This document shows positions 1 through 49,487 of a stretch of 49,487 nucleotides of DNA, piece by piece. The position numbers and the translations under genes are program-made. The stretch comes from Chloroflexota bacterium (lineage in GTDB: Bacteria > Chloroflexota > Chloroflexia > QHBQ01). A model generated the notes under the pieces. It did no database searches and was not told where the DNA came from. It saw only the letters and a list, made by a program, of their open reading frames with translations. Position 1 is the first letter of the stretch. Every line of letters starts with the position of its first letter. The stretch lies in NCBI GenBank assembly GCA_043754535.1, contig JAYUUN010000036.1, positions 1-49,487 on the forward strand, read 5' to 3'.

Positions 1-149
1 ATATTGGAGTAGGGACGGGTCACTTTGAGGGCGGCCAGTTCGGTCTTGACCAGTTCGGCAATGACGTTTAGCTGATGGGGCAGGTCACGCTGTAGCTGGA
101 GCAGCGGCTCCAACTCATCGAGGGTAGCCATCAGGCTGGTCGTACTCAC
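1..149 (-). CDS. Possible 5' end of a hypothetical gene running off the left edge
   Basis: Open frame from GTG at 149 (or ATG at 131) to the window edge: STTSLMATLDELEPLLQLQRDLPHQLNVIAELVKTELAALKV; no family recognised. Confidence 0.3.
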   Translation of the reverse strand, partial: MSTTSLMATLDELEPLLQLQRDLPHQLNVIAELVKTELAALKVTRPYSN

Positions 150-393
150 GCTTTCGGCGTAGCCCACGCATGGGCCTCGGCGTTGCCGCTATCAAACGCT
201 GCTGACAAGCTGCGGCAGGAACGAGGGTGGGAAATGATAATAGATGTGTGTGATAAGAGCAGAGACGCTTGACATCTTGTTTCACGAGGATGCTAAAATT
301 AAGCCTAATTACCGCGACCACCGCCCAACCGTAACTCGCCCTGACCATGCTCCACACTAACAAACTCGTGTAGAGCCGCCTTCGCTTTGGGAG

Positions 394-651
394 CTATTTG
401 TGCGCCCTTCTTGCCAAACTTACGACTAGCTTGGTGGGCAGGCCAACAAAGATCAGGATTATGACGATGAGGCCGAGTACCGACATAAACACGTCTTTGT
501 TGTGCGGTGCAAGGCCCGCCACGTAGTTGGTCAGTTTACCCGCTTCGGTAAAGGCTACAAACCAATGGACAAACAGGAAGCTGACGAGCAGGATGCCAAA
601 CCAGATAGTTAGCTGACGGGCTGGGGAGTAGTTGGTGGACGGTGTGAACAA
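394..651 (-). CDS. Small two-TM membrane protein, hypothetical (start uncertain)
   Basis: Two hydrophobic segments (IWFGILLVSFLFVHWFVAF; VFMSVLGLIVIILIFVGL); co-oriented downstream of the RHS locus. Confidence 0.5.
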   Translation of the reverse strand: MFTPSTNYSPARQLTIWFGILLVSFLFVHWFVAFTEAGKLTNYVAGLAPHNKDVFMSVLGLIVIILIFVGLPTKLVVSLARRAHK

Positions 652-790
652 GCCAAGTGGGATTGTCGCTCAGGCTTATGTACAGCGCGCGCAGTTGTGC
701 GAGGGTAGGCCCGCAGTAACAGCCTGCGCCCAAGATGAAGCCTGCTCGTTGGTTAGCTTGATTGGAGGGCGGTTGCTGTTTGGCATGAGG

Positions 791-1531
791 TTAGATCGGC
801 AGCAAGCCTTCGCGCAGGTAGTCTAGCATCTCGGTGGGGCGCAGTTCTTCTGGCACGTTGGCGAAGCCAGGGAAGCCGCCCCATGCGAAGCTACGACGCA
901 GGTACCGGACAAAGAACTCTGAACGAACCATCTGACTGCTCGTAGGAGATTGGTTTATTTCGGCATCAAATCCTACAGATGGTATTATCATAGAGTCACC
1001 ACAATCAATATTACAATCGCCTGCTCTTTGGCCTATGTTGTCAGATATGTGGATGTGGAAATGAGCGACATTAAGGACCTCCTCTCCAAACCCTTGCTCT
1101 ACTACTTGCGCCTGCATACTAAGCACCTGAAGTGGCTCAGTTAGAACTAGTGGCTTTGTATCATCATCATCGCAATTGATATCGTATCCTGTGACGCGCC
1201 AGTCAGGGTGGGTACCACGCAAATCGGCCATGTCAATTTGCTCGTAAAACGCTAGAAGAGAGATGGGGAGGGTTTGTAGCATAACACTGCTATCCAACCA
1301 TTTTCTGCTACTACGTGTTATACTAGGAAGTGCAGCAAATCGGTACCCCACTTGCTCCAACCTATGTACAAGCGTCTCTATGTTGTGTGCTGAGCGGCTA
1401 GCTATTTCTCTGGCTACCGTCAGCGCATTTTGATAATAGTAGTCATCAAACACCCTGATGCCTATGGACACAAGAGTGTACCAATCTTCAAAGTACCTGT
1501 TATTGCTGTGCAGGTCAGAGTACAAGCTCAT
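791..1531 (-). CDS. Candidate immunity protein of the RHS toxin (246 aa)
   Basis: Directly downstream of the toxin gene, same low GC; GGAGAG RBS before ATG at 1531; LPISLLAFYE and FFVRYLRRSFAWGGFPG loosely recall SMI1/KNR4 (SUKH)-type proteins. Confidence 0.6.
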   Translation of the reverse strand: MSLYSDLHSNNRYFEDWYTLVSIGIRVFDDYYYQNALTVAREIASRSAHNIETLVHRLEQVGYRFAALPSITRSSRKWLDSSVMLQTLPISLLAFYEQIDMADLRGTHPDWRVTGYDINCDDDDTKPLVLTEPLQVLSMQAQVVEQGFGEEVLNVAHFHIHISDNIGQRAGDCNIDCGDSMIIPSVGFDAEINQSPTSSQMVRSEFFVRYLRRSFAWGGFPGFANVPEELRPTEMLDYLREGLLPI

Positions 1532-1658
1532 GGTTCTCTCCAAATGAACGTCACGTCTGTATGGCTTTATCAACAGATAGATTACGATTTCCTCTAAGCC
1601 TCTTAGTCGGTAAGCAGAACAAAGGAGCCTTCTTCTCACTGCGATCAGTTAGGTTTGC

Positions 1659-3893
1659 TTACTCCTCTAATGGTATGTAAGGCTCAGCTATAACCATTGG
1701 TACTCCAGGTCTGGGTTGATACATCAAAGTGGCTCCTTTCTGAAAGAATATAGAACACTGGAAATCTTGTCTACCTGCGCTGTTGTCATTGTCGCACAAG
1801 TTACGACTAACACCTATGCCCCAAAACGTTCCAAGGCCCATGTTAGCCTCCTGTGGTATAGCTCCAAAGTACTTGAGATACAAAAGAACTTCAGCGTGAA
1901 TTGACCACTCCCAACTGGGAGGCACCTCACCGAAGAACCAATCATCACCATCTGTGAACTCACCTCCAAGTGCAGCTTCTACATACCACCGTATTTTCTC
2001 TTTGTACTCTCGACAATGAATGCCATTCGCAGCCACAATGGGATGAAATGGAACGACACCTCTATAGCCATGTGGAACAATAGCAGGGCTCCCTATCGCA
2101 CTGTAGGCTATCACTAGTGGAATGCCCATTCTCATTTCCGTACATCCTCCGCTCGTAAACTCAGGGAAGTTTAGCTGAACCAGCACCTTGAGAGCAAAAG
2201 CCATGAAAGTGTACGTGTCACCTGCTAGGAGGTTACGCTCGAGCTGACCTTCATAGCTAAGGCCTTCAATATTCCTAATTGTGACTTCGCTTAGATGCAA
2301 AGCTCCTTCTACAAACAAATTACCACTTGGATCGTACCTAGTGACAGGGTTCCCTGCAACGTACCCATACCGATTAAGCTCAACCGGGTTCTCAAAGTTG
2401 TACCCAGCCTTGTCGCGGCTGAGGAACTGCCCCTGCGTGCTATTATAATACCGCGCCCGCAGATTGTAAAGTCCCGTTGCCTGGTCGTACTGCTGGCCCT
2501 TGTAGCGGTAGGCGTTCTGGGTGCTACTCACGCTGCTTGCCCGCAGGCTGCCGTATGCATCGTAGTTGTAGCGGTCGCTGGTCAGGTTGCCGCTGCTGCC
2601 AGCCAGGGTGCGGATGTTGCCCAGGCCGTCGGGCAGATAGTAGTTGGTTAGGCTGCCGCTCGTCACTGATAGCCGCTGCCCACCAGCCAGCAGGTAGCTG
2701 GTTGTGCTGCCGCCACTCTGCTCCAACGCCACCTCGCCGTAGCCCTGCTCGTCCCACAGATAGTTGGTCGTGCTGCCGTCCACCGTTTGCTGCACACGGT
2801 GGCCCTCCGCATCGTAGCCGTAGCTGACGCTGTGGCCTGGTACGCTCGCCCCCACCATGCGGTTGGCGTAGTCGTAGCTGTAGCTCGTCGTGTTGCCCCC
2901 ATCCACCGTCTGGTAGAGGTTGCCACGTGCGTCGTAGTTCTGGTAGACGTAGGTACTGTTCGGGTTGGTGATTACTGTCAACTGATCCAGCCGGTTGTAG
3001 CCGTAGCTCGTGGTGCTGCCGTTCGTGGTCACGCTCAGGCGGTTGCCAGTCGGCGCGTAGAGGTAGCTGGTGGTCGTCTGGGTAACAGCACTGCTGTCTA
3101 GCTGCGCTTCCAGGGCTAGTCGCTGCCCCGCATTGTACTGCCAGCGCGTGTACCCCGCCTGCCCCCCGACCCACTCCTGCGCCTGCGTCTTGTTGCCATT
3201 AAGGTCGAGGGTGTAGCTGTAGGCAGTTAGCGGCCCAAACGGGCTGTCCTGGTGCAGGTTGGTCAGACGGCTCAGCCCGTCGTAGCTGTAGTTGGTGGTC
3301 AGCGCGTTGGGCAGGGTTAGCTGCTGCAAGCGACCTGCCCCGTCGTAGCTGTAGCGAGCCACTCCCTGGGTGCCAGTGACCACCGCTAGCTGGTTGTCGG
3401 CGTTGTAGGCGTAGCTGGTGGGATAGTTGTTGCCTGCGTTGGTCAGGGTCATCACCGTACGCTTGCCCATCGCGTCGTAGGCGTAAGCCACGCTCTGCCC
3501 ACCGCCTGGCTGGGTAATCCTGGTCAGCCGCCCCTGCGCGTCGTAGTCATAGTGGACATTGCCCCGTCCGCCCAGTTCTTGCGGCTCTGGCAGCCCAGGC
3601 TGTCGTAGCCGAAGGTAGTCGTGGGTGGCGCACCATTTAGTGTCCACGCGCTGTCGGGCAGTATCAACCGGGTAGGTGCTTGACCTGCTTGATTGATTCG
3701 CGCCAACCCCAAAGAGCCAGCCATCATCGGCATAGATGGTGAAGGTAATATCCTGGCTACCAGTGACGATGAACGCGCCAGTGAAGGCAGCATCAAAGCT
3801 CAACATATTGTTGCTGTTGTTCAATCCCGGAATGTAGCCATTGCCCTCAGCCCTAATGAAACCAGCATAGTTGTTGTTCTGGTCAGTCACCAC
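1659..3893 (-). CDS. Truncated RHS/YD-repeat polymorphic toxin with C-terminal predicted Zn-dependent deaminase
   Basis: Many YD repeats; RHS core end YRYKGQQYDQATGLYNLRARYY...NPVTRYDPSG; ~220-aa AT-rich C-terminus with HAE and GVSRNLC-x12-C; N-terminus is a PA14-like fragment (TIYADDGW). Confidence 0.85.
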   Translation of the reverse strand: MVTDQNNNYAGFIRAEGNGYIPGLNNSNNMLSFDAAFTGAFIVTGSQDITFTIYADDGWLFGVGANQSSRSSTYPVDTARQRVDTKWCATHDYLRLRQPGLPEPQELGGRGNVHYDYDAQGRLTRITQPGGGQSVAYAYDAMGKRTVMTLTNAGNNYPTSYAYNADNQLAVVTGTQGVARYSYDGAGRLQQLTLPNALTTNYSYDGLSRLTNLHQDSPFGPLTAYSYTLDLNGNKTQAQEWVGGQAGYTRWQYNAGQRLALEAQLDSSAVTQTTTSYLYAPTGNRLSVTTNGSTTSYGYNRLDQLTVITNPNSTYVYQNYDARGNLYQTVDGGNTTSYSYDYANRMVGASVPGHSVSYGYDAEGHRVQQTVDGSTTNYLWDEQGYGEVALEQSGGSTTSYLLAGGQRLSVTSGSLTNYYLPDGLGNIRTLAGSSGNLTSDRYNYDAYGSLRASSVSSTQNAYRYKGQQYDQATGLYNLRARYYNSTQGQFLSRDKAGYNFENPVELNRYGYVAGNPVTRYDPSGNLFVEGALHLSEVTIRNIEGLSYEGQLERNLLAGDTYTFMAFALKVLVQLNFPEFTSGGCTEMRMGIPLVIAYSAIGSPAIVPHGYRGVVPFHPIVAANGIHCREYKEKIRWYVEAALGGEFTDGDDWFFGEVPPSWEWSIHAEVLLYLKYFGAIPQEANMGLGTFWGIGVSRNLCDNDNSAGRQDFQCSIFFQKGATLMYQPRPGVPMVIAEPYIPLEE

Positions 3894-4092
3894 ATCTCCA
3901 AACTGGCTATCTTCGCTAGGTAGTAGTTGTAGAGATCAACGTCAAGGTGCGACGTTGGGCCATTAGCTAGCTCCTTCTGGTGGTTGGAGCGATTCTGACA
4001 ATCACCGATCTTGGTTGTCGAAATCATTAGGATTAGCCCCTATACTAATATGCAAGACAAACCCACCCTGCGGCTGCCCGCCCAACGGAGGG

Positions 4093-4101
4093 TGGTATAA
4101 T
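4093..4101 (+). promoter_or_regulatory. Extended -10 promoter for the REC-TrxB/kinase operon
   Basis: TGGTATAAT about 70 nt upstream of ATG 4172. Confidence 0.55.
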
Positions 4102-4171
4102 ATGTGCAAGGTAACAGACATTGCAAGCCCCTTTGCCAGCGGGGGCTTTGCCGCAAAAGGGGGATGGAAAG

Positions 4172-5830
4172 ATGGCGAAACCAGCTATCATGGTAGTAGA
4201 TGACGACGCGGAGGTGCTGCGTGCGTTGGAGCGCGACCTGCGCCGCGAGTACGGTAGCCGCTTCCGCGTGCTACGGGCAGACAGTGGGGCGGCGGCTTTG
4301 GAGGCACTTAAGCAGCTTGAGCAGCGTAACGAACCACTAGCTCTGATCCTCTCTGACCAGCGGATGCCACAGATGAGCGGGGTGGAGTTCCTTGCCCAGG
4401 CACGGGAACTGTTCCCCGGCACCCGCTCGGCCCTGCTCACCGCCTACGCCGATAGCGAAGCGGCAGTGCAGGCGATCAACCAGGCCCACACTAACTACTA
4501 CCTGCTCAAGCCCTGGGATCCGCCAGAGGAGAAACTCTACCCTGCGATCAACGACCTGCTGGACGACTGGTTGGCAGGCTACCGCCCGCCCTACGAGGGT
4601 ATCCAGGTGATCGGCCAACGCTGGTCGCCAGCCGCCCACGAGGTCAAGGACTTCCTGGCCCGCAACCAGGTTCCTTACCGTGCGCTAGACATCGAGAGCG
4701 ACCAGCAGGCCGCGCGCCTGCTCGCAACTCTTGGTCTGGACAAGCCGCAACTGCCGGTAGTGGTCTTTGCCGACGGCAGCCACCTTGAGCAGCCCGAACT
4801 CAGTAAGCTGGCAGAGAAGGTCGGTCTGCAAACCCAGGCCAGTCTACCTTTCTACGACTTCGTGATCGTCGGGGCTGGGCCTGCGGGTCTAGCCGCTGCC
4901 GTTTATGGAGCGTCCGAGGGGCTGCATACCGTGCTGATCGAGCGTGAGGCACCAGGCGGGCAGGCGGGGACAAGTTCGCTGATCGAAAACTATCTGGGCT
5001 TTCCCAGTGGGGTCAGCGGGGCCGATCTCGCCCGCCGCTCTCTCACCCAGGCTCGCAAGTTCGGGGTTGAGGTGCTAGCCCCTCAAGAGGTGAAGGCGAT
5101 CAAGATTAAAGATCAGTACCGCGTCCTTACCTTTGCTGACGGAGGCGAAATTAGCTGCCACGCCATGCTGATCGCCAGCGGAGTCGCGTGGCGTAAGCTG
5201 GATGTGCCGGGCATCGAGCGGCTGACGGGCGCGGGGGTGTACTACGGAGCAGCGACAACCGAAGCCATCTCCTGTCAGGACAACGATGTGTTCATCGTTG
5301 GCGGCGCGAACTCGGCAGGGCAGGCAGCGATCTTCTTCGCCAACTACGCTCGTAGTGTCACCCTGATCGTGCGCGGCGACTCGTTGGAGAAGGGTATGTC
5401 GCAATACCTGGTTGACCACATCGGCAAGACGGAGAAGATTCACGTAAGGCTCAATAGCAATGTAGTAGAGGTACAGGGTGAAGACTACCTCAACTGTATC
5501 ATCCTTGAAGGCGAGGGGGGCAAGCGGGAGAAGCTGACGGCCACTGCCCTATTCATCTTCATTGGGGCCGAGCCACGCACCGAGTGGCTGCGCGACAGCA
5601 TCGCCCTCGACGATAAGGGCTTCATCCTCTCTGGCTCCGACCTGGCCGTACAAGGGAGCCGCCCGCTGGACTGGAAGCTCGACCGCGATCCCTTCCTGCT
5701 CGAAACCTGCATCCCCGGCGTGTTCGTGGCGGGCGACGTGCGACACGGCTCGATCAAGCGCGTCGCTTCGGCAGTCGGCGAAGGCAGCATTGCGGTGCAA
5801 TTCATCCACCAATATCTCAGCAAGTTGTAG
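4172..5830 (+). CDS. Response-regulator receiver fused to a thioredoxin-reductase-like FAD/NAD(P) oxidoreductase
   Basis: REC (VVDDD, SDQRMP, LTAY, KPW), glutaredoxin-like middle domain, GAGPAG, GGANSAG, FVAGDVR; start moved to MAKPAIM. Confidence 0.9.
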   Translation: MAKPAIMVVDDDAEVLRALERDLRREYGSRFRVLRADSGAAALEALKQLEQRNEPLALILSDQRMPQMSGVEFLAQARELFPGTRSALLTAYADSEAAVQAINQAHTNYYLLKPWDPPEEKLYPAINDLLDDWLAGYRPPYEGIQVIGQRWSPAAHEVKDFLARNQVPYRALDIESDQQAARLLATLGLDKPQLPVVVFADGSHLEQPELSKLAEKVGLQTQASLPFYDFVIVGAGPAGLAAAVYGASEGLHTVLIEREAPGGQAGTSSLIENYLGFPSGVSGADLARRSLTQARKFGVEVLAPQEVKAIKIKDQYRVLTFADGGEISCHAMLIASGVAWRKLDVPGIERLTGAGVYYGAATTEAISCQDNDVFIVGGANSAGQAAIFFANYARSVTLIVRGDSLEKGMSQYLVDHIGKTEKIHVRLNSNVVEVQGEDYLNCIILEGEGGKREKLTATALFIFIGAEPRTEWLRDSIALDDKGFILSGSDLAVQGSRPLDWKLDRDPFLLETCIPGVFVAGDVRHGSIKRVASAVGEGSIAVQFIHQYLSKL

Positions 5831-5845
5831 GTAGGAGGTTAGCAG

Positions 5846-7240
5846 ATGGTCGGCATAGAGGACATCCGAGACATCCCCCTCTTTGCGGGGCTGGACGAGG
5901 CGCAACTGGGCTGGATAGTTAGCCACAGCACGGAGTGCGAACTGAAGGCGGGCGACTTGATGTTCAGCGAGGGACAACCCGCCGACCACTTCTTCGTCTT
6001 CCTAAGCGGGGCGGCAGAGATCACCAAGCAGGTGGGTGAGGAGCTGGTAGTGCTTGCCAGCCACACCAGGGGTGTGTTCACCGGCGAGATGCCGATCCTA
6101 CTCGATCAACCCTATGTCGCAACCAGCACCGCCACTGAGCCAACCCACCTGCTGCAACTCGACGTGGTTGCCTTCCGCGAGATGCTGGTTGTTTGTGCGC
6201 CAGTCGCCAGCGTGATGCTGCCCGCCCTGGCCCAGCGCATCCAACAGACAGATATGGCGGTGCAGCAACGTGAGAAGCTAGCGGGGCTGGGCAAAATAGC
6301 GGCGGGGCTGGCTCACGAACTGAACAACCCAGCCGCCGCCGGTCGTCGCGCCAGCGAGCAGCTAGCCGCCGCCCTTGCCAGCCTGCAAGCTAGCAGCTTC
6401 AAGCTGAGTGGCTGCGACTTGAGCGAGGCCATGCAGCAACAGCTTACCAGCTTGCAGGCTGCCGCTGCCAGCCACATCGCTACCGCCCTGCCGCTCGACA
6501 CGATCAGCCAGAGCGACCAGGAGGAGCAGTTGGCGAACTGGCTGGACGATGAGGGCTTTGGCGAGTCCTGGGATGTTGCGCCCACCTTCGTCAACGCTGG
6601 GCTAGAGATCGCCCAGCTAGCGACGGTGCGGGCAGGGGTCAGCAGCCCTGCCTTCGTTGCCGCCGTCGCTTGGCTAGCCGCCAGCCTAGAAGTGAGCAGC
6701 CTGTTGGACGTGGTGCAGAAGACGACAGGGCGGATCAGCGAACTGGTACAGGCGGTCAAGAGTTACTCCTACATGGATCAGGCACCAGTGCAGGATGTGG
6801 ATGTTAATGCTGGGTTGGAAAGCACACTGGTCATCCTCGGCCACAAGCTCAAGAGCATCAAGTTGGTGCGCGAGTATGAGCGTAGCCTACCCAGCATCTG
6901 CGCCCATGGTGGCGAACTGAACCAGGTCTGGACTAACCTGCTGGACAATGCCGCTGCCGCACTGGCTGGCAAGGGACAGATTACCATCCGCACCCGCCAC
7001 GAGAACGAGTGCCTGGTAGTAGAGATCGAGGACAATGGCCCTGGCATCCCGGCGGAGGTGCAGGCCAACATCTTCGACCCATTCTTCACCACCAAAGGGG
7101 TGGGCGAAGGCACCGGCCTCGGCCTCAGTATCGCCTACCGAATCATCACTCAGCGACACCAGGGTAGCATCAGCGTGCAGTCGCAGCCTGGCTCTACCTG
7201 CTTCCAGATTCGCCTACCCCTCCCTGACCAAGGGGGCTAA
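5846..7240 (+). CDS. Histidine kinase with N-terminal cyclic-nucleotide-binding domain
   Basis: cNMP domain ([16 protein letters not shown]), H-box AHELNNP, N-box [38 protein letters not shown]. Confidence 0.92.
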
Positions 7241-8821
7241 GGCGGTCGCTGGCTGCTCCTTCAACTGCACACCCTCGCCTTCTTCGGCCTTGCGCTTGGC
7301 TGACTTGCCGTCGATCAGCAGCCAGGCGGCGAGTGCGCTTGCCAGGGCGAGACCAGCCCCAATCAGCATCGCCAGCCGGAAGCTATCCACGAACGACTGC
7401 TTAACTGCCTGCTTGAGAGCCGCCGCCTGGGTCGCATCCAGGCCCGCTGGCACCTCTAGTGCAGCCAACCGTACCTTCTGCGCGTCAATCTGCCTGACCA
7501 CCTCTGGGCTGAGGCCGAGACCAGCCAGGCGCGTGTCCAGGCTGCCGCCAAAGGTGCTGAGGACGAAGATACCGATGATCGCAATTGCTAGCAGCCCTGC
7601 CATGCGGCTGACTGCGTTGTTGATGCCACTGGCGATGCCAGAACGGGTGCTGCTCACTGCCCCCATCACGGCGGTAGTCAGCGGGGCGACAGTGACCGCC
7701 ATGCCAAAGCCGAGGACAAGGGTGGCGGGCAGCACCGATAGCCAGTAACCACCACCCACACCGGGGATGGCAAAGAGGGCAAAACCCACCGCAGCGATGG
7801 TTGGCCCGATGATCAGCGGCAACTTTGCGCCGTAGCGGTTGATCAGCCCACCCGCCCAGCGTGAGAGGGTAAAGAGCAAAATGGTGAAGGGTAGGAAGGC
7901 AAAGCCCGCCTCGGTCGGTGAGTAACCCTGCACCTGTTGCAAGTTGAAGGGCAGGTAGTAGAGCGCGCCCCCCAGAGCAGCGTAGAGCAGCAGGGTGAGC
8001 AGGTTAGCCCCGCTGAAGGTGCGCGAACGAAAGAGGGTGAGCGGCATCATCGGGTGGGGGCTGAGTGCCTCGACCACAACAAAGCCGACCAGCAACAGCA
8101 AGCCACCGCCGATCATGCCCAGTACCAGTGGGTGGCCCAGGCCCAGGTTGCCCGACTCGATCAGCCCGTAGACGACCCCACCCAGGCCAGCGGTTGCCAG
8201 CACTGCGCCAGGGATGTCCAACGCCTGAGCCTGCTCGTCACGGCTCTCTGGCACGCGCAGGGTAGTAATCACCAGCACCGCCACCGCCAACGGGATGTTG
8301 ATGAAGAAAGCCCATCGCCAGGAGACGTGTTCGACCAGCCAGCCGCCCAGCACTGGGCCGAGGGCTGTGGTCACCGAGGTGAAACCCGACCAGGTGCCAA
8401 TCGCCTTGCCACGCTCTGCCGCCGGGTAGCTGGCACTGATGATCGCCAAACTACCGGGGACGAGCAGTGCGCCGCCAATCCCTTGCGCCGCTCGCGCCTC
8501 GATCAACTGGCTGATGTCGGGGGCGAGGCCGCACCAGACGCTGGTCGCCGCGAAGATCGCCACGCCAATGCTGAAAACTCGCTTGCGCCCGTAGTGGTCG
8601 CCCAGCGAACCGCCGACTAGGATCAGAGCGGCGAGTAGTAGAGCGTAGGACTCGACCACCCATTGCAGGTCAATCGCCGTCGCCTTCAGATCGTGCTGGA
8701 TCGTGGGCAAAGCGACGTTGACCACTGAGCCGTCAATGAAGGCCATGCTAGAGCCGAGGATCGTTGCCAACAACACCCAGGGACCACGCGCCTGAGCCTC
8801 TGCTTTTACTGTATCTGCCAT
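7214..8821 (-). CDS. DHA2-family (14-TM) MFS efflux transporter
   Basis: DGSVVNVALPTI, GSLGDHYGRKR, ARAAQGIGGA, GPVLGG motifs; convergent 27-bp overlap with the kinase gene. Confidence 0.9.
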   Translation of the reverse strand: MADTVKAEAQARGPWVLLATILGSSMAFIDGSVVNVALPTIQHDLKATAIDLQWVVESYALLLAALILVGGSLGDHYGRKRVFSIGVAIFAATSVWCGLAPDISQLIEARAAQGIGGALLVPGSLAIISASYPAAERGKAIGTWSGFTSVTTALGPVLGGWLVEHVSWRWAFFINIPLAVAVLVITTLRVPESRDEQAQALDIPGAVLATAGLGGVVYGLIESGNLGLGHPLVLGMIGGGLLLLVGFVVVEALSPHPMMPLTLFRSRTFSGANLLTLLLYAALGGALYYLPFNLQQVQGYSPTEAGFAFLPFTILLFTLSRWAGGLINRYGAKLPLIIGPTIAAVGFALFAIPGVGGGYWLSVLPATLVLGFGMAVTVAPLTTAVMGAVSSTRSGIASGINNAVSRMAGLLAIAIIGIFVLSTFGGSLDTRLAGLGLSPEVVRQIDAQKVRLAALEVPAGLDATQAAALKQAVKQSFVDSFRLAMLIGAGLALASALAAWLLIDGKSAKRKAEEGEGVQLKEQPATALAPLVREG

Positions 8822-8883
8822 CTATATAACCTCTTGGTATATGAGTATTGGGCGAGCCACTGGCTAATCAGTGGCTCCCCTTG

Positions 8884-8943
8884 ATTATAGCCTGCCTGGT
8901 CAAATGGGGGAAGTTGAAGCCGCTATGCTGGCTTTGTTATAAT
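8884..8943. promoter_or_regulatory. Divergent promoters between two MFS genes
   Basis: Minus-strand TATAAT at 8884-8889; plus-strand TTGAAG(8914)-18 bp-TATAAT(8938) with extended TG. Confidence 0.5.
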
Positions 8944-9077
8944 CCCTGTAGGCGAGTCCGCTCGCTGGCAGGTGGAAGCATGACCAAGCACAATGGGCCG
9001 CTGGCGTGGGTGGCTTTCTCCCTCACCATGTCCAGCCACTGGCCCGACTTGTGCTAAACTAGCCCGCAAGGAGACGT

Positions 9078-10424
9078 ATGCTGACCACGGAGCAGGGAAA
9101 GAGCGAAGCGATAGTCAGGGCAAAGCAGCAACCTGACGACGGCAGGCTGGGCCGCGACCTCACCTTCACCCTGTTGGCAGGGTTGCTGGTCAAGGTCGCC
9201 TTCGGCTTTAGCGAGCCGCTGATGGTCTTCTACTATAACTTCAAGCAGTTTAGCCCGCTCGACTATGGTTTGCTCACCGCCGCGATTTACGCTAGCCAAA
9301 CCCTCACTGCCCCGCTGATGGGCGTGCTGGCCGACCGCATTGGTCGCCGCAATCTGCTGCTGCTGACTATCGGGGGGGGGTTGCTGGCGGTGCAGATACC
9401 ACCACTGACGATCATCTTCCCGCTCTTGCTGCTCAATCGCTTGCTGGCGGGGGCGGCCAATGTCGGCTCGACGGCAGCCCTGCTCACCCTCGTCACCGAC
9501 GAAACCAGCGGCGGCCACCCCAAGCGGCGCGGGCGGGCTACTACCCTCTATCAAGGGGTAGAACTGGGCGGCCAACTGATTGGCCTGGTACTGGCCTCGC
9601 AACTGTTTAGCCGCATCGCCATCAATAGCTTCTACGTTGCCACCGCAGTCTACTTCCTGACCATCCTGATCATCTGGTGGCGGGTGCCAGAAACGCGACG
9701 CGGGCGGCTGGCTAGCGGGCCAGCCGAAGAAGCCCAACCGAGCGGCTGGCAGGAGACGCTGGCGAACTGGAAGATGCTCTTTCGCAGCCGCAAACTGTGG
9801 AGCTTCCTCCCGGTCTGGCTGGTAGTCAACGCAATCTTGGGGATGTGGTACGCCCACGCTGGGGTGCAGTTGCTCAAGAACCCCACCGCCAGCAACCAGA
9901 GAGCCGACCAGTTCCTGATGGGCCGTTTCACCGCTGGCGAACTGGGCCTCGTCTTCCTGGTCTACGCCGCCATCTTCGGTACTGGACTGGCGATCTGGTC
10001 GCGGATCATCAGCCGTTGGCGATATGCCTACGTGATGCTGCTGGCCTCTATCTGCGAGATCACCGTCTGCGTGTCGCTGCTGGCCTACAATGGGGTGGGC
10101 AGTGCGGGCGGTCTGGCCTGGCTGCTACTAGTCCCAGCCGGGCTAGCGGTGATGGTGGAGAGTGGATTCACCCCGGCGGCCCTCGGCTACCTGACCGATA
10201 TTGCCGAGCAGGTAGGTGGCGAACGCGCCCGTGGCACGGTAATGGGCTTCTATAGCACTGGCAATAGCCTCGGCAACATCATCGGTACTTTCTTTGGCAT
10301 CCTGATGATCCAGTTCTTTGGTCTCGGCCTCAATGGGCTGCTGATCGGCAGCGGCCTGCTTGGTGTTGGCGGCGTAGCGGCGGTGCTGTTCTTGATCCGC
10401 CGCGAAAATCAAGGTTTCAAGTAG
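9078..10424 (+). CDS. MFS transporter
   Basis: MFS motif A GVLADRIGRR; about 12 TM segments; AAGGAG RBS. Confidence 0.88.
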   Translation: MLTTEQGKSEAIVRAKQQPDDGRLGRDLTFTLLAGLLVKVAFGFSEPLMVFYYNFKQFSPLDYGLLTAAIYASQTLTAPLMGVLADRIGRRNLLLLTIGGGLLAVQIPPLTIIFPLLLLNRLLAGAANVGSTAALLTLVTDETSGGHPKRRGRATTLYQGVELGGQLIGLVLASQLFSRIAINSFYVATAVYFLTILIIWWRVPETRRGRLASGPAEEAQPSGWQETLANWKMLFRSRKLWSFLPVWLVVNAILGMWYAHAGVQLLKNPTASNQRADQFLMGRFTAGELGLVFLVYAAIFGTGLAIWSRIISRWRYAYVMLLASICEITVCVSLLAYNGVGSAGGLAWLLLVPAGLAVMVESGFTPAALGYLTDIAEQVGGERARGTVMGFYSTGNSLGNIIGTFFGILMIQFFGLGLNGLLIGSGLLGVGGVAAVLFLIRRENQGFK

Positions 10425-10432
10425 GGGGGAAA

Positions 10433-11884
10433 GTGGCTAAGAACAGGCAGCAGTATGATTTCGACGTGATTGCTATCGGCGCAGGCACTACCAGCCTGAC
10501 AGCGATCAAGACGCTGGCGAAAGAAGGCGGTGGCAAGTTGCGCCTGGCGATGATTGAGCGTGAAGCAGAGAAGGTGGGTGGTGACTGCCTGTTCTACGGC
10601 TGTGTGCCGACCAAGACGCTGCTGGCGACTGCCAAACTCTACCACGACCTGCAAACGAAGGCCGCAACCCGTGGCATCCAGGCTGAGAGTGTCAGACTCG
10701 ACTTCGCCGCCGCCATGCAGCACGCCCATGCCACCGTCAACCGCATTGGCGAAGTTAGCGATGCTCCCGCCTTCTACCGCGATCTCGGCGTAGAGTTGGT
10801 TTGGGGCGACGCTGGGTTCGTTGACCCACATACGATCCAGGTTGGCGAACGACGAATGACCGCCGCCTCGTTCGTGATCGGCACCGGCTCCCAGCCGATT
10901 GTGCCAGAGATTGGCGGGCTGGAGCGGGGCGAAATCCTGACCAATGAGACAGTATTGCAGCTAAGCACCCTGCCTGAGTCCATGCTGATCCTCGGTGGCG
11001 GGCCGATTGGCTGCGAGTTCGGCCAGATGTTCGCGCGCTTCGGCTGCCAGGTGACGATTGTGGATCACGGCGACAGCCTCCTGAGCAAGGAAGATGAAGA
11101 AGTAGCGGCAATGTTGCGTGGCTACCTTGAAGCGGAAGGCATCCGCATCATCCTCGGCGCAGACGTGCAGGGTGCCAGCAAACGCGGCAAGTTGAAGACG
11201 CTGACCATTCGCCATGATGGGGCTGAGGAGCAACTCAAGGTGGAGGCTGTCCTCTCTGCGGTGGGCCGCGAAGCCGACCTCGCCGCTCTGCACCTTGAGG
11301 CGGCGGGCGTGGCCGTAGCCCAAGACGAGCAGGGCAAGGTGCAGGGCATCCAGGTGAACGACCACTTGCAGACTAGCGTGGCCCACATCTGGGCGGGTGG
11401 GGATTGCGTTGGCCCTTACTACTTCACCCACGTGGCCGAGCAGGAGGGCCGCTTTATTGCTCGTAACATCCTGGGCGGCAAACAGAAGCGCAACTACGCT
11501 GCCCTGCCCTGGGTGACGTTCACCAGCCCCGAACTGGCGCACCTGGGCCAGACCGAAGCCGACGCGAGGGCGGCCCACGGTGACAATGTGGTGGTCACAA
11601 AGCTGAAGTTCAGCGAGATCGACCGCGCCCGCATTGAGGGGGATGAGGAAGGGATGATCAAACTGATCACCACGAAGGGGGTGCTAGGCAGCCCAGTGGC
11701 GGTGCGTATTCTCGGCGCACACATCCTCGGCCCAGCAGCGGGCGAGCTAATCCACGAGTTCGCCACCGCCATGAGTGCGGGCATCAACCCTGGCCTGTTC
11801 GCCCTTGCCTTGCACGCCTACCCCACCCTCGCACTAGCAAATCGCCAGGTCTTGGGCGACCGCTTCACCGCTAAGGACGAGTAA
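10433..11884 (+). CDS. Pyridine nucleotide-disulfide oxidoreductase (dihydrolipoamide dehydrogenase/MerA-like family)
   Basis: Redox disulfide GGDCLFYGCVPTK, GGGPIGCE, HAYPT; no C-terminal Cys pair, so not a true MerA. Confidence 0.88.
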   Translation: MAKNRQQYDFDVIAIGAGTTSLTAIKTLAKEGGGKLRLAMIEREAEKVGGDCLFYGCVPTKTLLATAKLYHDLQTKAATRGIQAESVRLDFAAAMQHAHATVNRIGEVSDAPAFYRDLGVELVWGDAGFVDPHTIQVGERRMTAASFVIGTGSQPIVPEIGGLERGEILTNETVLQLSTLPESMLILGGGPIGCEFGQMFARFGCQVTIVDHGDSLLSKEDEEVAAMLRGYLEAEGIRIILGADVQGASKRGKLKTLTIRHDGAEEQLKVEAVLSAVGREADLAALHLEAAGVAVAQDEQGKVQGIQVNDHLQTSVAHIWAGGDCVGPYYFTHVAEQEGRFIARNILGGKQKRNYAALPWVTFTSPELAHLGQTEADARAAHGDNVVVTKLKFSEIDRARIEGDEEGMIKLITTKGVLGSPVAVRILGAHILGPAAGELIHEFATAMSAGINPGLFALALHAYPTLALANRQVLGDRFTAKDE

Positions 11885-11909
11885 GCTCCAGGCTCAAGCC
11901 AACCAAGAC

Positions 11910-11935
11910 AAAACCGCACCCAGACCAGGTGCGGT
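11910..11935. terminator. Hairpin terminator between the convergent oxidoreductase and tRNA-Asn
   Basis: ACCGCACC/GGTGCGGT stem; A-tract on the left and T-tract shortly to the right. Confidence 0.6.
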
Positions 11936-11945
11936 CACTTTTTGC

Positions 11946-12020
11946 TGGCTCCTCGAGTAGGATTCGAACCTACAACCTTGCGGTTAACAGCCGCCTGCTC
12001 TGCCGTTGAGCTATCGAGGA
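11946..12020 (-). tRNA. tRNA-Asn (GTT)
   Basis: TCCTCGATAGCTCAACGGCAGAGCAGGCGGCTGTTAACCGCAAGGTTGTAGGTTCGAATCCTACTCGAGGAGCCA: cloverleaf, GTT anticodon, encoded CCA. Confidence 0.97.
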
Positions 12021-12046
12021 ATGGGCCTGCGCTTACTTGCTGGCGT

Positions 12047-12076
12047 ATTATACATGATCGCTTCTACCCTTGTCAA
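12047..12076 (-). promoter_or_regulatory. Housekeeping-sigma promoter of tRNA-Asn
   Basis: TTGACA-18 bp-TATAAT on the minus strand. Confidence 0.8.
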
Positions 12077-12137
12077 ACACAAAAAGTTGCCAAAGACAGC
12101 CGAAACCGCTATACTGACCGCTAGCGGAGGTTGTGAG

Positions 12138-12935
12138 ATGTTCGACGACACTATGGGCGACGGCCCGCCGATGCCCCACAGCGCAGTGGATCAGGAGTTG
12201 CAATACGCCCGCCTGCGCGCCGCCATGCTGCGCGACCAGCTACACCCACGGGGGATAGTGGACGAGCAAGTATTGGTTGCAATGGGCCGCCTGCCGCGCC
12301 ACCGCTTCATGCCAGCCGAGGTGCGCCAGTTCGCCTACGACGACCGGGCCGTACCAATCGGCCAGGGACAGACGATCTCCCAACCCTACATCGTCGCCTA
12401 CATGACGCAACTATTGGCGGTGCAGGCGGGCGAGCGGGTGTTGGAGATCGGCACTGGCAGCGGCTATCAGGCGGCGGTGCTGGCCGAAATGGGCGCAACC
12501 GTCTTCAGCATAGAACGCTATGCCAATTTGTCGGCCAGGGTATTGCATTTGTTGGCAGAACTGGGGTACAATGTAAGCACTCAAATCCACTTGTCGGTCG
12601 GTGATGGCAGCCTCGGCTGGCCGTCTGCTGCGCCCTACGATGCGATAATCGTCACGGCGGCTGCGCCCGCCCTACCAGAAGCTCTGGCTGACCAGTTGCG
12701 CGTTGGTGGAAGGCTACTGATCCCAGTCGGCGAAGCAAAGCTGCAAACTCTCGTCTTGTTCAGGAAGGAAGGAGGAGAACTGATCGCACAAAGGATGATC
12801 CCCTGTGCCTTTGTCCCGCTTGTTGGTGAGCAGGGCTGGGCCGAGGACGCTCCTCAGCTAGTGGCATTGCGGCAACAGCTTGCTGAATATGTGCAGCAAC
12901 AAAACAACGCCGCCTCTGCTGGGAATGTGGAGTAG
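12138..12935 (+). CDS. pcm: Protein-L-isoaspartate(D-aspartate) O-methyltransferase
   Basis: GQTISQPYIVA, VLEIGTGSGYQAA, APYDAIIVTAA, FVPL; GGAGG RBS before ATG 12138. Confidence 0.93.
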   Translation: MFDDTMGDGPPMPHSAVDQELQYARLRAAMLRDQLHPRGIVDEQVLVAMGRLPRHRFMPAEVRQFAYDDRAVPIGQGQTISQPYIVAYMTQLLAVQAGERVLEIGTGSGYQAAVLAEMGATVFSIERYANLSARVLHLLAELGYNVSTQIHLSVGDGSLGWPSAAPYDAIIVTAAAPALPEALADQLRVGGRLLIPVGEAKLQTLVLFRKEGGELIAQRMIPCAFVPLVGEQGWAEDAPQLVALRQQLAEYVQQQNNAASAGNVE

Positions 12936-13224
12936 TCTTTTACTTACGTACTGTTGTTACTTTGGGTTTTTGGCATGGGTGCCTACAAGTTAGCCTTAGA
13001 GTAGTTGTTGCCAATTCTGTTTGGAGAAATCGTCGCAAATGATCTGGGTAGCCGCTGTCCGTATGAGCGCAGGAGCGCACACAGGCTGTGTGTGTGCTGC
13101 TTCTGCCGATTAGCCCAGTGGGGTGGCCCGTAAGTAGCCCTCTCTAGCCTTAACAGAATAGGTATTGCTCGCCCGCGAAAGCGACTGCTTGTTGTGCGCC
13201 TTAGCCGTTGAAAGGTCAACCGCT

Positions 13225-16200
13225 ATGGCTGAAGTGAGGAACCTGGTGCGCGAGATCGTGCGCCGTGACCTAATCCAGTGTCCAATCGAAGTTGCTTATA
13301 CTGATTACCACGACCTACTTTACTACACTCAGCAGATATGGAACCGCATCTTCAATTCGGTGGGGCGCGAGAAGACTCGCCTCAACCTCGTCTATGCCCG
13401 CCATCTGTTGGAACTGCTCGAACGCTTCCCTGATGAGTCGACCAATGATATTGAGGTCAAGTGCCTGACTGCGCTGGGCAACTTCTGCACCAGCATGGCC
13501 GAAGCTCCCTCCGAGATCACCTCGTTGGAACGGATCGACTATGCCCTATCTGCCCTCTCTTGCTTCCGTTCGCGCAACGCCCTGATGCCGCTTAATGCTA
13601 CAAGCCTGACCCTGGTACGCGTGGCCTTGCAAGTCTACCTCAGTGCGCTGGTCGATCTGCGCGCCCCCCAAGCCGAGTACGACTTCAGTGAAGTGGCCCA
13701 CGAAATGGACGAAGCTCTAGACCCATACCAGACGCTGATCCTGCAAACCGCCAGCAACCGCAATGCGATCCGCAACAACCTGCTGTTCGACTTCTTCCGC
13801 GCTCGTGTGCGTCCCCTCGTCAACCAGGGCAAGCGGGTGGAGTTTGAGAAAGCCTTTACTGCCGCTCGCGCCTACATTGATCCCACCCTCCTTAGCCCCG
13901 AACGACGAGCCGCCTGGCAGAACTTCAAGGTGGAGTCGGAGGCAGGCCAGAGTCGTGAGCAACTGGCCGAGGCCCGCGAAGTCGAGTTGCGCGCCAACCC
14001 CCTTGCTGTGGAGTCGGATGCTGCGCCAACCACTGCCAGTGCAGCAGCCAGCCCAACCACCGCCGCCACCGAGCCAGAGTTGGTGCCAGACGGTGACGAA
14101 GAATTGACCAACTCGTTTGAGGAGGAGTTGGCAACCCACCTCGGCCCGATCCGCAGCCCCCGCATCTGGCTTGAGCAGAAGATGACCCCCAACGACCCCC
14201 AGCGTGGCACCAGTATGCCCCAGGTACTCTTTCAGCTTGTGCAGGGTGGCATTGATGCTTATAAGATGGGTGACTATGAGGCGGCCCTACGCCAGTTCAA
14301 CCAGGCCGACTTGCAGAACCCCAGTGCCACCTTCCGCCACGTCCTCTTTTACAACCGCGCCGCAACCCTGCTGGCGATGAACGAGGCGGGCAAGAGCCAA
14401 CAGGCCGAGCAACTGCTGGAGCAGGCGACCAGCCTGGGCAGTCGCCTGCCTGGTCTGCGCTGGAATCTGGCGGTTGCCTATTGGCGCAATCATGGTGTAG
14501 ACAAGCGGCTGATCGACACCCTCAACGAGGTGGTAGATGCTGGGCGCAAAGCTCCACTCTGCTCTGCCGCCGCCTGCTACCTGCTTGGCAACGCACTGGG
14601 GTCGATGGAGGCACTCTTGCGGGCGAAGGCACTACCCGGTTCTGTCCCCGATCTAGACGAGGAGTTGCAGAAGTTGGCCGCCGACTACCCCAACCTCGCA
14701 CCGCAACTGAGCGCAGAGCTAGCTCGCCTGCGTGCCAACTACCCCCCCCAGCCCGCCCGCCCCGCCGAGCAGCCCTATCAGCCAGAGCAACCCTACCAGC
14801 GTACGCCCTACGGCCAGCCGCCCTACACCTTCCCCAACCAGACCCAGCAGCCCTACGGTCAGCCGCCACAGCCGCAGCAACCTGCTTACGGCCAACCACA
14901 ACCGTCACAGCCCCCCTACGGTCAGCCGCAGCCGACCCAGCCAACTTACGGCCAACCACAATCGCCGCAACCGCCTTACGCTCAGCCGCAGCCAACCCAG
15001 CCGCCCTACGGTCAAGCGCAGCAGCCGTACCAGCAACCCTACCCTCGTCCCTACAATGCCCAGGCTGGCTACAGCAGCAACCCCAATCAACCATACCCCC
15101 GCCCCTACAATGCCCAGGCTGGCTACAGCAGCAACCCCAACCAGCAACCCTACCCCCGTCCCTACAATGCTCAGGCTGGCTACAGCAGCAACCCCAACCA
15201 GCAACCCTACCCCCGTCCCTACAATGCCCCGGCTGGCTACCATCCGCCGCGTCCGCAGGGTGAATACCAGCAGCCCCCAGCAGCAAATGGGGAGCAGCGG
15301 GCCAGCTTCGCTCCCCCCAGCCGCCTTGGTGGGATCGTGGAGCAGTATGGCAAGCTGCTCGATCTGCTCGTCCCCTTTGCCGACGGCACCAGTGAGGAGG
15401 AGGAGTTGCAGCGTAGCCAGCTTGAGTTCTCCCTGGGCCTGGCTCGGTTGGAGCAGCAGACTGCTGCCCTTGAGGGAGCTACCCAGCAAGCTGTTGCCCC
15501 CTTGTTCGACAAGTGGCGGCGGCTGGGCGAGGTGCTGGCTGGACGGGTGCAGAGCGGCCTCAGCCAGAGCCTGATCCTGGTCAAGGCCGTGCAGCGGCAG
15601 ATCAGCGACGCTGCCAAACCGAGCGGGTTGGTGATCGCCCTCACCAACCAGGATGTGGTAGCCAGCGTCAGCAATATTGAACTACGCCTACCTCCCCGCC
15701 CTGACACCTACACCCTGGCGAGTGAGGTGGGCGCAGATGGTGAGGGGGCCATCCTGCGCGTTCCTATGCTGGGGCCGGGTGCCACCCGCTACCTCAAGTT
15801 CAATCTAGCCCCGCTGCGCCCTGGCCCACTAGACCTGGTGTTCGAACTAGCCTACCAGGTTAGCGGCGGTGACGACCAGCAGCCCAGCCACCACCGCAGC
15901 CACGTACTGCTGCAACCAGCATTGCAGGCTGCCCGTATTGACCCAGTATCCAGCTTCTACCTAGCGGGCGAGTCGATACCCGAAGACCGCGACGACATCT
16001 TCAAGGGGCGCGGTGAGGAGATTGCCCGTGTCAAGGCCAGCCTGGGCCTCGGCACTGGCGGTTCGCGCCACCAGAGCATGATCCCCTACCTGACTGGCAT
16101 CAGCAAGGTGGGCAAGTCCAGCCTGCTCAACAACCTGACCAACCCCCGCTTGCACCCCGACCTACACCAGAGCTTCCTGCCCGTGCGTATCAGCATGGAC

Positions 16201-17589
16201 GAGTACCAGGGCGACGAGTACAAGCTACCCTTCTTCCTCAAGGCACTGGCGGCCCGCATCGGTAAGGCGATGACCGCAGCGGGCTACAGCGCGCCCGCTA
16301 TTGAACCTTTGTGGCCGATGTTGCGCGAGGCTCCACTGATCACCTTCTTTGACGACTACCTGGGGGCAGTCAGCGACACCCTGCGCCCACGTCGCCTGCT
16401 GCTGATGTTCGATGAGTTCCGCTACCTGGCCGACAAGATACGGATGGGCGATTGGGACAGCGGCTTCCTCAGCAAGCTCCGCACCCTCTACCAGAACGGC
16501 CTGGTTGGGCTGATCTTTGCTGGGCGCGGCAACTTCAGCGAGGTTACACGCGGCCTCAACGAGCCGAGTCTGTTGGACTCGGTGCGCGACCAGCCGCTTA
16601 GCTTCCTCAACCCTGGCGCGGTGCGCGAACTGATCGAGCAGCCTAGTGGAGCGAGGGGCATCACCTTCGTGCCAGAGGCGGGCGGGCTGATCAGCCAGTT
16701 GACTGGCGGCCACCCCTTCTTCGTTCAGTCGCTTTGCCACGACGTGATCAGCGAGGTGCTGAACCGCGAGCGGCGCAAGGTGGTGATTCCAGAGGATGTC
16801 AAGCAGATCAACAAGCTCTATCTGCAATCCGACAACCTCTTTTCGCATATCTGGAACGGCGAGATGCGCGAGGTTCATCAGGAGGTGATCTTTACCCTCT
16901 TGCAGTTGCAGGAGGGCAGCAACAACTTTGTGGATCGTGGGGCGTTGGTCGCGGGCATCAGCCACTACCCACCCCGCGATGTGGCGACGGCAGTCGAGTT
17001 CCTACGCCAGCGCGAGGTGCTGGAGGAGTCTTCTAGCAGCGAACATTTCGTCCGTATCCGCATCCCTTTGCTCTATGGCTGGTTCCAGAACAAGCACACT
17101 CGTGGTCTGAGCCTGGCCCCTTCGCGAGTGGAACGCTTGCAGGACGTGCAGACGCTCACCGAGCAGGTGATCCGCCTGCGGCGCAAGTGTAACCAGTGGC
17201 GCGCTAACGTCTTCAAGGAAGATGCTTCGGATAGCAGCGTAGCCGAGGAGATGATGCATCTGGCGGCGGAGAGTTGGGCCGACTTCGAGCGGCTGGTGCA
17301 GTTGATCTACAAGTACATCGGCAACGAGGCGATCATCAACCGCGACTACCTGCGCGAGGTGCCACGCTTCGGCGAACTGGTGCGCGACTTGCAGGCAATC
17401 CGCAACGGCGTAGCCCATCGTCTGGACAATGACCGCTACCCGGACAGTGCCGACGCGGCTTACAAGGCGATAGACAAGTACCTCGGCCACCAGCCGGTAG
17501 CCGCCAGCGACTTCCTGGAGTTGCAGGAACTGGTGCTGCGCTCGGCGATCAGTGGCCTCAACGAGTTGCGCGAGGCGGTTGAACGCTAG
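13225..17589 (+). CDS. Large multidomain STAND-like ATPase: helical/TPR, P/Q/Y/N low-complexity repeats, Ig-like, AAA+ NTPase, wHTH, HEPN-like C-terminus (~1454 aa)
   Basis: FKGRGEEI, Walker A GISKVGKS (16096-16119), Walker B LLLMFDEF, TGGHPFFVQ, C-terminal RNGVAH (17401-17418); TPR-like helices around 14220-14600. Confidence 0.8.
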   Translation: MAEVRNLVREIVRRDLIQCPIEVAYTDYHDLLYYTQQIWNRIFNSVGREKTRLNLVYARHLLELLERFPDESTNDIEVKCLTALGNFCTSMAEAPSEITSLERIDYALSALSCFRSRNALMPLNATSLTLVRVALQVYLSALVDLRAPQAEYDFSEVAHEMDEALDPYQTLILQTASNRNAIRNNLLFDFFRARVRPLVNQGKRVEFEKAFTAARAYIDPTLLSPERRAAWQNFKVESEAGQSREQLAEAREVELRANPLAVESDAAPTTASAAASPTTAATEPELVPDGDEELTNSFEEELATHLGPIRSPRIWLEQKMTPNDPQRGTSMPQVLFQLVQGGIDAYKMGDYEAALRQFNQADLQNPSATFRHVLFYNRAATLLAMNEAGKSQQAEQLLEQATSLGSRLPGLRWNLAVAYWRNHGVDKRLIDTLNEVVDAGRKAPLCSAAACYLLGNALGSMEALLRAKALPGSVPDLDEELQKLAADYPNLAPQLSAELARLRANYPPQPARPAEQPYQPEQPYQRTPYGQPPYTFPNQTQQPYGQPPQPQQPAYGQPQPSQPPYGQPQPTQPTYGQPQSPQPPYAQPQPTQPPYGQAQQPYQQPYPRPYNAQAGYSSNPNQPYPRPYNAQAGYSSNPNQQPYPRPYNAQAGYSSNPNQQPYPRPYNAPAGYHPPRPQGEYQQPPAANGEQRASFAPPSRLGGIVEQYGKLLDLLVPFADGTSEEEELQRSQLEFSLGLARLEQQTAALEGATQQAVAPLFDKWRRLGEVLAGRVQSGLSQSLILVKAVQRQISDAAKPSGLVIALTNQDVVASVSNIELRLPPRPDTYTLASEVGADGEGAILRVPMLGPGATRYLKFNLAPLRPGPLDLVFELAYQVSGGDDQQPSHHRSHVLLQPALQAARIDPVSSFYLAGESIPEDRDDIFKGRGEEIARVKASLGLGTGGSRHQSMIPYLTGISKVGKSSLLNNLTNPRLHPDLHQSFLPVRISMDEYQGDEYKLPFFLKALAARIGKAMTAAGYSAPAIEPLWPMLREAPLITFFDDYLGAVSDTLRPRRLLLMFDEFRYLADKIRMGDWDSGFLSKLRTLYQNGLVGLIFAGRGNFSEVTRGLNEPSLLDSVRDQPLSFLNPGAVRELIEQPSGARGITFVPEAGGLISQLTGGHPFFVQSLCHDVISEVLNRERRKVVIPEDVKQINKLYLQSDNLFSHIWNGEMREVHQEVIFTLLQLQEGSNNFVDRGALVAGISHYPPRDVATAVEFLRQREVLEESSSSEHFVRIRIPLLYGWFQNKHTRGLSLAPSRVERLQDVQTLTEQVIRLRRKCNQWRANVFKEDASDSSVAEEMMHLAAESWADFERLVQLIYKYIGNEAIINRDYLREVPRFGELVRDLQAIRNGVAHRLDNDRYPDSADAAYKAIDKYLGHQPVAASDFLELQELVLRSAISGLNELREAVER
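14878..15021 (+). repeat. 30-bp (10-aa) coding tandem repeat, consensus QPxYGQPQPx, ~5 copies
   Basis: Units start at 14878, 14908, 14938, 14968 and 14998. Confidence 0.85.
15037..15240 (+). repeat. 54-57-bp coding tandem repeat PYPRPYNAQAGYSSNPNQ(Q), ~3.6 copies
   Basis: Near-identical units start at 15037, 15091, 15148 and 15205. Confidence 0.92.
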
Positions 17590-17618
17590 CGTGGTCGCTG
17601 ATGAACGAGCGTAAGTGG

Positions 17619-17649
17619 GAGAGGTAGGCAGGTTGCCTACCTCTCTTTT
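17619..17649 (+). terminator. Intrinsic terminator after the STAND-like gene
   Basis: GAGAGGTAGGCA-ggt-TGCCTACCTCTC followed by TTTT. Confidence 0.85.
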
Positions 17650-17673
17650 CGTTCGCCGCAGCCCTGCATGATC

Positions 17674-17682
17674 TGGTATAAT
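17674..17682 (+). promoter_or_regulatory. Extended -10 promoter
   Basis: TGGTATAAT upstream of the MFS gene at 17768. Confidence 0.5.
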
Positions 17683-17767
17683 CAGCAGCAGTGCGACGCT
17701 GGCGGGCGAAACAAACGGGTCGCTATCCAGGTCGAAGCAAGCAATAAAGCGCGAAAGAGAAGGTAAT

Positions 17768-19111
17768 ATGCAGACCAAAGAACGCCCTGGCGACGAGGTG
17801 GCGAACGTAGAGCTAGTTAGTACCGACCAGGTAACGGGGGCGGCCAGTCCCCTGCAGCGCGCCTTCCTAGGGGTTAGCCTCGGCATCTGGGTAGTGATCG
17901 TTGGCACGGTGATGATGCGCGTCGGTGGCTCGGCAGCGGGCCTGATGCTCCAGTTTCTACTCGACCAGAAGTTCCGCCTGGACTCGGCCCTGGTCGGGGT
18001 AATCGGTGTGGCCTTCTACATCAGCGAACTGGTGGGCGCGCCGTACTTCGGCACGCGGGTGGATCACGACGGCTGGAAGCCATACCTAGTGGCTGGCCCG
18101 ATCCTCGGCATCCTCTTTTCCATCCTCACCGGAGCTACTGTGCTGCTCCCGCTGTTCCTGGTGGTGCCAGCCCTGTTCCTCGTGCGGCTGCTGGGGGGGC
18201 TGGGGACGGCGGTCAACGCACCCTCCTCGCTGGCCTTCCTCTCAGCGGCTAGCGGCCAAGACCCGAAGGTAAGGGCGCGGGCGGTCGGCTACTTCGAGTT
18301 GGCTGTCGTTGGCGGGGCTGCGCTCGGTGCGCTGGTCGGCGGTTTCCTCTGGGACGGTCTGGCAGTATGGGGCTTCGGCATCCTTGCCGTCCTCTATGCA
18401 GCGACGGCAGGGCTGCTGCTGCTGGTGCCAAAGAGCCTGCCAGGGACAGAACGCAGGGTGGGCGAACACCCCAACCCCTGGGGTGTCTTGCGTCTGCCTA
18501 CGCTCTATCGCTTCGCCCCCGCCTGGATTGCGGTTAATGGCATCCTGGGAGTGTGGCTCAACAACTTCCCCAACCAGCTTGGTAAGAGCGACAGCCACTT
18601 CCCTGAGCAACTGCTGGTGGGTGGCTACAGCGCAGGGACGGCTGGCTACATCCTGGGCGCAATCGCAGGGCTACTGGGGCTGGGCATCATCCTCTGGTCG
18701 CAGGTGCTACACCGCTTCAAGCAGAGCAATGTGATGCTGATCTCCCTCGGCGGCGCACTGATCGTCTGCGCCTTCATGTTCTTGCTCAACCACCAGGTGC
18801 GTGGGCAAGGACTGATGGTGCTGCTACCGCTGATCGCCCTGGTCGGGGTGGGCCTTCTGATCATGAGCGGCTTCACCCCGGCTGCTCTCAGCATCCTGAT
18901 CGAGATCGCCGAACGGAACGCCACCGACCGGGGGACGGTAATGGGGGCGTACTCGGTGCTGCTCGGCCTCGGTCAGTTCCTCGGCGGCGCACTGGGTGGC
19001 ATCTTCGCCCAGTGGCTGGGGGTAGACGGTCTGGTGATCCTCACCGCCTGCTTTGCCCTGGTCGCGGGCGGCTCAGTCGTCTACTGGCGGCAGCACGAGG
19101 CGCAGGTCTGA
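17768..19111 (+). CDS. MFS transporter, paralog of 9078..10424
   Basis: About 12 TM segments; shares SGFTPAAL and RGTVMG motifs with the other MFS. Confidence 0.87.
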   Translation: MQTKERPGDEVANVELVSTDQVTGAASPLQRAFLGVSLGIWVVIVGTVMMRVGGSAAGLMLQFLLDQKFRLDSALVGVIGVAFYISELVGAPYFGTRVDHDGWKPYLVAGPILGILFSILTGATVLLPLFLVVPALFLVRLLGGLGTAVNAPSSLAFLSAASGQDPKVRARAVGYFELAVVGGAALGALVGGFLWDGLAVWGFGILAVLYAATAGLLLLVPKSLPGTERRVGEHPNPWGVLRLPTLYRFAPAWIAVNGILGVWLNNFPNQLGKSDSHFPEQLLVGGYSAGTAGYILGAIAGLLGLGIILWSQVLHRFKQSNVMLISLGGALIVCAFMFLLNHQVRGQGLMVLLPLIALVGVGLLIMSGFTPAALSILIEIAERNATDRGTVMGAYSVLLGLGQFLGGALGGIFAQWLGVDGLVILTACFALVAGGSVVYWRQHEAQV

Positions 19112-19144
19112 CCTAGATAGGTAACCCGGTTTGGCTACACAAGG

Positions 19145-19172
19145 AAGGGCGCGTCCGGCTGGGCGCGCCCTT
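19145..19172. terminator. Hairpin between the convergent MFS and LysM genes
   Basis: AAGGGCGCGTCC-ggct-GGGCGCGCCCTT. Confidence 0.7.
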
Positions 19173-19201
19173 GTTCTATCTCGCTGGCTAGCAAGCCGCT
19201 C

Positions 19202-20617
19202 TCACCAGTGCGTATGCACGGGGGTGCCGACCGAAGCCCAGTCGAACATCCACTTGGCGGCGGCGACCGAGAGGTTGACGCAGCCGTGACTCTGTGGCGT
19301 GCCGAGGTTGTTGTTCCAAGGTGCGCCGTGGATCGCGTAGCCTCCATAGAAGTACATCGTCGAGGGGACGTAGGCAATATTGTAGCCGGGGCCGCTCATC
19401 GAGGTCGAGACATACTTGACGTAGATGGCGTAGTCACCAACTACTGTCGGGTGGGAGCGTACTCCCGTGCTGACGATGGTGCTGAACACAGCCGTGTCAC
19501 CCTCATAGGCTGTGAGCCGCTGCTTGCTGATGTCTACGTCGATCCACCTGCCGCCCGCGTTGGTAACAGGCGCAGGGCGGCGATCCTCATCTGGTGCAGC
19601 CCTCTTCGGCACACTCTTGGGCTTGACGGCAGGCTGGGGCGCAGGTGGGCGCACAGCAGAGGCGGCTTGCCCAGCAGCGGGGACGTTCAAGACCTGACCA
19701 ACGTAAATCACATTCTCGTCGTCAAGGCCGTTAGCGCGGGCCAGTGCCTCTGCACTGAGGCCGTAACCAGTAGAGATGCGACTAAGATTGTCGCCCGGCT
19801 GCACAGTGTAGTGGGTAGCCAAGGTTGGGGCGGGCTTCGCTTCAGCAACCGTCGCTGCTACTGACTTCGCTTCAGCAGCCTTCGCCTCCACCGACACAGC
19901 AGGCTTCGCTGCTAGTGGGGCGGCCTGTTCGGGCGCAACGGCCAGCGCGGCCCGGTTGCCATTGCGGGCGGGCAGCGTGAGAGTTTGGCCGACCTGGATC
20001 AGGTTGGGGTCTGTAATGCGATTAGCGGCAGCCACAGCCTCTACACTAACTCCATAGCGGGCGGCAAGGTTGCTCAGGTTGTCGCCCGTCTGCACCACAT
20101 AACGGCTATCCACGTTGGCAACATCCAGAGGCTGGGCAGGCGCGGCTTTGGCAGCAGGCACAGCAGCCTTCACTTCAGCGACAGCAGGGGCTATACCTTT
20201 TACTACGGCAGCGGGAGCGGCGAGGGGCTGTTTGGCCGAGACTAGCAAGGTAGTAGAGGCAGGGATTACCAGTTGGTCGCCTGCTGCCAGCTTGTCGCTG
20301 GCCTTAAGGCCGTTGACGGTGAGCAGGCTGGCGGTTGTAACCCCAAAGCGCGCAGCTACGCTCTCGCTGGTGTCGCCCGCAGCAGCAATATAGACCACCT
20401 GGCCGCTCCCTTGTGGGGCGTAGAGGCCACCAGCAAAGCCACCATTATCATCAATTATGAAGGCTGCCTGTTGCAAATCAGGCGAGATCGTACCCAACTC
20501 CACCGCTTGGGTGGTGGCAGGAGCCTGGCGCAGCAATAGACCACTGCCCAGCCCAGCGATCAGCAGGGTAGCAAGAGTCAAGGCAAACAGAGGGTAGAGG
20601 TGACGACGAAACATCAT
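19202..20617 (-). CDS. Secreted LysM (x3) L,D-transpeptidase (YkuD domain)
   Basis: Signal/TM N-terminus, three LysM repeats ([17 protein letters not shown] etc.), YkuD motif AIHGAPW...SHGCVN. Confidence 0.92.
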
Positions 20618-20649
20618 AGTCTCCTATGCGGGTATATTGGCCCATTTAC

Positions 20650-20679
20650 ATAATACTGCAACAAGCCGTCAGTTGTCAA
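20650..20679 (-). promoter_or_regulatory. Promoter of the LysM-YkuD gene
   Basis: TTGACA-18 bp-TATTAT on the minus strand, ~30 nt upstream of the start; AGGAG RBS. Confidence 0.7.
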
Positions 20680-20812
20680 TAGCATAGCTGATGCGGAGCG
20701 TGGTTGCTCTGACCTGTAGGCAAGCGACAAGTGGGGGATGAGCAGCAGTTGGCGCACACCGATCAAACCGCCTGCTTAGAGCATGGTCTAATGCAAGACT
20801 AACCAGATCGCT

Positions 20813-20842
20813 TTGACGTGGATTGTGAAAAATTGTTATAAT
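20813..20842 (+). promoter_or_regulatory. Strong housekeeping-type promoter facing the sigma gene, ~540 nt upstream of it
   Basis: TTGACG-18 bp-TATAAT with extended TG. Confidence 0.7.
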
Positions 20843-21079
20843 TGTGTTAGCTGGCAATTCCCACTTATCTGATGCCACACAACTGCGCTGATGGGTGATG
20901 CTGGGCAAGTTAAAGGCTGCTCAACGCAAGGCTAGTGTGGGTAGGAGGGGGAGTTCAGCGCAGCTTGGCTGGGCAGAGCAGCAGTACGCCTGGCCCACTG
21001 ATAATCCATGTGGGGCGAGAGTTTGCGAATTAGAGTCTGATTAGAAGCCTTGATCAACAACCTATGAACTGGGAAGAAC

Positions 21080-21108
21080 TGAAACCCCTGTGTGCAAAAA
21101 GACGTTAT
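21080..21108 (+). promoter_or_regulatory. ECF-sigma-type promoter upstream of the sigma-70 gene
   Basis: TGAAAC-17 bp-CGTTAT, resembling the AAC...CGT ECF consensus. Confidence 0.5.
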
Positions 21109-21381
21109 AACAGTAGAGTACGCCCAGCAGCAGTCGCCAATGATGACCGCCGAAGCTGGGCCGTCGCAATTTTAGCTGCCAGGGGCAGGTTGCGGCCCAC
21201 CTTGCCAGGGGGGGTACGTCCATTGGCAAGTGATCGCCATGCAGAAGCGAGTTGGGGCAGCAAGGATTGCTGCTCTGAGTGAGTAGAGCGTGGCTATTTT
21301 GTAGGACTCAAGGGCAGAGTGGCTGCTGCGCTGAGGTTGGCCTCAGACGCGAGCATCCTGGCCCCGCAAGAGGAGCATACT

Positions 21382-22380
<999 letters not shown>

Positions 22381-22407
22381 CTGCGACCACAAGATTTCTT
22401 TCCGCCA

Positions 22408-22436
22408 GGGGTTGCGCCTCAACGCAACCTCTTTTT
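22408..22436 (+). terminator. Intrinsic terminator after the sigma gene
   Basis: GGGGTTGCG-cctcaa-CGCAACCTC followed by TTTTT. Confidence 0.8.
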
Positions 22437-22572
22437 GGTAGGTCTGTGGCAGTGTGTAAAATATTTGTAACATCTTGTGCAATCTGGGCCATTTGCGCTT
22501 TATCATCCAGCCCCTTGGTGGTATCATCTGTCCTTCAACGACCGATCACCATCCAACTAGGGGGATATAAAG

Positions 22573-23844
22573 ATGCACAAGAGCAAGTGGGTGCTAGCAG
22601 CCGTGTTGCTGCTCACTGTGATGCTGTTCAATGGCACCGCCACCAGCACCGCCCAAACAACCTGGCCCGGCCAGTGGCCTAAGTACCGCCTCAGCCAGAA
22701 CAACAACGCCGTCTGGACGAGCAATGGGGCAAGTGGCGCACGCTGGAAGACACACGTGGGCGCGATTTTCTTCACCACCGCCAGCGTAGTGGATGGGGTA
22801 GTCTACATCGGCACCCAGGATAACAAGATAATGGCCCTCGACGCTAGTAGCGGCAAGCTGCTGTGGACAACCGCAGTCAATAACTGGATCATGAGCGACA
22901 TTATCGTGGCTGACGGCAAGGTGTTCGCAGGTAGCGGTGACCGCAACTTCAAGCGCGATTACGTAGACGACGACGCAGAGAAGCAGACGCTGGTACGTGG
23001 GCAGGGCGACAACTCTATGTACGCCCTTGACGCTAAGACAGGCAAGGCAATCTGGGAGTACCGCACGGTTGGCGAGAATATGCCGACGATGATCTACAAG
23101 AACGGCACGCTCTACTTCGCCAATGGTGACCGCAACTTCTACGCCCTCAACGCCAACGACGGCAGCCTGCTCTGGAAGCTGAGCATGGCCTCCTACTTCA
23201 GTATGTCATCGCTCAACCTCGTCGGCGACATTGCCTACATCGGTGGGGCCGACCCCAACTACTTCTATGCAGTCGACTTGAAGAACCACGAGTTGGTTTG
23301 GGCTAGCGACACCAGCAACGTCGAGGTGGGCGGCATTGACGACTGCTCGGCGGCCTATGAGGATGGGATGTTGTTCACCAACTCTGTTACCAGCCTCAGC
23401 GAGGACGGTGGCTTCGGTGGTCACGGCAGCTACGCGATCAACGCCGCCAGTGGCAAGTTCACTTGGACGTTCGACGAGGGCAGCGGCCCTATGGTGGAGG
23501 ACAATAAGTGTGGCGTGCCAGTGGTGCAGAGCGGAGTAGTCTACATGGGCAGCCCGGTTACGCAAGCCTTCTACGCGCTGGACGCAAAGAGCGGCAAGCA
23601 GTTGTGGAAGTTCGGTGGCACAGGGGTGATCAAGGGCGCACCAGTGGTGTATAATGGGGTGGTCTACTTCACCAATGTGCGCGGCACCCTCTACGCCGTA
23701 GATGCACAGAGCGGCAAGCAGATCGCCAAGCGCGACCTCGGTGGCCGCGTCAGCCCCAATGGGCCGGTGCTGGTCAATGGTAGCCTCTACATTGGCACCC
23801 AGGCTGGAGATATGTACGCAATCCCGATCAGCGACCTGCACTAA
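22573..23844 (+). CDS. Secreted PQQ-like (BamB-like) beta-propeller repeat protein
   Basis: Signal peptide; repeated YALDAxxGKxxW motifs. Confidence 0.88.
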   Translation: MHKSKWVLAAVLLLTVMLFNGTATSTAQTTWPGQWPKYRLSQNNNAVWTSNGASGARWKTHVGAIFFTTASVVDGVVYIGTQDNKIMALDASSGKLLWTTAVNNWIMSDIIVADGKVFAGSGDRNFKRDYVDDDAEKQTLVRGQGDNSMYALDAKTGKAIWEYRTVGENMPTMIYKNGTLYFANGDRNFYALNANDGSLLWKLSMASYFSMSSLNLVGDIAYIGGADPNYFYAVDLKNHELVWASDTSNVEVGGIDDCSAAYEDGMLFTNSVTSLSEDGGFGGHGSYAINAASGKFTWTFDEGSGPMVEDNKCGVPVVQSGVVYMGSPVTQAFYALDAKSGKQLWKFGGTGVIKGAPVVYNGVVYFTNVRGTLYAVDAQSGKQIAKRDLGGRVSPNGPVLVNGSLYIGTQAGDMYAIPISDLH

Positions 23845-23878
23845 TCGGCCTCAAAGCGGGGCAAAGGAGAGAGCTAAG

Positions 23879-25222
23879 GTGGGCAGCCAGAATCTTGACG
23901 AGAACGCTGGTCTTCCTCACGACCTGGGCAATGGACTGATCCTGCGCTGGGCTACGGCGGCGGACATGGAAACGATAGCGACACACAACGTTCGCTACCT
24001 GAGCAACAACCCCGACGAGCCAGAGGAGAGTCTGCGCGAGTGGACGTATAGCCTGATGGATGGTAGCCACCCTACTACCCGCGCAGGCGACTTCACCATC
24101 GTGGTGGACGAGCAGGAGGGCGGCAAAGTAGTATCCAGCCTCTGCCTGATTTCGCAGACCTGGGCCTACGACGGGTTGCCGTTCAAGGTAGGCCGCCCGG
24201 AGATAGTCAGCACCGATCCCGCCTATCGCCGTCGCGGGCTGATCCGAGCGCAGTTTGCCGCCATCCACGCTCGCAGTGCGGCACGGGGCGAATTGTTGCA
24301 GGTGATTGACGGTATTGCCTGGTACTACCGCCAATTTGGCTACGAGATGACGGTGGCGCGGGGTGGCAGCCGCCGCTGGCTGCCCTTCCGCATCCCCTCG
24401 CGCCAACCCGACGAGCCAGCCGCCTATAACCTGCGCCGCGCCACCGCCGAGGACATCCCGCTCTTGAGCGAACTCTACGCCGTGCATTGTAGTGGCGGCC
24501 TACTAACGAGATTGCGCGATGAGGCAGAATGGCAGTACGAGATCAGCTACAAGCACTTCTGGATCGTGGAGCAGCTAGCAGGCGCAGCAGTAGGCTACGC
24601 CGAGGCGCGCGTCAGTGAGGGTAGCCAGGACCCAGAGATGCTGCGGGTCTTCGACATCACCGAAATGGCAGTGCTGCCAGGCCATTCGCTGCGGGCGGTG
24701 GCCTTGTTTCTCGGTCAGGAGTTCCAGGCCCAGCTTGAGCAGTTGAACCAGAGCCGCAGCCAGCCGCTAAGCAGCCTCCTGCTCAACCTGGGCCTGTCGC
24801 ACCCTGCCTACACTGCCCTGGGCGAACTGCTGGAACAGCAGCGTCCCTTCTACGCCTGGTATGTGCGCGTGCCTGACCTACCAGCATTCATGTGCCACAT
24901 CGCACCCGTGCTGGAGCAGCGGCTGGCTGCCAGCGTAATGGCTGGACATAGTGGCACCCTGCGGCTGAACTTCTACCAGCAGCAGATGACGCTGGTCTTC
25001 AAGGCCGGTAGCTTGAGCGAGGTCGGTACCTTTACGCCAGCGCAAGTTGAAGACGGTGATGCCCGCTTCCCTAACCTGACTTTCCTCCATGTACTGCTGG
25101 GCCACCGCACGGCAGCCGAGGTAAACCACATCTATCCAGACTGCTACGCCAGTCCCGCCGCCGCTGTGCTGCTCAACATCCTGTTCCCCCAGCAGCTATC
25201 GAACCCAATACCGCTCTACTAG
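23879..25222 (+). CDS. GNAT-family acetyltransferase (Eis-like architecture)
   Basis: VSTDPAYRRRGL and YYRQFGY motifs; AAGGAG RBS before GTG 23879. Confidence 0.8.
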   Translation: MGSQNLDENAGLPHDLGNGLILRWATAADMETIATHNVRYLSNNPDEPEESLREWTYSLMDGSHPTTRAGDFTIVVDEQEGGKVVSSLCLISQTWAYDGLPFKVGRPEIVSTDPAYRRRGLIRAQFAAIHARSAARGELLQVIDGIAWYYRQFGYEMTVARGGSRRWLPFRIPSRQPDEPAAYNLRRATAEDIPLLSELYAVHCSGGLLTRLRDEAEWQYEISYKHFWIVEQLAGAAVGYAEARVSEGSQDPEMLRVFDITEMAVLPGHSLRAVALFLGQEFQAQLEQLNQSRSQPLSSLLLNLGLSHPAYTALGELLEQQRPFYAWYVRVPDLPAFMCHIAPVLEQRLAASVMAGHSGTLRLNFYQQQMTLVFKAGSLSEVGTFTPAQVEDGDARFPNLTFLHVLLGHRTAAEVNHIYPDCYASPAAAVLLNILFPQQLSNPIPLY

Positions 25223-25258
25223 CAGTTGCAGACTTCATGGCAGCATAGTAGGGCCGCC

Positions 25259-27439
25259 TCACTTCGCCAGGCGCACTGCGCCCAACTCCACCTCACCGCC
25301 CCTGCCGCCCTGCAAGCGCGCCCCGCTGCTCTGCACATAGAAGCCAATCACCAGGCGGTAGCCGTCGGCGGGCAAGTCGGCAGGGAGGTCGAGGTCTTGC
25401 TCGTCCACCACAAGCTGCTCTGACTGCCAACTGCTGGTTGGTAGGCTACCACTGCGCGGCTGGGTGTCGCGTTGGGCCACGATTTTACCATTGCGATCCA
25501 GCAGGTGGACGAAGACGGTGTAATCGGCCTTCAGCGGTAGGTCGCACCGCCAGTAGAGGGTGAGCGGTAGCTGACTACCCGGTGGTTGGCGATCCGGTAG
25601 GTCGGCTCCAAGCAGGGTCACACTACCGCCCCCAGCCTCGCTCAGAGTTACAGTCAGCGGGCGGCGGGCGTTCAAGCTGGCGGCGGTGGGTGGCTGGTAG
25701 CCCGTGCGGTAGATGCTGATCGCTGGGCCAGGATGCTCCTTGCTGCGCGGGAAGTCGGCGGCCCGCAACGCTGCATGGTTGCTGGCAAAGTCGGCCTGTG
25801 CGCCCTTGTCAGCCAGGATCAGGTAGTCGAAGCGGTTGCTAGCATACCAGGCCAACGGGTGGCTAAGCACGCTGTCGCCCCCTTGCACCAGGTAGCGGTC
25901 GCTGGGCAGCAGCAGCGAAAAGGGTTCGAGCCACAACTTCGCCCCCCTACCCTGCTGGTCGAGCCAGGTGCGGGCGAGTGTGCGGTTGTCGATCTGCGTG
26001 TTCTTCCAGCCGTTCTGCACCGCTGTCATCGTCGGGGCCACTACCGTCAGCAGAGTCATCAGTACCAACCCTCCAACCGTTGCTCTTTGGGATATGTGCT
26101 TGCCGAGCAGCCGCCAATCGTGCGCTCGCAGGTGAGCGTAGGCGTACGCAAGCGGCAGCGAAGCCAGGATCGCCACGAAAGGCAGCATTGGCAGGAGGTT
26201 ACGTAGAAAATTGACCTTGTAGCCGCTGAGGGTAAGATAGTAGATGAGCGGAAAACTGAGCAGCAGCAAATCCGCCCGCCGATGGCGCAGCAAGGCAATG
26301 CCTACGCCAACCAGACCAAGCAAGGTTACCAACGTGTCACTGGTGAGTAGGGCAGTAAGATAGTATTTCCAATTCTCGTCGCCCTCGAACCCAGGGTGGC
26401 CGGTGAACTTATAATGAGTGACCACCGACCCTACCTCGTTGAGGAACTGCGGAACATTGCCGAGCAAGGTAGGGGTAGTGAGCAAGAAGCTAGCGATCAT
26501 CGCCAGCAAGCCCAGCCACAGCCGCCCGCCCAGCACCCTGCGCCACTGCCAGCCGCCCGCATAAGCATGGGCCAATAGGAACGGCAGCACAATCAGCACG
26601 CTATTATACTTGCTGCCCAACGCCAGCCCCATGCTGACCCCCAGCAGCAGATAGTAGCCAGCCGAGCGCAATTCGCCCCCGGTCAACGCTTCGCTCGCAG
26701 AGGATGGTTGGGCTGGCAGCGACTCGCCCATTATAGCAGGGAACAGCCCACAGATCAGGGCGAAGGCCAACGCAGTAAAGAAGCTAGCTGGCACATCGGT
26801 GGTGATGAATTGTGAGTTGACGATGTGGATGCTGCTGCTAGCGATGAAGGCAGCCGCCGCCAGACCCGCCACTGCGCCGTACAGCCGCTTGGCAGCCCCG
26901 TAAGTAGCCACGATAGTGCAGCAGCCCAGCACCACGGTCAGCAGTCGCCCCCAGAGGTAGAAGTCGGTGGCATTGACCTTCGTGATGTCGGTGGCGGTAC
27001 CATTGGAGACCAGGGCAAGGTAGCGCAGGCTGTAGAGAGCGGCCTGCATATAGTAGTAGAGGTGAGGATAAGTGTAGTAGTGGGGGTTGAGGTCGCCAGT
27101 TTGCAGCATCTTGAGCGACTTATCGGCCACGCTCGGCTCGTCAGGCTGGTCGGTGTAGGGCAGGCCGAAGCCAACCCCCAACAGGCGCACTGCCAGGCCC
27201 AGCCCGACGAGCAGGGCAAGCGTGGCCCACTCTTGATGCTGCCAGAGCCAGGCAGGCCAGCGGTCGGCCCGCAGCAGCAGCAGCAGGTTGACCGCCAGCA
27301 GACCCGTCAGCCCGATCAGCAGCAGCCGCCCGCCGCCCGCCAGCAACGAGAGGTAGAGTGCGCCCACCAGTAGCCCTGCTAGTGGTGAAAGCCATCGCCT
27401 GTTCCCCTCAACCAGCCGTTCAAACATCCGCACCCTCAA
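25259..27439 (-). CDS. GT-C (family 39/ArnT-like) membrane glycosyltransferase with C-terminal extracellular domain
   Basis: QPDEP, YPHLY, ITTDVP, SKYN motifs; multi-TM; C-terminal LTLYW...YTVFVHLLD...AQRD domain. Confidence 0.82.
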   Translation of the reverse strand: MRVRMFERLVEGNRRWLSPLAGLLVGALYLSLLAGGGRLLLIGLTGLLAVNLLLLLRADRWPAWLWQHQEWATLALLVGLGLAVRLLGVGFGLPYTDQPDEPSVADKSLKMLQTGDLNPHYYTYPHLYYYMQAALYSLRYLALVSNGTATDITKVNATDFYLWGRLLTVVLGCCTIVATYGAAKRLYGAVAGLAAAAFIASSSIHIVNSQFITTDVPASFFTALAFALICGLFPAIMGESLPAQPSSASEALTGGELRSAGYYLLLGVSMGLALGSKYNSVLIVLPFLLAHAYAGGWQWRRVLGGRLWLGLLAMIASFLLTTPTLLGNVPQFLNEVGSVVTHYKFTGHPGFEGDENWKYYLTALLTSDTLVTLLGLVGVGIALLRHRRADLLLLSFPLIYYLTLSGYKVNFLRNLLPMLPFVAILASLPLAYAYAHLRAHDWRLLGKHISQRATVGGLVLMTLLTVVAPTMTAVQNGWKNTQIDNRTLARTWLDQQGRGAKLWLEPFSLLLPSDRYLVQGGDSVLSHPLAWYASNRFDYLILADKGAQADFASNHAALRAADFPRSKEHPGPAISIYRTGYQPPTAASLNARRPLTVTLSEAGGGSVTLLGADLPDRQPPGSQLPLTLYWRCDLPLKADYTVFVHLLDRNGKIVAQRDTQPRSGSLPTSSWQSEQLVVDEQDLDLPADLPADGYRLVIGFYVQSSGARLQGGRGGEVELGAVRLAK

Positions 27440-27472
27440 TCCTTAACTTAACTGCGGAGAGGCCAGCCGCGT

Positions 27473-28357
27473 CTAGCCATGCAGAGCCGCAACCCGCGCC
27501 TGAGCTTGGGCAACGAAGGCCGCATCCTTGACTGAAGGGAGATTGATCTCGGCGTTTGCTAGTGCGCCCTTGATCGCAGCTTCGGCCAGCAGCCTTGCCA
27601 CGTAAGCGTCGCTAGCAGCGTTGGGGTTGCCCTTCTCCTGAGCGGTGGCAGCCAGCGGCAGCAGCCTGGCGGCGGCCTCGGCGGTTAGTATAGGCACTGC
27701 GGTAGCTTGCTGCAAGGCGGCCTGGATCGCAGTGCTGCGGGCGGCCTTCTCCTCGTCCGATCCCTTCGCCAGCTTGTAGGCTGCGATTACTGCGTTGTAG
27801 GCAGCGGTATCCTCCTCCATCAGGCGGCTGAGGTCGGCACGGCCAGCTTCGGCAGCGGTCAGCGTGGCCCGCAACTCTGCGTCAGCAGCAGCAAACTTCT
27901 CGTTGCCAATGCTGAGGTTGCAAACCATGCTAACCAGCCCAGCAGCCATTGCCCCTGCGAGGGCGGCCACGCTCCCCCCACCCGGCGCGGGCGAATTGGA
28001 AGCCAGTTCGTCGAGGAAACGGCTGACACTCATCTCACTAAGCAACTTGGATGCTCCTTTATCTTGCTTGCGCTTACGTACTCCCTGCTCACGCGGGGGG
28101 GTCGGATTGGGGACAAACTGGCGGCAGAGGGCTAGCTTCTGGCTGCGGGTTAGCTGCTTGATCGCGTACTCGCGTCGTTGGGCCGCCACCTTGTCGGCTA
28201 GCTCCTCGTAGTAAGCAAGGGCAACTGGCAGGCGCGCCTTCGTGTACTTCGCGCCCCGACCCGCATTGTGGACGGCCAGGCGGTGCGCCAGGTCGTTCGT
28301 CCAGCCAGTATAGAGGCTGCGGTCGGCACAACGCAGGATGTAGACATAAGCAGTCAC
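27473..28357 (-). CDS. In-frame fusion of a GIY-YIG nuclease (UPF0213/YhbQ-like) and a cyclodeaminase/cyclohydrolase (FchA/FTCD C-terminal-like) domain
   Basis: [17 protein letters not shown]...GAKYTKAR, then [19 protein letters not shown]...GNPNAASD; internal AAGGAG plus TTG at 28045. Confidence 0.85.
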
Positions 28358-28366
28358 TTGCGGGCT

Positions 28367-28395
28367 ATTTTACCTTGCGCGGGGGAGGGTGTCAA
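28367..28395 (-). promoter_or_regulatory. Promoter giving a near-leaderless transcript of the GIY-YIG fusion
   Basis: TTGACA-17 bp-TAAAAT ending 9 nt before GTG 28357; no RBS present. Confidence 0.65.
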
Positions 28396-28552
28396 CCACA
28401 GTTGTTGCACCGATCAAGTGGCACTGGGGTTACTGCGCTATGTGTGAAGGCGACACGATAATCGGCAGCACCGGCCCACAGGTTGCGTTCTACTTGAGCA
28501 ACGGACGCACTGCCAGCACCGAAACCAAGGCTAGTTGGCGGTTCCCTCAACC

Positions 28553-29866
28553 TCAGCCGACCAGCGTCTCGACTGCTGCCAGGCGCAGCGGCATCTCTAG
28601 CGCAATATAGATGCTGGCAGCCTCGTGCAGCAGGCGGCTGGCTTCTGCTCTAACCTCACCGTCGGCGGCAATCAGCAGCAAGTGGGCGTAGTTCTCAAGC
28701 GCGTCGGCCAGATCTAGCTTGCGCTCCTGCTGATCAAGGACAGAGCGAGCGGCGGCAAAATGTTGGCTGGCTACTAGCCACTGCCCCTCCGTGGCGGCCA
28801 GCATCGCTTCCAACAGGGCCAGCCGCGTCTCGTTCTCAGCATCATGGTAGCGCAGCCAGGCGATCTGCTTGCGCGCCTGATCGGTGTTGCGCTGGAGGAT
28901 AGCGACACGAGCCAACATCGCCGCCGCCTGCGCCCGCCAGATCGCCGAGCCTGCGGGCGCATGGAAGGCCCGATTGGCGGCCACCTTGCACGCATCAAGG
29001 TTGCCTCGCCGCCGATTGATGTCGGCAATACTGACCAGCACTGCGTCCTGCATATACTTGCCCTCCGCCCGTTGGCTGAGGGCATAGGCTTCGCGGCTGC
29101 ACTGCTCGGCCCGATCCAGGTCGCCAATATTGAAGAACACGTCGCTAGCATCAGCAATAATCAGCAGCAAGCGGGTGGTGTCCTGCACCTGGTCGCGTAG
29201 AGCCAACGCCCGCTCAATGCAACTGACTGCCTCGCTGGCTGGGCCGTGTTCGGAGTAGAGTAGGGCCAGTCCCCGCGAACAGAAGGCGATGTTAGTCGCG
29301 TCCCCACTCAATTCTGCCTCACGTAGACCCTCGTTAAACAGGTCAACGGCAGCCGCTACTGCCCCACCATCCATACTGATAATGCCCAGGTTGCCCAACG
29401 CCCGCGCGGTCATGGCATGGTCACTGACAGAGCGAGCTACTGCCACACACTGGCGGTAGTACTCGCTGGCGGTGGCCGCTTCATCGCGCACGTAGGCCAG
29501 CGTGCCTAGCAGGTTGAGGATGTCGGCTAGCAATCTCTCCTGCCCACTCTCCCCTTCAAGCAGCTTATGAGCGAGCAACAACTCTGCCAACGCATCGTCG
29601 TGGTGACCATTGCGCTGGTGGATGCGTGCCTGCAACCAGGCGGCGCGGGCAGCAATAGCAGATCGCCCAGGGTAGCTGGTAGCCAAAGCCAGCAACTCAC
29701 CGTCCATCTTCGCCAGATAGAAGCGGCAGAGATCGAGGCTCTGCTCAAGACACGACTCCGCCTGATCCAGGTAGAAAATAGCGCGAGCTGGGGCCAGCGG
29801 TGTTGCACAGCGGGCGCAGAGTCGATTGGTTAGCTTGTTGTATGTCTGACACTGCGAGCAATACAC
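28553..29866 (-). CDS. TPR-repeat protein with N-terminal zinc ribbon
   Basis: CSQC...CARC at the N-terminus; TPR motifs (LNLLGTLAY, ALGNLGII). Confidence 0.75.
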   Translation of the reverse strand: MYCSQCQTYNKLTNRLCARCATPLAPARAIFYLDQAESCLEQSLDLCRFYLAKMDGELLALATSYPGRSAIAARAAWLQARIHQRNGHHDDALAELLLAHKLLEGESGQERLLADILNLLGTLAYVRDEAATASEYYRQCVAVARSVSDHAMTARALGNLGIISMDGGAVAAAVDLFNEGLREAELSGDATNIAFCSRGLALLYSEHGPASEAVSCIERALALRDQVQDTTRLLLIIADASDVFFNIGDLDRAEQCSREAYALSQRAEGKYMQDAVLVSIADINRRRGNLDACKVAANRAFHAPAGSAIWRAQAAAMLARVAILQRNTDQARKQIAWLRYHDAENETRLALLEAMLAATEGQWLVASQHFAAARSVLDQQERKLDLADALENYAHLLLIAADGEVRAEASRLLHEAASIYIALEMPLRLAAVETLVG

Positions 29867-30013
29867 TGCTACAACCTTGGTGATCTAGGGGTAAGTGCCT
29901 CAGCTCGCATAGAGCGGGCCATGACAATGAGGTAGATGGGGATGATTGGAGCAATATAGCACTTAGGGCCACCTAATGCAAGCTGATCCCCACCTGAACT
30001 TGCGAATCAGCAA

Positions 30014-31147
30014 TCAGCAGGCTGCCAATGCGCGCAGCAGGCCGACGATCTCGCGGGCGGCAGCAGGCACCGCCAGCTTCGTCGCCGCCACCCCCATCGC
30101 CGCCAACTGGGGGCCAGCAGCCAGCAGCAGCCGCACCTCAGCGACCAGGCGCGCCCCTCTCAGTTCGGCTTCGAGCAGCAGTACAGCACCCCCCGCCTGC
30201 TGCATCAGTTCAGCATTGCGCTGCTGCTCGCCCTCGGCACTGCTAGCAAGTGGGATCAGGATGGCGGGCTTGCCGAGGGCAGCCAGTTCATTGACAGTCC
30301 CGGCCCCCGCCCTGCCGATCACCAGCCCAGCAGCAGCATAGATGTCGGCCAACTGCTCGCCCACGAAGGGTAGCACAACGTAGCGGCGTTGCAACTCTGG
30401 CGGTAGGCTCTCGCGCTGATGGTCGAGCATCTGCTGGTCGGCCCCGCTCCCTTCTGGACCCGCCCCACACTGGTGAATGAGGTTGGCAATTGCTAGCAAA
30501 TCCGTCAGATTCTCGCTAATCGCCTCGTTGACTACGTGCGACCCCTGCGCCCCTCCAGTAATGTAAACCAGTGGGAGAGCAGGGTCGAGGTCAAAGTGGG
30601 TGTAGGCAGCCGCAGCTGTGCCGTGCAGGATCGCCTGGCGCACAGGATTGCCGGTCAGCACCACCAGCCGAGCTTTGGTGAAGAAGCGGCGCGACGACTC
30701 GTAGCTGATCGCTACCACATCGGCGTAGCGGGCTGCGATGCGGTTCGCCAGCCCAACCAGGGCAGTCTGCTCATGGGTAACGACTGGCACGCCTTGCCAA
30801 CGAGCGGCGATCACTGTCGGCACACAGACGAAGCCGCCAGTGCTGAACACCACATCTGGTTTGTACTTGGCGAGGATGCGGCGGGCCGCGAGGATACCGA
30901 GGGGGATGCGGGCCAGGTCGAGCGGGGTTTGCCAGGAGAAGTAGCGGCGCAACTTGCCAACTGGCACGCTGCGGTAGGTGATACCGCGGGCGGTGATCGC
31001 CTCTTGCTCCACCCCTTGCTTTGAGCCGATGTAGAGCAGTTCGAGCGGCCAACCGTCGCGCTGACTCTGGACTGTCATTTCCTCAATCACGGCCAGAGCA
31101 GGGCTGAGGTGTCCGCCAGTGCCACCGCCAGTAATCACGATCCGCAT
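30014..31147 (-). CDS. murG: Lipid II GlcNAc transferase MurG
   Basis: ITGGGTGGH, GKLRRY, GGFV, HEQ, TGNPVR, GGAQGS, RAGAGT, EQQRNA. Confidence 0.93.
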   Translation of the reverse strand: MRIVITGGGTGGHLSPALAVIEEMTVQSQRDGWPLELLYIGSKQGVEQEAITARGITYRSVPVGKLRRYFSWQTPLDLARIPLGILAARRILAKYKPDVVFSTGGFVCVPTVIAARWQGVPVVTHEQTALVGLANRIAARYADVVAISYESSRRFFTKARLVVLTGNPVRQAILHGTAAAAYTHFDLDPALPLVYITGGAQGSHVVNEAISENLTDLLAIANLIHQCGAGPEGSGADQQMLDHQRESLPPELQRRYVVLPFVGEQLADIYAAAGLVIGRAGAGTVNELAALGKPAILIPLASSAEGEQQRNAELMQQAGGAVLLLEAELRGARLVAEVRLLLAAGPQLAAMGVAATKLAVPAAAREIVGLLRALAAC

Positions 31148-31183
31148 TGGTTGTGGTTTCTCCCCTTGCCGCTTATAATGCAA

Positions 31184-31876
31184 CTACTCGTACCGCTTGC
31201 CCGTGCGCTCCAGTTCGATCCAGCCACCTGCTAGCACGCCATTGGGGTCGTGATGCGTCCAGTGGATTTCGCCACCGCGCTCGTTCCAGATATAGCGACC
31301 ACGCAGACTCACCCGGTCACCAGGCCGCACTGGCACACGGGGTGCATCATCGATGTTGTGGGTGATCAGGATCGTCGCACCAGAGTCCTGACGGATCACG
31401 AACTTCTGATGACGGCTCCCCTCGGTGTCAGTGCGGAGCGTCTTGATCACTTTGCCCGCGGTAGCAACGACCACATTATCCAGGCGGCGCGCGAAGGCAT
31501 CCTCCACCGTAAAGGGGTTGGTTTCGTGGTAGGCTATCGCCTTGAAGGGCATTGTTTGCAGGCGTTCTGGCTCCAGCAGGTCAGCGCGCAGTTCGGCAGC
31601 GTCGTCGGGTGGCGGTGCGATCTTGAAGCGTTCGCCTTGCGGCCTGGCAGGTTTGGCGGGCTTGAGCCACTTGAGCGGCCTGAGTCCGGTGGCTGGTGGC
31701 GGAGGTAGCGCAGAGGAGGTTGGCACGGCTTCCACCAGCAGGCTGGTCTGCGCTGGTTCGTCGGCTGCTGCCTGCAAGCTGCGCCGAGGCCGCCGCACAC
31801 CCAGCAACCGCTTTGCCAAAGCGAGGGTCAGGCCACCCAGGATGCTAGTGATCCGTCGCTTAATCCGTGACTTCAA
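31184..31876 (-). CDS. DUF3465-domain protein (start uncertain)
   Basis: C-terminal DTEGSRHQKF...HNIDDAPRV...IHWTHHDP; AGGAG RBS before TTG 31876. Confidence 0.75.
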   Translation of the reverse strand: MKSRIKRRITSILGGLTLALAKRLLGVRRPRRSLQAAADEPAQTSLLVEAVPTSSALPPPPATGLRPLKWLKPAKPARPQGERFKIAPPPDDAAELRADLLEPERLQTMPFKAIAYHETNPFTVEDAFARRLDNVVVATAGKVIKTLRTDTEGSRHQKFVIRQDSGATILITHNIDDAPRVPVRPGDRVSLRGRYIWNERGGEIHWTHHDPNGVLAGGWIELERTGKRYE

Positions 31877-31890
31877 GGGAGGAACTCCTG

Positions 31891-32640
31891 ATGGAGAATA
31901 GAGAGGTTGACCCGCCTCAGCAGGTAGCACGCCAAACCCTGACTGCAATCTATGACCGCCTGCTCGCTCACTATGGGCCGCAGGCGTGGTGGCCGCCCAG
32001 CACGCATCTGCCGCTCACCCCCTTCGAGATCATAGTCGGGGCAATCCTCACCCAGGGGACTGGCTGGCGCAATGTCGAACGTTCACTGCTCAATCTCGCC
32101 CAGGCTGGGTTGCTGGAGCCTGCCGCCTTGCACACCGCCAGTACCGCTGAGTTGATCACCCAGATCAAGCCGTCAGGGTATTATAACGCCAAAGCGCGCA
32201 AGCTACAAGCCTTCACTGTGATGCTTTTTGAGCAATATGCGGGCAGCCTGGGTCGCCTGTTCAGCCTGCCCACAGCGGAGTTGCGCGCGGTATTGCTAGC
32301 CGTCTGGGGCATAGGGCCAGAGACCGCCGACGACATTATCCTCTATGCCGCAGAGCAGCCGATCTTCATCGCCGACAGCTACACCCGGCGCATCTTCTAT
32401 CGCCTCGGCCTAAGCAGTGAGCGAGCGAGCTACCCTGCGATCCAGTCACTTTTCGCCAACCTACCACCCGATGTAGCGGTGTACAAGGAGTACCACGCCC
32501 TGCTCGATGTGCATGGCAACCGCACCTGCCGCCCACGCCCGCGCTGCTCCGGCTGCCCTTTGCTAGACCTCTGCCCAACAGGGCAAATTGTGCTGACCGC
32601 TACAACCAGCGACCCTGCCACGAGTAGAGTTAGCAGTTGA
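31891..32640 (+). CDS. HhH-GPD base-excision glycosylase (endonuclease III-related) with C-terminal Cys cluster
   Basis: GAILTQ, IKPSGYYNAKA, GIGPETAD, C-terminal CRPRPRCSGCPLLDLC; GGAGG RBS. Confidence 0.88.
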   Translation: MENREVDPPQQVARQTLTAIYDRLLAHYGPQAWWPPSTHLPLTPFEIIVGAILTQGTGWRNVERSLLNLAQAGLLEPAALHTASTAELITQIKPSGYYNAKARKLQAFTVMLFEQYAGSLGRLFSLPTAELRAVLLAVWGIGPETADDIILYAAEQPIFIADSYTRRIFYRLGLSSERASYPAIQSLFANLPPDVAVYKEYHALLDVHGNRTCRPRPRCSGCPLLDLCPTGQIVLTATTSDPATSRVSS

Positions 32641-32936
32641 TCCTACCAGCCAGTTAGCTGCCGCCTACCACTACCGCGCCTGAAGTAGTTGAGCGTACGG
32701 TGGACAGGTGGGCTATGTGCCAGGCTTGTAGTTCAGCTTGTAGCTGCTGGCTGAATTGCGACCACGCTTGGTTGGCTGCTAGCCGAGTCATAATCGCTAC
32801 CTCTAGCTAAGAGCCTACCACCTTCTAGCCACTTGCATGGCGCAAGAACTTGAAACGCACCCTCTACCTTCCCTGGCATAGCACACCTATGCTATAATCA
32901 TGCTATGACCAACCACGCGCAGGAGAGCCGCCGCTG

Positions 32937-33797
32937 ATGAGCCAGCAACCGCCTAAACCCTCTACCCCTCACGACCACGCCGCCGTTGCCTACCCCGACC
33001 TCGGCGCGGAGCTTGGCGCAGAGATCGCCGATCGTGAGCGCGAGAACCGCTACCGTCCGGCCACCCGCGGTGAGCGCACGGCGCAGTACCAACCGCGAAC
33101 CAACCCCACCCCGCTGACGATCAAAGACCTGCCCGCCGACGAACGGCCCCGCGAGAAGCTGATCAGCCGTGGTGCGCCAGCCCTCAGCAACGCCGAACTG
33201 ATGGCGATCATCCTGCGGACGGGGCGGCAGGGCGAGACTGTGGTGCAACTTGCGGCGCGCATCCTCAAGGATTTTGGCGGCTGGCCTGGCCTACTCAAGA
33301 CTGACTTCGACCGCCTGCGCGAGACGCACGGCCTGGGCGAGGCGAAAGCCTGCGAGTTGCTGGCAGTAATGGAGATCGGGCGGCGGTTGCTGTTGGATGC
33401 ACCAGAGGAGCGGCGGCAGATCAAGTCGCCCGCGGACGTTGCCAACTGGCTAATGCTAGAGATGGGTGGCTTCCCCCAAGAGCGGCTGCGCGTGCTGCTG
33501 CTCAATACCCGCAACCAGATCACAGGCCACCGCGACCTATACAGCGGCACCGTCAACCAAAGCAACGTGCGGGTCAGCGAACTGTTCAAGGACGCGATCA
33601 AGGAGACTAGCGTGGCGATCATCCTCGTCCACAACCACCCCAGTGGCGACCCCGCTCCTTCGTCCGACGACATTCGCGTGACAGCTCAGGCGGTGGAGGC
33701 TGGCCGCCTACTGGACATCGAGGTGCTGGATCACATCATCATTGGCGACCAGAACTACATCAGCCTGCGCGACCGACGGCTGGGCTTTAGCCACTAG
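32937..33797 (+). CDS. radC: RadC (JAB/MPN domain) protein
   Basis: ERPREKL, LSNAELMAIILRTG, HNHPSGDPAPSSDD, LDHIII; TGCTATAAT at 32890-32898. Confidence 0.93.
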   Translation: MSQQPPKPSTPHDHAAVAYPDLGAELGAEIADRERENRYRPATRGERTAQYQPRTNPTPLTIKDLPADERPREKLISRGAPALSNAELMAIILRTGRQGETVVQLAARILKDFGGWPGLLKTDFDRLRETHGLGEAKACELLAVMEIGRRLLLDAPEERRQIKSPADVANWLMLEMGGFPQERLRVLLLNTRNQITGHRDLYSGTVNQSNVRVSELFKDAIKETSVAIILVHNHPSGDPAPSSDDIRVTAQAVEAGRLLDIEVLDHIIIGDQNYISLRDRRLGFSH

Positions 33798-33857
33798 GCA
33801 ACCCGATATGTTATAATGAAGCCAATCATTACTTCAGCCACCCAGAGGTGATCCGCG

Positions 33858-34583
33858 TTGCCCTACATCATCGAAGCGATGGATTTCGACGACATTCCGG
33901 CAGTTGTCGCCATCGAACGGCAGTGTTTCCCACTGCCCTGGCCGGTCAGTGCCTACCGCCGCGAGCTACGCACCCCCAACACCAACCGCTACGTCGTCGC
34001 CCGCTGGGTGGCGGAGAGCAGGATGGGGGGAAAGGCTGCCGAGCAGCAGGCCAACCGCCAGCGGCTCAACCCTGTGCCAGAGCGCAACCTGCTAACCCGC
34101 ATCTTCCCTTTCCTGGCAAAGGAGAGCGACGGCCTGCGCCCAGCCAGCCCCTACCCCATCGTCGGCTACGCTGGCTTGTGGCTAATGGTGGACGAGGCGC
34201 ACGTGACGACGATTGCGGCGGCCCCAGCCCACCAGGGGCGTGGGGTGGGCGAACTGCTCTTTCAGGCGATGATCGAGCAGGCGTTGGAGATGAACGCCAC
34301 CTGGCTGACGCTTGAGGTAAGGGTCAGCAACGTGACCGCCCAGAACCTCTACCGCAAGTACGGGCTGAAGGAGGCGGGCCGCCGCCGCCGCTACTACACC
34401 GACAACGGCGAGGATGCCTACATCATGTGGTCGGAGCCGCTGCGGAGTAAGGAGTTCCAGGATCGCTATCTGCAACTGAAGGCCGAGCTGCGTGACCGGG
34501 TGGCGAACAAGAGCCGCGAGAAGGGTACGCCCTCAGTAATGCCCCAGCCAGCCCCGCTGACCGAGGCGGAGATGGCGGAGTAA
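33858..34583 (+). CDS. rimI: Ribosomal protein N-acetyltransferase RimI
   Basis: DEAHVTTIA, QGRGVG, LEVRVSN, RRRYYTDNGEDAYIM; TGTTATAAT at 33809-33817. Confidence 0.9.
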   Translation: MPYIIEAMDFDDIPAVVAIERQCFPLPWPVSAYRRELRTPNTNRYVVARWVAESRMGGKAAEQQANRQRLNPVPERNLLTRIFPFLAKESDGLRPASPYPIVGYAGLWLMVDEAHVTTIAAAPAHQGRGVGELLFQAMIEQALEMNATWLTLEVRVSNVTAQNLYRKYGLKEAGRRRRYYTDNGEDAYIMWSEPLRSKEFQDRYLQLKAELRDRVANKSREKGTPSVMPQPAPLTEAEMAE

Positions 34584-34594
34584 GGAGAGTAGCA

Positions 34595-34926
34595 ATGCTG
34601 ACGCGCATCGAGATAGATGGCTTCAAGAGCTTCCAGGACTTCAGCATGGACTTCGGCTCGTTTACAGTCATCCTGGGCCAAAACGCTTCCGGCAAATCGA
34701 ATCTGTTTGACGCAATCAGACTGCTCTCTCGCTTGGCTGCTGAGAACTCGGTTGCCGCTGCCTTTAGCGGTGTACGTGGATCTATCGGGAAGGTGCCACC
34801 GCTGCTAGCTTTCTAGCCGAGCTAGGCCGTGAGGTGCCAATCAAGAAGTTGCGCCAAGTACCATCGTTCCAACGCTTTGAAGCTGATTTGCGAAAAGCCC
34901 TGGTTGCAATGGGCATTCTGGAATAA
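34595..34926 (+). pseudogene. Remnant of an ABC/AAA_21-type ATPase (N-terminus) joined to the C-terminus of a DUF4276-like partner gene
   Basis: MLTRIEIDGFKSF...GQNASGKSN stops after 73 aa; another frame reads [41 protein letters not shown] ending at 34926. Confidence 0.7.
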
Positions 34927-34930
34927 AAAC

Positions 34931-37618
34931 ATGAACATCCTTGCTTTCGAGACATCCTGCGACGAAACTTCTGCGGCGATCATCCGCGACGGGCGGCGCA
35001 TCCTCAGCAATGTAGTCGCTTCGCAGATCGACCTACACACCCTCTGGGGTGGGGTGGTGCCAGAACTTGCCAGCCGCCAGCACATCCTCTACGTGATACC
35101 CACCCTGGAGGAGACTCTGCGCCAGGCAGGGCTAACCTGGGCCGAGGTTGACGCTATCGCTGTCACCAACGGGCCGGGGCTGGCGGGCGCGCTGCTAGTT
35201 GGGGTGAACGTGGCTAAGGGGCTGGCCTTCGCCCTCGGCAAGCCGCTGCTGCCTGTTAACCATCTGGCGGGTCACATCTATGCCAACTGGCTGATCCCCA
35301 CCGCCAACGCTGCCCCCCAGCCGCTCGTCGTTGCTGCGCCAGAGCCGCAACCTGCTCCCGCCCCAACCGCCAGCCTGCTGGATACTGGCAGCCGCCGTCG
35401 CGTCCTTGGTGCCACTGAACTGCCCCCCTTCGAGCGGCAGGGTACACCGATTGCCGTGCCTGAACTGCGGGTGCAGCCGCCAATTGTTGAGGCAAAGAAG
35501 GAGAAGGAAACAAAGGAGCCTGGGGAGCCAAAGTTCCCCCTCGTCTGCCTGGTCGTCTCTGGCGGGCATACCGAGTTGGTGCTGATGCGCGGGCATGGCC
35601 GCTACGAACTACTCGGCAAGACGATTGACGATGCAGCGGGCGAAGCCTTCGACAAGGTAGCGCGCCTCCTGGGTCTTGGCTATCCTGGCGGCCCTGCGAT
35701 CCAGCAGTTGGTAGAGGAGACCCACGCCGACCCACGCGCCATTGATCTCCCACGGGCCTGGTTGCGTGGCAGCTTCGACTTCAGCTTCAGCGGCCTCAAG
35801 ACTGCTGTGCTACGCAAGGTCGAGGAGTATGGCGGCCTGCCTATCCGTCCTAAGATTCGCCCCTTCGCCGAGGTAGAGGCCGAGCAGCAGCAGCGTGACC
35901 GCCTGGCTCGTGAAGCCGAGGCTGCCCGCCCGCCGATCATCGTCGCGGGCAAGGCGAAGGAAGTACAAGCTGACTCGACCGCCGCCCCAACCAACCCGCC
36001 AGCCACGCTCCAGGCCGCAGTACCAGCGCAAGAAGACAGCAGTACACAAGAGCCTACACCCGCTGCGCCCGATCAGACAGCCATGCGGCCAGCGGAGCAG
36101 TTGCGCCCAGCCGCTCTGCGTCCACTGCGCACCGCCAATGCGGGCAGCAGCGTGCGCCCGCGTCGCCCCGACATCGCGGCTGGCCTGCGCGCCCAACTGC
36201 TGGGTGATGAAGCCCCCGTACGGGCAGCCCGCCCTGCTGGTTCTGTACCAGACGAAGATGAGGATGATGGAGAGGAGCAGCCGACTACGCCACGAAGCAA
36301 GCGGATAGCCGCCAGTGGCCCCGCTCTCTTGCGACCACGCCTGCCACTGGTGCAGCAGTCTGGCGATGAGGACGATGAGGACGATGAGGATGAGGACGAT
36401 GAGCAAGGGCAGCAGCTAACCCGACCCGCCAGCCCACAACCGTTGAGCGGTGCCGCGGGGCTACAACGCCGCCCCCTACCCTTGCGCCCCCTCGCACCGA
36501 CTGACGACGAGGACGACGGCGATGAAGATGAAGATGAGGACGGCCTCCCGCCCTTCACCAATCCTGCCCGTTCCACAGTCCCCGCTGGCCCCGGCCTGCA
36601 ACGCCGCCCCTTGCCAGGAATGCAGAGCAGCCAACCAACTACACCTGCCAACCCATCTGCGCCCCTACCAGGCGACAGCAGCGCGCAGCGCAACAGCAGC
36701 CAACCAGTCAGCCCCCAGAGAAGTGGGGCTGAGGAGCAGTCCGCTGGATTGATCCGACGCAGTAGCACCAGTGGCACGGGCAACAACCCGACCACTAGCC
36801 GCCCACCCCAACACAGCGGCATGAGCGAACCACCACAGCCCAGCCGTCCGCAACAGCAGCCACCAGCCCAGCCCACACGTGGCAATCAGCCACCCACTGC
36901 TGGCAACCGCCCAAATACCCCCTCGCAGCCACAACGTCCCGCTAGCGGCAGCCAGCCACCCCAGCGTTCGACCAGCAGCAGCAACCAGCCTGTGCGGCCC
37001 AGCAACCAACCCGTGCGCCCTGCCCCCCCCCCACCGAAGCCGCTGGCCGACCGCCCAATCTCGGCGGTGCCGAAAGGCAACCGCGCCGCCGATGTGCAAG
37101 ATGAGGACGCGGAGTTGGAGGAGCCAACCCGCCACGCCCTCGGCTCGGCTGCCGACGACGAGCCAGAGGATGACAACCGCCCCCGCCCGCACCGCAGCCT
37201 CGGCGCAGAGGAGAACGCAGGCCGCCCGCTGGTCAGCAGCAGGCTGGCTAAGGACAAGCCGCCGCTTGACCCAGAGGACTTTCCGCTGGCGGAGATCGCC
37301 GCTGCCTTCCAGTTGGCAGTGATCGAGGTGCTGGTCGAGAAGACTGCCGCCGCTGCCGAACAATATGGTGCAAAGTGCGTGATCCTTGGTGGCGGCGTGG
37401 CAGCCAGCAAGCTGCTGCGTACCATGCTGGCCGACCGCCTCAGCAGCCCATTGCTCTATCCGCCCCCAGCTCTCTGCACCGACAATGCAGCGATGATCGG
37501 TGCAGCGGCCTTCTACCGCTACTATCATCCGCAGGCTCCCGACCGCGACAAGGCCGACTCCTCCGACTGGGCGATGGACATTGAGCCGAACGCCCACTAT
37601 CTGGGCAACGAAGAATGA
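34931..37618 (+). CDS. tsaD: tRNA N6-threonylcarbamoyltransferase TsaD with two large low-complexity insertions (~895 aa)
   Basis: [68 protein letters not shown]. Confidence 0.92.
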
Positions 37619-39348
37619 GAACCCTGAGCAAACAATGGGCTGTGCATCAGCCGCTCCCTGCTGACGTGCGCGACGCACTGGCTTTGGCTGCCCGCGAGTG
37701 TGACCTGCCGCTCAACGACCTCTCCCTCCAACTGCTCTACAATCGCGGGGTGAGTGGCACCGCCGACGCTATTGCCTTCCTCAAGGCAGGCAACGCCAGC
37801 CTCAATGACCCCTACCGCTTTGAGCAAATGGATGTGGCCGTTGACCGCATCACCGTTGCGCTCGGTGCGGACGAGAAGATCGCCATCTACGGCGACTATG
37901 ACGCGGACGGCGTGACTGCCACCGCCCTGCTGGTCAAAGCCTTGCGCGGCATGGGGGCCGACGTGATCCCCTACATCCCTCATCGCACCAGCGAGGGCTA
38001 TGGCATGAACCTGGGCGCGCTAGCGAAGTTGCAGGAAGAAGGCGTGCGGCTGGTGATCACTGTAGACTGCGGCATCAGCAATATAGATGAGGTGGCAGCA
38101 GCGATCCGTGACCATCAGATGGATGTAATCGTCACCGACCATCACCGCGCCCCCCGCAACCTGCCGCAGGCCAACGCCCTCATCTCTGCCCGCCGCCCCG
38201 ACAACCAGTACCCCTACAAGGAACTGACTGGTGTGGGCGTGGCCTACCAGCTTGTGCGCGCCCTGATCCAGCGTGGTGTAACGCTGCACGAGAGTGTCAA
38301 GCCCCGCGACCTGCTCGAACTGGTCGCCATCGGCACGGTAGCCGACGTAGCCCCGTTGGATGGGGACAATCGCATCCTGGTCAGCAACGGGCTGCGGGCA
38401 ATGCGTGGCACCCGCAGCGAGGGGCTACGGGCGATCTATGCAGCGGCCCGGCTCAAGACAGAGAGCCTCACCACCGAGAGCATCGGCTTCGCCATTGCCC
38501 CACGCATCAACGCCGCCGGTCGGCTCGACTCGGCCTGGGATGCTTACAACCTGTTGATGAGCGAGGATGCGATCCAGGCGGGGATGCTTGCCAGCCAGCT
38601 TGAGGCGAAGAACCAGGCACGCCAAGCACTAACCAGCGAGATCGTAGAGCAGGCCACCGCCAGCGCACTCGTTCTCGACGACGACGCGCCGATCATCGTC
38701 GTGCATGGTGTGGGCTGGAACGCTGGGATCGTGGGGCTGGCCGCCGGTCGCCTGAAGGAGATGTTCAACCGCCCGGTGATCGTGATCGAAGAAGGCGAGG
38801 GGATGAGCAAGGGCAGCGCGCGAAGCATCAAGGGCTTCAATGTCACCGACGCGCTAACCGCAGTGAGTGACCTACTCTCTCGCTATGGCGGCCATAGCAT
38901 GGCGGCAGGGTTCAGCGTGCCGACCGCCAACCTGCCAGAGTTTAAGCGGCGGCTGCACGAACACGCCGCCAGCCTGCTAACCGCCGCCGACCTGCTACCC
39001 CGCCTGGAGGTTGATGCCGAGTTGACGATCAACAAGCTGCATCTCGGCCTCTGCGAACAGCTTGAGCTACTCGCCCCTTGGGGTACCGGCAACCCTGCCC
39101 CAATCTTCGTCAGTCGCAGCCTACGGGTGAAGGAGGTTTGGCCGGTCGGCAACGGCAAGCACCTCAAGCTCAACCTCTATGACCGCGAACGGCACCAGAG
39201 CATTCGGGCGATCTACTGGCGGTCAGGCGACCTCCTGGCTCAGATGCGCCAGCAGCCGATGGTAGATGTAGTTTACGCCGTTCACCTCAACGAGTGGAAC
39301 GGCAGCCGCAATGTGGAGCTTGACATCAAGGACTTGCATATAGTCTAA
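37615..39348 (+). CDS. recJ: Single-stranded DNA exonuclease RecJ
   Basis: [44 protein letters not shown] overlap with tsaD. Confidence 0.95.
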
Positions 39349-39389
39349 TAAGGGTGGAAAGCTAACATTAACAATAGGAGGATACCCAG

Positions 39390-39830
39390 GTGGCCGCACC
39401 CGATTGCATCTTCTGCCAGATCATAGCAGGCAAGCTGCCTGCAAAGGTCGTCTACGAGGACGACCACACACTCGCTTTCCTTGACATCAATCCCCTCAGT
39501 CGGGGTCACACCCTCGTAGTGCCAAAGGCGCACTCCACCGACATCTTTGACACGGAGGATGCGACCCTGGGTGCGCTAGCTGTCTCGACCAAGAAGGTGG
39601 CTGCCGTCGTGCGCCAGGCAATGAATGCCCCTGCCGTCAACCTGCTCAACGCTAACGGCTCGATGGCTGGGCAGACCGTCTTCCACCTGCATCTGCACAT
39701 AGTCCCCCGCTACCAGGGTGATGGGCTACGTGCCGTGGGGATGCACGCCACCGGAGCTAGCAAGTACACGGAAACGAACGCAGAAGGGGTGCAACAGGCG
39801 ATCCAGACGGCATTTGGTAGTGTAAAGTAA
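39390..39830 (+). CDS. HIT family nucleotide hydrolase
   Basis: CIFC, FLDINP, GHTLVVPK, AGQTVFHLHLHIVP. Confidence 0.92.
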   Translation: MAAPDCIFCQIIAGKLPAKVVYEDDHTLAFLDINPLSRGHTLVVPKAHSTDIFDTEDATLGALAVSTKKVAAVVRQAMNAPAVNLLNANGSMAGQTVFHLHLHIVPRYQGDGLRAVGMHATGASKYTETNAEGVQQAIQTAFGSVK

Positions 39831-39928
39831 TAAAACCAGTGCCTACTACGTTGTATGTATGAGCCACGCGCCGCGCCAGCGCATGGGCCACCTTGCTAGC
39901 CGAAGCCACCCCGCTAGAGGAGCGCAAC

Positions 39929-40381
39929 ATGAGAGAACAGGTTGCCGCCGAACCGATCCCTCCTTCACTGACGCAGGAGGAGCTACCCAACTTCGATACT
40001 TTCTGGCTGGGTCTCGGTGCCTGGCTAAAGAAGAAAAAGCAAATCCGCCATTGGAGCATCTGCAATAGCTACTTTGACCGCGAGTTTGAGGCTAGCTACG
40101 ATCCGCACCGCGACGTGGTGAAGGTAGTAGATATCAAGCTGCGGAAGCGGTCGTTTCAAGTCATGTACGAGAACTGGCACCAGTATGTAGGACGCAAGAT
40201 TAGCCGCCGTGAACTGTGTAGCAAGGATTTTTTCACTGGCTACACGATCAGCATCATGAAGGAGTACTTCGACTACTTTGCCAGCATCCAGGGCCTGGCC
40301 CTGCCCAAATACGTGGCTGCGCCCACCAGCAAGAAGCCACTGCCCCGTCCGCTCAAGCAGCCTGACCAGAAGGTAGCATAG
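39929..40381 (+). CDS. Hypothetical protein (150 aa)
   Basis: GAGGAG RBS before ATG 39929; coding-like codon usage; no family recognised. Confidence 0.65.
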   Translation: MREQVAAEPIPPSLTQEELPNFDTFWLGLGAWLKKKKQIRHWSICNSYFDREFEASYDPHRDVVKVVDIKLRKRSFQVMYENWHQYVGRKISRRELCSKDFFTGYTISIMKEYFDYFASIQGLALPKYVAAPTSKKPLPRPLKQPDQKVA

Positions 40382-40432
40382 GCAGATCGACAGCGTCCAG
40401 GCAAAAAGTGGGCGGTTTGGGCTGCAAAAGGC

Positions 40433-40462
40433 TTGACATTGACCCTGCTAATATATTATAAT
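40433..40462 (+). promoter_or_regulatory. Promoter of tRNA-Gly
   Basis: TTGACA-18 bp-TATAAT. Confidence 0.8.
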
Positions 40463-40500
40463 AGGCCGTGCCGTGAGGAAGTTGCGAAAGCAAATTGCCT

Positions 40501-40575
40501 GCGGGAGTGGCTCAGTGGTAGAGCATCTCCTTGCCAAGGAGAAGGTCGCGGGTTCGAGCCCCGTCTCCCGCTCCA
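40501..40575 (+). tRNA. tRNA-Gly (GCC)
   Basis: GCGGGAGTGGCTCAGTGGTAGAGCATCTCCTTGCCAAGGAGAAGGTCGCGGGTTCGAGCCCCGTCTCCCGCTCCA: cloverleaf, GCC anticodon, CCA end. Confidence 0.97.
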
Positions 40576-40588
40576 TGATGGAGTAGAT

Positions 40589-40625
40589 AGCCAGCCAGCG
40601 ATAACTTTCGCTAGCTGGCTTTTTT
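40589..40625 (+). terminator. Intrinsic terminator after tRNA-Gly
   Basis: AGCCAGCCAGCG...CGCTAGCTGGCT followed by TTTTT. Confidence 0.85.
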
Positions 40626-40788
40626 GTGCCGCCTATCAGAATAAGGCGATTGCTGTGGTCTCAGCAGGGGGCAAGTGGAAGATTTATGAAACGTTTATCC
40701 CCCTTTCTACCCGGTTATGGTATGATCAAGCAACGAGGTGGTGGGATGCGCCACCGACGTAGGACGCAGGCAAGTAGGAGGGTACAAG

Positions 40789-41322
40789 ATGCAATTCAGT
40801 GGGTTGGTGATCGGCGGGGCGATGTTCCTGGCGATCTGGGGCGGCCATGTGGGGGTACGTTGGTTGGAGGCACACAGCGTGCGCGTGTGGCCCCCTGCAT
40901 TGCTGCTGTTCCTGGCAGGCACGGGCCTGAACCTCTACGCCCTGTTCGGCAGCCGCGACGTGCTGCCAGGCGGCTTGTGCAGCGTCGTCGGCTTCACCTT
41001 GCTGTGGGATAGCCTGGAGGTATACCGCCAGATGTGGAGGGTGCTGCACAGCCACGCCCCTGCGAACCCAGCCAATCCCCGCCACGCCGCCTACTTGGCC
41101 GCTGGCAAGGGGACACTGGTTGACCTGCTCAAGCGCGAACCGCAGGGCAGCCGCTACGAGCCACCTGCGCCCCAGGCCGCTGCGCCAGTGGTGCCGACCT
41201 TTGCTGCAAGCTGCCCGATCTGCCACGACGCGAGCTGCATCCTCAGCCAGCGGCGGGCTGCTGTGCTACGTCAAGATTGGAATGCCGTGCGGGGCTGGCG
41301 CACAACGGAGGTGCAGGCATGA
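40789..41322 (+). CDS. DUF4491-like membrane protein
   Basis: Three TM segments; MQFSGLVIG...H...E and LLWDSLEVYRQ pattern paralleling the next gene; AGGAGG RBS. Confidence 0.65.
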   Translation: MQFSGLVIGGAMFLAIWGGHVGVRWLEAHSVRVWPPALLLFLAGTGLNLYALFGSRDVLPGGLCSVVGFTLLWDSLEVYRQMWRVLHSHAPANPANPRHAAYLAAGKGTLVDLLKREPQGSRYEPPAPQAAAPVVPTFAASCPICHDASCILSQRRAAVLRQDWNAVRGWRTTEVQA

Positions 41323-41651
41323 ACTGGGCTGCGATAGCTATGGGCTTCTTTTCACTGGGCATCATCGGCCTCGGCTTCTTCTGGGTGATCCGCATGGAAT
41401 ACTACCTCGGCTACCTCTGGTGGCCCTATGTGCTGGCGGTTGGGGTGCTGCTGCTCGGCGGCTCACTATTCGTCGCTGACGCTGGCTGGTCGGCCCTGCT
41501 CGGCATCTTCGGTGGCTCGGTGTTTTGGGGTGCAACGGAGTTGAAGGAGCAGGCAGTGCGGGCTGAAGTTGGCTGGTTCAAGTTCCGCAGCCCCAAGCAG
41601 GAGCCACCTGGGGTCGAGCGAATCAGGAAGTGGCACGCTCCGCACCTCTAA
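41319..41651 (+). CDS. DUF4491 family membrane protein
   Basis: VIRMEYYLG, SALLG, FWGATELKEQ, GWF; ATGA-coupled to the previous gene; GGAGG RBS. Confidence 0.75.
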   Translation: MNWAAIAMGFFSLGIIGLGFFWVIRMEYYLGYLWWPYVLAVGVLLLGGSLFVADAGWSALLGIFGGSVFWGATELKEQAVRAEVGWFKFRSPKQEPPGVERIRKWHAPHL

Positions 41652-41823
41652 ATTAGGCGAGAGGATTGGCCGTGGGCGGCTATGCAGACCAATAACGCAC
41701 TTTTTGGCGGCAACGACGAGCAGGTGGGTGAGGAAGAACTTTGAGCTAGCCCTCAACCTATCGCTCTTAGCAGTGCGCTATCTGCCTCCTATGGCCTGGA
41801 TTAGCTACGTAGCGGTTGCTGAC

Positions 41824-41852
41824 TGGACAGGGTGATAGTTATGTGGTATAAT
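41824..41852 (+). promoter_or_regulatory. Dedicated promoter of the stand-alone rpoA
   Basis: TGGACA-17 bp-TATAAT with extended TG. Confidence 0.7.
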
Positions 41853-41921
41853 AACGTTTGCGCCCGACTTTGGCGAGGCGTATTTGTGTTTGCATAACTT
41901 ACCAGTGGGGGGTGGATCGTT

Positions 41922-43100
41922 TTGCTGGATATTATCCTGCCCGAAATCGAACAGATCGTCACCGATGTGGATCATGCTCGCTTCAAGATCGAGCCGCTGG
42001 AGCCAGGTTGGGGTTACACGCTGGGCAATGCCCTGCGCCGCATCCTGACCAACTCACTGCCGGGTGCAGCCGTGACCGCCGTCAAGCTCTCCGCCGAACC
42101 GGGCGCAGATGGGCGGCTACCGCAGATCGAAGAAGATATCATTGACGTGATCCTCAACACCAAGCAGCTACGTCTGCGCTACCGTGGCGACCAGCCCGTG
42201 CGTGTTCACCTGAAGGTGGACGGCAAGAAGGGGTCGCTGACCGCCGCCAACCTGCAACTGCCAGAGGGGGTCGAGGTGATGAACCCCGACAGCGAACTAG
42301 TGCATAGCACTGGCAGCAAGGGGGGGTTGGAGATCGAGATGCTGGTACAGCAGGGCTTTGGCTACAGCCCAGCAGAGCAGCACGCCGAATACACGCCCTT
42401 CGATATGACCCCGATTGATGCGCTCTACTCGCCAATCCCCCGCCTCAACTACGTCGTCGAACACACCCGCCTCGGCCAGCGCACCGACTACGACCGCCTA
42501 CTACTGGATATCTGGACTGATGGTTCGATTGAACCGGTCGAGGCTCTGCGTCAGGCTGCCCAAATCCTCACCCGCCATGGGCAGATCGTCGCCAGCTTCA
42601 GCGGCACGATTGTCGAGGACGAGGTAGAGGAGGTGGAGGAGGTGCCGGTCACTTCGCCTAGCATCAACATCCCGATTGAGCAACTTAACCTTACCAGCCG
42701 CACCTTCAACGCCCTCAAGCGGGCTTACATAGACACGGTGGGCCAGGTGCTAACCATGACCGACAACGAGTTGCTCGGCCTGCGGAACTTCGGCCAGAAG
42801 GCGTTGGACGAGCTGCGCGAGAAGCTGGTTGAGCGGGGGTTGGCTGGCGAAGCAGCGGCTAACCCCCTGCGCGGTAGTCTCACCCCCATGGGCCACGAGC
42901 AGGGTGGTGACGATGATAGCGGCCAGGACGCGCCAGAGCAGACTACCAGGAGCAGCAAGAAGACGAGCAAGCAGGGCAGTCGCCTGACCAGCCTCAGCGA
43001 ACTCGCTACTCTTGCACCTGATTTGGACAGTGAAGACCAGGATGAATCAGGAGAGGACGAGGCAGACAAGGACGAAGTAGACCAGGGCGACGCAGAGTAG
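41922..43100 (+). CDS. rpoA: RNA polymerase alpha subunit, stand-alone and divergent copy with acidic C-terminal tail
   Basis: EPLEPGWGYTLGNALRRIL, IDALYSP, IWTDGSI, alphaCTD IEQLNLTSRTFNALKRA...RNFGQKAL. Confidence 0.92.
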   Translation: MLDIILPEIEQIVTDVDHARFKIEPLEPGWGYTLGNALRRILTNSLPGAAVTAVKLSAEPGADGRLPQIEEDIIDVILNTKQLRLRYRGDQPVRVHLKVDGKKGSLTAANLQLPEGVEVMNPDSELVHSTGSKGGLEIEMLVQQGFGYSPAEQHAEYTPFDMTPIDALYSPIPRLNYVVEHTRLGQRTDYDRLLLDIWTDGSIEPVEALRQAAQILTRHGQIVASFSGTIVEDEVEEVEEVPVTSPSINIPIEQLNLTSRTFNALKRAYIDTVGQVLTMTDNELLGLRNFGQKALDELREKLVERGLAGEAAANPLRGSLTPMGHEQGGDDDSGQDAPEQTTRSSKKTSKQGSRLTSLSELATLAPDLDSEDQDESGEDEADKDEVDQGDAE

Positions 43101-43120
43101 CATAGCAACAACCCAACAGC

Positions 43121-43156
43121 AAAAGCAGCCCTTTGCTATCCGCAGGGGGCTGCTTT
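43121..43156. terminator. Bidirectional terminator between rpoA and ftsK
   Basis: AAAAGCAGCCCTTTGC-tatcc-GCAGGGGGCTGCTTT. Confidence 0.8.
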
Positions 43157-43173
43157 CGTCTTCGCTCCTTCAC

Positions 43174-46122
43174 CTACTGCTGTCGAACCCGCGGCGGCGC
43201 AAAGTCTGCGCTACCCTCCTCGTCATCCTCGTCAGGTGCTTCCTCGGCCTGTCGGTTCACTTCGGCTTTGCTGGCGACCACAGGCGGGACGATCTCGGCT
43301 ACGCTGCCGTCATCCTCGGTTAGCAGCACAGAGCGCGGGCGGCCACCCTCAGAGGGGCCGACGATACCACGCTGCTCCAATAGGTCAATCAGCTTACTGG
43401 CCTGGTTGAAGCCGACCCGCAGCTTGCGTTGCAGCAGCGAGGTGGAGACGAAGTTGTGCTTGCGGGCAAGCTGGATCGCCTGCTTCAGCATCGCCTCATC
43501 GGTCTGCGCCTCATCCATCGCGTTCGGGTTCGCCCCACTCTCGATCTCGCGCATCCACTTCGGCACCTCAACCGCCGTTGGGTTGACCCCAGTCTCCTCC
43601 TCAATCTGGCCTGCCATCTGCCGCCAGTAGATCACGATCTCGTCCACCTCCTTGTCGGAGACGTAGGTACCCTGAATCCGCAGCATCTTGCTATCGTCCG
43701 ACGCGCTGTAGAGCATATCACCGCGCCCCAACAGCTTCTCAGCACCAGGGGTGTCCAGGATTACCCGACTGTCTACCATCGAAGTGACAGCGAAGGCAAT
43801 CCGAGCCGGGAAGTTGGCCTTGATCAGGCCGGTGACCACATCCACACGGGGCGACTGGGTGGCTATGATCAGGTGCAATCCGGTAGCGCGGGCTAGCTGG
43901 GCGAGGCGGCAAAGGCTGGTCTCTACCTCCTCTGGGGCAGTGAGCATCAGGTCGGCTAGTTCATCAATGATGATCACAATATAGGGCAGGCTCTCAAGGC
44001 CCGCACTCTCTTTCGCCTCGTTGTGGTACTGCTCTATGTTGCGAAAGCTAACCACCTGGCTGCCATCCGCCCGCTTGTAGCCCTTTGCAAACAGCTTGTA
44101 GCGGCGTTCCATCTCCCACAAGGCCCACTTCAGCACCTCAACCGCCGTCAACTGGCGGTTCAGTGGCCCCTCCTCATCCTTGTCGCGCTTCAGTTCGGTG
44201 ACCACGGGGCGTAGCAGGTGGGGGATACCGTTGAAGTTGGTCAACTCCACCCGCTTGGGGTCGATCATCAACATCCGTAGCGTCTCCGGGGTGTGCTGAA
44301 AGATGAAGCTGGCGATGATCGAGTTGAGGCAGACCGACTTACCAGAGCCGGTGCTGCCGCCCACCAGCAAGTGGGGCATCTTGGTGAGGTCGGCAACCAC
44401 GGAGCGGCCCTGGGTGTCTTTGCCGAGCGGGATCAGCAGCTTGCCCTTGACGGCGGCCCGTTGGAAGGCTTCGCTCTCCAATGTCTCGCGCAGACCGACC
44501 ACTGAGCTACTGGGATTCGGCACCTCCACTCCTACATAGGGCAGGTTCGGCACAGGGGCTTCGATCCGCACGCTGGGCGCAGCCAGGGCAAGCGCGAGGT
44601 CGTTGGCGAGGCCGACGATCTTGGCGACCCGCACCCGCTCCAGCCGAGGGTCGCGTGCGCCGCCCACATTGCGGTCACCTGGGGCAATCAAGAACTGGGT
44701 GACGGCAGGGCCGGTGTTATAGCCAGTGCGGTCGTCTGGGGCGGTGACTGGCACGCCAAAGCTGGCAAGGGTGTCAATGATCGTCTGCAAGCGGCGTTGG
44801 TTGGTCACGTTGTCCACCAGCCCACCACTAGTGCGTTCGAGCATATCGGTGCTGGGCCTGAGCCAGAGGTTGTGGCTTTTACTGGCCGGGATGTTGAGCG
44901 GCAGTTGCGCTCCCGACTGCCCGTCGGATGGAGCGGGCTGGCTGGCAAGCAGGCGGATCGCTGGCTTTGCAGTGGCAAGCGGGTTGCTGGCCGCAAGCTC
45001 TGTGCTACTAGCGAGGTTGATGCTTGGCCTGCGGAGGGGAGTGGGTGGCTCTGGCACGTGATCGATGCGCTCGGTGGGGGCGAGGGCGCGGCTGCGGCTA
45101 GCGGGAGCGGGCGAACCAGGTAGGTCGCTGGTATTCAGGTCGCGCTCAAAGTCGCTGGCACTAACCCGTCCACCGGCACTGCGGCTGCCGCGCTTGGGTG
45201 CAGCGAGGGTTATGTCGGTGGTGGGGTTCGCCAGCAAGCGGCGGCGCAGCGAGTCTTCGCGCTCCTTACTCTTACTGTCCTGCAAAGGTGGCTCGGTGCT
45301 AGCAGCTGGCGGTTGCGTCGGCGACGGCCTGATAGCTGCCTTGCTGACCCGACCGAGGCTCCGCACCATGTCGCCGAGCGACACCTGGAAGGTGAGGATC
45401 ACCCCGATCAGCACGATAGCCAGTAGCAGGAAGAAAGCACCCGCTGCGCTAAACCACTCCTTGAAGTGGCCGCCGATGAACGCGCCGACGGCACCGCCAC
45501 CCTCTGTGCTAAAGGCGACATTAAGCAGCCCCTCAGCAGCGAGGACGAGTAGCAACAGGCCCGCCCAAGTTTCGCTACCTAGCCGCCGCTTGAGGCCACC
45601 TTGCACGACCATCGCCACCGCCAACGCACCGATCACCAACGGCAGCAGCCACGCGCCAGTGCCGAATGCTGCCTGCAACGACTGACCTACGCCACCTATC
45701 ACCGCACCATCCTTCGCCTGCAGGGCTACGCCGATTAGCACAGCGATCACGACTAGCACAATTGCGGCGATCTCAAGCTGCTGCTTCTGGTCAACCTGCA
45801 TCCCACCGCTGGCGGGCTTGCGGCGGCTGACTGCTGGGCTACGGCTGCCGCTATTGCGGGTGGGCGTGCTGGTAGTGCGCGGCGGTGGGCTGGGGCGTGG
45901 CGCGGGAGGCGGGTGGCTAGCATTGCCGCTCCCCTTGCTACCCTGCGTGCTGGCTGTTACCCGACGAGCGGCAGCGGCAGTGCTGACCGGGCGGTTGGGT
46001 GGTGCGGCGGGCGGGGCCGGGTGGCGGCTAACGGCTGGCGGCGTGGCTGGCACGGCGCGACTGCTGGCCCGCTGAGGGCTACTTACCTCTTTGTTCTGCT
46101 CGTTCTTGCTAGCCACCGGCAC
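43174..46122 (-). CDS. ftsK: FtsK/SpoIIIE DNA translocase
   Basis: 4-TM N-terminal domain, PHLLVGGSTGSGKS, IDPKRVEL, IIDELADLM, GAEKLLGRGDML, gamma domain STSLLQRKLRVGFN. Confidence 0.95.
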   Translation of the reverse strand: MPVASKNEQNKEVSSPQRASSRAVPATPPAVSRHPAPPAAPPNRPVSTAAAARRVTASTQGSKGSGNASHPPPAPRPSPPPRTTSTPTRNSGSRSPAVSRRKPASGGMQVDQKQQLEIAAIVLVVIAVLIGVALQAKDGAVIGGVGQSLQAAFGTGAWLLPLVIGALAVAMVVQGGLKRRLGSETWAGLLLLVLAAEGLLNVAFSTEGGGAVGAFIGGHFKEWFSAAGAFFLLLAIVLIGVILTFQVSLGDMVRSLGRVSKAAIRPSPTQPPAASTEPPLQDSKSKEREDSLRRRLLANPTTDITLAAPKRGSRSAGGRVSASDFERDLNTSDLPGSPAPASRSRALAPTERIDHVPEPPTPLRRPSINLASSTELAASNPLATAKPAIRLLASQPAPSDGQSGAQLPLNIPASKSHNLWLRPSTDMLERTSGGLVDNVTNQRRLQTIIDTLASFGVPVTAPDDRTGYNTGPAVTQFLIAPGDRNVGGARDPRLERVRVAKIVGLANDLALALAAPSVRIEAPVPNLPYVGVEVPNPSSSVVGLRETLESEAFQRAAVKGKLLIPLGKDTQGRSVVADLTKMPHLLVGGSTGSGKSVCLNSIIASFIFQHTPETLRMLMIDPKRVELTNFNGIPHLLRPVVTELKRDKDEEGPLNRQLTAVEVLKWALWEMERRYKLFAKGYKRADGSQVVSFRNIEQYHNEAKESAGLESLPYIVIIIDELADLMLTAPEEVETSLCRLAQLARATGLHLIIATQSPRVDVVTGLIKANFPARIAFAVTSMVDSRVILDTPGAEKLLGRGDMLYSASDDSKMLRIQGTYVSDKEVDEIVIYWRQMAGQIEEETGVNPTAVEVPKWMREIESGANPNAMDEAQTDEAMLKQAIQLARKHNFVSTSLLQRKLRVGFNQASKLIDLLEQRGIVGPSEGGRPRSVLLTEDDGSVAEIVPPVVASKAEVNRQAEEAPDEDDEEGSADFAPPRVRQQ

Positions 46123-46148
46123 GTTCCCCCATCATGACATAATCTGCT

Positions 46149-46160
46149 GAACAATTGTTC
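46149..46160. promoter_or_regulatory. LexA SOS box (GAAC-N4-GTTC type) just downstream of the ftsK promoter
   Basis: Perfect palindrome GAACAATTGTTC, 10 nt downstream of the minus-strand -10 element. Confidence 0.7.
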
Positions 46161-46170
46161 TCTGTCCTCA

Positions 46171-46198
46171 ATTATAGCATAAACTTGCGATTTGTCAA
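46171..46198 (-). promoter_or_regulatory. ftsK promoter
   Basis: TTGACA-16 bp-TATAAT with extended TG on the minus strand. Confidence 0.75.
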
Positions 46199-46365
46199 CC
46201 ATCTTTGGCGGCTAAAAGCAGCTAGCGGACAGGTATAGTGGGCGAGCGGATCAAAGAGCAGCTAGCTTGTTGAGTTGCCACAGCTACTCGCCGACCAGCA
46301 CCCATCCACTAGCAGATACGGCCCTAGCGGAGTGGCAGCCAGGGGTTTGCGCCCCAACAATGGTG

Positions 46366-46374
46366 TGCTATAAT
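46366..46374 (+). promoter_or_regulatory. Extended -10 promoter of acs
   Basis: TGCTATAAT about 45 nt upstream of GTG 46418. Confidence 0.55.
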
Positions 46375-46417
46375 GGGGGACAGCGGAAAACCAGGCACAT
46401 AGCAAGGAGAAAACAGC

Positions 46418-48385
46418 GTGACGGATGCGATCAGCAGACCTGTTTACAAGCGACCAGAGTTCGACCACACGGATCGCGTGCTGCACGAGGATCGTCACTT
46501 CGTGCCGAGCGAGGCCGAAGTCTCCAACGCCAACCTCACTGCCTACATGAGGAGCAAGGGCTTTGACGATTACGAAGCCTTCCACGCCTGGTCGGTTGCC
46601 AATGCCGAGGAATATTGGAGCGATATGGCACACGATCTGCACTGGTTCACCCCCTGGCAGAGCGTATTCGAGTGGACAGAGCGGCCCGCCTTCAAGTGGT
46701 TCAGCGGTGCGACCTGCAATATCGCCTACAACTGCCTGGATCGGCACAAAGGTACTCCCACCTGGGAGAAGGTGGCCTACCACTGGCTGAACGAGGCGGG
46801 CGACCAGTACAAGGCGATCACCTACGCCGACCTTTACGCCGAGGTCAACCGCTGCGCTGCTGCCCTCAAGCAGCTTGGCATCCAGAGGGGCGACCGCGTG
46901 ACTATCTACCTGCCGCGCATCCCTGAGATAGTGGTTGCTATGCTAGCGGTGGCCCGTATCGGGGCTGTCCACAGCGTCGTCTTCGCTGGCTTCGCTGCTT
47001 CTGCCCTGGTAGACCGCATTGATGATGCTGAGTGCAAGATGGTAATTACCTGCGACTCCTATACTTACAAAGGTAAGGAAGTGCGCCTCAAGGCCATCGT
47101 GGATGAAGCTGTGGCCCGCACGCCAAGTATCGAGAAAGTGCTGGTAGTCAAGCGCAACGATAGCGAAGTGAGTATGCAGACGGGCCGTGACGTATGGTGG
47201 CACGAGACGGTTGGTGTGCAGCCAGCAGGCGTAGAAGCACCCGTCGAGCAAATGGATAGCGAAGACCCTCTCTATATCCTCTACACTTCGGGTAGCACTG
47301 GCAAGCCGAAGGGGGTGCTGCACGTGCATGGTGGCTACGCCGTTGGCTGCCACGCCACTACCCGCTTCGTCTTCGACATCAAGCCCGACGATGTATACTG
47401 GTGTTCTGCCGATCCTGGCTGGGTAACCGGTCACAGCTACATCATCTACGGGCCATTGATGACTGGGGCAACCTCAGTTCTCTTTGAGGGAGCGATGGAC
47501 TACCCCGACCCTGGGCAGTGGTGGAAGCTGATCGAGCAGTACAAGGTGACGATCTTCTACACCGCGCCAACCGCAATCCGTGCTTTGATGAAGTATGGCG
47601 AGAGCTTCCCTGCCAAGTATGACCTTAGCAGTCTGCGCTTGCTCGGCAGCGTCGGCGAGCCGATCAACCCCGAAGCGTGGCTTTGGTACCGCAAGGTGAC
47701 AGGCAATCGCCTACCGATCATGGATACCTGGTGGCAGACCGAGACCGGCGCGATCATGATCAGCCCGACGATCCTCACCCCGCTTAAGCCGGGGTCGGCC
47801 ACCACGCCACTGCCTGGCATTGACGCGGATGTGGTGAACGTCAACGGTGACAGGGTGGGCAAGGGAGCAGGCGGCTTCCTGATCATCCGCAAGCCCTGGC
47901 CGAGCATGATGCGGACGATCTACAAGGCAACTGAACGCTACCAGTCGTACTGGACCGTGATCCCCAACGTGTACTTCGCGGGCGACGCAGCCTACTGCGA
48001 TGAGGACGGCTACTACTGGATGCAGGGGCGGGTGGACGACGTGATCAAGGTTAGCGGCCACCGCCTCGGTAGCAGCGAGATCGAGAGCAGCCTGGTCAGC
48101 CACCCTGCCGTCGCCGAGTCCGCCGCCATCGGCTTGCCCGACGATCTGACGGGCGAGAAGGTGCGCGTGCTGGTAATCCTCAAGCGAGGCCACACCGCTA
48201 GCGACGAACTGGCCGCCGAACTGAAGCTGCACGTGCGGAAGGAGATCGGCCCCATCGCAGTGCCGAAGGAGATCGAGTTCGTCGAGGGACTACCCAAGAC
48301 CCGCAGCGGCAAGATCATGCGACGCGTAATCCGCGCGCGTGCGCTCGGCGAGCCAGAGGGCGATCTCAGTACGCTGGAGAGCTAG
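46418..48385 (+). CDS. acs: Acetyl-CoA synthetase
   Basis: YTSGSTGKPKG, GWVTGHSY, SVGEPINPEAW, DTWWQTETG, LPKTRSGKIMRR; AAGGAG RBS. Confidence 0.96.
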   Translation: MTDAISRPVYKRPEFDHTDRVLHEDRHFVPSEAEVSNANLTAYMRSKGFDDYEAFHAWSVANAEEYWSDMAHDLHWFTPWQSVFEWTERPAFKWFSGATCNIAYNCLDRHKGTPTWEKVAYHWLNEAGDQYKAITYADLYAEVNRCAAALKQLGIQRGDRVTIYLPRIPEIVVAMLAVARIGAVHSVVFAGFAASALVDRIDDAECKMVITCDSYTYKGKEVRLKAIVDEAVARTPSIEKVLVVKRNDSEVSMQTGRDVWWHETVGVQPAGVEAPVEQMDSEDPLYILYTSGSTGKPKGVLHVHGGYAVGCHATTRFVFDIKPDDVYWCSADPGWVTGHSYIIYGPLMTGATSVLFEGAMDYPDPGQWWKLIEQYKVTIFYTAPTAIRALMKYGESFPAKYDLSSLRLLGSVGEPINPEAWLWYRKVTGNRLPIMDTWWQTETGAIMISPTILTPLKPGSATTPLPGIDADVVNVNGDRVGKGAGGFLIIRKPWPSMMRTIYKATERYQSYWTVIPNVYFAGDAAYCDEDGYYWMQGRVDDVIKVSGHRLGSSEIESSLVSHPAVAESAAIGLPDDLTGEKVRVLVILKRGHTASDELAAELKLHVRKEIGPIAVPKEIEFVEGLPKTRSGKIMRRVIRARALGEPEGDLSTLES

Positions 48386-48487
48386 TGGGCGGCTGGAAGC
48401 AGCAAACAGCAGCGGGGGCGCAGAGATTGCGTCCTTTTTGCTTGCCACCGGCGTATACAATGCAGAAAACTATGACAGGGGAGTGAA

Positions 48488-49324
48488 ATGATGCTAAAGA
48501 GAACAATCGGTAGCCTGATCCTCGCGTTGCTCATCCTTGCGGCCTGCGATAACGGTACACCTGCCAGCACTCCTCCACCAGCAAAGGCAACGGCTGCTAG
48601 CCAGCCGCTGGCGACCCGCCTCGCACTCGATACTGTTGCTACCGCCAGTGGACTAGCCACTAGCCAGCCGCTCAACCCGGCTACGCCCCTGGCAGAGAAC
48701 ACCCGCCTGGCTCAGGCCACTGCTGCCGAGGCTGCCGCTGCTACAGCGGTCGCCACTGCTGGAGCTGCTGTGACTGTGCCGCCGCTCAACCAGCCGACCA
48801 TCTTCACCGCTACCCTGGTTGGGGAGATGAAGAAGGGTGGCCTGACGATCTACATCCGTCATGGCGAACGCAATGCCTTTGACGAGCCGAACCTGCCCGA
48901 CATGAAGGATTGCAAGACGCAGAACATCCTCACCCCGCTGGGTATCGAGCAGGCGAAGCAGGTGGGAACAGCCTACCAGACACTCGCTATCCCAGTCGGC
49001 GAGGTGTACAGTGGCGAGTTTTGCCGCAACAAGGACTCGGCGATGCTCGGCTTCGGCAAGGATACGGTGCTGCCAGAGCTTGACCGCTTCAACCCACGGG
49101 TTGTGCCGACCATCCAGCAGCTACTCTCCACCCCACCCGCTGCGGGCAAAAACACGATCATCGTCAATCACCACGCCGCTCTTGCTCAGGCCGCCAACAT
49201 CAAGCTGATCGGCTATGCTGAAAGCGCGGTTTTCCGCCCACTTGGCGGCGGCAAGTTCCAGTTCCTCGGCTACCTGACCCTGAACGAGATCAGTCAGCTT
49301 GCAGCAGATGCGGTTTCGCCTTAG
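48488..49324 (+). CDS. Histidine-phosphatase-family lipoprotein
   Basis: Lipobox LAAC, Ala/Thr/Pro linker, IRHGE motif, FCR, IIVNH. Confidence 0.8.
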   Translation: MMLKRTIGSLILALLILAACDNGTPASTPPPAKATAASQPLATRLALDTVATASGLATSQPLNPATPLAENTRLAQATAAEAAAATAVATAGAAVTVPPLNQPTIFTATLVGEMKKGGLTIYIRHGERNAFDEPNLPDMKDCKTQNILTPLGIEQAKQVGTAYQTLAIPVGEVYSGEFCRNKDSAMLGFGKDTVLPELDRFNPRVVPTIQQLLSTPPAAGKNTIIVNHHAALAQAANIKLIGYAESAVFRPLGGGKFQFLGYLTLNEISQLAADAVSP

Positions 49325-49331
49325 GCAGCGG

Positions 49332-49487
49332 CTAGAAGTTGTAGACGCTCCACACGCCGTTCTGGTAGTGCAGGATCGTGCCTGCCCTACCAACTGCCCA
49401 GCCTTCATCATCGGAGAGAAGGCTTATACTACGCAAATCGGCAGTAACAGGCTGCCTCTCCACATAAATGTCTTGGTAACGAAGTTT
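49332..49487 (-). CDS. 3' end of a WAVG-repeat beta-propeller-type protein (partial; not in the ORF track)
   Basis: Open frame from the window edge: ...DLRSISLLSDDEGWAVGRAGTILHYQNGVWSVYNF*. Confidence 0.7.
   Translation of the reverse strand, partial: KLRYQDIYVERQPVTADLRSISLLSDDEGWAVGRAGTILHYQNGVWSVYNF

Follow-up and report, generated by a model that had tools for sequence, protein, structure and literature searches.

Avs proteins and bacterial NACHT proteins, which are among the closest described systems, typically follow the order effector, NTPase, sensor; NACHT effectors include HEPN domains, and some effectors lie C-terminally, after the repeats (accessible parts of PMC13581612 and bioRxiv 10.1101/2022.07.19.500537). 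A HEPN domain at the C-terminus of an MNS-like STAND protein appears as the architecture nSTAND2+wHTH+TPRs+HEPN in the accessible part of the PMC8195603 supplement. In a large survey of prokaryotic defence STANDs, sensors were clustered from the region C-terminal to the NTPase; because the survey, in its accessible part, took that region, a sensor-first, effector-last clade would escape its sensor catalogue (PMC13581612). Here we describe P0001, encoded within a window of 49,487 nucleotides (the whole stretch of DNA that was analysed), which is most likely a STAND RNase, gated by a trigger, that arose in a conflict system and became fixed in one lineage. Our literature search found no paper on the P0001 architecture, and a listing in the supplements of PMC8195603 or of the bioRxiv preprint is possible.

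The reading frame at 13225-17589 is open for 1454 residues, as an earlier sequence-only reading had proposed, and its ATG at 13225 agrees with the N-termini of three orthologues. A longer start, TTG at 13165, marks a mechanical limit of the open reading frame only. The terminator that had been assigned to the gene is likewise confirmed, with positions 17617-17647 folding into a 14-bp hairpin that runs into UUUU (-31.4 kcal/mol, z -5.75; 0 of 200 shuffles equally good). A simple scanner misses this hairpin. The description of the gene as monocistronic is unsupported: the upstream gene pcm is on the same strand at a distance of 289 bp, and a search of the interval between the two gave no sigma-70-like promoter. 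The immediate neighbours are pcm and an MFS transporter gene, the surroundings consist of housekeeping genes, and a Pfam scan of 16 other genes in the window recognised no defence gene; the downstream neighbours vary among genomes. The GC content of the gene (62.1%, against 61.4% for the genome) and its GC3 are host-like; host-like GC and synteny rule out a horizontal island.

Table 1. Features of the P0001 locus, with positions in the window.
Feature	Position	Strand	Basis or remark
pcm, L-isoaspartate O-methyltransferase, upstream neighbour	12006..12935	+	adjacent in both genera (G001, G004)
P0001 gene, STAND protein, 1454 aa	13225..17589	+	open frame and orthologue N-termini
Conserved N-terminal domain, residues 1-240, predicted sensor part	13225..13944	+	63-79% identity in orthologues
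TPR-like region, residues ~301-505, predicted sensor	14125..14739	+	weak TPR Pfam matches; 66-82% identity
P/Q/Y-rich low-complexity linker, residues ~506-700	14740..15324	+	composition kept, sequence not
Helical hairpin ahead of beta-sandwich, residues ~699-776	15319..15552	+	model secondary structure
Ig-like beta-sandwich, residues ~784-896	15574..15912	+	model; common to NYN-tailed relatives
STAND NTPase and helical domain	15958..16869	+	Walker A 16096-16119, Walker B 16396-16419, GxP 16702-16719
Winged-helix domain of STAND module, residues ~1216-1292	16870..17100	+	model; 2qen alignment
Helical tail of 162 aa, probable HEPN RNase, residues 1293-1454	17101..17586	+	RNGVAH at 17401-17418
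Terminator-like hairpin with U-run, downstream of P0001 gene	17617..17649	+	

The domain order first read from the sequence is borne out for the NTPase, the winged helix, the helical tail and the P/Q/Y stretch, whereas the TPR repeats amount to sub-cutoff matches and the Ig-like domain is named from the strand pattern of the structure model only. The N-terminal domain has no Pfam match, and its best matches in the ESM Atlas are unnamed clusters at 0.90. The TPR matches, at residues ~338-427, fall below the Pfam cutoff (TPR_16 E 3e-5 and TPR_11 E 9e-5, with the piece taken in isolation). Among the 195 residues of the linker (506-700) are 55 P, 42 Q and 25 Y, and PYPRPYNA occurs four times. The C-terminal structure model proceeds from the helical hairpin through the beta-sandwich, the NTPase and the winged helix to an all-helical tail.

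Judged by its modelled fold, the P0001 ATPase is a STAND NTPase of the MNS-like type, with intact Walker A and Walker B motifs, a GxP motif and a winged helix. In a fold search against 48,161 chains, the best match is 2qen (Z 23.8, rmsd 3.9, 332 residues aligned, model residues 218-595); 2fna ranks third (Z 20.8), and plant resistosomes score Z 20.9 and 18.2. We take 2qen and 2fna, the archaeal proteins PabY2304 and SSO1545, to belong to the MNS clade. The motifs lie as previously read, with GISKVGKS at residue 958 (Walker A, 958-965), LLLMFDEF at 1058 (Walker B, 1058-1065), TGGHPF at 1160 and RNGVAH at 1393; G-K-S and D-E of the Walker motifs are invariant in the orthologues, as is the GxP motif G1162-H-P1164. 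These invariant motifs and the matches to the two archaeal folds uphold the STAND assignment of the sequence-only reading. None of the curated STAND profiles in Pfam scored above its cut-off (nSTAND1, 24.1 bits against 27.1; AAA_22, 21.9 against 27).

The tail, going by its sequence, is probably a HEPN RNase domain. The HEPN motif is defined as Rx4-6H, with a polar residue typical after R (PMC3710099). All orthologue tails retain R, N and H, as RNGVAH or RNGIVAH; the one-residue insertion between R-N and H yields R-x4-H or R-x5-H, both inside Rx4-6H. By itself the motif is modest evidence because similar motifs are common by chance in ORF C-termini: within the last 160 residues of 1638 long six-frame ORFs from the host genome, we counted Rx4H in 287, R[NDH]x3-5H in 83 and RNx3H in 8. 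Its conservation, taken alone, is weak evidence as well, since 91 of the 169 columns in the tail alignment are invariant. E1349 and R1356 are invariant, and E1355, which aligns with the acidic residue of DUF4145, is H in the other genus; the spacing of the acidic residue upstream of the motif differs from Ex3[KR].

Two distant matches point to HEPN families. The sole PADLOC match of the tail is CARF_HEPN (E 0.005), obtained in two of the five tails, which are 98% identical to each other, and the better of two matches among plasmid sequences is a protein of the HEPN family DUF4145 (E 0.06) that aligns over the motif helix (hhalign 77%). No HEPN profile in Pfam or NCBIfam matched the tail, comparison of its sequence with the PDB found nothing useful, and the search for wider homologues retained only four family proteins among 1298 candidates. 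Besides the query, 401 genomes of the phylum gave two borderline tail matches, which turned out to be SecA and a segment inside an unrelated ATPase. A Swt1-type HEPN tail was rejected, with no HEPN_Swt1 match and a value of 0.9% in profile comparison with the Swt1-like tails of relatives.

In the tail model (pLDDT 73.5, built from 5 sequences), the motif ends helix 92-109. The best 50 rows of the fold search include the HEPN entries 5yep_B (Z 8.3, rmsd 3.4, 116 residues aligned), 3jrt_A (8.0, 5.5, 144) and 7ae2_A (7.8, 4.2, 122), which score no better than generic helical bundles (top Z 9.4). Foldseek returned no match for the tail at E <= 0.001 in the PDB or BFVD; in the ESM Atlas the best score is 0.82, to an unnamed entry, with a weak RnlA-family lead at 0.76. 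A predicted tail homodimer scored 0.00, which is no evidence either way, as the method also misses 10 of 30 solved homodimers. The HEPN assignment proposed earlier thus keeps its conserved motif, both distant sequence matches and the HEPN entries among the best 50 fold rows on its side; the missing curated profile and the tie with helical bundles count against it.

In the nearest relatives this position is occupied by another RNase or by a different predicted defence enzyme, so the tail is likely to be RNA-cutting. Among the 72 relatives of the ATPase core that are not orthologues, 63 stop at the winged helix, three carry an NYN RNase, four a PRTase-CE domain and two repeats; the NYN and PRTase-CE tails all score above Pfam cut-offs. 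Proteins with variable N-terminal modules and the NTPase at the C-terminal end are therefore the norm in the clade (63/72 without a tail), and many tail-less Chloroflexota STANDs have GAF, membrane, propeller or RelA/SpoT modules at the N-terminus. In both trees the NYN group comes out as the sister of the query clade (SH-aLRT 97, then 82), and the three enzyme-tailed groups cluster at support 88 in the second. Each tree comes from a quick search and has long branches, and the profile used to gather the tree members had been seeded with the NYN and PRTase rows. Profile comparison matches the Ig-STAND core to the NYN-tailed family at 99%; only this core is common to the two, since the N-terminal halves show no detectable homology (probabilities 0.1-0.4%). 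The NYN family is patchy and rearranged, with 11 of 61 genomes of another family matching, 5 of them near full length. At three loci of tail-less relatives, a downstream partner STAND ends in a Swt1-like HEPN (two above cut-off). The sensor-first, effector-last layout that had been read from the sequence is strengthened by NYN or PRTase-CE in the same slot of relatives; its supposed rarity is not, as most relatives are NTPase-last and a C-terminal HEPN on an MNS-like STAND is in print. Together with the NYN and PRTase-CE relatives, P0001 defines a sensor-first, effector-last clade with a natural effector swap.

P0001 is present as a single copy in all five sampled genomes of one small Chloroflexia family (two genera). 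Between genera, the predicted sensor retains 63-67% identity, where the genome as a whole has a median of 60% (78 pairs), and by this measure of sequence the sensor and tail diverge like an average gene; with sensor identity near the genome median, nothing points to an arms race. The NTPase search of its own genome returned this gene only, and the profile search otherwise gave only Clp-like and TPR-tailed ATPases with weak scores.

The domain order, the STAND fold, the conservation of the motifs, the tail exchange in relatives and the fixation in one bacterial family are observed, and our preferred reading takes them as its frame. With a probability of roughly 45%, P0001 is a single-gene STAND ATPase with a likely HEPN tail that is trigger-gated via oligomerisation and likely halts growth under infection or similar attack. 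By analogy with STAND biology, the resting protein would be an ADP-bound monomer with its tails apart. A ligand, probably a protein, would bind the N-terminal and TPR region, tethered by the flexible P/Q/Y linker of ~200 residues; nucleotide exchange and ring formation would then join the tails, so that two R1393-N-x3-H1398 motifs could form a shared HEPN active site. RNA would be cut, and growth would stop or the cell would die. If the tail is an RNase, P0001 illustrates how a STAND ring can activate an effector that follows the winged helix directly. The most likely origin of the gene is a conflict-system clade with swappable C-terminal output, with vertical maintenance in the family thereafter.

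The same biochemistry, an ATPase-gated HEPN RNase, may have been domesticated for the host as a switch that acts in the manner of IRE1 or RNase L and serves RNA processing or dormancy in stress or development, an alternative that we hold to be the foremost but unlikely. A non-defence role had been entertained from the outset, a caution justified by presence in 5/5 genomes and average divergence, which fit a fixed lineage gene; the single copy, the average divergence of sensor and tail, the host-like GC and GC3, and the housekeeping surroundings with pcm upstream in G001 and G004 all agree with it. A domesticated P0001 may even sense damaged proteins, because the pcm neighbour is conserved. Yet that adjacency may be plain synteny, the downstream neighbours vary, and fixation may be shallow because only five genomes in two genera were sampled; the relatives, moreover, interchange NYN and PRTase-CE at that position, and both this exchange and the patchiness of the NYN family are typical of conflict systems. 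A bolder and doubtful version, rated below both domestication as such and the inactive tail considered next, would make P0001 the first representative of a Chloroflexota clade, so far undescribed, of NLR-like proteins built back to front (sensor, Ig-like domain, STAND, winged helix) with an exchangeable C-terminal output (HEPN-like RNase, NYN RNase or PRTase-CE). In this one family the immune-type module would have been domesticated as a core ATPase-gated RNase, a bacterial counterpart of IRE1 or RNase L with control over dormancy, differentiation or programmed death, and the prion-like P/Q/Y linker could concentrate the protein. If defence is not its role, the gene is a clear example of an immune-type module that has been fixed as a core regulator.

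The tail could also be a dead HEPN or a helical domain for interaction or oligomerisation, making the protein a signalling scaffold like the tail-less Chloroflexota STANDs; we consider this improbable, and less likely than domestication. The missing curated HEPN match, the generic bundles as best fold rows, the occurrence of R[NDH]x3-5H by chance in 5% of C-termini and the 63 of 72 relatives without a tail would all fit, but two separate weak sequence searches both give HEPN families over the motif helix, R-N and H persist despite the insertion between them, and the sister group has an RNase at the same position. Far less probable is a two-STAND system of the nSTAND2 kind in which P0001 supplies the effector and the partner ATPase is encoded elsewhere. 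Two-STAND operons in which the second gene carries a HEPN tail occur among the relatives and are also in print (PMC8195603, accessible part); the Walker motifs of P0001 are nonetheless intact, its genome holds only this NTPase match apart from weak Clp-like and TPR-tailed ATPases, and its tail is unlike the partners' Swt1-like HEPN (0.9%).

As a trigger-gated RNase, P0001 would resemble several described systems, each in part. Avs and bacterial NACHT proteins, in the accessible descriptions, likewise join a STAND switch, a TPR-like sensor and an enzymatic effector, but P0001 runs sensor-NTPase-effector, the reverse of the Avs/AVAST order. This reversal speaks against Avs membership, as does the fact that none of the PADLOC models (2023, a library older than the 2026 Avs families) matches the whole protein. 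Swt1-like HEPN-STAND fusions also place HEPN, STAND and TPR in one chain; in published bacterial fusions the HEPN is often N-terminal and S1/OB domains occur, whereas the P0001 tail lacks a HEPN_Swt1 match. PabY2304 (2qen) and SSO1545 (2fna), the best structural matches to the NTPase-helical-winged-helix module, are stand-alone ATPases of ~350 residues without sensor or tail. Prokaryotic AP-GTPase (ROC-COR) conflict proteins, as portrayed in the accessible part of PMC8195603, share an N-terminal repeat sensor, a central NTPase switch and an exchangeable C-terminal effector, but differ in using a GTPase and LRRs, in evolving rapidly and in having multiple paralogues. The nSTAND2 two-gene systems, in the accessible account, likewise combine an MNS-like STAND and winged helix with TPRs and a C-terminal HEPN as predicted effector; their HEPN-bearing STAND is inactive, ~600 residues long and dependent on a partner gene, and its TPRs lie between the wHTH and the HEPN. 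P0001 is one gene of 1454 residues with intact Walker motifs, N-terminal TPRs, a P/Q/Y linker and Ig-like domain, and the predicted HEPN right after the wHTH; the intact motifs, together with no nSTAND2 Pfam match and no adjacent partner STAND, exclude it from nSTAND2. Because C-terminal HEPN domains on MNS-like STANDs have already been published in these two-gene systems, P0001 is a variant on a known theme.

The proposed 1454-aa reading frame and the cited motifs (Walker A, Walker B, GxP and RNGVAH) are all present in the translation, and its start position is consistent with the orthologue N-termini. Pfam matches to TPRs (near residues 338–427) and, on the NTPase, to nSTAND1 and AAA_22 fell below the cut-offs; an NCBIfam scan of the protein gave nothing meaningful, and a PADLOC scan of the whole protein, which the sequence-only reading had suggested, gave zero matches. 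For the proposed terminator, a 14-bp hairpin with a U-run was found 3' of the stop codon (z −5.75). The description of the gene as monocistronic was not borne out: pcm, the L-isoaspartate O-methyltransferase gene, precedes it on the same strand, and a search of the 289-bp gap between the two detected no promoter-like site.

Features of the window and motifs of the STAND protein
Feature	Window position (nt)	Strand	Protein residue
RHS-repeat ORF and 282-aa gene	791-3893	-	
STAND gene	13225-17589	+	
Walker A			958
Walker B			1058
GxP motif			1160
RNGVAH			1393
929-aa TsaD ORF	34829-37618	+	
Second RNA polymerase alpha subunit gene	41922-43100	+	

Elsewhere in the window, the sole tsaD match of the assembly is a 929-aa ORF in which long low-complexity inserts rich in P/Q/D/E/S (largest ~480 aa) break the TsaD domain into three pieces, which is unusual in an essential tRNA-modifying enzyme. 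Upstream of a convergent ftsK lies a second RNA polymerase alpha subunit gene; it is divergent, sharing 41% identity with the contig C9 copy, and encodes an acidic C-terminal extension. A 744-aa RHS-repeat ORF followed by a 282-aa gene of low GC (47.5%) resembles a polymorphic toxin or cassette accompanied by an immunity gene.

The AlphaFold2 model of residues 695–1454 (pLDDT 73.7, alignment of 10 sequences) is ordered as a helical hairpin, beta-sandwich, NTPase, winged helix and helical tail. Among 48,161 chains compared with this model, the best match was PabY2304 (Z 23.8, rmsd 3.9, 332 aligned), followed by the plant resistosome wheat G10 (Z 20.9), SSO1545 (Z 20.8) and the plant resistosome WRR4A (Z 18.2). 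Together with catalytic motifs that are invariant among orthologues, the predicted fold upholds the assignment as a STAND NTPase. Its closest modelled likeness is to the archaeal ATPases PabY2304 and SSO1545, which we take to be the MNS clade.

Three sets were searched with a six-row profile built on the Ig-STAND-winged-helix core: 301 genomes of the class, 401 of the phylum and a protein database. The best-scoring loci (≤30 per search) were fetched. Among these best-scoring matches, 72 relatives were assessed, leaving out four duplicate rows, orthologues and downstream partner genes; 63 end at the winged helix (estimated tail ≤55 aa), and the remainder end in NYN (3/72), PRTase-CE (4/72) or TPR or WD40-like repeats (2/72). 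The NYN and PRTase-CE assignments exceed Pfam cut-offs, and three of the four PRTase-CE cases are independent of the unpublished genome G007, which supplies the other. Tail-less relatives carry GAF, membrane segments, propellers, N6 methylase, RelA/SpoT and other N-terminal modules, the RelA/SpoT fusion of the unpublished genome G012 recurring in genome G008 and protein P0009; in several, the next gene encodes a second STAND whose C-terminal domain is a Swt1-like HEPN or a kinase. From these tails and second-STAND partners it follows that a C-terminally placed NTPase is usual in this clade and that outputs attach after the winged helix, in the same chain or in a partner protein; the clade has an exchangeable C-terminal effector.

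The PRTase-CE proteins (loci L071 in G491, L098:3999-7181 in G363, L099:7932-10871 in G350 and L042:8607-12038 in G007) are single-gene Ig-like, STAND, winged-helix, PRTase-CE proteins that form one clade (support 99). In the two-STAND operons (loci L059, L060, L066, L083 and L050), a large sensor-Ig-STAND gene precedes a STAND-winged-helix gene with a terminal Swt1-like HEPN (L059, L060, L066; L083 by eye) or Ser/Thr kinase (L050). The STAND-winged-helix module is fused C-terminally to RelA/SpoT-like proteins at L009 (G008) and L006 (G012), where a second STAND-like gene comes next, and in P0009; N6 DNA methylase is fused to the clade's STAND module in P0021, P0024, P0025 and plasmid match H3.

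In two quick trees, one of 61 rows and one of 44 selected rows, the NYN group is sister to the family studied here (SH-aLRT 97 and 82, respectively). The 44-row tree also groups the three enzyme-tailed sets together (support 88). Support throughout is moderate because branches are long and NYN/PRTase rows seeded the profile. The two families share the Ig-STAND core (99%) and no homology was detectable between their N-terminal halves, so they differ in sensor as well as in output. The distribution of the NYN family is patchy, with matches in 11/61 genomes of another family: five near full length (two being seeds and one split by stops), three with N-terminal and NYN parts and no STAND-range match, and three with the NYN end only (one from the unpublished G687). 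NYN-tailed genes also sit alone amid housekeeping genes in the neighbourhoods examined. Examples (L041:7858-12837 in G011, L095:1397-4921 in G223 and L096:55-4632 in G281) are large solitary proteins with a helical/TPR-like, Ig-like, STAND, winged-helix, NYN RNase layout; Walker B is seemingly altered in two NYN-tailed proteins.

The gene itself is real and fixed in one Chloroflexia family, being single-copy in 5/5 genomes from two genera, and its tail was not found outside that family in 401 phylum genomes or 1298 protein candidates. It follows pcm in genomes G001 and G004, the other two contigs stop before its 5' part, and the downstream genes vary. Cross-genus identity is 63–65% for the N-terminal domain, 66–67% for the TPR region, 65–67% for the NTPase, 57–59% for the tail and ~32% for the linker, against a median of 60% for best-hit pairs between a G004 sample and G000 (78/88 hits passing a coverage filter). 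Its GC content is 62.1% (genome 61.4%). Overall it behaves as an ordinary, vertically inherited gene.

Of the proposed HEPN tail, motif conservation stood: R-N and H occur in every orthologue, one genus having the spacing R-x4-H and the other R-x5-H. Both agree with the HEPN motif of PMC3710099, Rx4-6H with a polar residue following R. That conservation is to be read against 91/169 invariant alignment columns and chance occurrence of R[NDH]x3-5H in 83/1638 C-termini of long ORFs of the same genome; the upstream glutamate (E1355) is not conserved, but E1349 and R1356 are invariant. The tail's sole PADLOC match is CARF_HEPN (E 0.005; 2/5 tails only). The better of two plasmid matches, a DUF4145 protein (E 0.06), aligns over W..ER...LR..P....L.RDL..IRN..AH (77%; a pairwise alignment chosen post-search). 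Pfam HEPN models gave zero matches to the tail. In the fold search with the tail model (pLDDT 73.5), HEPN entries took three of the best 50 rows, 5yep_B (presumably the toxin chain), 3jrt_A and 7ae2_A, at Z 7.8–8.3, level with generic bundles (top Z 9.4). Excerpts of the sources class SO_3166 (5yep) as HEPN (PMC4621449), and likewise 3jrt_A (PMC3710099 Table 1) and DUF4145 (PMC3710099). We consider the HEPN fold likely; predicted RNase activity is somewhat favoured.

Taken together, the protein is a STAND of sensor-first layout whose output is probably HEPN, and we propose an ATPase-gated RNase by analogy with STAND and HEPN biology. A trigger would bind the N-terminal/TPR region, the STAND module would swap nucleotide and form a ring, the tails would pair up into a HEPN active site, and RNA would be cut, leaving the cell arrested or dead. 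A counter-invader role for such an RNase has a probability of about 0.45. We prefer it to a domesticated stress or developmental role, itself rather unlikely, because recognised conflict effectors occupy the relatives' slot and the sister family has a patchy distribution; the preference is slight, since fixation in the family and average divergence point the opposite way. That the tail is non-catalytic is a little less likely still, and a split two-gene system is highly improbable.

In the literature covered, no account was found of this single-gene architecture or of an NYN/PRTase-CE/HEPN swap on an Ig-STAND core. In the sections of PMC8195603 consulted, the closest published layout is the two-gene operon of nSTAND2, wHTH, TPRs and HEPN, in which, unlike our proposal, the STAND that bears the HEPN is inactive and comes with a partner. 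Swt1-like HEPN occurs in STAND-TPR-S1 fusions (PMC3710099 Table 1), and ATPase-nuclease fusions offer general precedent only (PMC10853773, PMC12839542). AP-GTPase proteins share the sensor-switch-effector order, but their switch is a GTPase (PMC8195603). The usual order of Avs/NACHT proteins is effector-NTPase-sensor (PMC13581612; bioRxiv 2022.07.19.500537).

Follow-up and report, generated by a model that had tools for sequence, protein, structure and literature searches.

An intact TsaD of Chloroflexia interrupted at two surface loops by long in-frame segments predicted to be mostly disordered

TsaD is among the few enzymes present in every cell and has hitherto been regarded as compact and constant in size, canonical bacterial members having about 330-345 aa. 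In Thermotoga maritima the metal triad of the enzyme consists of H109, H113, and D296 (PMC13276492; PMC6009658) and, in the TsaB2D-tRNA structure of 2026, the motifs that contact tRNA are the tip of the aromatic-GGVVPE hairpin, the hDDs loop, K166/R169 and the FSFSGLK of helix α7 (PMC13276492). In this structure helix α7, with F207SFSGLK213, contacts the D-stem, the tRNA lies on a positive surface, where it covers a large part of the TsaE site, and a 28-degree rotation of the C-terminal domain is seen (PMC13276492). Disordered insertion regions are described for another bacterial RNA enzyme, Rho, with APA, QN, and RxR motifs and a terminal acidic EDDV motif (PMC11347177). A literature search retrieved no paper describing inserts in TsaD such as those reported here, in agreement with the original prediction made from the DNA, in which they were not recognised as described.

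The window analysed here is a stretch of 49,487 nt of an uncultured Chloroflexota bacterium of the class Chloroflexia (contig JAYUUN010000036.1, assembly GCA_043754535.1). The ORF list gives a single open frame at 34829..37618 on the forward strand, in which translation from the ATG at 34931 runs through 895 stop-free codons, a start that agrees with the MNIL.. N-terminus of homologues. The Pfam family TsaD (PF00814; COG0533 family) matched in three stretches with E 5.2e-87 and 292.3 bits against a curated cut-off of 24.8, over positions 2-263 of the profile, and E. coli TsaD (4ydu_A, E 2.8e-74) aligned in three collinear pieces, residues 1-120 with E. coli 1-120, 196-300 with 122-225 and 782-890 with 228-339. 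Based on this three-piece alignment, residues 121-195 and 301-781 were defined as insert 1 and insert 2; both sit in surface loops and together they comprise 556 of the 895 residues (62%), so that the protein reaches 2.6-fold the usual size. A TsaD in which every motif follows in order and in frame, split at about 35294-35530 and 35831-37280, had been predicted, and the alignment confirms it with boundaries at 35291-35515 and 35831-37273. The features of the region are as follows.

33858..34583, forward strand: GNAT acetyltransferase, rimI-like by position, upstream of tsaD (Pfam Acetyltransf_1, E 3.7e-14)
34931..37618, forward strand: tsaD coding sequence, 895 codons plus TGA stop (Pfam and E. 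coli TsaD alignment)
34931..35290, forward strand: core piece 1, residues 1-120, N-terminal lobe (alignment with E. coli TsaD 1-120; pLDDT about 90)
35291..35515, forward strand: insert 1, residues 121-195, 75 aa, P/A-rich, inter-lobe linker (gap at E. coli 120/122)
35516..35830, forward strand: core piece 2, residues 196-300 (alignment with E. coli 122-225, invariant columns, AlphaFold2 helix)
35831..37273, forward strand: insert 2, residues 301-781, 481 aa, a mostly predicted disordered, net acidic polyampholyte (alignment, AlphaFold2, shuffles)
35867..35923, forward strand: short, confidently predicted helix at the base of insert 2, residues 313-331 (AlphaFold2, block pLDDT 70-92)
36128..36670, forward strand: charge-block zone of insert 2, residues 400-580 (translation, shuffle z 13.7)
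36671..37075, forward strand: P/Q/S/N-rich zone of insert 2, residues 581-715 (P 23%, S 17%, Q 13%)
37076..37273, forward strand: conserved C-terminal module of insert 2, residues 716-781 (common to families f1 and f3)
37274..37615, forward strand: core piece 3, residues 782-895 (alignment with E. coli 228-339; pLDDT about 90)
37615..39348, forward strand: recJ, downstream of tsaD, its ATG overlapping the tsaD stop (ATGA) (Pfam DHH, DHHA1, RecJ_OB)

The core retains the features of the family. Core piece 1 carries E7-T-S-C-D11, W39GGVVPE45, and the metal ligands H111 and H115 (nt 35261-35275); core piece 2 carries S210GGH213, I232DDA235, E238, K242, R245, and F284SFSGLK290 (nt 35780-35800), the last of which runs into the D-stem helix α7 (residues 287-300, nt 35789-35830; helix 287-299 in the AlphaFold2 model); and core piece 3 carries G821GVA and C849-T-D851-N (nt 37475-37486), D851 being the third metal ligand. 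The counterpart of the metal-binding triad (H111, H115, D851) is therefore present, as are all the tRNA-contact motifs, which are conserved (W39GGVVPE45, I232DDA235, K242, R245, F284SFSGLK290). Across an alignment of 33 sequences D11, E12, H111, H115, S210-H213, D233, D234, E238, K242, and F286-K290 were invariant, and R245 and C849-M855, including D851, nearly so. The AlphaFold2 core (pLDDT about 90) shows the bilobal ASKHA fold with its family-specific helical insert, and Foldseek matched it to 4YDU, 4WQ5, and 6Z81 with probability 1.00 and an rmsd of 1.9-2.1 Å over 300 columns.

The partners of t6A synthesis are of ordinary size in the same genome, with tsaE and tsaB adjacent on contig C124 (180 and 233 aa; TsaE match C124:34571-34954) and Sua5/TsaC (Sua5_yciO_yrdC) at C120:10611-11153. 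A role of the acidic insert as a substitute for a lost TsaE was considered and rejected, TsaE being present in G000 and detected in 40 of the 41 genomes of an order-level sample. No second tsaD was found in the own genome, where the matches were only three pieces of the giant gene and a 250-aa TsaB-type frame; this genome is 88.9% complete, which leaves some room for a further tsaD on unassembled DNA. Matches in the 41 order-level genomes consisted of pieces of one tsaD and a weak TsaB-type match, except in G033 (f2), with tsaD-like pieces on two contigs, and no short canonical tsaD was seen beside a giant one; the canonical second copy that the original prediction proposed to look for was thus found in neither place.

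That the gene is decaying or non-functional, the real enzyme being encoded elsewhere, is very improbable. The incomplete genome would accommodate it, as would two of the 41 relatives (G006 of f3 and G030 of f2) whose sole tsaD is split over three frames; these breaks are likely assembly indel errors, decay being the alternative, and one of them affects the f2 gene, which is of ordinary length and comes from an assembly of 30 contigs. Against decay, the window's gene has 895 codons without a stop or frameshift, its core evolves with an omega of 0.018-0.11, all the catalytic and tRNA-contact residues are conserved and the 41 genomes hold no short canonical copy beside a giant one. The gene encodes an intact TsaD, with in-frame segments set into two loops of its canonical core.

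The inserts are low-complexity, GC-rich sequence of the kind prone to assembly error and long antisense open frames lie over the insert region in the ORF list, so that an artefact or a selfish element (misassembly, intein, intron, or mobile DNA) had to be considered; the evidence makes this almost certainly wrong. Two contigs from two other studies, independent of the source assembly, bridge both inserts, X6 (18,228 nt, spanning 34900-37650) and X5 (5,600 nt, spanning 34931-37650), with 6 differing letters each, so the misassembly named at the outset as one possible refutation of the prediction did not materialise. Other samples contain in-frame -9/-3 variants at 36364/36380, within an acidic tract, a protein cluster of 895 aa with 99% identity has 11 member sequences, and the architecture is common to two families. 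Joints in X5 and X6 that skip 1664-1811 nt were rejected as insert-less alleles; their shorter sides measure 25-29 letters, and they were discounted because the core motifs FSFSGLK and GGVA are lost too and the ends lie at the CTDN codons, joints of such kind often stemming from other organisms.

An intein was likewise rejected: insert 1 begins with LIPTAN and ends with ..KETK before EPGEPKF, insert 2 begins with GGLPIRP and ends with ..DPEDF before PLAEIA, and neither shows a Cys/Ser ... His-Asn pattern. The Pfam scan of the whole protein at E <= 0.01 returned TsaD only, plus a sub-threshold HypF_C_2 match, and scans of each insert alone returned 0 families even at E <= 1, including Hint, intein and LAGLIDADG, in keeping with the lack of intein hallmarks seen in the first reading.

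Between G000 and G001, omega (dN/dS) was 0.29 for insert 2 (394 codons) and 0.018 for the C-terminal core, and between G004 and G002 it was 0.23 for insert 1, 0.19 for insert 2 and 0.02-0.11 for the core, values that for the inserts depend on uncertain alignments of mostly poorly conserved sequence, in which dN and dS are both inflated for that reason (dS 0.86 in insert 2 vs 0.29-0.43 in the core). All the indels in the compared pairs (10/10) were multiples of 3, and insert 2 has no stop in frame 0, compared with 6 and 25 stops for the remaining forward frames. The in-frame indels together with an omega below 0.3, which also stand against an artefact, indicate that the inserts are translated, and the sequence comparisons point to weak purifying selection.

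Insert 2 separates helix α7 from the next core helix. In its charge-block zone acidic tracts (nt 36248-36277, 36362-36406, 36500-36544) alternate with Arg/Pro/Leu motifs, including GLQRRPL twice (36458-36478, 36593-36613); the P/Q/S/N-rich zone contains a tandem 21-nt unit (36979-37020, SNQPVRP twice); VPKG (nt 37067-37078) comes just before the C-terminal module, which holds two acidic tracts (37097-37117, 37154-37171) followed by RSLGAE (37193-37210). The strings quoted in the original prediction, a 20-letter Arg/Pro block occurring twice and a 32-letter acidic tract followed by the P/Q/S/N tract, are all in the translation. Charge segregation lies 10.9 sd above the mean of 1000 shuffles for insert 2, and 13.7 sd for residues 400-580, none of the 1000 shuffles reaching either value, and AlphaFold2 gives a pLDDT below 50 to 475 of the 895 residues, spanning 135-191 and 346-772. 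These results uphold the description of the inserts as charge-blocked and predicted to be disordered; in predicted disorder and a biased, patterned composition they resemble the phase-separating insertion of B. thetaiotaomicron Rho.

Self-BLAST of insert 2 found no off-diagonal protein repeats; at the DNA level its charge-block zone contains GAT/GAG triplet arrays and a 135-nt-spaced repeat, and neither insert is made up of palindromic repeats. In a six-frame scan of the genome GLQRRPL and the VPK..G-acidic pattern occurred only in tsaD, and RSLG[AL][DE] 3 further times, a number that chance can give. A search with insert 2 of 1.84 billion representatives gave two matches and no donor gene: P0138, the cut TsaD of a relative with the motifs of the C-terminal module (VPKG, acidic tracts, RSLG), and P0137, a 2,338-aa RING-type protein with RRPTGF-plus-acidic-tract repeats, which was rejected as a relative of the insert and read as a compositional resemblance.

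By a measure devised for this report, insert 2 is the longest internal low-hydrophobicity segment of the genome, the first of 85 segments of at least 80 aa, and among 24 disorder-rich proteins checked only the TsaD segment interrupts a single catalytic fold. A lineage-wide habit of filling enzymes with disorder was rejected: in those of the 24 with Pfam hits (IF2, S1, FtsK, MutS2, PP2C, a kinase, MacA-type adaptors, and TPR/HEAT among others) the segments are extensions at a terminus, linkers between domains or long hairpins of helices, and 7/24 have no Pfam match.

The giant form is found in two families (f1, which includes the window's protein, and f3) of one order of Chloroflexia, while a third family, f2, has short variable loops; the inserts are hence shared by relatives, and the absence from them that would have counted against the prediction was not observed. 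Measured from anchor to anchor, site 1 has 91-99 aa in 6/6 f1/f3 proteins vs 30 in 15/15 f2 proteins, and site 2 ranges from 388 to 582 aa across the 6/6 complete f1/f3 proteins and from 79 to 154 aa inside one f2 genus. Further f3-like giant proteins have 897-907 aa (P0008, P0009, P0129). The giant proteins of f1 and f3 share 42-55% overall identity, a family-level divergence, and have in common VPKG, acidic tracts, and RSLG near the exit of insert 2, about 35 of its 481 positions being common to 3/3 f1 and at least 5/6 f3 proteins. The three central acidic tracts of f1 are absent from f3, and in the f3 protein P0006 AlphaFold2 predicts a 117-residue helix (H301-417; block pLDDT 81-97 as far as about position 370 and 59-75 beyond it), its counterpart in f1 measuring 19 residues. 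Given this difference in content, it is less likely that the two families share a single precise mechanism for the middle part of insert 2.

In the tree f1 and f3 group together with moderate support (84/81), f2 being their sister group (99/99). A single origin of both inserts, in an ancestor common to f1 and f3, is probable, and, judging from the sequences, they likely grew and turned over later via triplet slippage and local duplication. In a survey of the phylum, 149 matches listed besides the window's own included 8 frames of at least 500 aa; seven of these were examined and rejected as giant TsaDs, being upstream read-through with a TsaD proper of 331-408 aa, and the eighth, G065, was left out, its match lying at a contig end. 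Among the phylum matches listed and examined no giant TsaD was seen outside f1/f3 and the sample looks ordinary, which bears on the question of TsaD length across Chloroflexota raised with the prediction. Elsewhere, L044 and L046 have a site 1 of 63 aa, P0012 and P0097 bear unrelated inserts at site 1, and RimI-TsaD fusions dominate the matches of 492-1567 aa.

A first way to explain the inserts is a tolerated expansion, in which permissive surface loops gather low-complexity sequence by slippage and duplication with little or no specific function, selection keeping them merely soluble, disordered and in frame. The triplet arrays and short duplications within insert 2, the in-frame -9/-3 length variants between samples, the variable length of site 2, the small number of positions common to f1 and f3 and the unrelated site-1 inserts elsewhere are all consistent with this, as is the AlphaFold2 model, in which no insert segment docks on the core. 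On the other hand, omega in the inserts (0.19-0.29) is well under 1, about 390-580 residues are retained in 6/6 f1/f3 proteins across family-level divergence, motifs and acidic tracts near the insert exit are conserved, and the first-ranking segment of the genome is the only one interrupting a single catalytic fold; a purely tolerated expansion is thus possible, although we would not favour it.

Alternatively, the inserts might, like the disordered insertion of B. thetaiotaomicron Rho, serve for scaffolding or phase separation and gather TsaD and its tRNA or partners into condensates, the function first proposed for them, which now appears improbable. The P/Q/S/N tract is 23% proline, and a high proline content disfavours prion-like assembly. 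Conservation does not extend to the blocky zone, since in f3 a long helix stands in place of the central acid/base blocks, and the other disordered translation proteins of the genome (IF2, S1) have ordinary terminal extensions. In favour of condensates are the predicted disorder, the charge blockiness, the Arg-rich motifs together with the P/Q/S/N tract, and Rho insertion regions, which are of comparable make-up (PMC11347177), one of them reported to phase-separate (PMC10284900). Blockiness and disorder fit a condensate, a tethered gating or tRNA-capture arm, and a weakly selected expansion equally well.

The location of insert 2 suggests a further function. F284SFSGLK290 and the model helix 287-299 directly precede it, and mapping of the motifs by sequence together with the predicted helix would place its exit at the C-terminal end of α7, beside the surface contested by tRNA and TsaE; insert 1 would occupy the inter-lobe linker. 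Insert 2 may then be a tethered polyampholyte arm whose conserved acidic module, anchored 20-60 residues from the positive tRNA groove, might act as a competitor of tRNA or TsaE and in this way gate binding or aid product release, while Arg/Pro motifs further out could capture tRNA. Such an arm, which in f3 would begin with a 117-residue helix, would adjust binding or turnover without altering the chemistry. This specific mechanism, gating and/or tRNA capture by insert 2, is put forward as a tentative model, the gating idea drawing no structural support from AlphaFold2 because no insert docks there. It also seems somewhat doubtful, albeit conceivable, that the inserts render TsaD, a universal and normally unregulated enzyme, self-regulating or self-organising, through an arm that gates or captures tRNA electrostatically or through tRNA-dependent clustering. 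The best explanation as a whole, which we consider reasonably likely, is that this is the only tsaD found and an intact one, with loop inserts that have been kept and are probably of single origin, insert 2 possibly being a tethered arm.

If true, these Chloroflexia would possess a lineage-specific layer of t6A control, possibly responsive to ionic strength, pH or cold; to our knowledge, such control is undescribed for any TsaD, Kae1, or Qri7. An arm that alters tRNA or TsaE binding would constitute a natural experiment on the tuning of the t6A catalytic cycle, and TsaD would be a second bacterial case, after Rho, of a core RNA enzyme gaining a regulatory disordered insert. If the inserts do nothing specific, they would give a measure of the disorder that an essential fold tolerates at its substrate-binding helix. 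Inserts predicted to be mostly disordered make up 62% of the only tsaD copy found and have long been kept by selection, insert 2 being rooted, by the motif mapping, at a D-stem helix structurally defined only in 2026, and the blocky acid/base arm of f1, the long helix plus disorder of f3 and the short loop of f2 offer a ready comparison.

Compared with canonical TsaD (E. coli YgjD/TsaD, 4YDU and 6Z81; T. maritima, TsaB2D2E2 in 6N9A and the TsaB2D-tRNA complex of PMC13276492), the protein has the same fold with a collinear core, the same metal triad, nucleotide motifs, tRNA-contact motifs and TsaB/TsaE/TsaC partner set, and rimI lies upstream as in many bacteria; it differs by 75 additional residues in the inter-lobe linker and 481 after helix α7, and tsaE-tsaB is on a different contig from rimI-tsaD. 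RimI-TsaD, Kae1-Bud32, and TsaN (TsaD-TsaC-SUA5-TcdA, PDB 8IDE) likewise enlarge a TsaD/Kae1 core past about 340 aa, but by adding folded end domains, whereas the extra length of the window's TsaD is internal and without a Pfam match. Rho of the own genome has an open frame of only 506 aa. The insertion regions of 'Type 2' atypical Rho (B. thetaiotaomicron, M. tuberculosis, C. botulinum) are likewise lineage-specific and biased, forming an AlphaFold low-confidence loop that adjoins an RNA-binding element, and both they and the TsaD inserts combine A/P-rich, Q/N-rich, and Arg-rich motifs with an acidic motif at re-entry into the fold (PMC11347177). Rho is, however, another enzyme and fold with inserts between N-terminal domains, whereas insert 2 of TsaD interrupts one ASKHA lobe, and Rho has been studied experimentally for RNA affinity, phase separation and prion-like behaviour, while the TsaD inserts are known from sequence and prediction; the likeness, drawn by analogy, is one of working principle and not of membership.

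The tsaD gene of the window lies in a single uninterrupted frame, in which the ATG at 34931 is the start that agrees with the MNIL.. N-terminus of homologues and yields 895 residues with no stop. The Pfam TsaD profile matched the protein in three stretches (5.2e-87), and Escherichia coli TsaD (4ydu_A) matched it at 2.8e-74. Because the three core pieces align collinearly with E. coli TsaD, two inserts could be delimited, which account for 556 of the 895 residues.

Features of the window tsaD and anatomy of insert 2
34829..37618, + strand: tsaD open frame, single and uninterrupted
aa 1-120, + strand: core piece 1 (E. coli 1-120, alignment to 4ydu_A)
aa 121-195, nt 35291-35515, + strand: insert 1, 75 aa, gap between core pieces relative to E. 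coli
aa 196-300, + strand: core piece 2 (E. coli 122-225, same alignment)
aa 301-781, nt 35831-37273, + strand: insert 2, 481 aa, gap between core pieces relative to E. coli
aa 782-890, + strand: core piece 3 (E. coli 228-339, same alignment)
Insert 2, part 1, + strand: linker, then helix 313-331 (sequence and model)
Insert 2, part 2, + strand: P/A/T-rich stretch (sequence)
Insert 2, part 3, aa 400-580, + strand: charge-block zone, three acidic tracts alternating with Arg/Pro/Leu motifs
Insert 2, part 4, aa 581-715, + strand: P/Q/S/N zone with a tandem 21-nt unit inside
Insert 2, part 5, + strand: module conserved between families (VPKG, acidic tracts, RSLGAE), 20-60 residues ahead of core re-entry

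These boundaries lie within a few codons of those of the original prediction, every protein string quoted there was found in the translation, and its exclusion of an intein stands: the translation carries no intein signature at the insert boundaries, and neither insert scanned alone matched a Pfam family, even at E <= 1.

On sequence evidence, this gene is the working tsaD of its genome (3.87 Mb, 132 contigs, 88.9% complete). The possibility of a second, normal tsaD had been raised; none was found in the 88.9%-complete genome, where the TsaD family matches were this gene's three pieces and a 250-aa TsaB-type frame only. tsaE (180 aa) adjoins tsaB (233 aa) on contig C124 and a Sua5/TsaC gene is present on C120; a role of the insert as TsaE replacement was ruled out by the presence of tsaE. 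The TsaD motifs, described as in order and in frame, are conserved in an alignment of 33 sequences, where invariant residues include D11, E12, H111, H115, S210-G-G-H213, D233, D234, E238, K242 and F286-S-G-x-K290, and R245 and C849-T-D-N-A-A-M855 are nearly so. The AlphaFold2 core has a pLDDT of ~90 and, overlaid on structures of E. coli TsaD, gives an rmsd of ~2.0 Å over 300 columns. The tsaD stop and recJ start overlap as ATGA (37615-37618), which suggests translational coupling. Upstream, the 350-nt rimI-tsaD gap contains a 73-codon ORF (34595-34816, +) that matches just the first ~45 positions of three P-loop ATPase families, SMC_N, AAA_15 and AAA_21 (E 2.8e-11 to 1e-8). It is apparently a remnant, the N-terminal end of an ATPase gene otherwise lost.

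The window tsaD with both inserts is real DNA. The 895-aa protein belongs to a cluster at 99% identity with 11 member sequences, and the stretch is contained, whole or in part, in 12 sequencing runs. No RNA run is among those listed, which bears neither way on expression. Six runs from six other studies (labelled glacier, freshwater or plain 'metagenome'), a count that omits four runs of one study that is possibly the source, hold 77-92% of its sampled words. Contigs were compared with the gene in four of these six (X5, X6, X8 and X10). Misassembly had been named as a possible explanation, and the inserts are bridged by an 18,228-nt contig of X6 (covering 34900-37650, with 6 other letters and one 9-nt gap) and a 5,600-nt contig of X5 (34931-37650, 6 other letters, no gap); in X8 and X10 tiling pieces cover the gene, with one bin uncovered in X10. 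The sole length variants among the runs compared, -9 and -3 nt at 36364 and 36380, sit inside GAT/GAG arrays coding for an acidic tract. Short-sided joints skipping 1.7-1.8 kb were not counted because the core motifs would be deleted as well and such joints often come from other organisms.

The distribution of the giants was followed in three families (f1, f2 and f3) of one Chloroflexia order. tsaD was present in all 41 genomes of the order-level sample, from which 30 loci were fetched (21 complete ORFs, nine contig-cut or broken). TsaD measures 895, 945 and 943 aa in f1 and 901, 747 and 906 aa in f3, whereas in f2 (one genus, 15 ORFs) it measures 367-442 aa. Between fixed motif anchors, the position of insert 1 (site 1) spans 91-99 aa in 6/6 f1/f3 proteins and 30 aa in 15/15 f2 proteins, and that of insert 2 (site 2) 388-582 and 79-154 aa, respectively. 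What the f2 loops at site 2 have in common with the giants is limited to the entry (KP.P[WF]) and the exit (LPVADLAA.FQ); they have no acidic tracts and no VPKG and RSLG module. These tallies and f2 measurements take in unpublished genomes (G007, G012, G015 and G034); the 367-442 aa range is also covered by published loci (e.g., L030, L020), and no conclusion depends on unpublished genomes alone. The open frames that contain tsaE measure 239-297 aa in f3, against 153-284 (mostly < 220) in f2 and 168-201 in f1; the extra length in f3 may be an N-terminal extension or upstream read-through.

A single origin of both inserts fits the tree built on trimmed core columns, which unites f1 with f3 (84/81) in a clade that is sister to f2 (99/99). 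The only tsaD of two few-contig assemblies, G006 (f3; L074, G006:C2:1613900-1617700) and G030 (f2; L075, G030:C18:380500-382500), runs over three frames, with two frame changes in each gene. Gene decay may be involved; the simplest reading is that of suspected assembly indel errors, and one of the two genes is of ordinary length.

The proposed survey of TsaD lengths across Chloroflexota placed giants in f1 and f3, with no further giant among the listed phylum rows fetched. TsaD matched in 394 of 401 genomes of a phylum-wide sample; the lengths cover 150 of these 394 matches, and frames of at least 500 aa numbered eight among the 149 listed rows besides the window's own. Seven of these eight were fetched, and all were upstream read-through (TsaD proper 331-408 aa, site 2 49-87 aa). 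The 45 same-class genomes gave 13 rows among the matches listed, with frames of 338-444 aa and one contig-cut. TsaD-containing proteins of 492-1567 aa in a 5.8-billion-protein collection were mostly RimI-TsaD fusions. Among 19 proteins fetched from the best 120 listed matches, P0003 and P0004 (f1-like), P0006, P0008 and P0009 (f3-like) and a cut P0011 were insert-type giants. The remainder comprised fusions, chimeras and proteins with over-called starts, and unrelated site-1 inserts occur in P0012 and P0097, which belong to other lineages. The source name 'Chloroflexia bacterium' is attached to one cluster member. P0061, P0068 and P0098 (669-672 aa), in which an N-terminal TsaB-like domain (..GPGSFTG.RIG..) appears to be joined to TsaD via an Ala/Asp-rich linker, would be TsaB-TsaD fusions and not of the insert type.

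The inserts are predicted to be disordered, as had been claimed: AlphaFold2 gave pLDDT < 50 for 475 of the 895 residues, at 135-191 and across nearly all of 346-772, without predicted secondary structure in these regions, the confident helix 313-331 being the sole one reported within the inserts. In the model of the f3 protein P0006, one Glu/Arg/Ala-rich helix of 117 residues (301-417; block pLDDT 81-97 to about residue 370, then 59-75) takes its place, and ~380 low-confidence residues follow. The charge blocks described in insert 2 are not due to chance, since segregation stood 10.9 sd over shuffles in insert 2 and 13.7 sd in aa 400-580, and none of 1000 shuffles attained the observed value in either; GLQRRPL occurs twice in this zone, spaced 135 nt. 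Such features are compatible with the original idea of a phase-separation domain forming condensates, which we consider quite improbable, as the blocky charge zone differs from the conserved part of insert 2, across families the acidic module by the exit.

A captured stand-alone gene as the source of insert 2 was rejected after a search against 1.84 billion representatives. The sole non-TsaD match was P0137 (2338 aa, weak RING-finger match), whose ~25 repeats of type GGKVARRPTGFVRGPIPTDDDDEDEEEE have the same grammar as the insert, an Arg-Arg-Pro motif plus an acidic tract; this likeness is read as convergence of composition.

No internal segment of low hydrophobicity in this genome is longer than the TsaD insert, which ranks first of the 85 such segments of at least 80 aa in 2,471 crude gene calls. 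In 24 other disorder-rich proteins checked, no interruption of a single catalytic fold was found: seven had no Pfam match, and the others carried terminal extensions (IF2, S1), inter-domain linkers (FtsK, MutS2, PP2C, a kinase and others) or long helical hairpins (MacA-type adaptors). The S1 homologue (L052, G000:C15:4797-7514, 906 aa) has a ~200-aa S/A/T/D/E-rich C-terminal tail and IF2 (L058, 954 aa) a Gly-rich N-terminal region of 335 aa. A Pro/Gln-rich segment of 202 aa (P 27%, Q 20%) lies inside a 1474-aa ORF of the window (13165-17586, +) that has no Pfam family at E <= 1e-5. In the window's FtsK/SpoIIIE translocase (43177-46122, -, 982 aa), hydrophobicity is low over the 120 N-terminal aa, and an internal linker of 153 aa, alike in composition, stands at the usual FtsK linker position.

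The sequence comparisons indicate that the inserts are translated and under selection. Omega (dN/dS), read with uncertain low-complexity alignment and a dS inflated in the insert (0.86), was 0.29 in insert 2 (394 codons) vs 0.018 in the C-terminal core between the window's genome and its congener G001, comparable only over aa 385-895 as a contig end truncates the G001 gene, and between the relatives G004 and G002 it was 0.23 in insert 1, 0.19 in insert 2 and 0.02-0.11 in the three core pieces. Each of the 10 indels between G004 and G002 was a multiple of three. Tolerated loop expansion under generic selection only would account for the slippage arrays, the in-frame indels between samples or populations, the rapid turnover of insert sequence and the lack of predicted docking; however, the omega values below 0.3, the long retention of the inserts and the conserved islands in insert 2 speak against it, and we regard it as possible but short of probable.

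According to the cryo-EM report on the TsaB2D-tRNA complex (PMC13276492), a positive surface carries the tRNA, which takes up much of the TsaE site; the D-stem is contacted chiefly by TsaD helix alpha7 (T. maritima 210-223), with F207SFSGLK213 on its first turn, the anticodon-loop phosphates are held by K166 and R169, the loop is pinned by the alpha1-alpha2 hairpin (aromatic-GGVVPE) and the TsaB C-terminal helix, and the acceptor stem and T arm are left untouched. The window equivalents are W39GGVVPE45, K242, R245 and F284SFSGLK290, and in the model helix 287-299 stands at the alpha7 counterpart. Placed by sequence motifs and predicted helices, insert 2 directly follows the C-terminal end of this helix, and insert 1 maps to the linker joining the two lobes, after the helix bearing H111 and H115. 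PMC8565320 uses the name Kae1-specific insert I for a TsaD/Kae1 element.

The analysis establishes that the TsaD core is complete, that its partner genes are present and that the inserts, predicted to be disordered, are under selection. The giant TsaD would probably make t6A as any TsaBDE system does. Insert 2 may act as a tethered net-acidic polyampholyte adjoining the tRNA/TsaE surface. The acidic module near its exit could compete with tRNA or TsaE because it is near enough to the positive groove, and this competition could gate binding or aid product release, while the Arg/Pro motifs farther out could capture tRNA. This combination of acidic gating and tRNA capture is put forward tentatively, as a possibility that falls short of probable.

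These proteins already bear the name TsaD in public annotation. Full-text searches on TsaD/Kae1, t6A, insertions, disorder and Chloroflexi found no account of a TsaD with such inserts, and passages of two reviews on t6A diversity name nothing beyond fusions and minor differences in loops. The closest working analogue is the insertion region of Rho (PMC11347177).

Follow-up and report, generated by a model that had tools for sequence, protein, structure and literature searches.

The window, that is, the whole stretch of 49,487 nucleotides that was analysed (contig JAYUUN010000036.1 of assembly GCA_043754535.1, order QHBQ01 of the Chloroflexia), carries an rpoA gene at 41922-43100 on the forward strand, which starts with TTG and encodes a full-length alpha subunit of RNA polymerase (RNAP). 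The protein contains domains PF01193, PF01000, and PF03118 and scores 274 bits against TIGR02027 (cut-off 227.8); the N-terminal dimerisation domain (NTD), the insert domain, and the C-terminal domain (CTD) of the RpoA class are thus all present above curated cut-offs. AlphaFold, using 31 sequences, predicted the NTD and the CTD with confidence and the linker and the tail with low confidence (mean pLDDT 75), and the predicted fold matches alpha chains in the PDB. The gene lies outside the alpha operon, preceded by two DUF4491 genes and followed by a convergent ftsK gene, as a first-pass annotation of this DNA had described. The features of the locus are as follows, with single residues numbered as in E. 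coli alpha.

41824-41852, forward strand: sigma70-type promoter-like site with -35 TGGACA, a 17 bp spacer, and an extended -10 TG-n-TATAAT (11/12 matches)
41859-41882, forward strand: small hairpin where the predicted 5' leader begins, common to family f1 (weak covariation)
41907-41915, forward strand: G-rich Shine-Dalgarno-like sequence ahead of the TTG start, with similar G-runs upstream of many relatives
41922-43100, forward strand: rpoA paralog, 392 aa, predicted beta'-side (alphaII) subunit (domains, loop alignment, and fold)
42024-42041, forward strand: helix H1 segment, equivalents of N41, R44, and R45 retained (alignment)
42093-42137, forward strand: replaced beta-contact loop (residues 58-72 of this protein, E. 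coli 63-77), H66, E67, and Y/F68 lost (alignment)
42465-42497, forward strand: retained beta'-contact loop (E. coli 190-200) with R191, T196, and K/R200 (alignment)
42651-42830, forward strand: alphaCTD, R265, N268, N294, G296, and K298 kept, Ala at 269 and 299 (domain match, alignment, and fold)
42843-43097, forward strand: tail, predicted to be disordered, with two acidic blocks flanking a basic block and a short motif (composition and pLDDT)
43119-43159, no strand assigned: terminator-like hairpin between the convergent rpoA and ftsK genes (folding compared with shuffles)

The promoter that the first-pass annotation had assigned to the gene is well founded as a prediction. The site is near consensus, and it is considered to be beyond chance because an extended -10 element (TGnTATAnT) recurs at most 200 nt upstream of 30/33 stand-alone rpoA copies of the order, versus 0/31 operon copies. 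The leader hairpin, compared in five sequences, has 11 predicted pairs, only one of them with a two-sided change. The hairpin downstream of rpoA has a folding energy of -27.4 kcal/mol (z -4.8), and none of 200 shuffled sequences was equally stable. As for the separate terminator proposed earlier, the stable 3' hairpin does exist, but a terminator scan of the window found none and did not list it. As the longer U-run falls on the ftsK strand, the structure is most plausibly a terminator-like hairpin shared by rpoA and ftsK. Seemingly strong hairpins also lie 3' of many other stand-alone copies.

The stand-alone copies form single-gene units whose neighbours vary, none of these being conserved across families, and a functional link of rpoA with DUF4491 or ftsK was rejected, such neighbours occurring in this genus only (2/33 stand-alone loci). 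Codon adaptation is uninformative (0.62 for the window gene, 0.60 for the operon copy, and 0.60-0.63 for the neighbours). The two DUF4491 genes (40738-41651) encode membrane proteins, stand in tandem with overlapping stop and start codons, and are located downstream of a tRNA-Gly gene (40501-40575). Further upstream, at 34829-37618, is encoded a 929 aa protein, presumably TsaD-like, that is interrupted by very long low-complexity and partly acidic insertions.

A second rpoA gene is present in this genome (89% complete) on contig C9, at 42081-43157, within the gene order rpsM-rpsK-rpsD-rpoA-rplQ-truA. The window gene is therefore a paralog, as had been suggested, and a simple relocation of rpoA is ruled out. 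The two products are 40% identical, with 87/225 residues shared in the NTD and 32/59 in the CTD, and rpoB and rpoC each occur once in the same 89% complete genome. Both rpoA contigs are typical of the bin in tetranucleotide distance (ranks 10 and 28 of 55); mis-binning is ruled out by this composition, by the order-wide occurrence of the gene, and by a family branching that is the same as that of the operon copy. In family f3, two genomes contain a second rpoB-like stretch, 80-82% identical to the beta fragment of this genome (G006:C3:397892-399466 and G016:C43:9509-10609).

The order was sampled with 35 genomes (G000 and 39 relatives, minus four unpublished genomes and G035, a 62% complete genome in which no rpoA match was found). 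Both copies were identified in 29/35, the stand-alone copy alone in four, and the operon copy alone in two; these six one-copy genomes are 63-81% complete, and repeated searches gave no second copy in them. By the family model, which a very divergent second copy could escape, two rpoA matches occur in 27/28 order genomes at least 80% complete (24/25 without the unpublished G007, G012, and G015), and in every order genome with a completeness of 90% or more and a contamination of 5% or less (9/9 without unpublished genomes). Elsewhere in the class, a double match is confined to family f10, which comprises Chloroflexus and other Chloroflexaceae proteins (22/30 genomes), and one match was found in 92/93 others, including the unpublished G152; outside the class only G175 has two (1/222, a count that includes the unpublished G187, G304, and G307). 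rpoA is thus not usable as a single-copy marker in these lineages.

The surfaces by which alpha contacts the large subunits have been assigned to residues 30-55 and 65-75 for beta and to 175-185 and 195-210 for beta', R45 being named there as the determinant for beta and position 200 as one for beta' (PMC3294249). AlphaR191 is described as forming a salt bridge with D410 and D413 of beta' (PMC9177976), and the beta' of this genome has Asp and Glu at these places. From the order, 33 stand-alone and 30 operon copies entered the alignment, together with 10 pairs from f10, the pair of G175, E. coli alpha, and 39 alphas of Chloroflexota genomes that carry a single copy; the G030 operon copy (internal stop), one short fragment, and three loci belonging to unpublished genomes were omitted, and two of the aligned stand-alone copies are cut by contig ends. 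The omitted G030 gene (L059, contig C5) has an in-frame TAA just before the HEF motif and is otherwise intact, an assembly error being likely.

The HEF motif of the beta-side loop (H66-E67-F68) occurs in 0/33 stand-alone, 30/30 operon, and 39/39 single-copy alphas, and R191 of the beta'-side loop in 33/33, 0/30, and 39/39, respectively, counts that represent one evolutionary event, the order genomes being kin. The same division emerged from an unbiased scan of every column that single copies conserve (155 columns, with 31 stand-alone rows of full length). Nine positions were lost in stand-alone copies only, three of them in the beta footprint (N41, H66, and Y68) and none in the beta' footprint; eight were lost in operon copies only, five of them in the 190-200 loop (R191, V192, 193, T196, and K200) and none in the beta footprint. 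The replacement of the HEF segment reported in the first-pass annotation is confirmed, and its suggestion that the window copy is specialised for one of the two alpha positions gains a direction, since the reciprocal motif loss points to the beta' side.

Other contact residues are less sharply divided. N41, retained in the window copy, is kept in only 4/33 stand-alone copies, and R45 in 30/33, with Lys in the other three. At the dimer interface (positions 35, 38, 39, 46, and 50) the pair of this genome is conservative (W/Y, T, L, I, and S); Trp35 is found in 33/33 stand-alone copies, and T38 is retained in only 14/30 operon copies. In the operon copies of family f2 (L044-L062), acidic insertions of about 15-25 residues replace the beta' loop.

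The first-pass annotation held that the CTD keeps its DNA-contact pattern, which is correct for R265, N268, N294, G296, and K298 but not for C269 and S299, both Ala in the window protein. Ala at 269 is found in 32/32 stand-alone CTDs and Cys in 30/30 operon copies; Ala at 299 is found in the stand-alone copies of family f1 (5/5) and Ser in 30/30 operon copies. The tail (residues 308-392) has 23 D/E and 7 K/R in 85 aa and a pLDDT below 50 over most of 310-381, in agreement with the earlier description of an acidic, disordered extension. Its sequence varies more than that of the core (relative to G001, 67 aligned codons contain 17 non-synonymous changes). A short motif after the lysine-rich block (42981-43007) is conserved in 5/5 stand-alone tails of f1 and is a possible binding motif.

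Acidic tails are not peculiar to the stand-alone gene. Median tail lengths in f1, f2, and f3 are 71, 23, and 6.5 aa for stand-alone copies and 45, 127.5, and 52 aa for operon copies, and the operon tails are the more acidic in all three families. Stand-alone tails of f3 have 5-8 residues, and tails of at least 30 residues that are acidic occur in 13/39 single-copy alphas. A DNA-mimic role of the tail is unsupported, and its being specific to this paralog is contradicted by the tails of the operon and single copies, although acidic tails may serve some wider function in Chloroflexota. The f2 operon tails (L044-L062) are acidic, 117-147 residues long, and share a conserved internal motif.

Both rpoA copies are under equal purifying selection. 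In 11 genome pairs, dN/dS was 0-0.17 for the stand-alone copy and 0.01-0.10 for the operon copy, some dS values being above 1, and the window gene differs from that of the nearest genome by 36 synonymous and no non-synonymous changes, results that rule out a decaying copy or pseudogene. In a tree of 42 of the 125 aligned proteins, from which both loops and the linker had been taken out, each copy formed a well-supported clade with the branching (f1,(f2,f3)); both copies are therefore older than the radiation of the order. The tree did not show the two clades as sisters, nor was their sisterhood rejected when they were constrained together (AU p 0.35); the stand-alone clade has a long stem branch and was placed near other Chloroflexia families without resolution. 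An origin by duplication is likely, transfer from another Chloroflexia lineage being a conceivable alternative. Orthology, or one shared duplication, with the Chloroflexus copies was rejected by AU tests of three groupings with Chloroflexaceae copies (p 0.001, 0.001, and 2e-6), tests which long branches weaken somewhat.

These observations are probably explained by a constitutive and oriented alpha heterodimer, in which the window gene would provide the beta'-side subunit, alphaII, and the operon copy is predicted to be the beta-side subunit, alphaI. A duplication would have preceded the split of the three families of the order. The copy next to beta' would then have lost its unused beta loop, and the copy next to beta its unused beta' loop, by which both copies would have become needed. 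Transcription of the stand-alone gene would be constitutive, with no other gene in the unit, and assembly would proceed from the alphaI-alphaII dimer to the binding of beta on the operon copy and then of beta' on the stand-alone copy. Against this explanation, the window copy keeps N41 and R45, the latter a key beta determinant that was lost by Francisella alpha2. Because both residues are kept and the dimer interface is conservative, homodimers and weak beta binding by the window copy are possible. Loss of the R191 loop may also leave the partner non-essential, as E. coli alphaR191C is reported to be viable at low temperature (PMC9177976) and Francisella alpha1 to be weakly active by itself (PMC3294249). 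The order genomes in which one copy or none was found, and a tree that does not recover the two clades as sisters, also speak against it.

A different division of labour would have the operon alpha form an everyday homodimer, with the stand-alone alpha swapped in conditionally to alter the response to promoters or activators through its CTD and tail. This possibility, close to the first-pass idea of a conditional subunit that reprograms RNAP, would account for the own promoter and hairpin, the variable neighbours, the low CTD identity between the paralogs, and the consistent Ala/Cys difference at 269. It is unlikely, however, and the first-pass idea is weakened, given that the operon copy is devoid of the R191 loop in 30/30 cases, that dN/dS is equal in both copies, that the predicted promoter is near consensus and of housekeeping type, and that both copies occur in all nine near-complete order genomes.

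Both alphas might instead be used with an orientation that is merely preferred, so that mixtures of homo- and heterodimers give active enzymes, in keeping with the retained R45 and N41, the conservative dimer interface in this genome, and the weak activity described for alpha1 alone in Francisella (PMC3294249). That both loops are reciprocally lost without exception in three families, and that the lost loop of the f2 operon copies carries long insertions, makes this quite improbable. That the stand-alone gene is foreign, mis-binned, decaying, or moved from RNAP to another role is highly improbable: its order-wide distribution, a branching of the families that matches that of the operon copy, the absence of non-synonymous changes relative to the nearest genome, the typical contig composition, and the intact predicted fold all weigh against it, although the long stem branch, the unresolved placement near other Chloroflexia families, and the lack of neighbours conserved across families would be compatible with such an origin.

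The two copies of Chloroflexus and its relatives (f10, loci L074-L093) show a comparable loss of loops with reversed polarity. Their non-operon copy has HEF in 10/10 and R191 in 1/10 cases, and their operon copy has R191 in 10/10 with a partly eroded HEF (strict motif 1/10, His 4/10, and Phe 5/10). In 9/10 loci the non-operon copy lies upstream of a gene which we take to be rho-like. As judged from the AU tests, this pair is a separate event from that of the order; two splits of alpha within the class are therefore likely, the locations of the genes being swapped between them. The duplication in Chloroflexus had been noted in a study whose alignment also shows this reciprocal pattern, and the two alphas were suggested there as possibly functionally equivalent (PMC3294249). 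In G175, a single genome with 4% contamination, the non-operon copy (L124, L139 being the loci of the pair) is without HEF and N41, and the operon copy has both loops.

Two alpha paralogs, only one of which belongs to the ribosomal operon, are likewise found in Francisella, where a heterodimer of alpha1 and alpha2 was reported by Mukhamedyarov et al. (2011), reconstitution requiring both alphas and alpha1 alone giving low activity (PMC3294249). According to the alignment of that paper, the operon-encoded alpha1 keeps the HEY loop and has the 190-199 loop deleted, and alpha2 has lost HEY, N41, and R45 and kept the R191 loop, which is the same polarity as in this order. The genome studied here similarly combines two non-identical rpoA genes with one rpoB and one rpoC; alphaII-type copies of the order are devoid of the beta-contact loop 65-75, and alphaI-type copies of the beta' determinants, with Arg at position 200 in 6/30 and Ser in this genome. 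Loss of Arg45 from the alphaII-type copy does not extend to the window protein; in the same alignment, alpha2 has F, K, and Q where the window copy has N41, R44, and R45. In comparisons with the Francisella alpha1/alpha2 chains (PDB 6wmp, chains A and B), the window protein scored 89/134 bits, the operon copy 146/92, a single-copy control 150/130, and the non-operon and operon copies of f10 138/90 and 130/124, respectively. Dimer-interface residues are more changed in Francisella than in this genome, and, of the two pairs, the Francisella heterodimer is the one demonstrated by experiment. Francisella belongs to another phylum, and the two pairs arose separately.

In the literature searched, largely outside subscription journals, no paper was found that treats a pair of alphas in this order or a reciprocal loss within Chloroflexota, and Francisella was the sole experimentally shown case of a bacterial alpha heterodimer. 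A 2026 review describes the bacterial alpha scaffold as a homodimer, and the passages searched in it mention neither Francisella nor Chloroflex- (PMC13374769); another paper, in the part available, only restates the Francisella case (PMC13627669). The two-alpha kind of enzyme (Francisella) and the duplication in Chloroflexus are already known, and the order-wide case adds one of independent origin. Together with the mirror-image pair of Chloroflexus, which is cultured and harmless, it makes the path from a homodimer to an oriented heterodimer, and the role of each alphaCTD, directly testable.

A broader view, offered tentatively, is that replacement of the alpha homodimer by a fixed alphaI/alphaII pair might be a repeated one-way step in bacteria, taken at least twice in Chloroflexia, where the gene locations are swapped between the two cases, and perhaps once more in the phylum (G175), by loss of the same two loops as in Francisella. 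CTDs and tails, held from then on at defined positions, could diverge towards position-specific contacts with UP-elements and activators, and a separate promoter could control RNAP assembly apart from the ribosomal-protein operon. These lineages might then represent living stages towards Rpo3/Rpo11. The archaeal Rpo3/Rpo11 and eukaryotic Rpb3/Rpb11 pairs likewise form an asymmetric scaffold, of which one partner binds the beta-like subunit (PMC3294249; PMC13374769); they differ from the pair of this order, where both partners are still bacterial alphas of full length that include domain 2 and a CTD.
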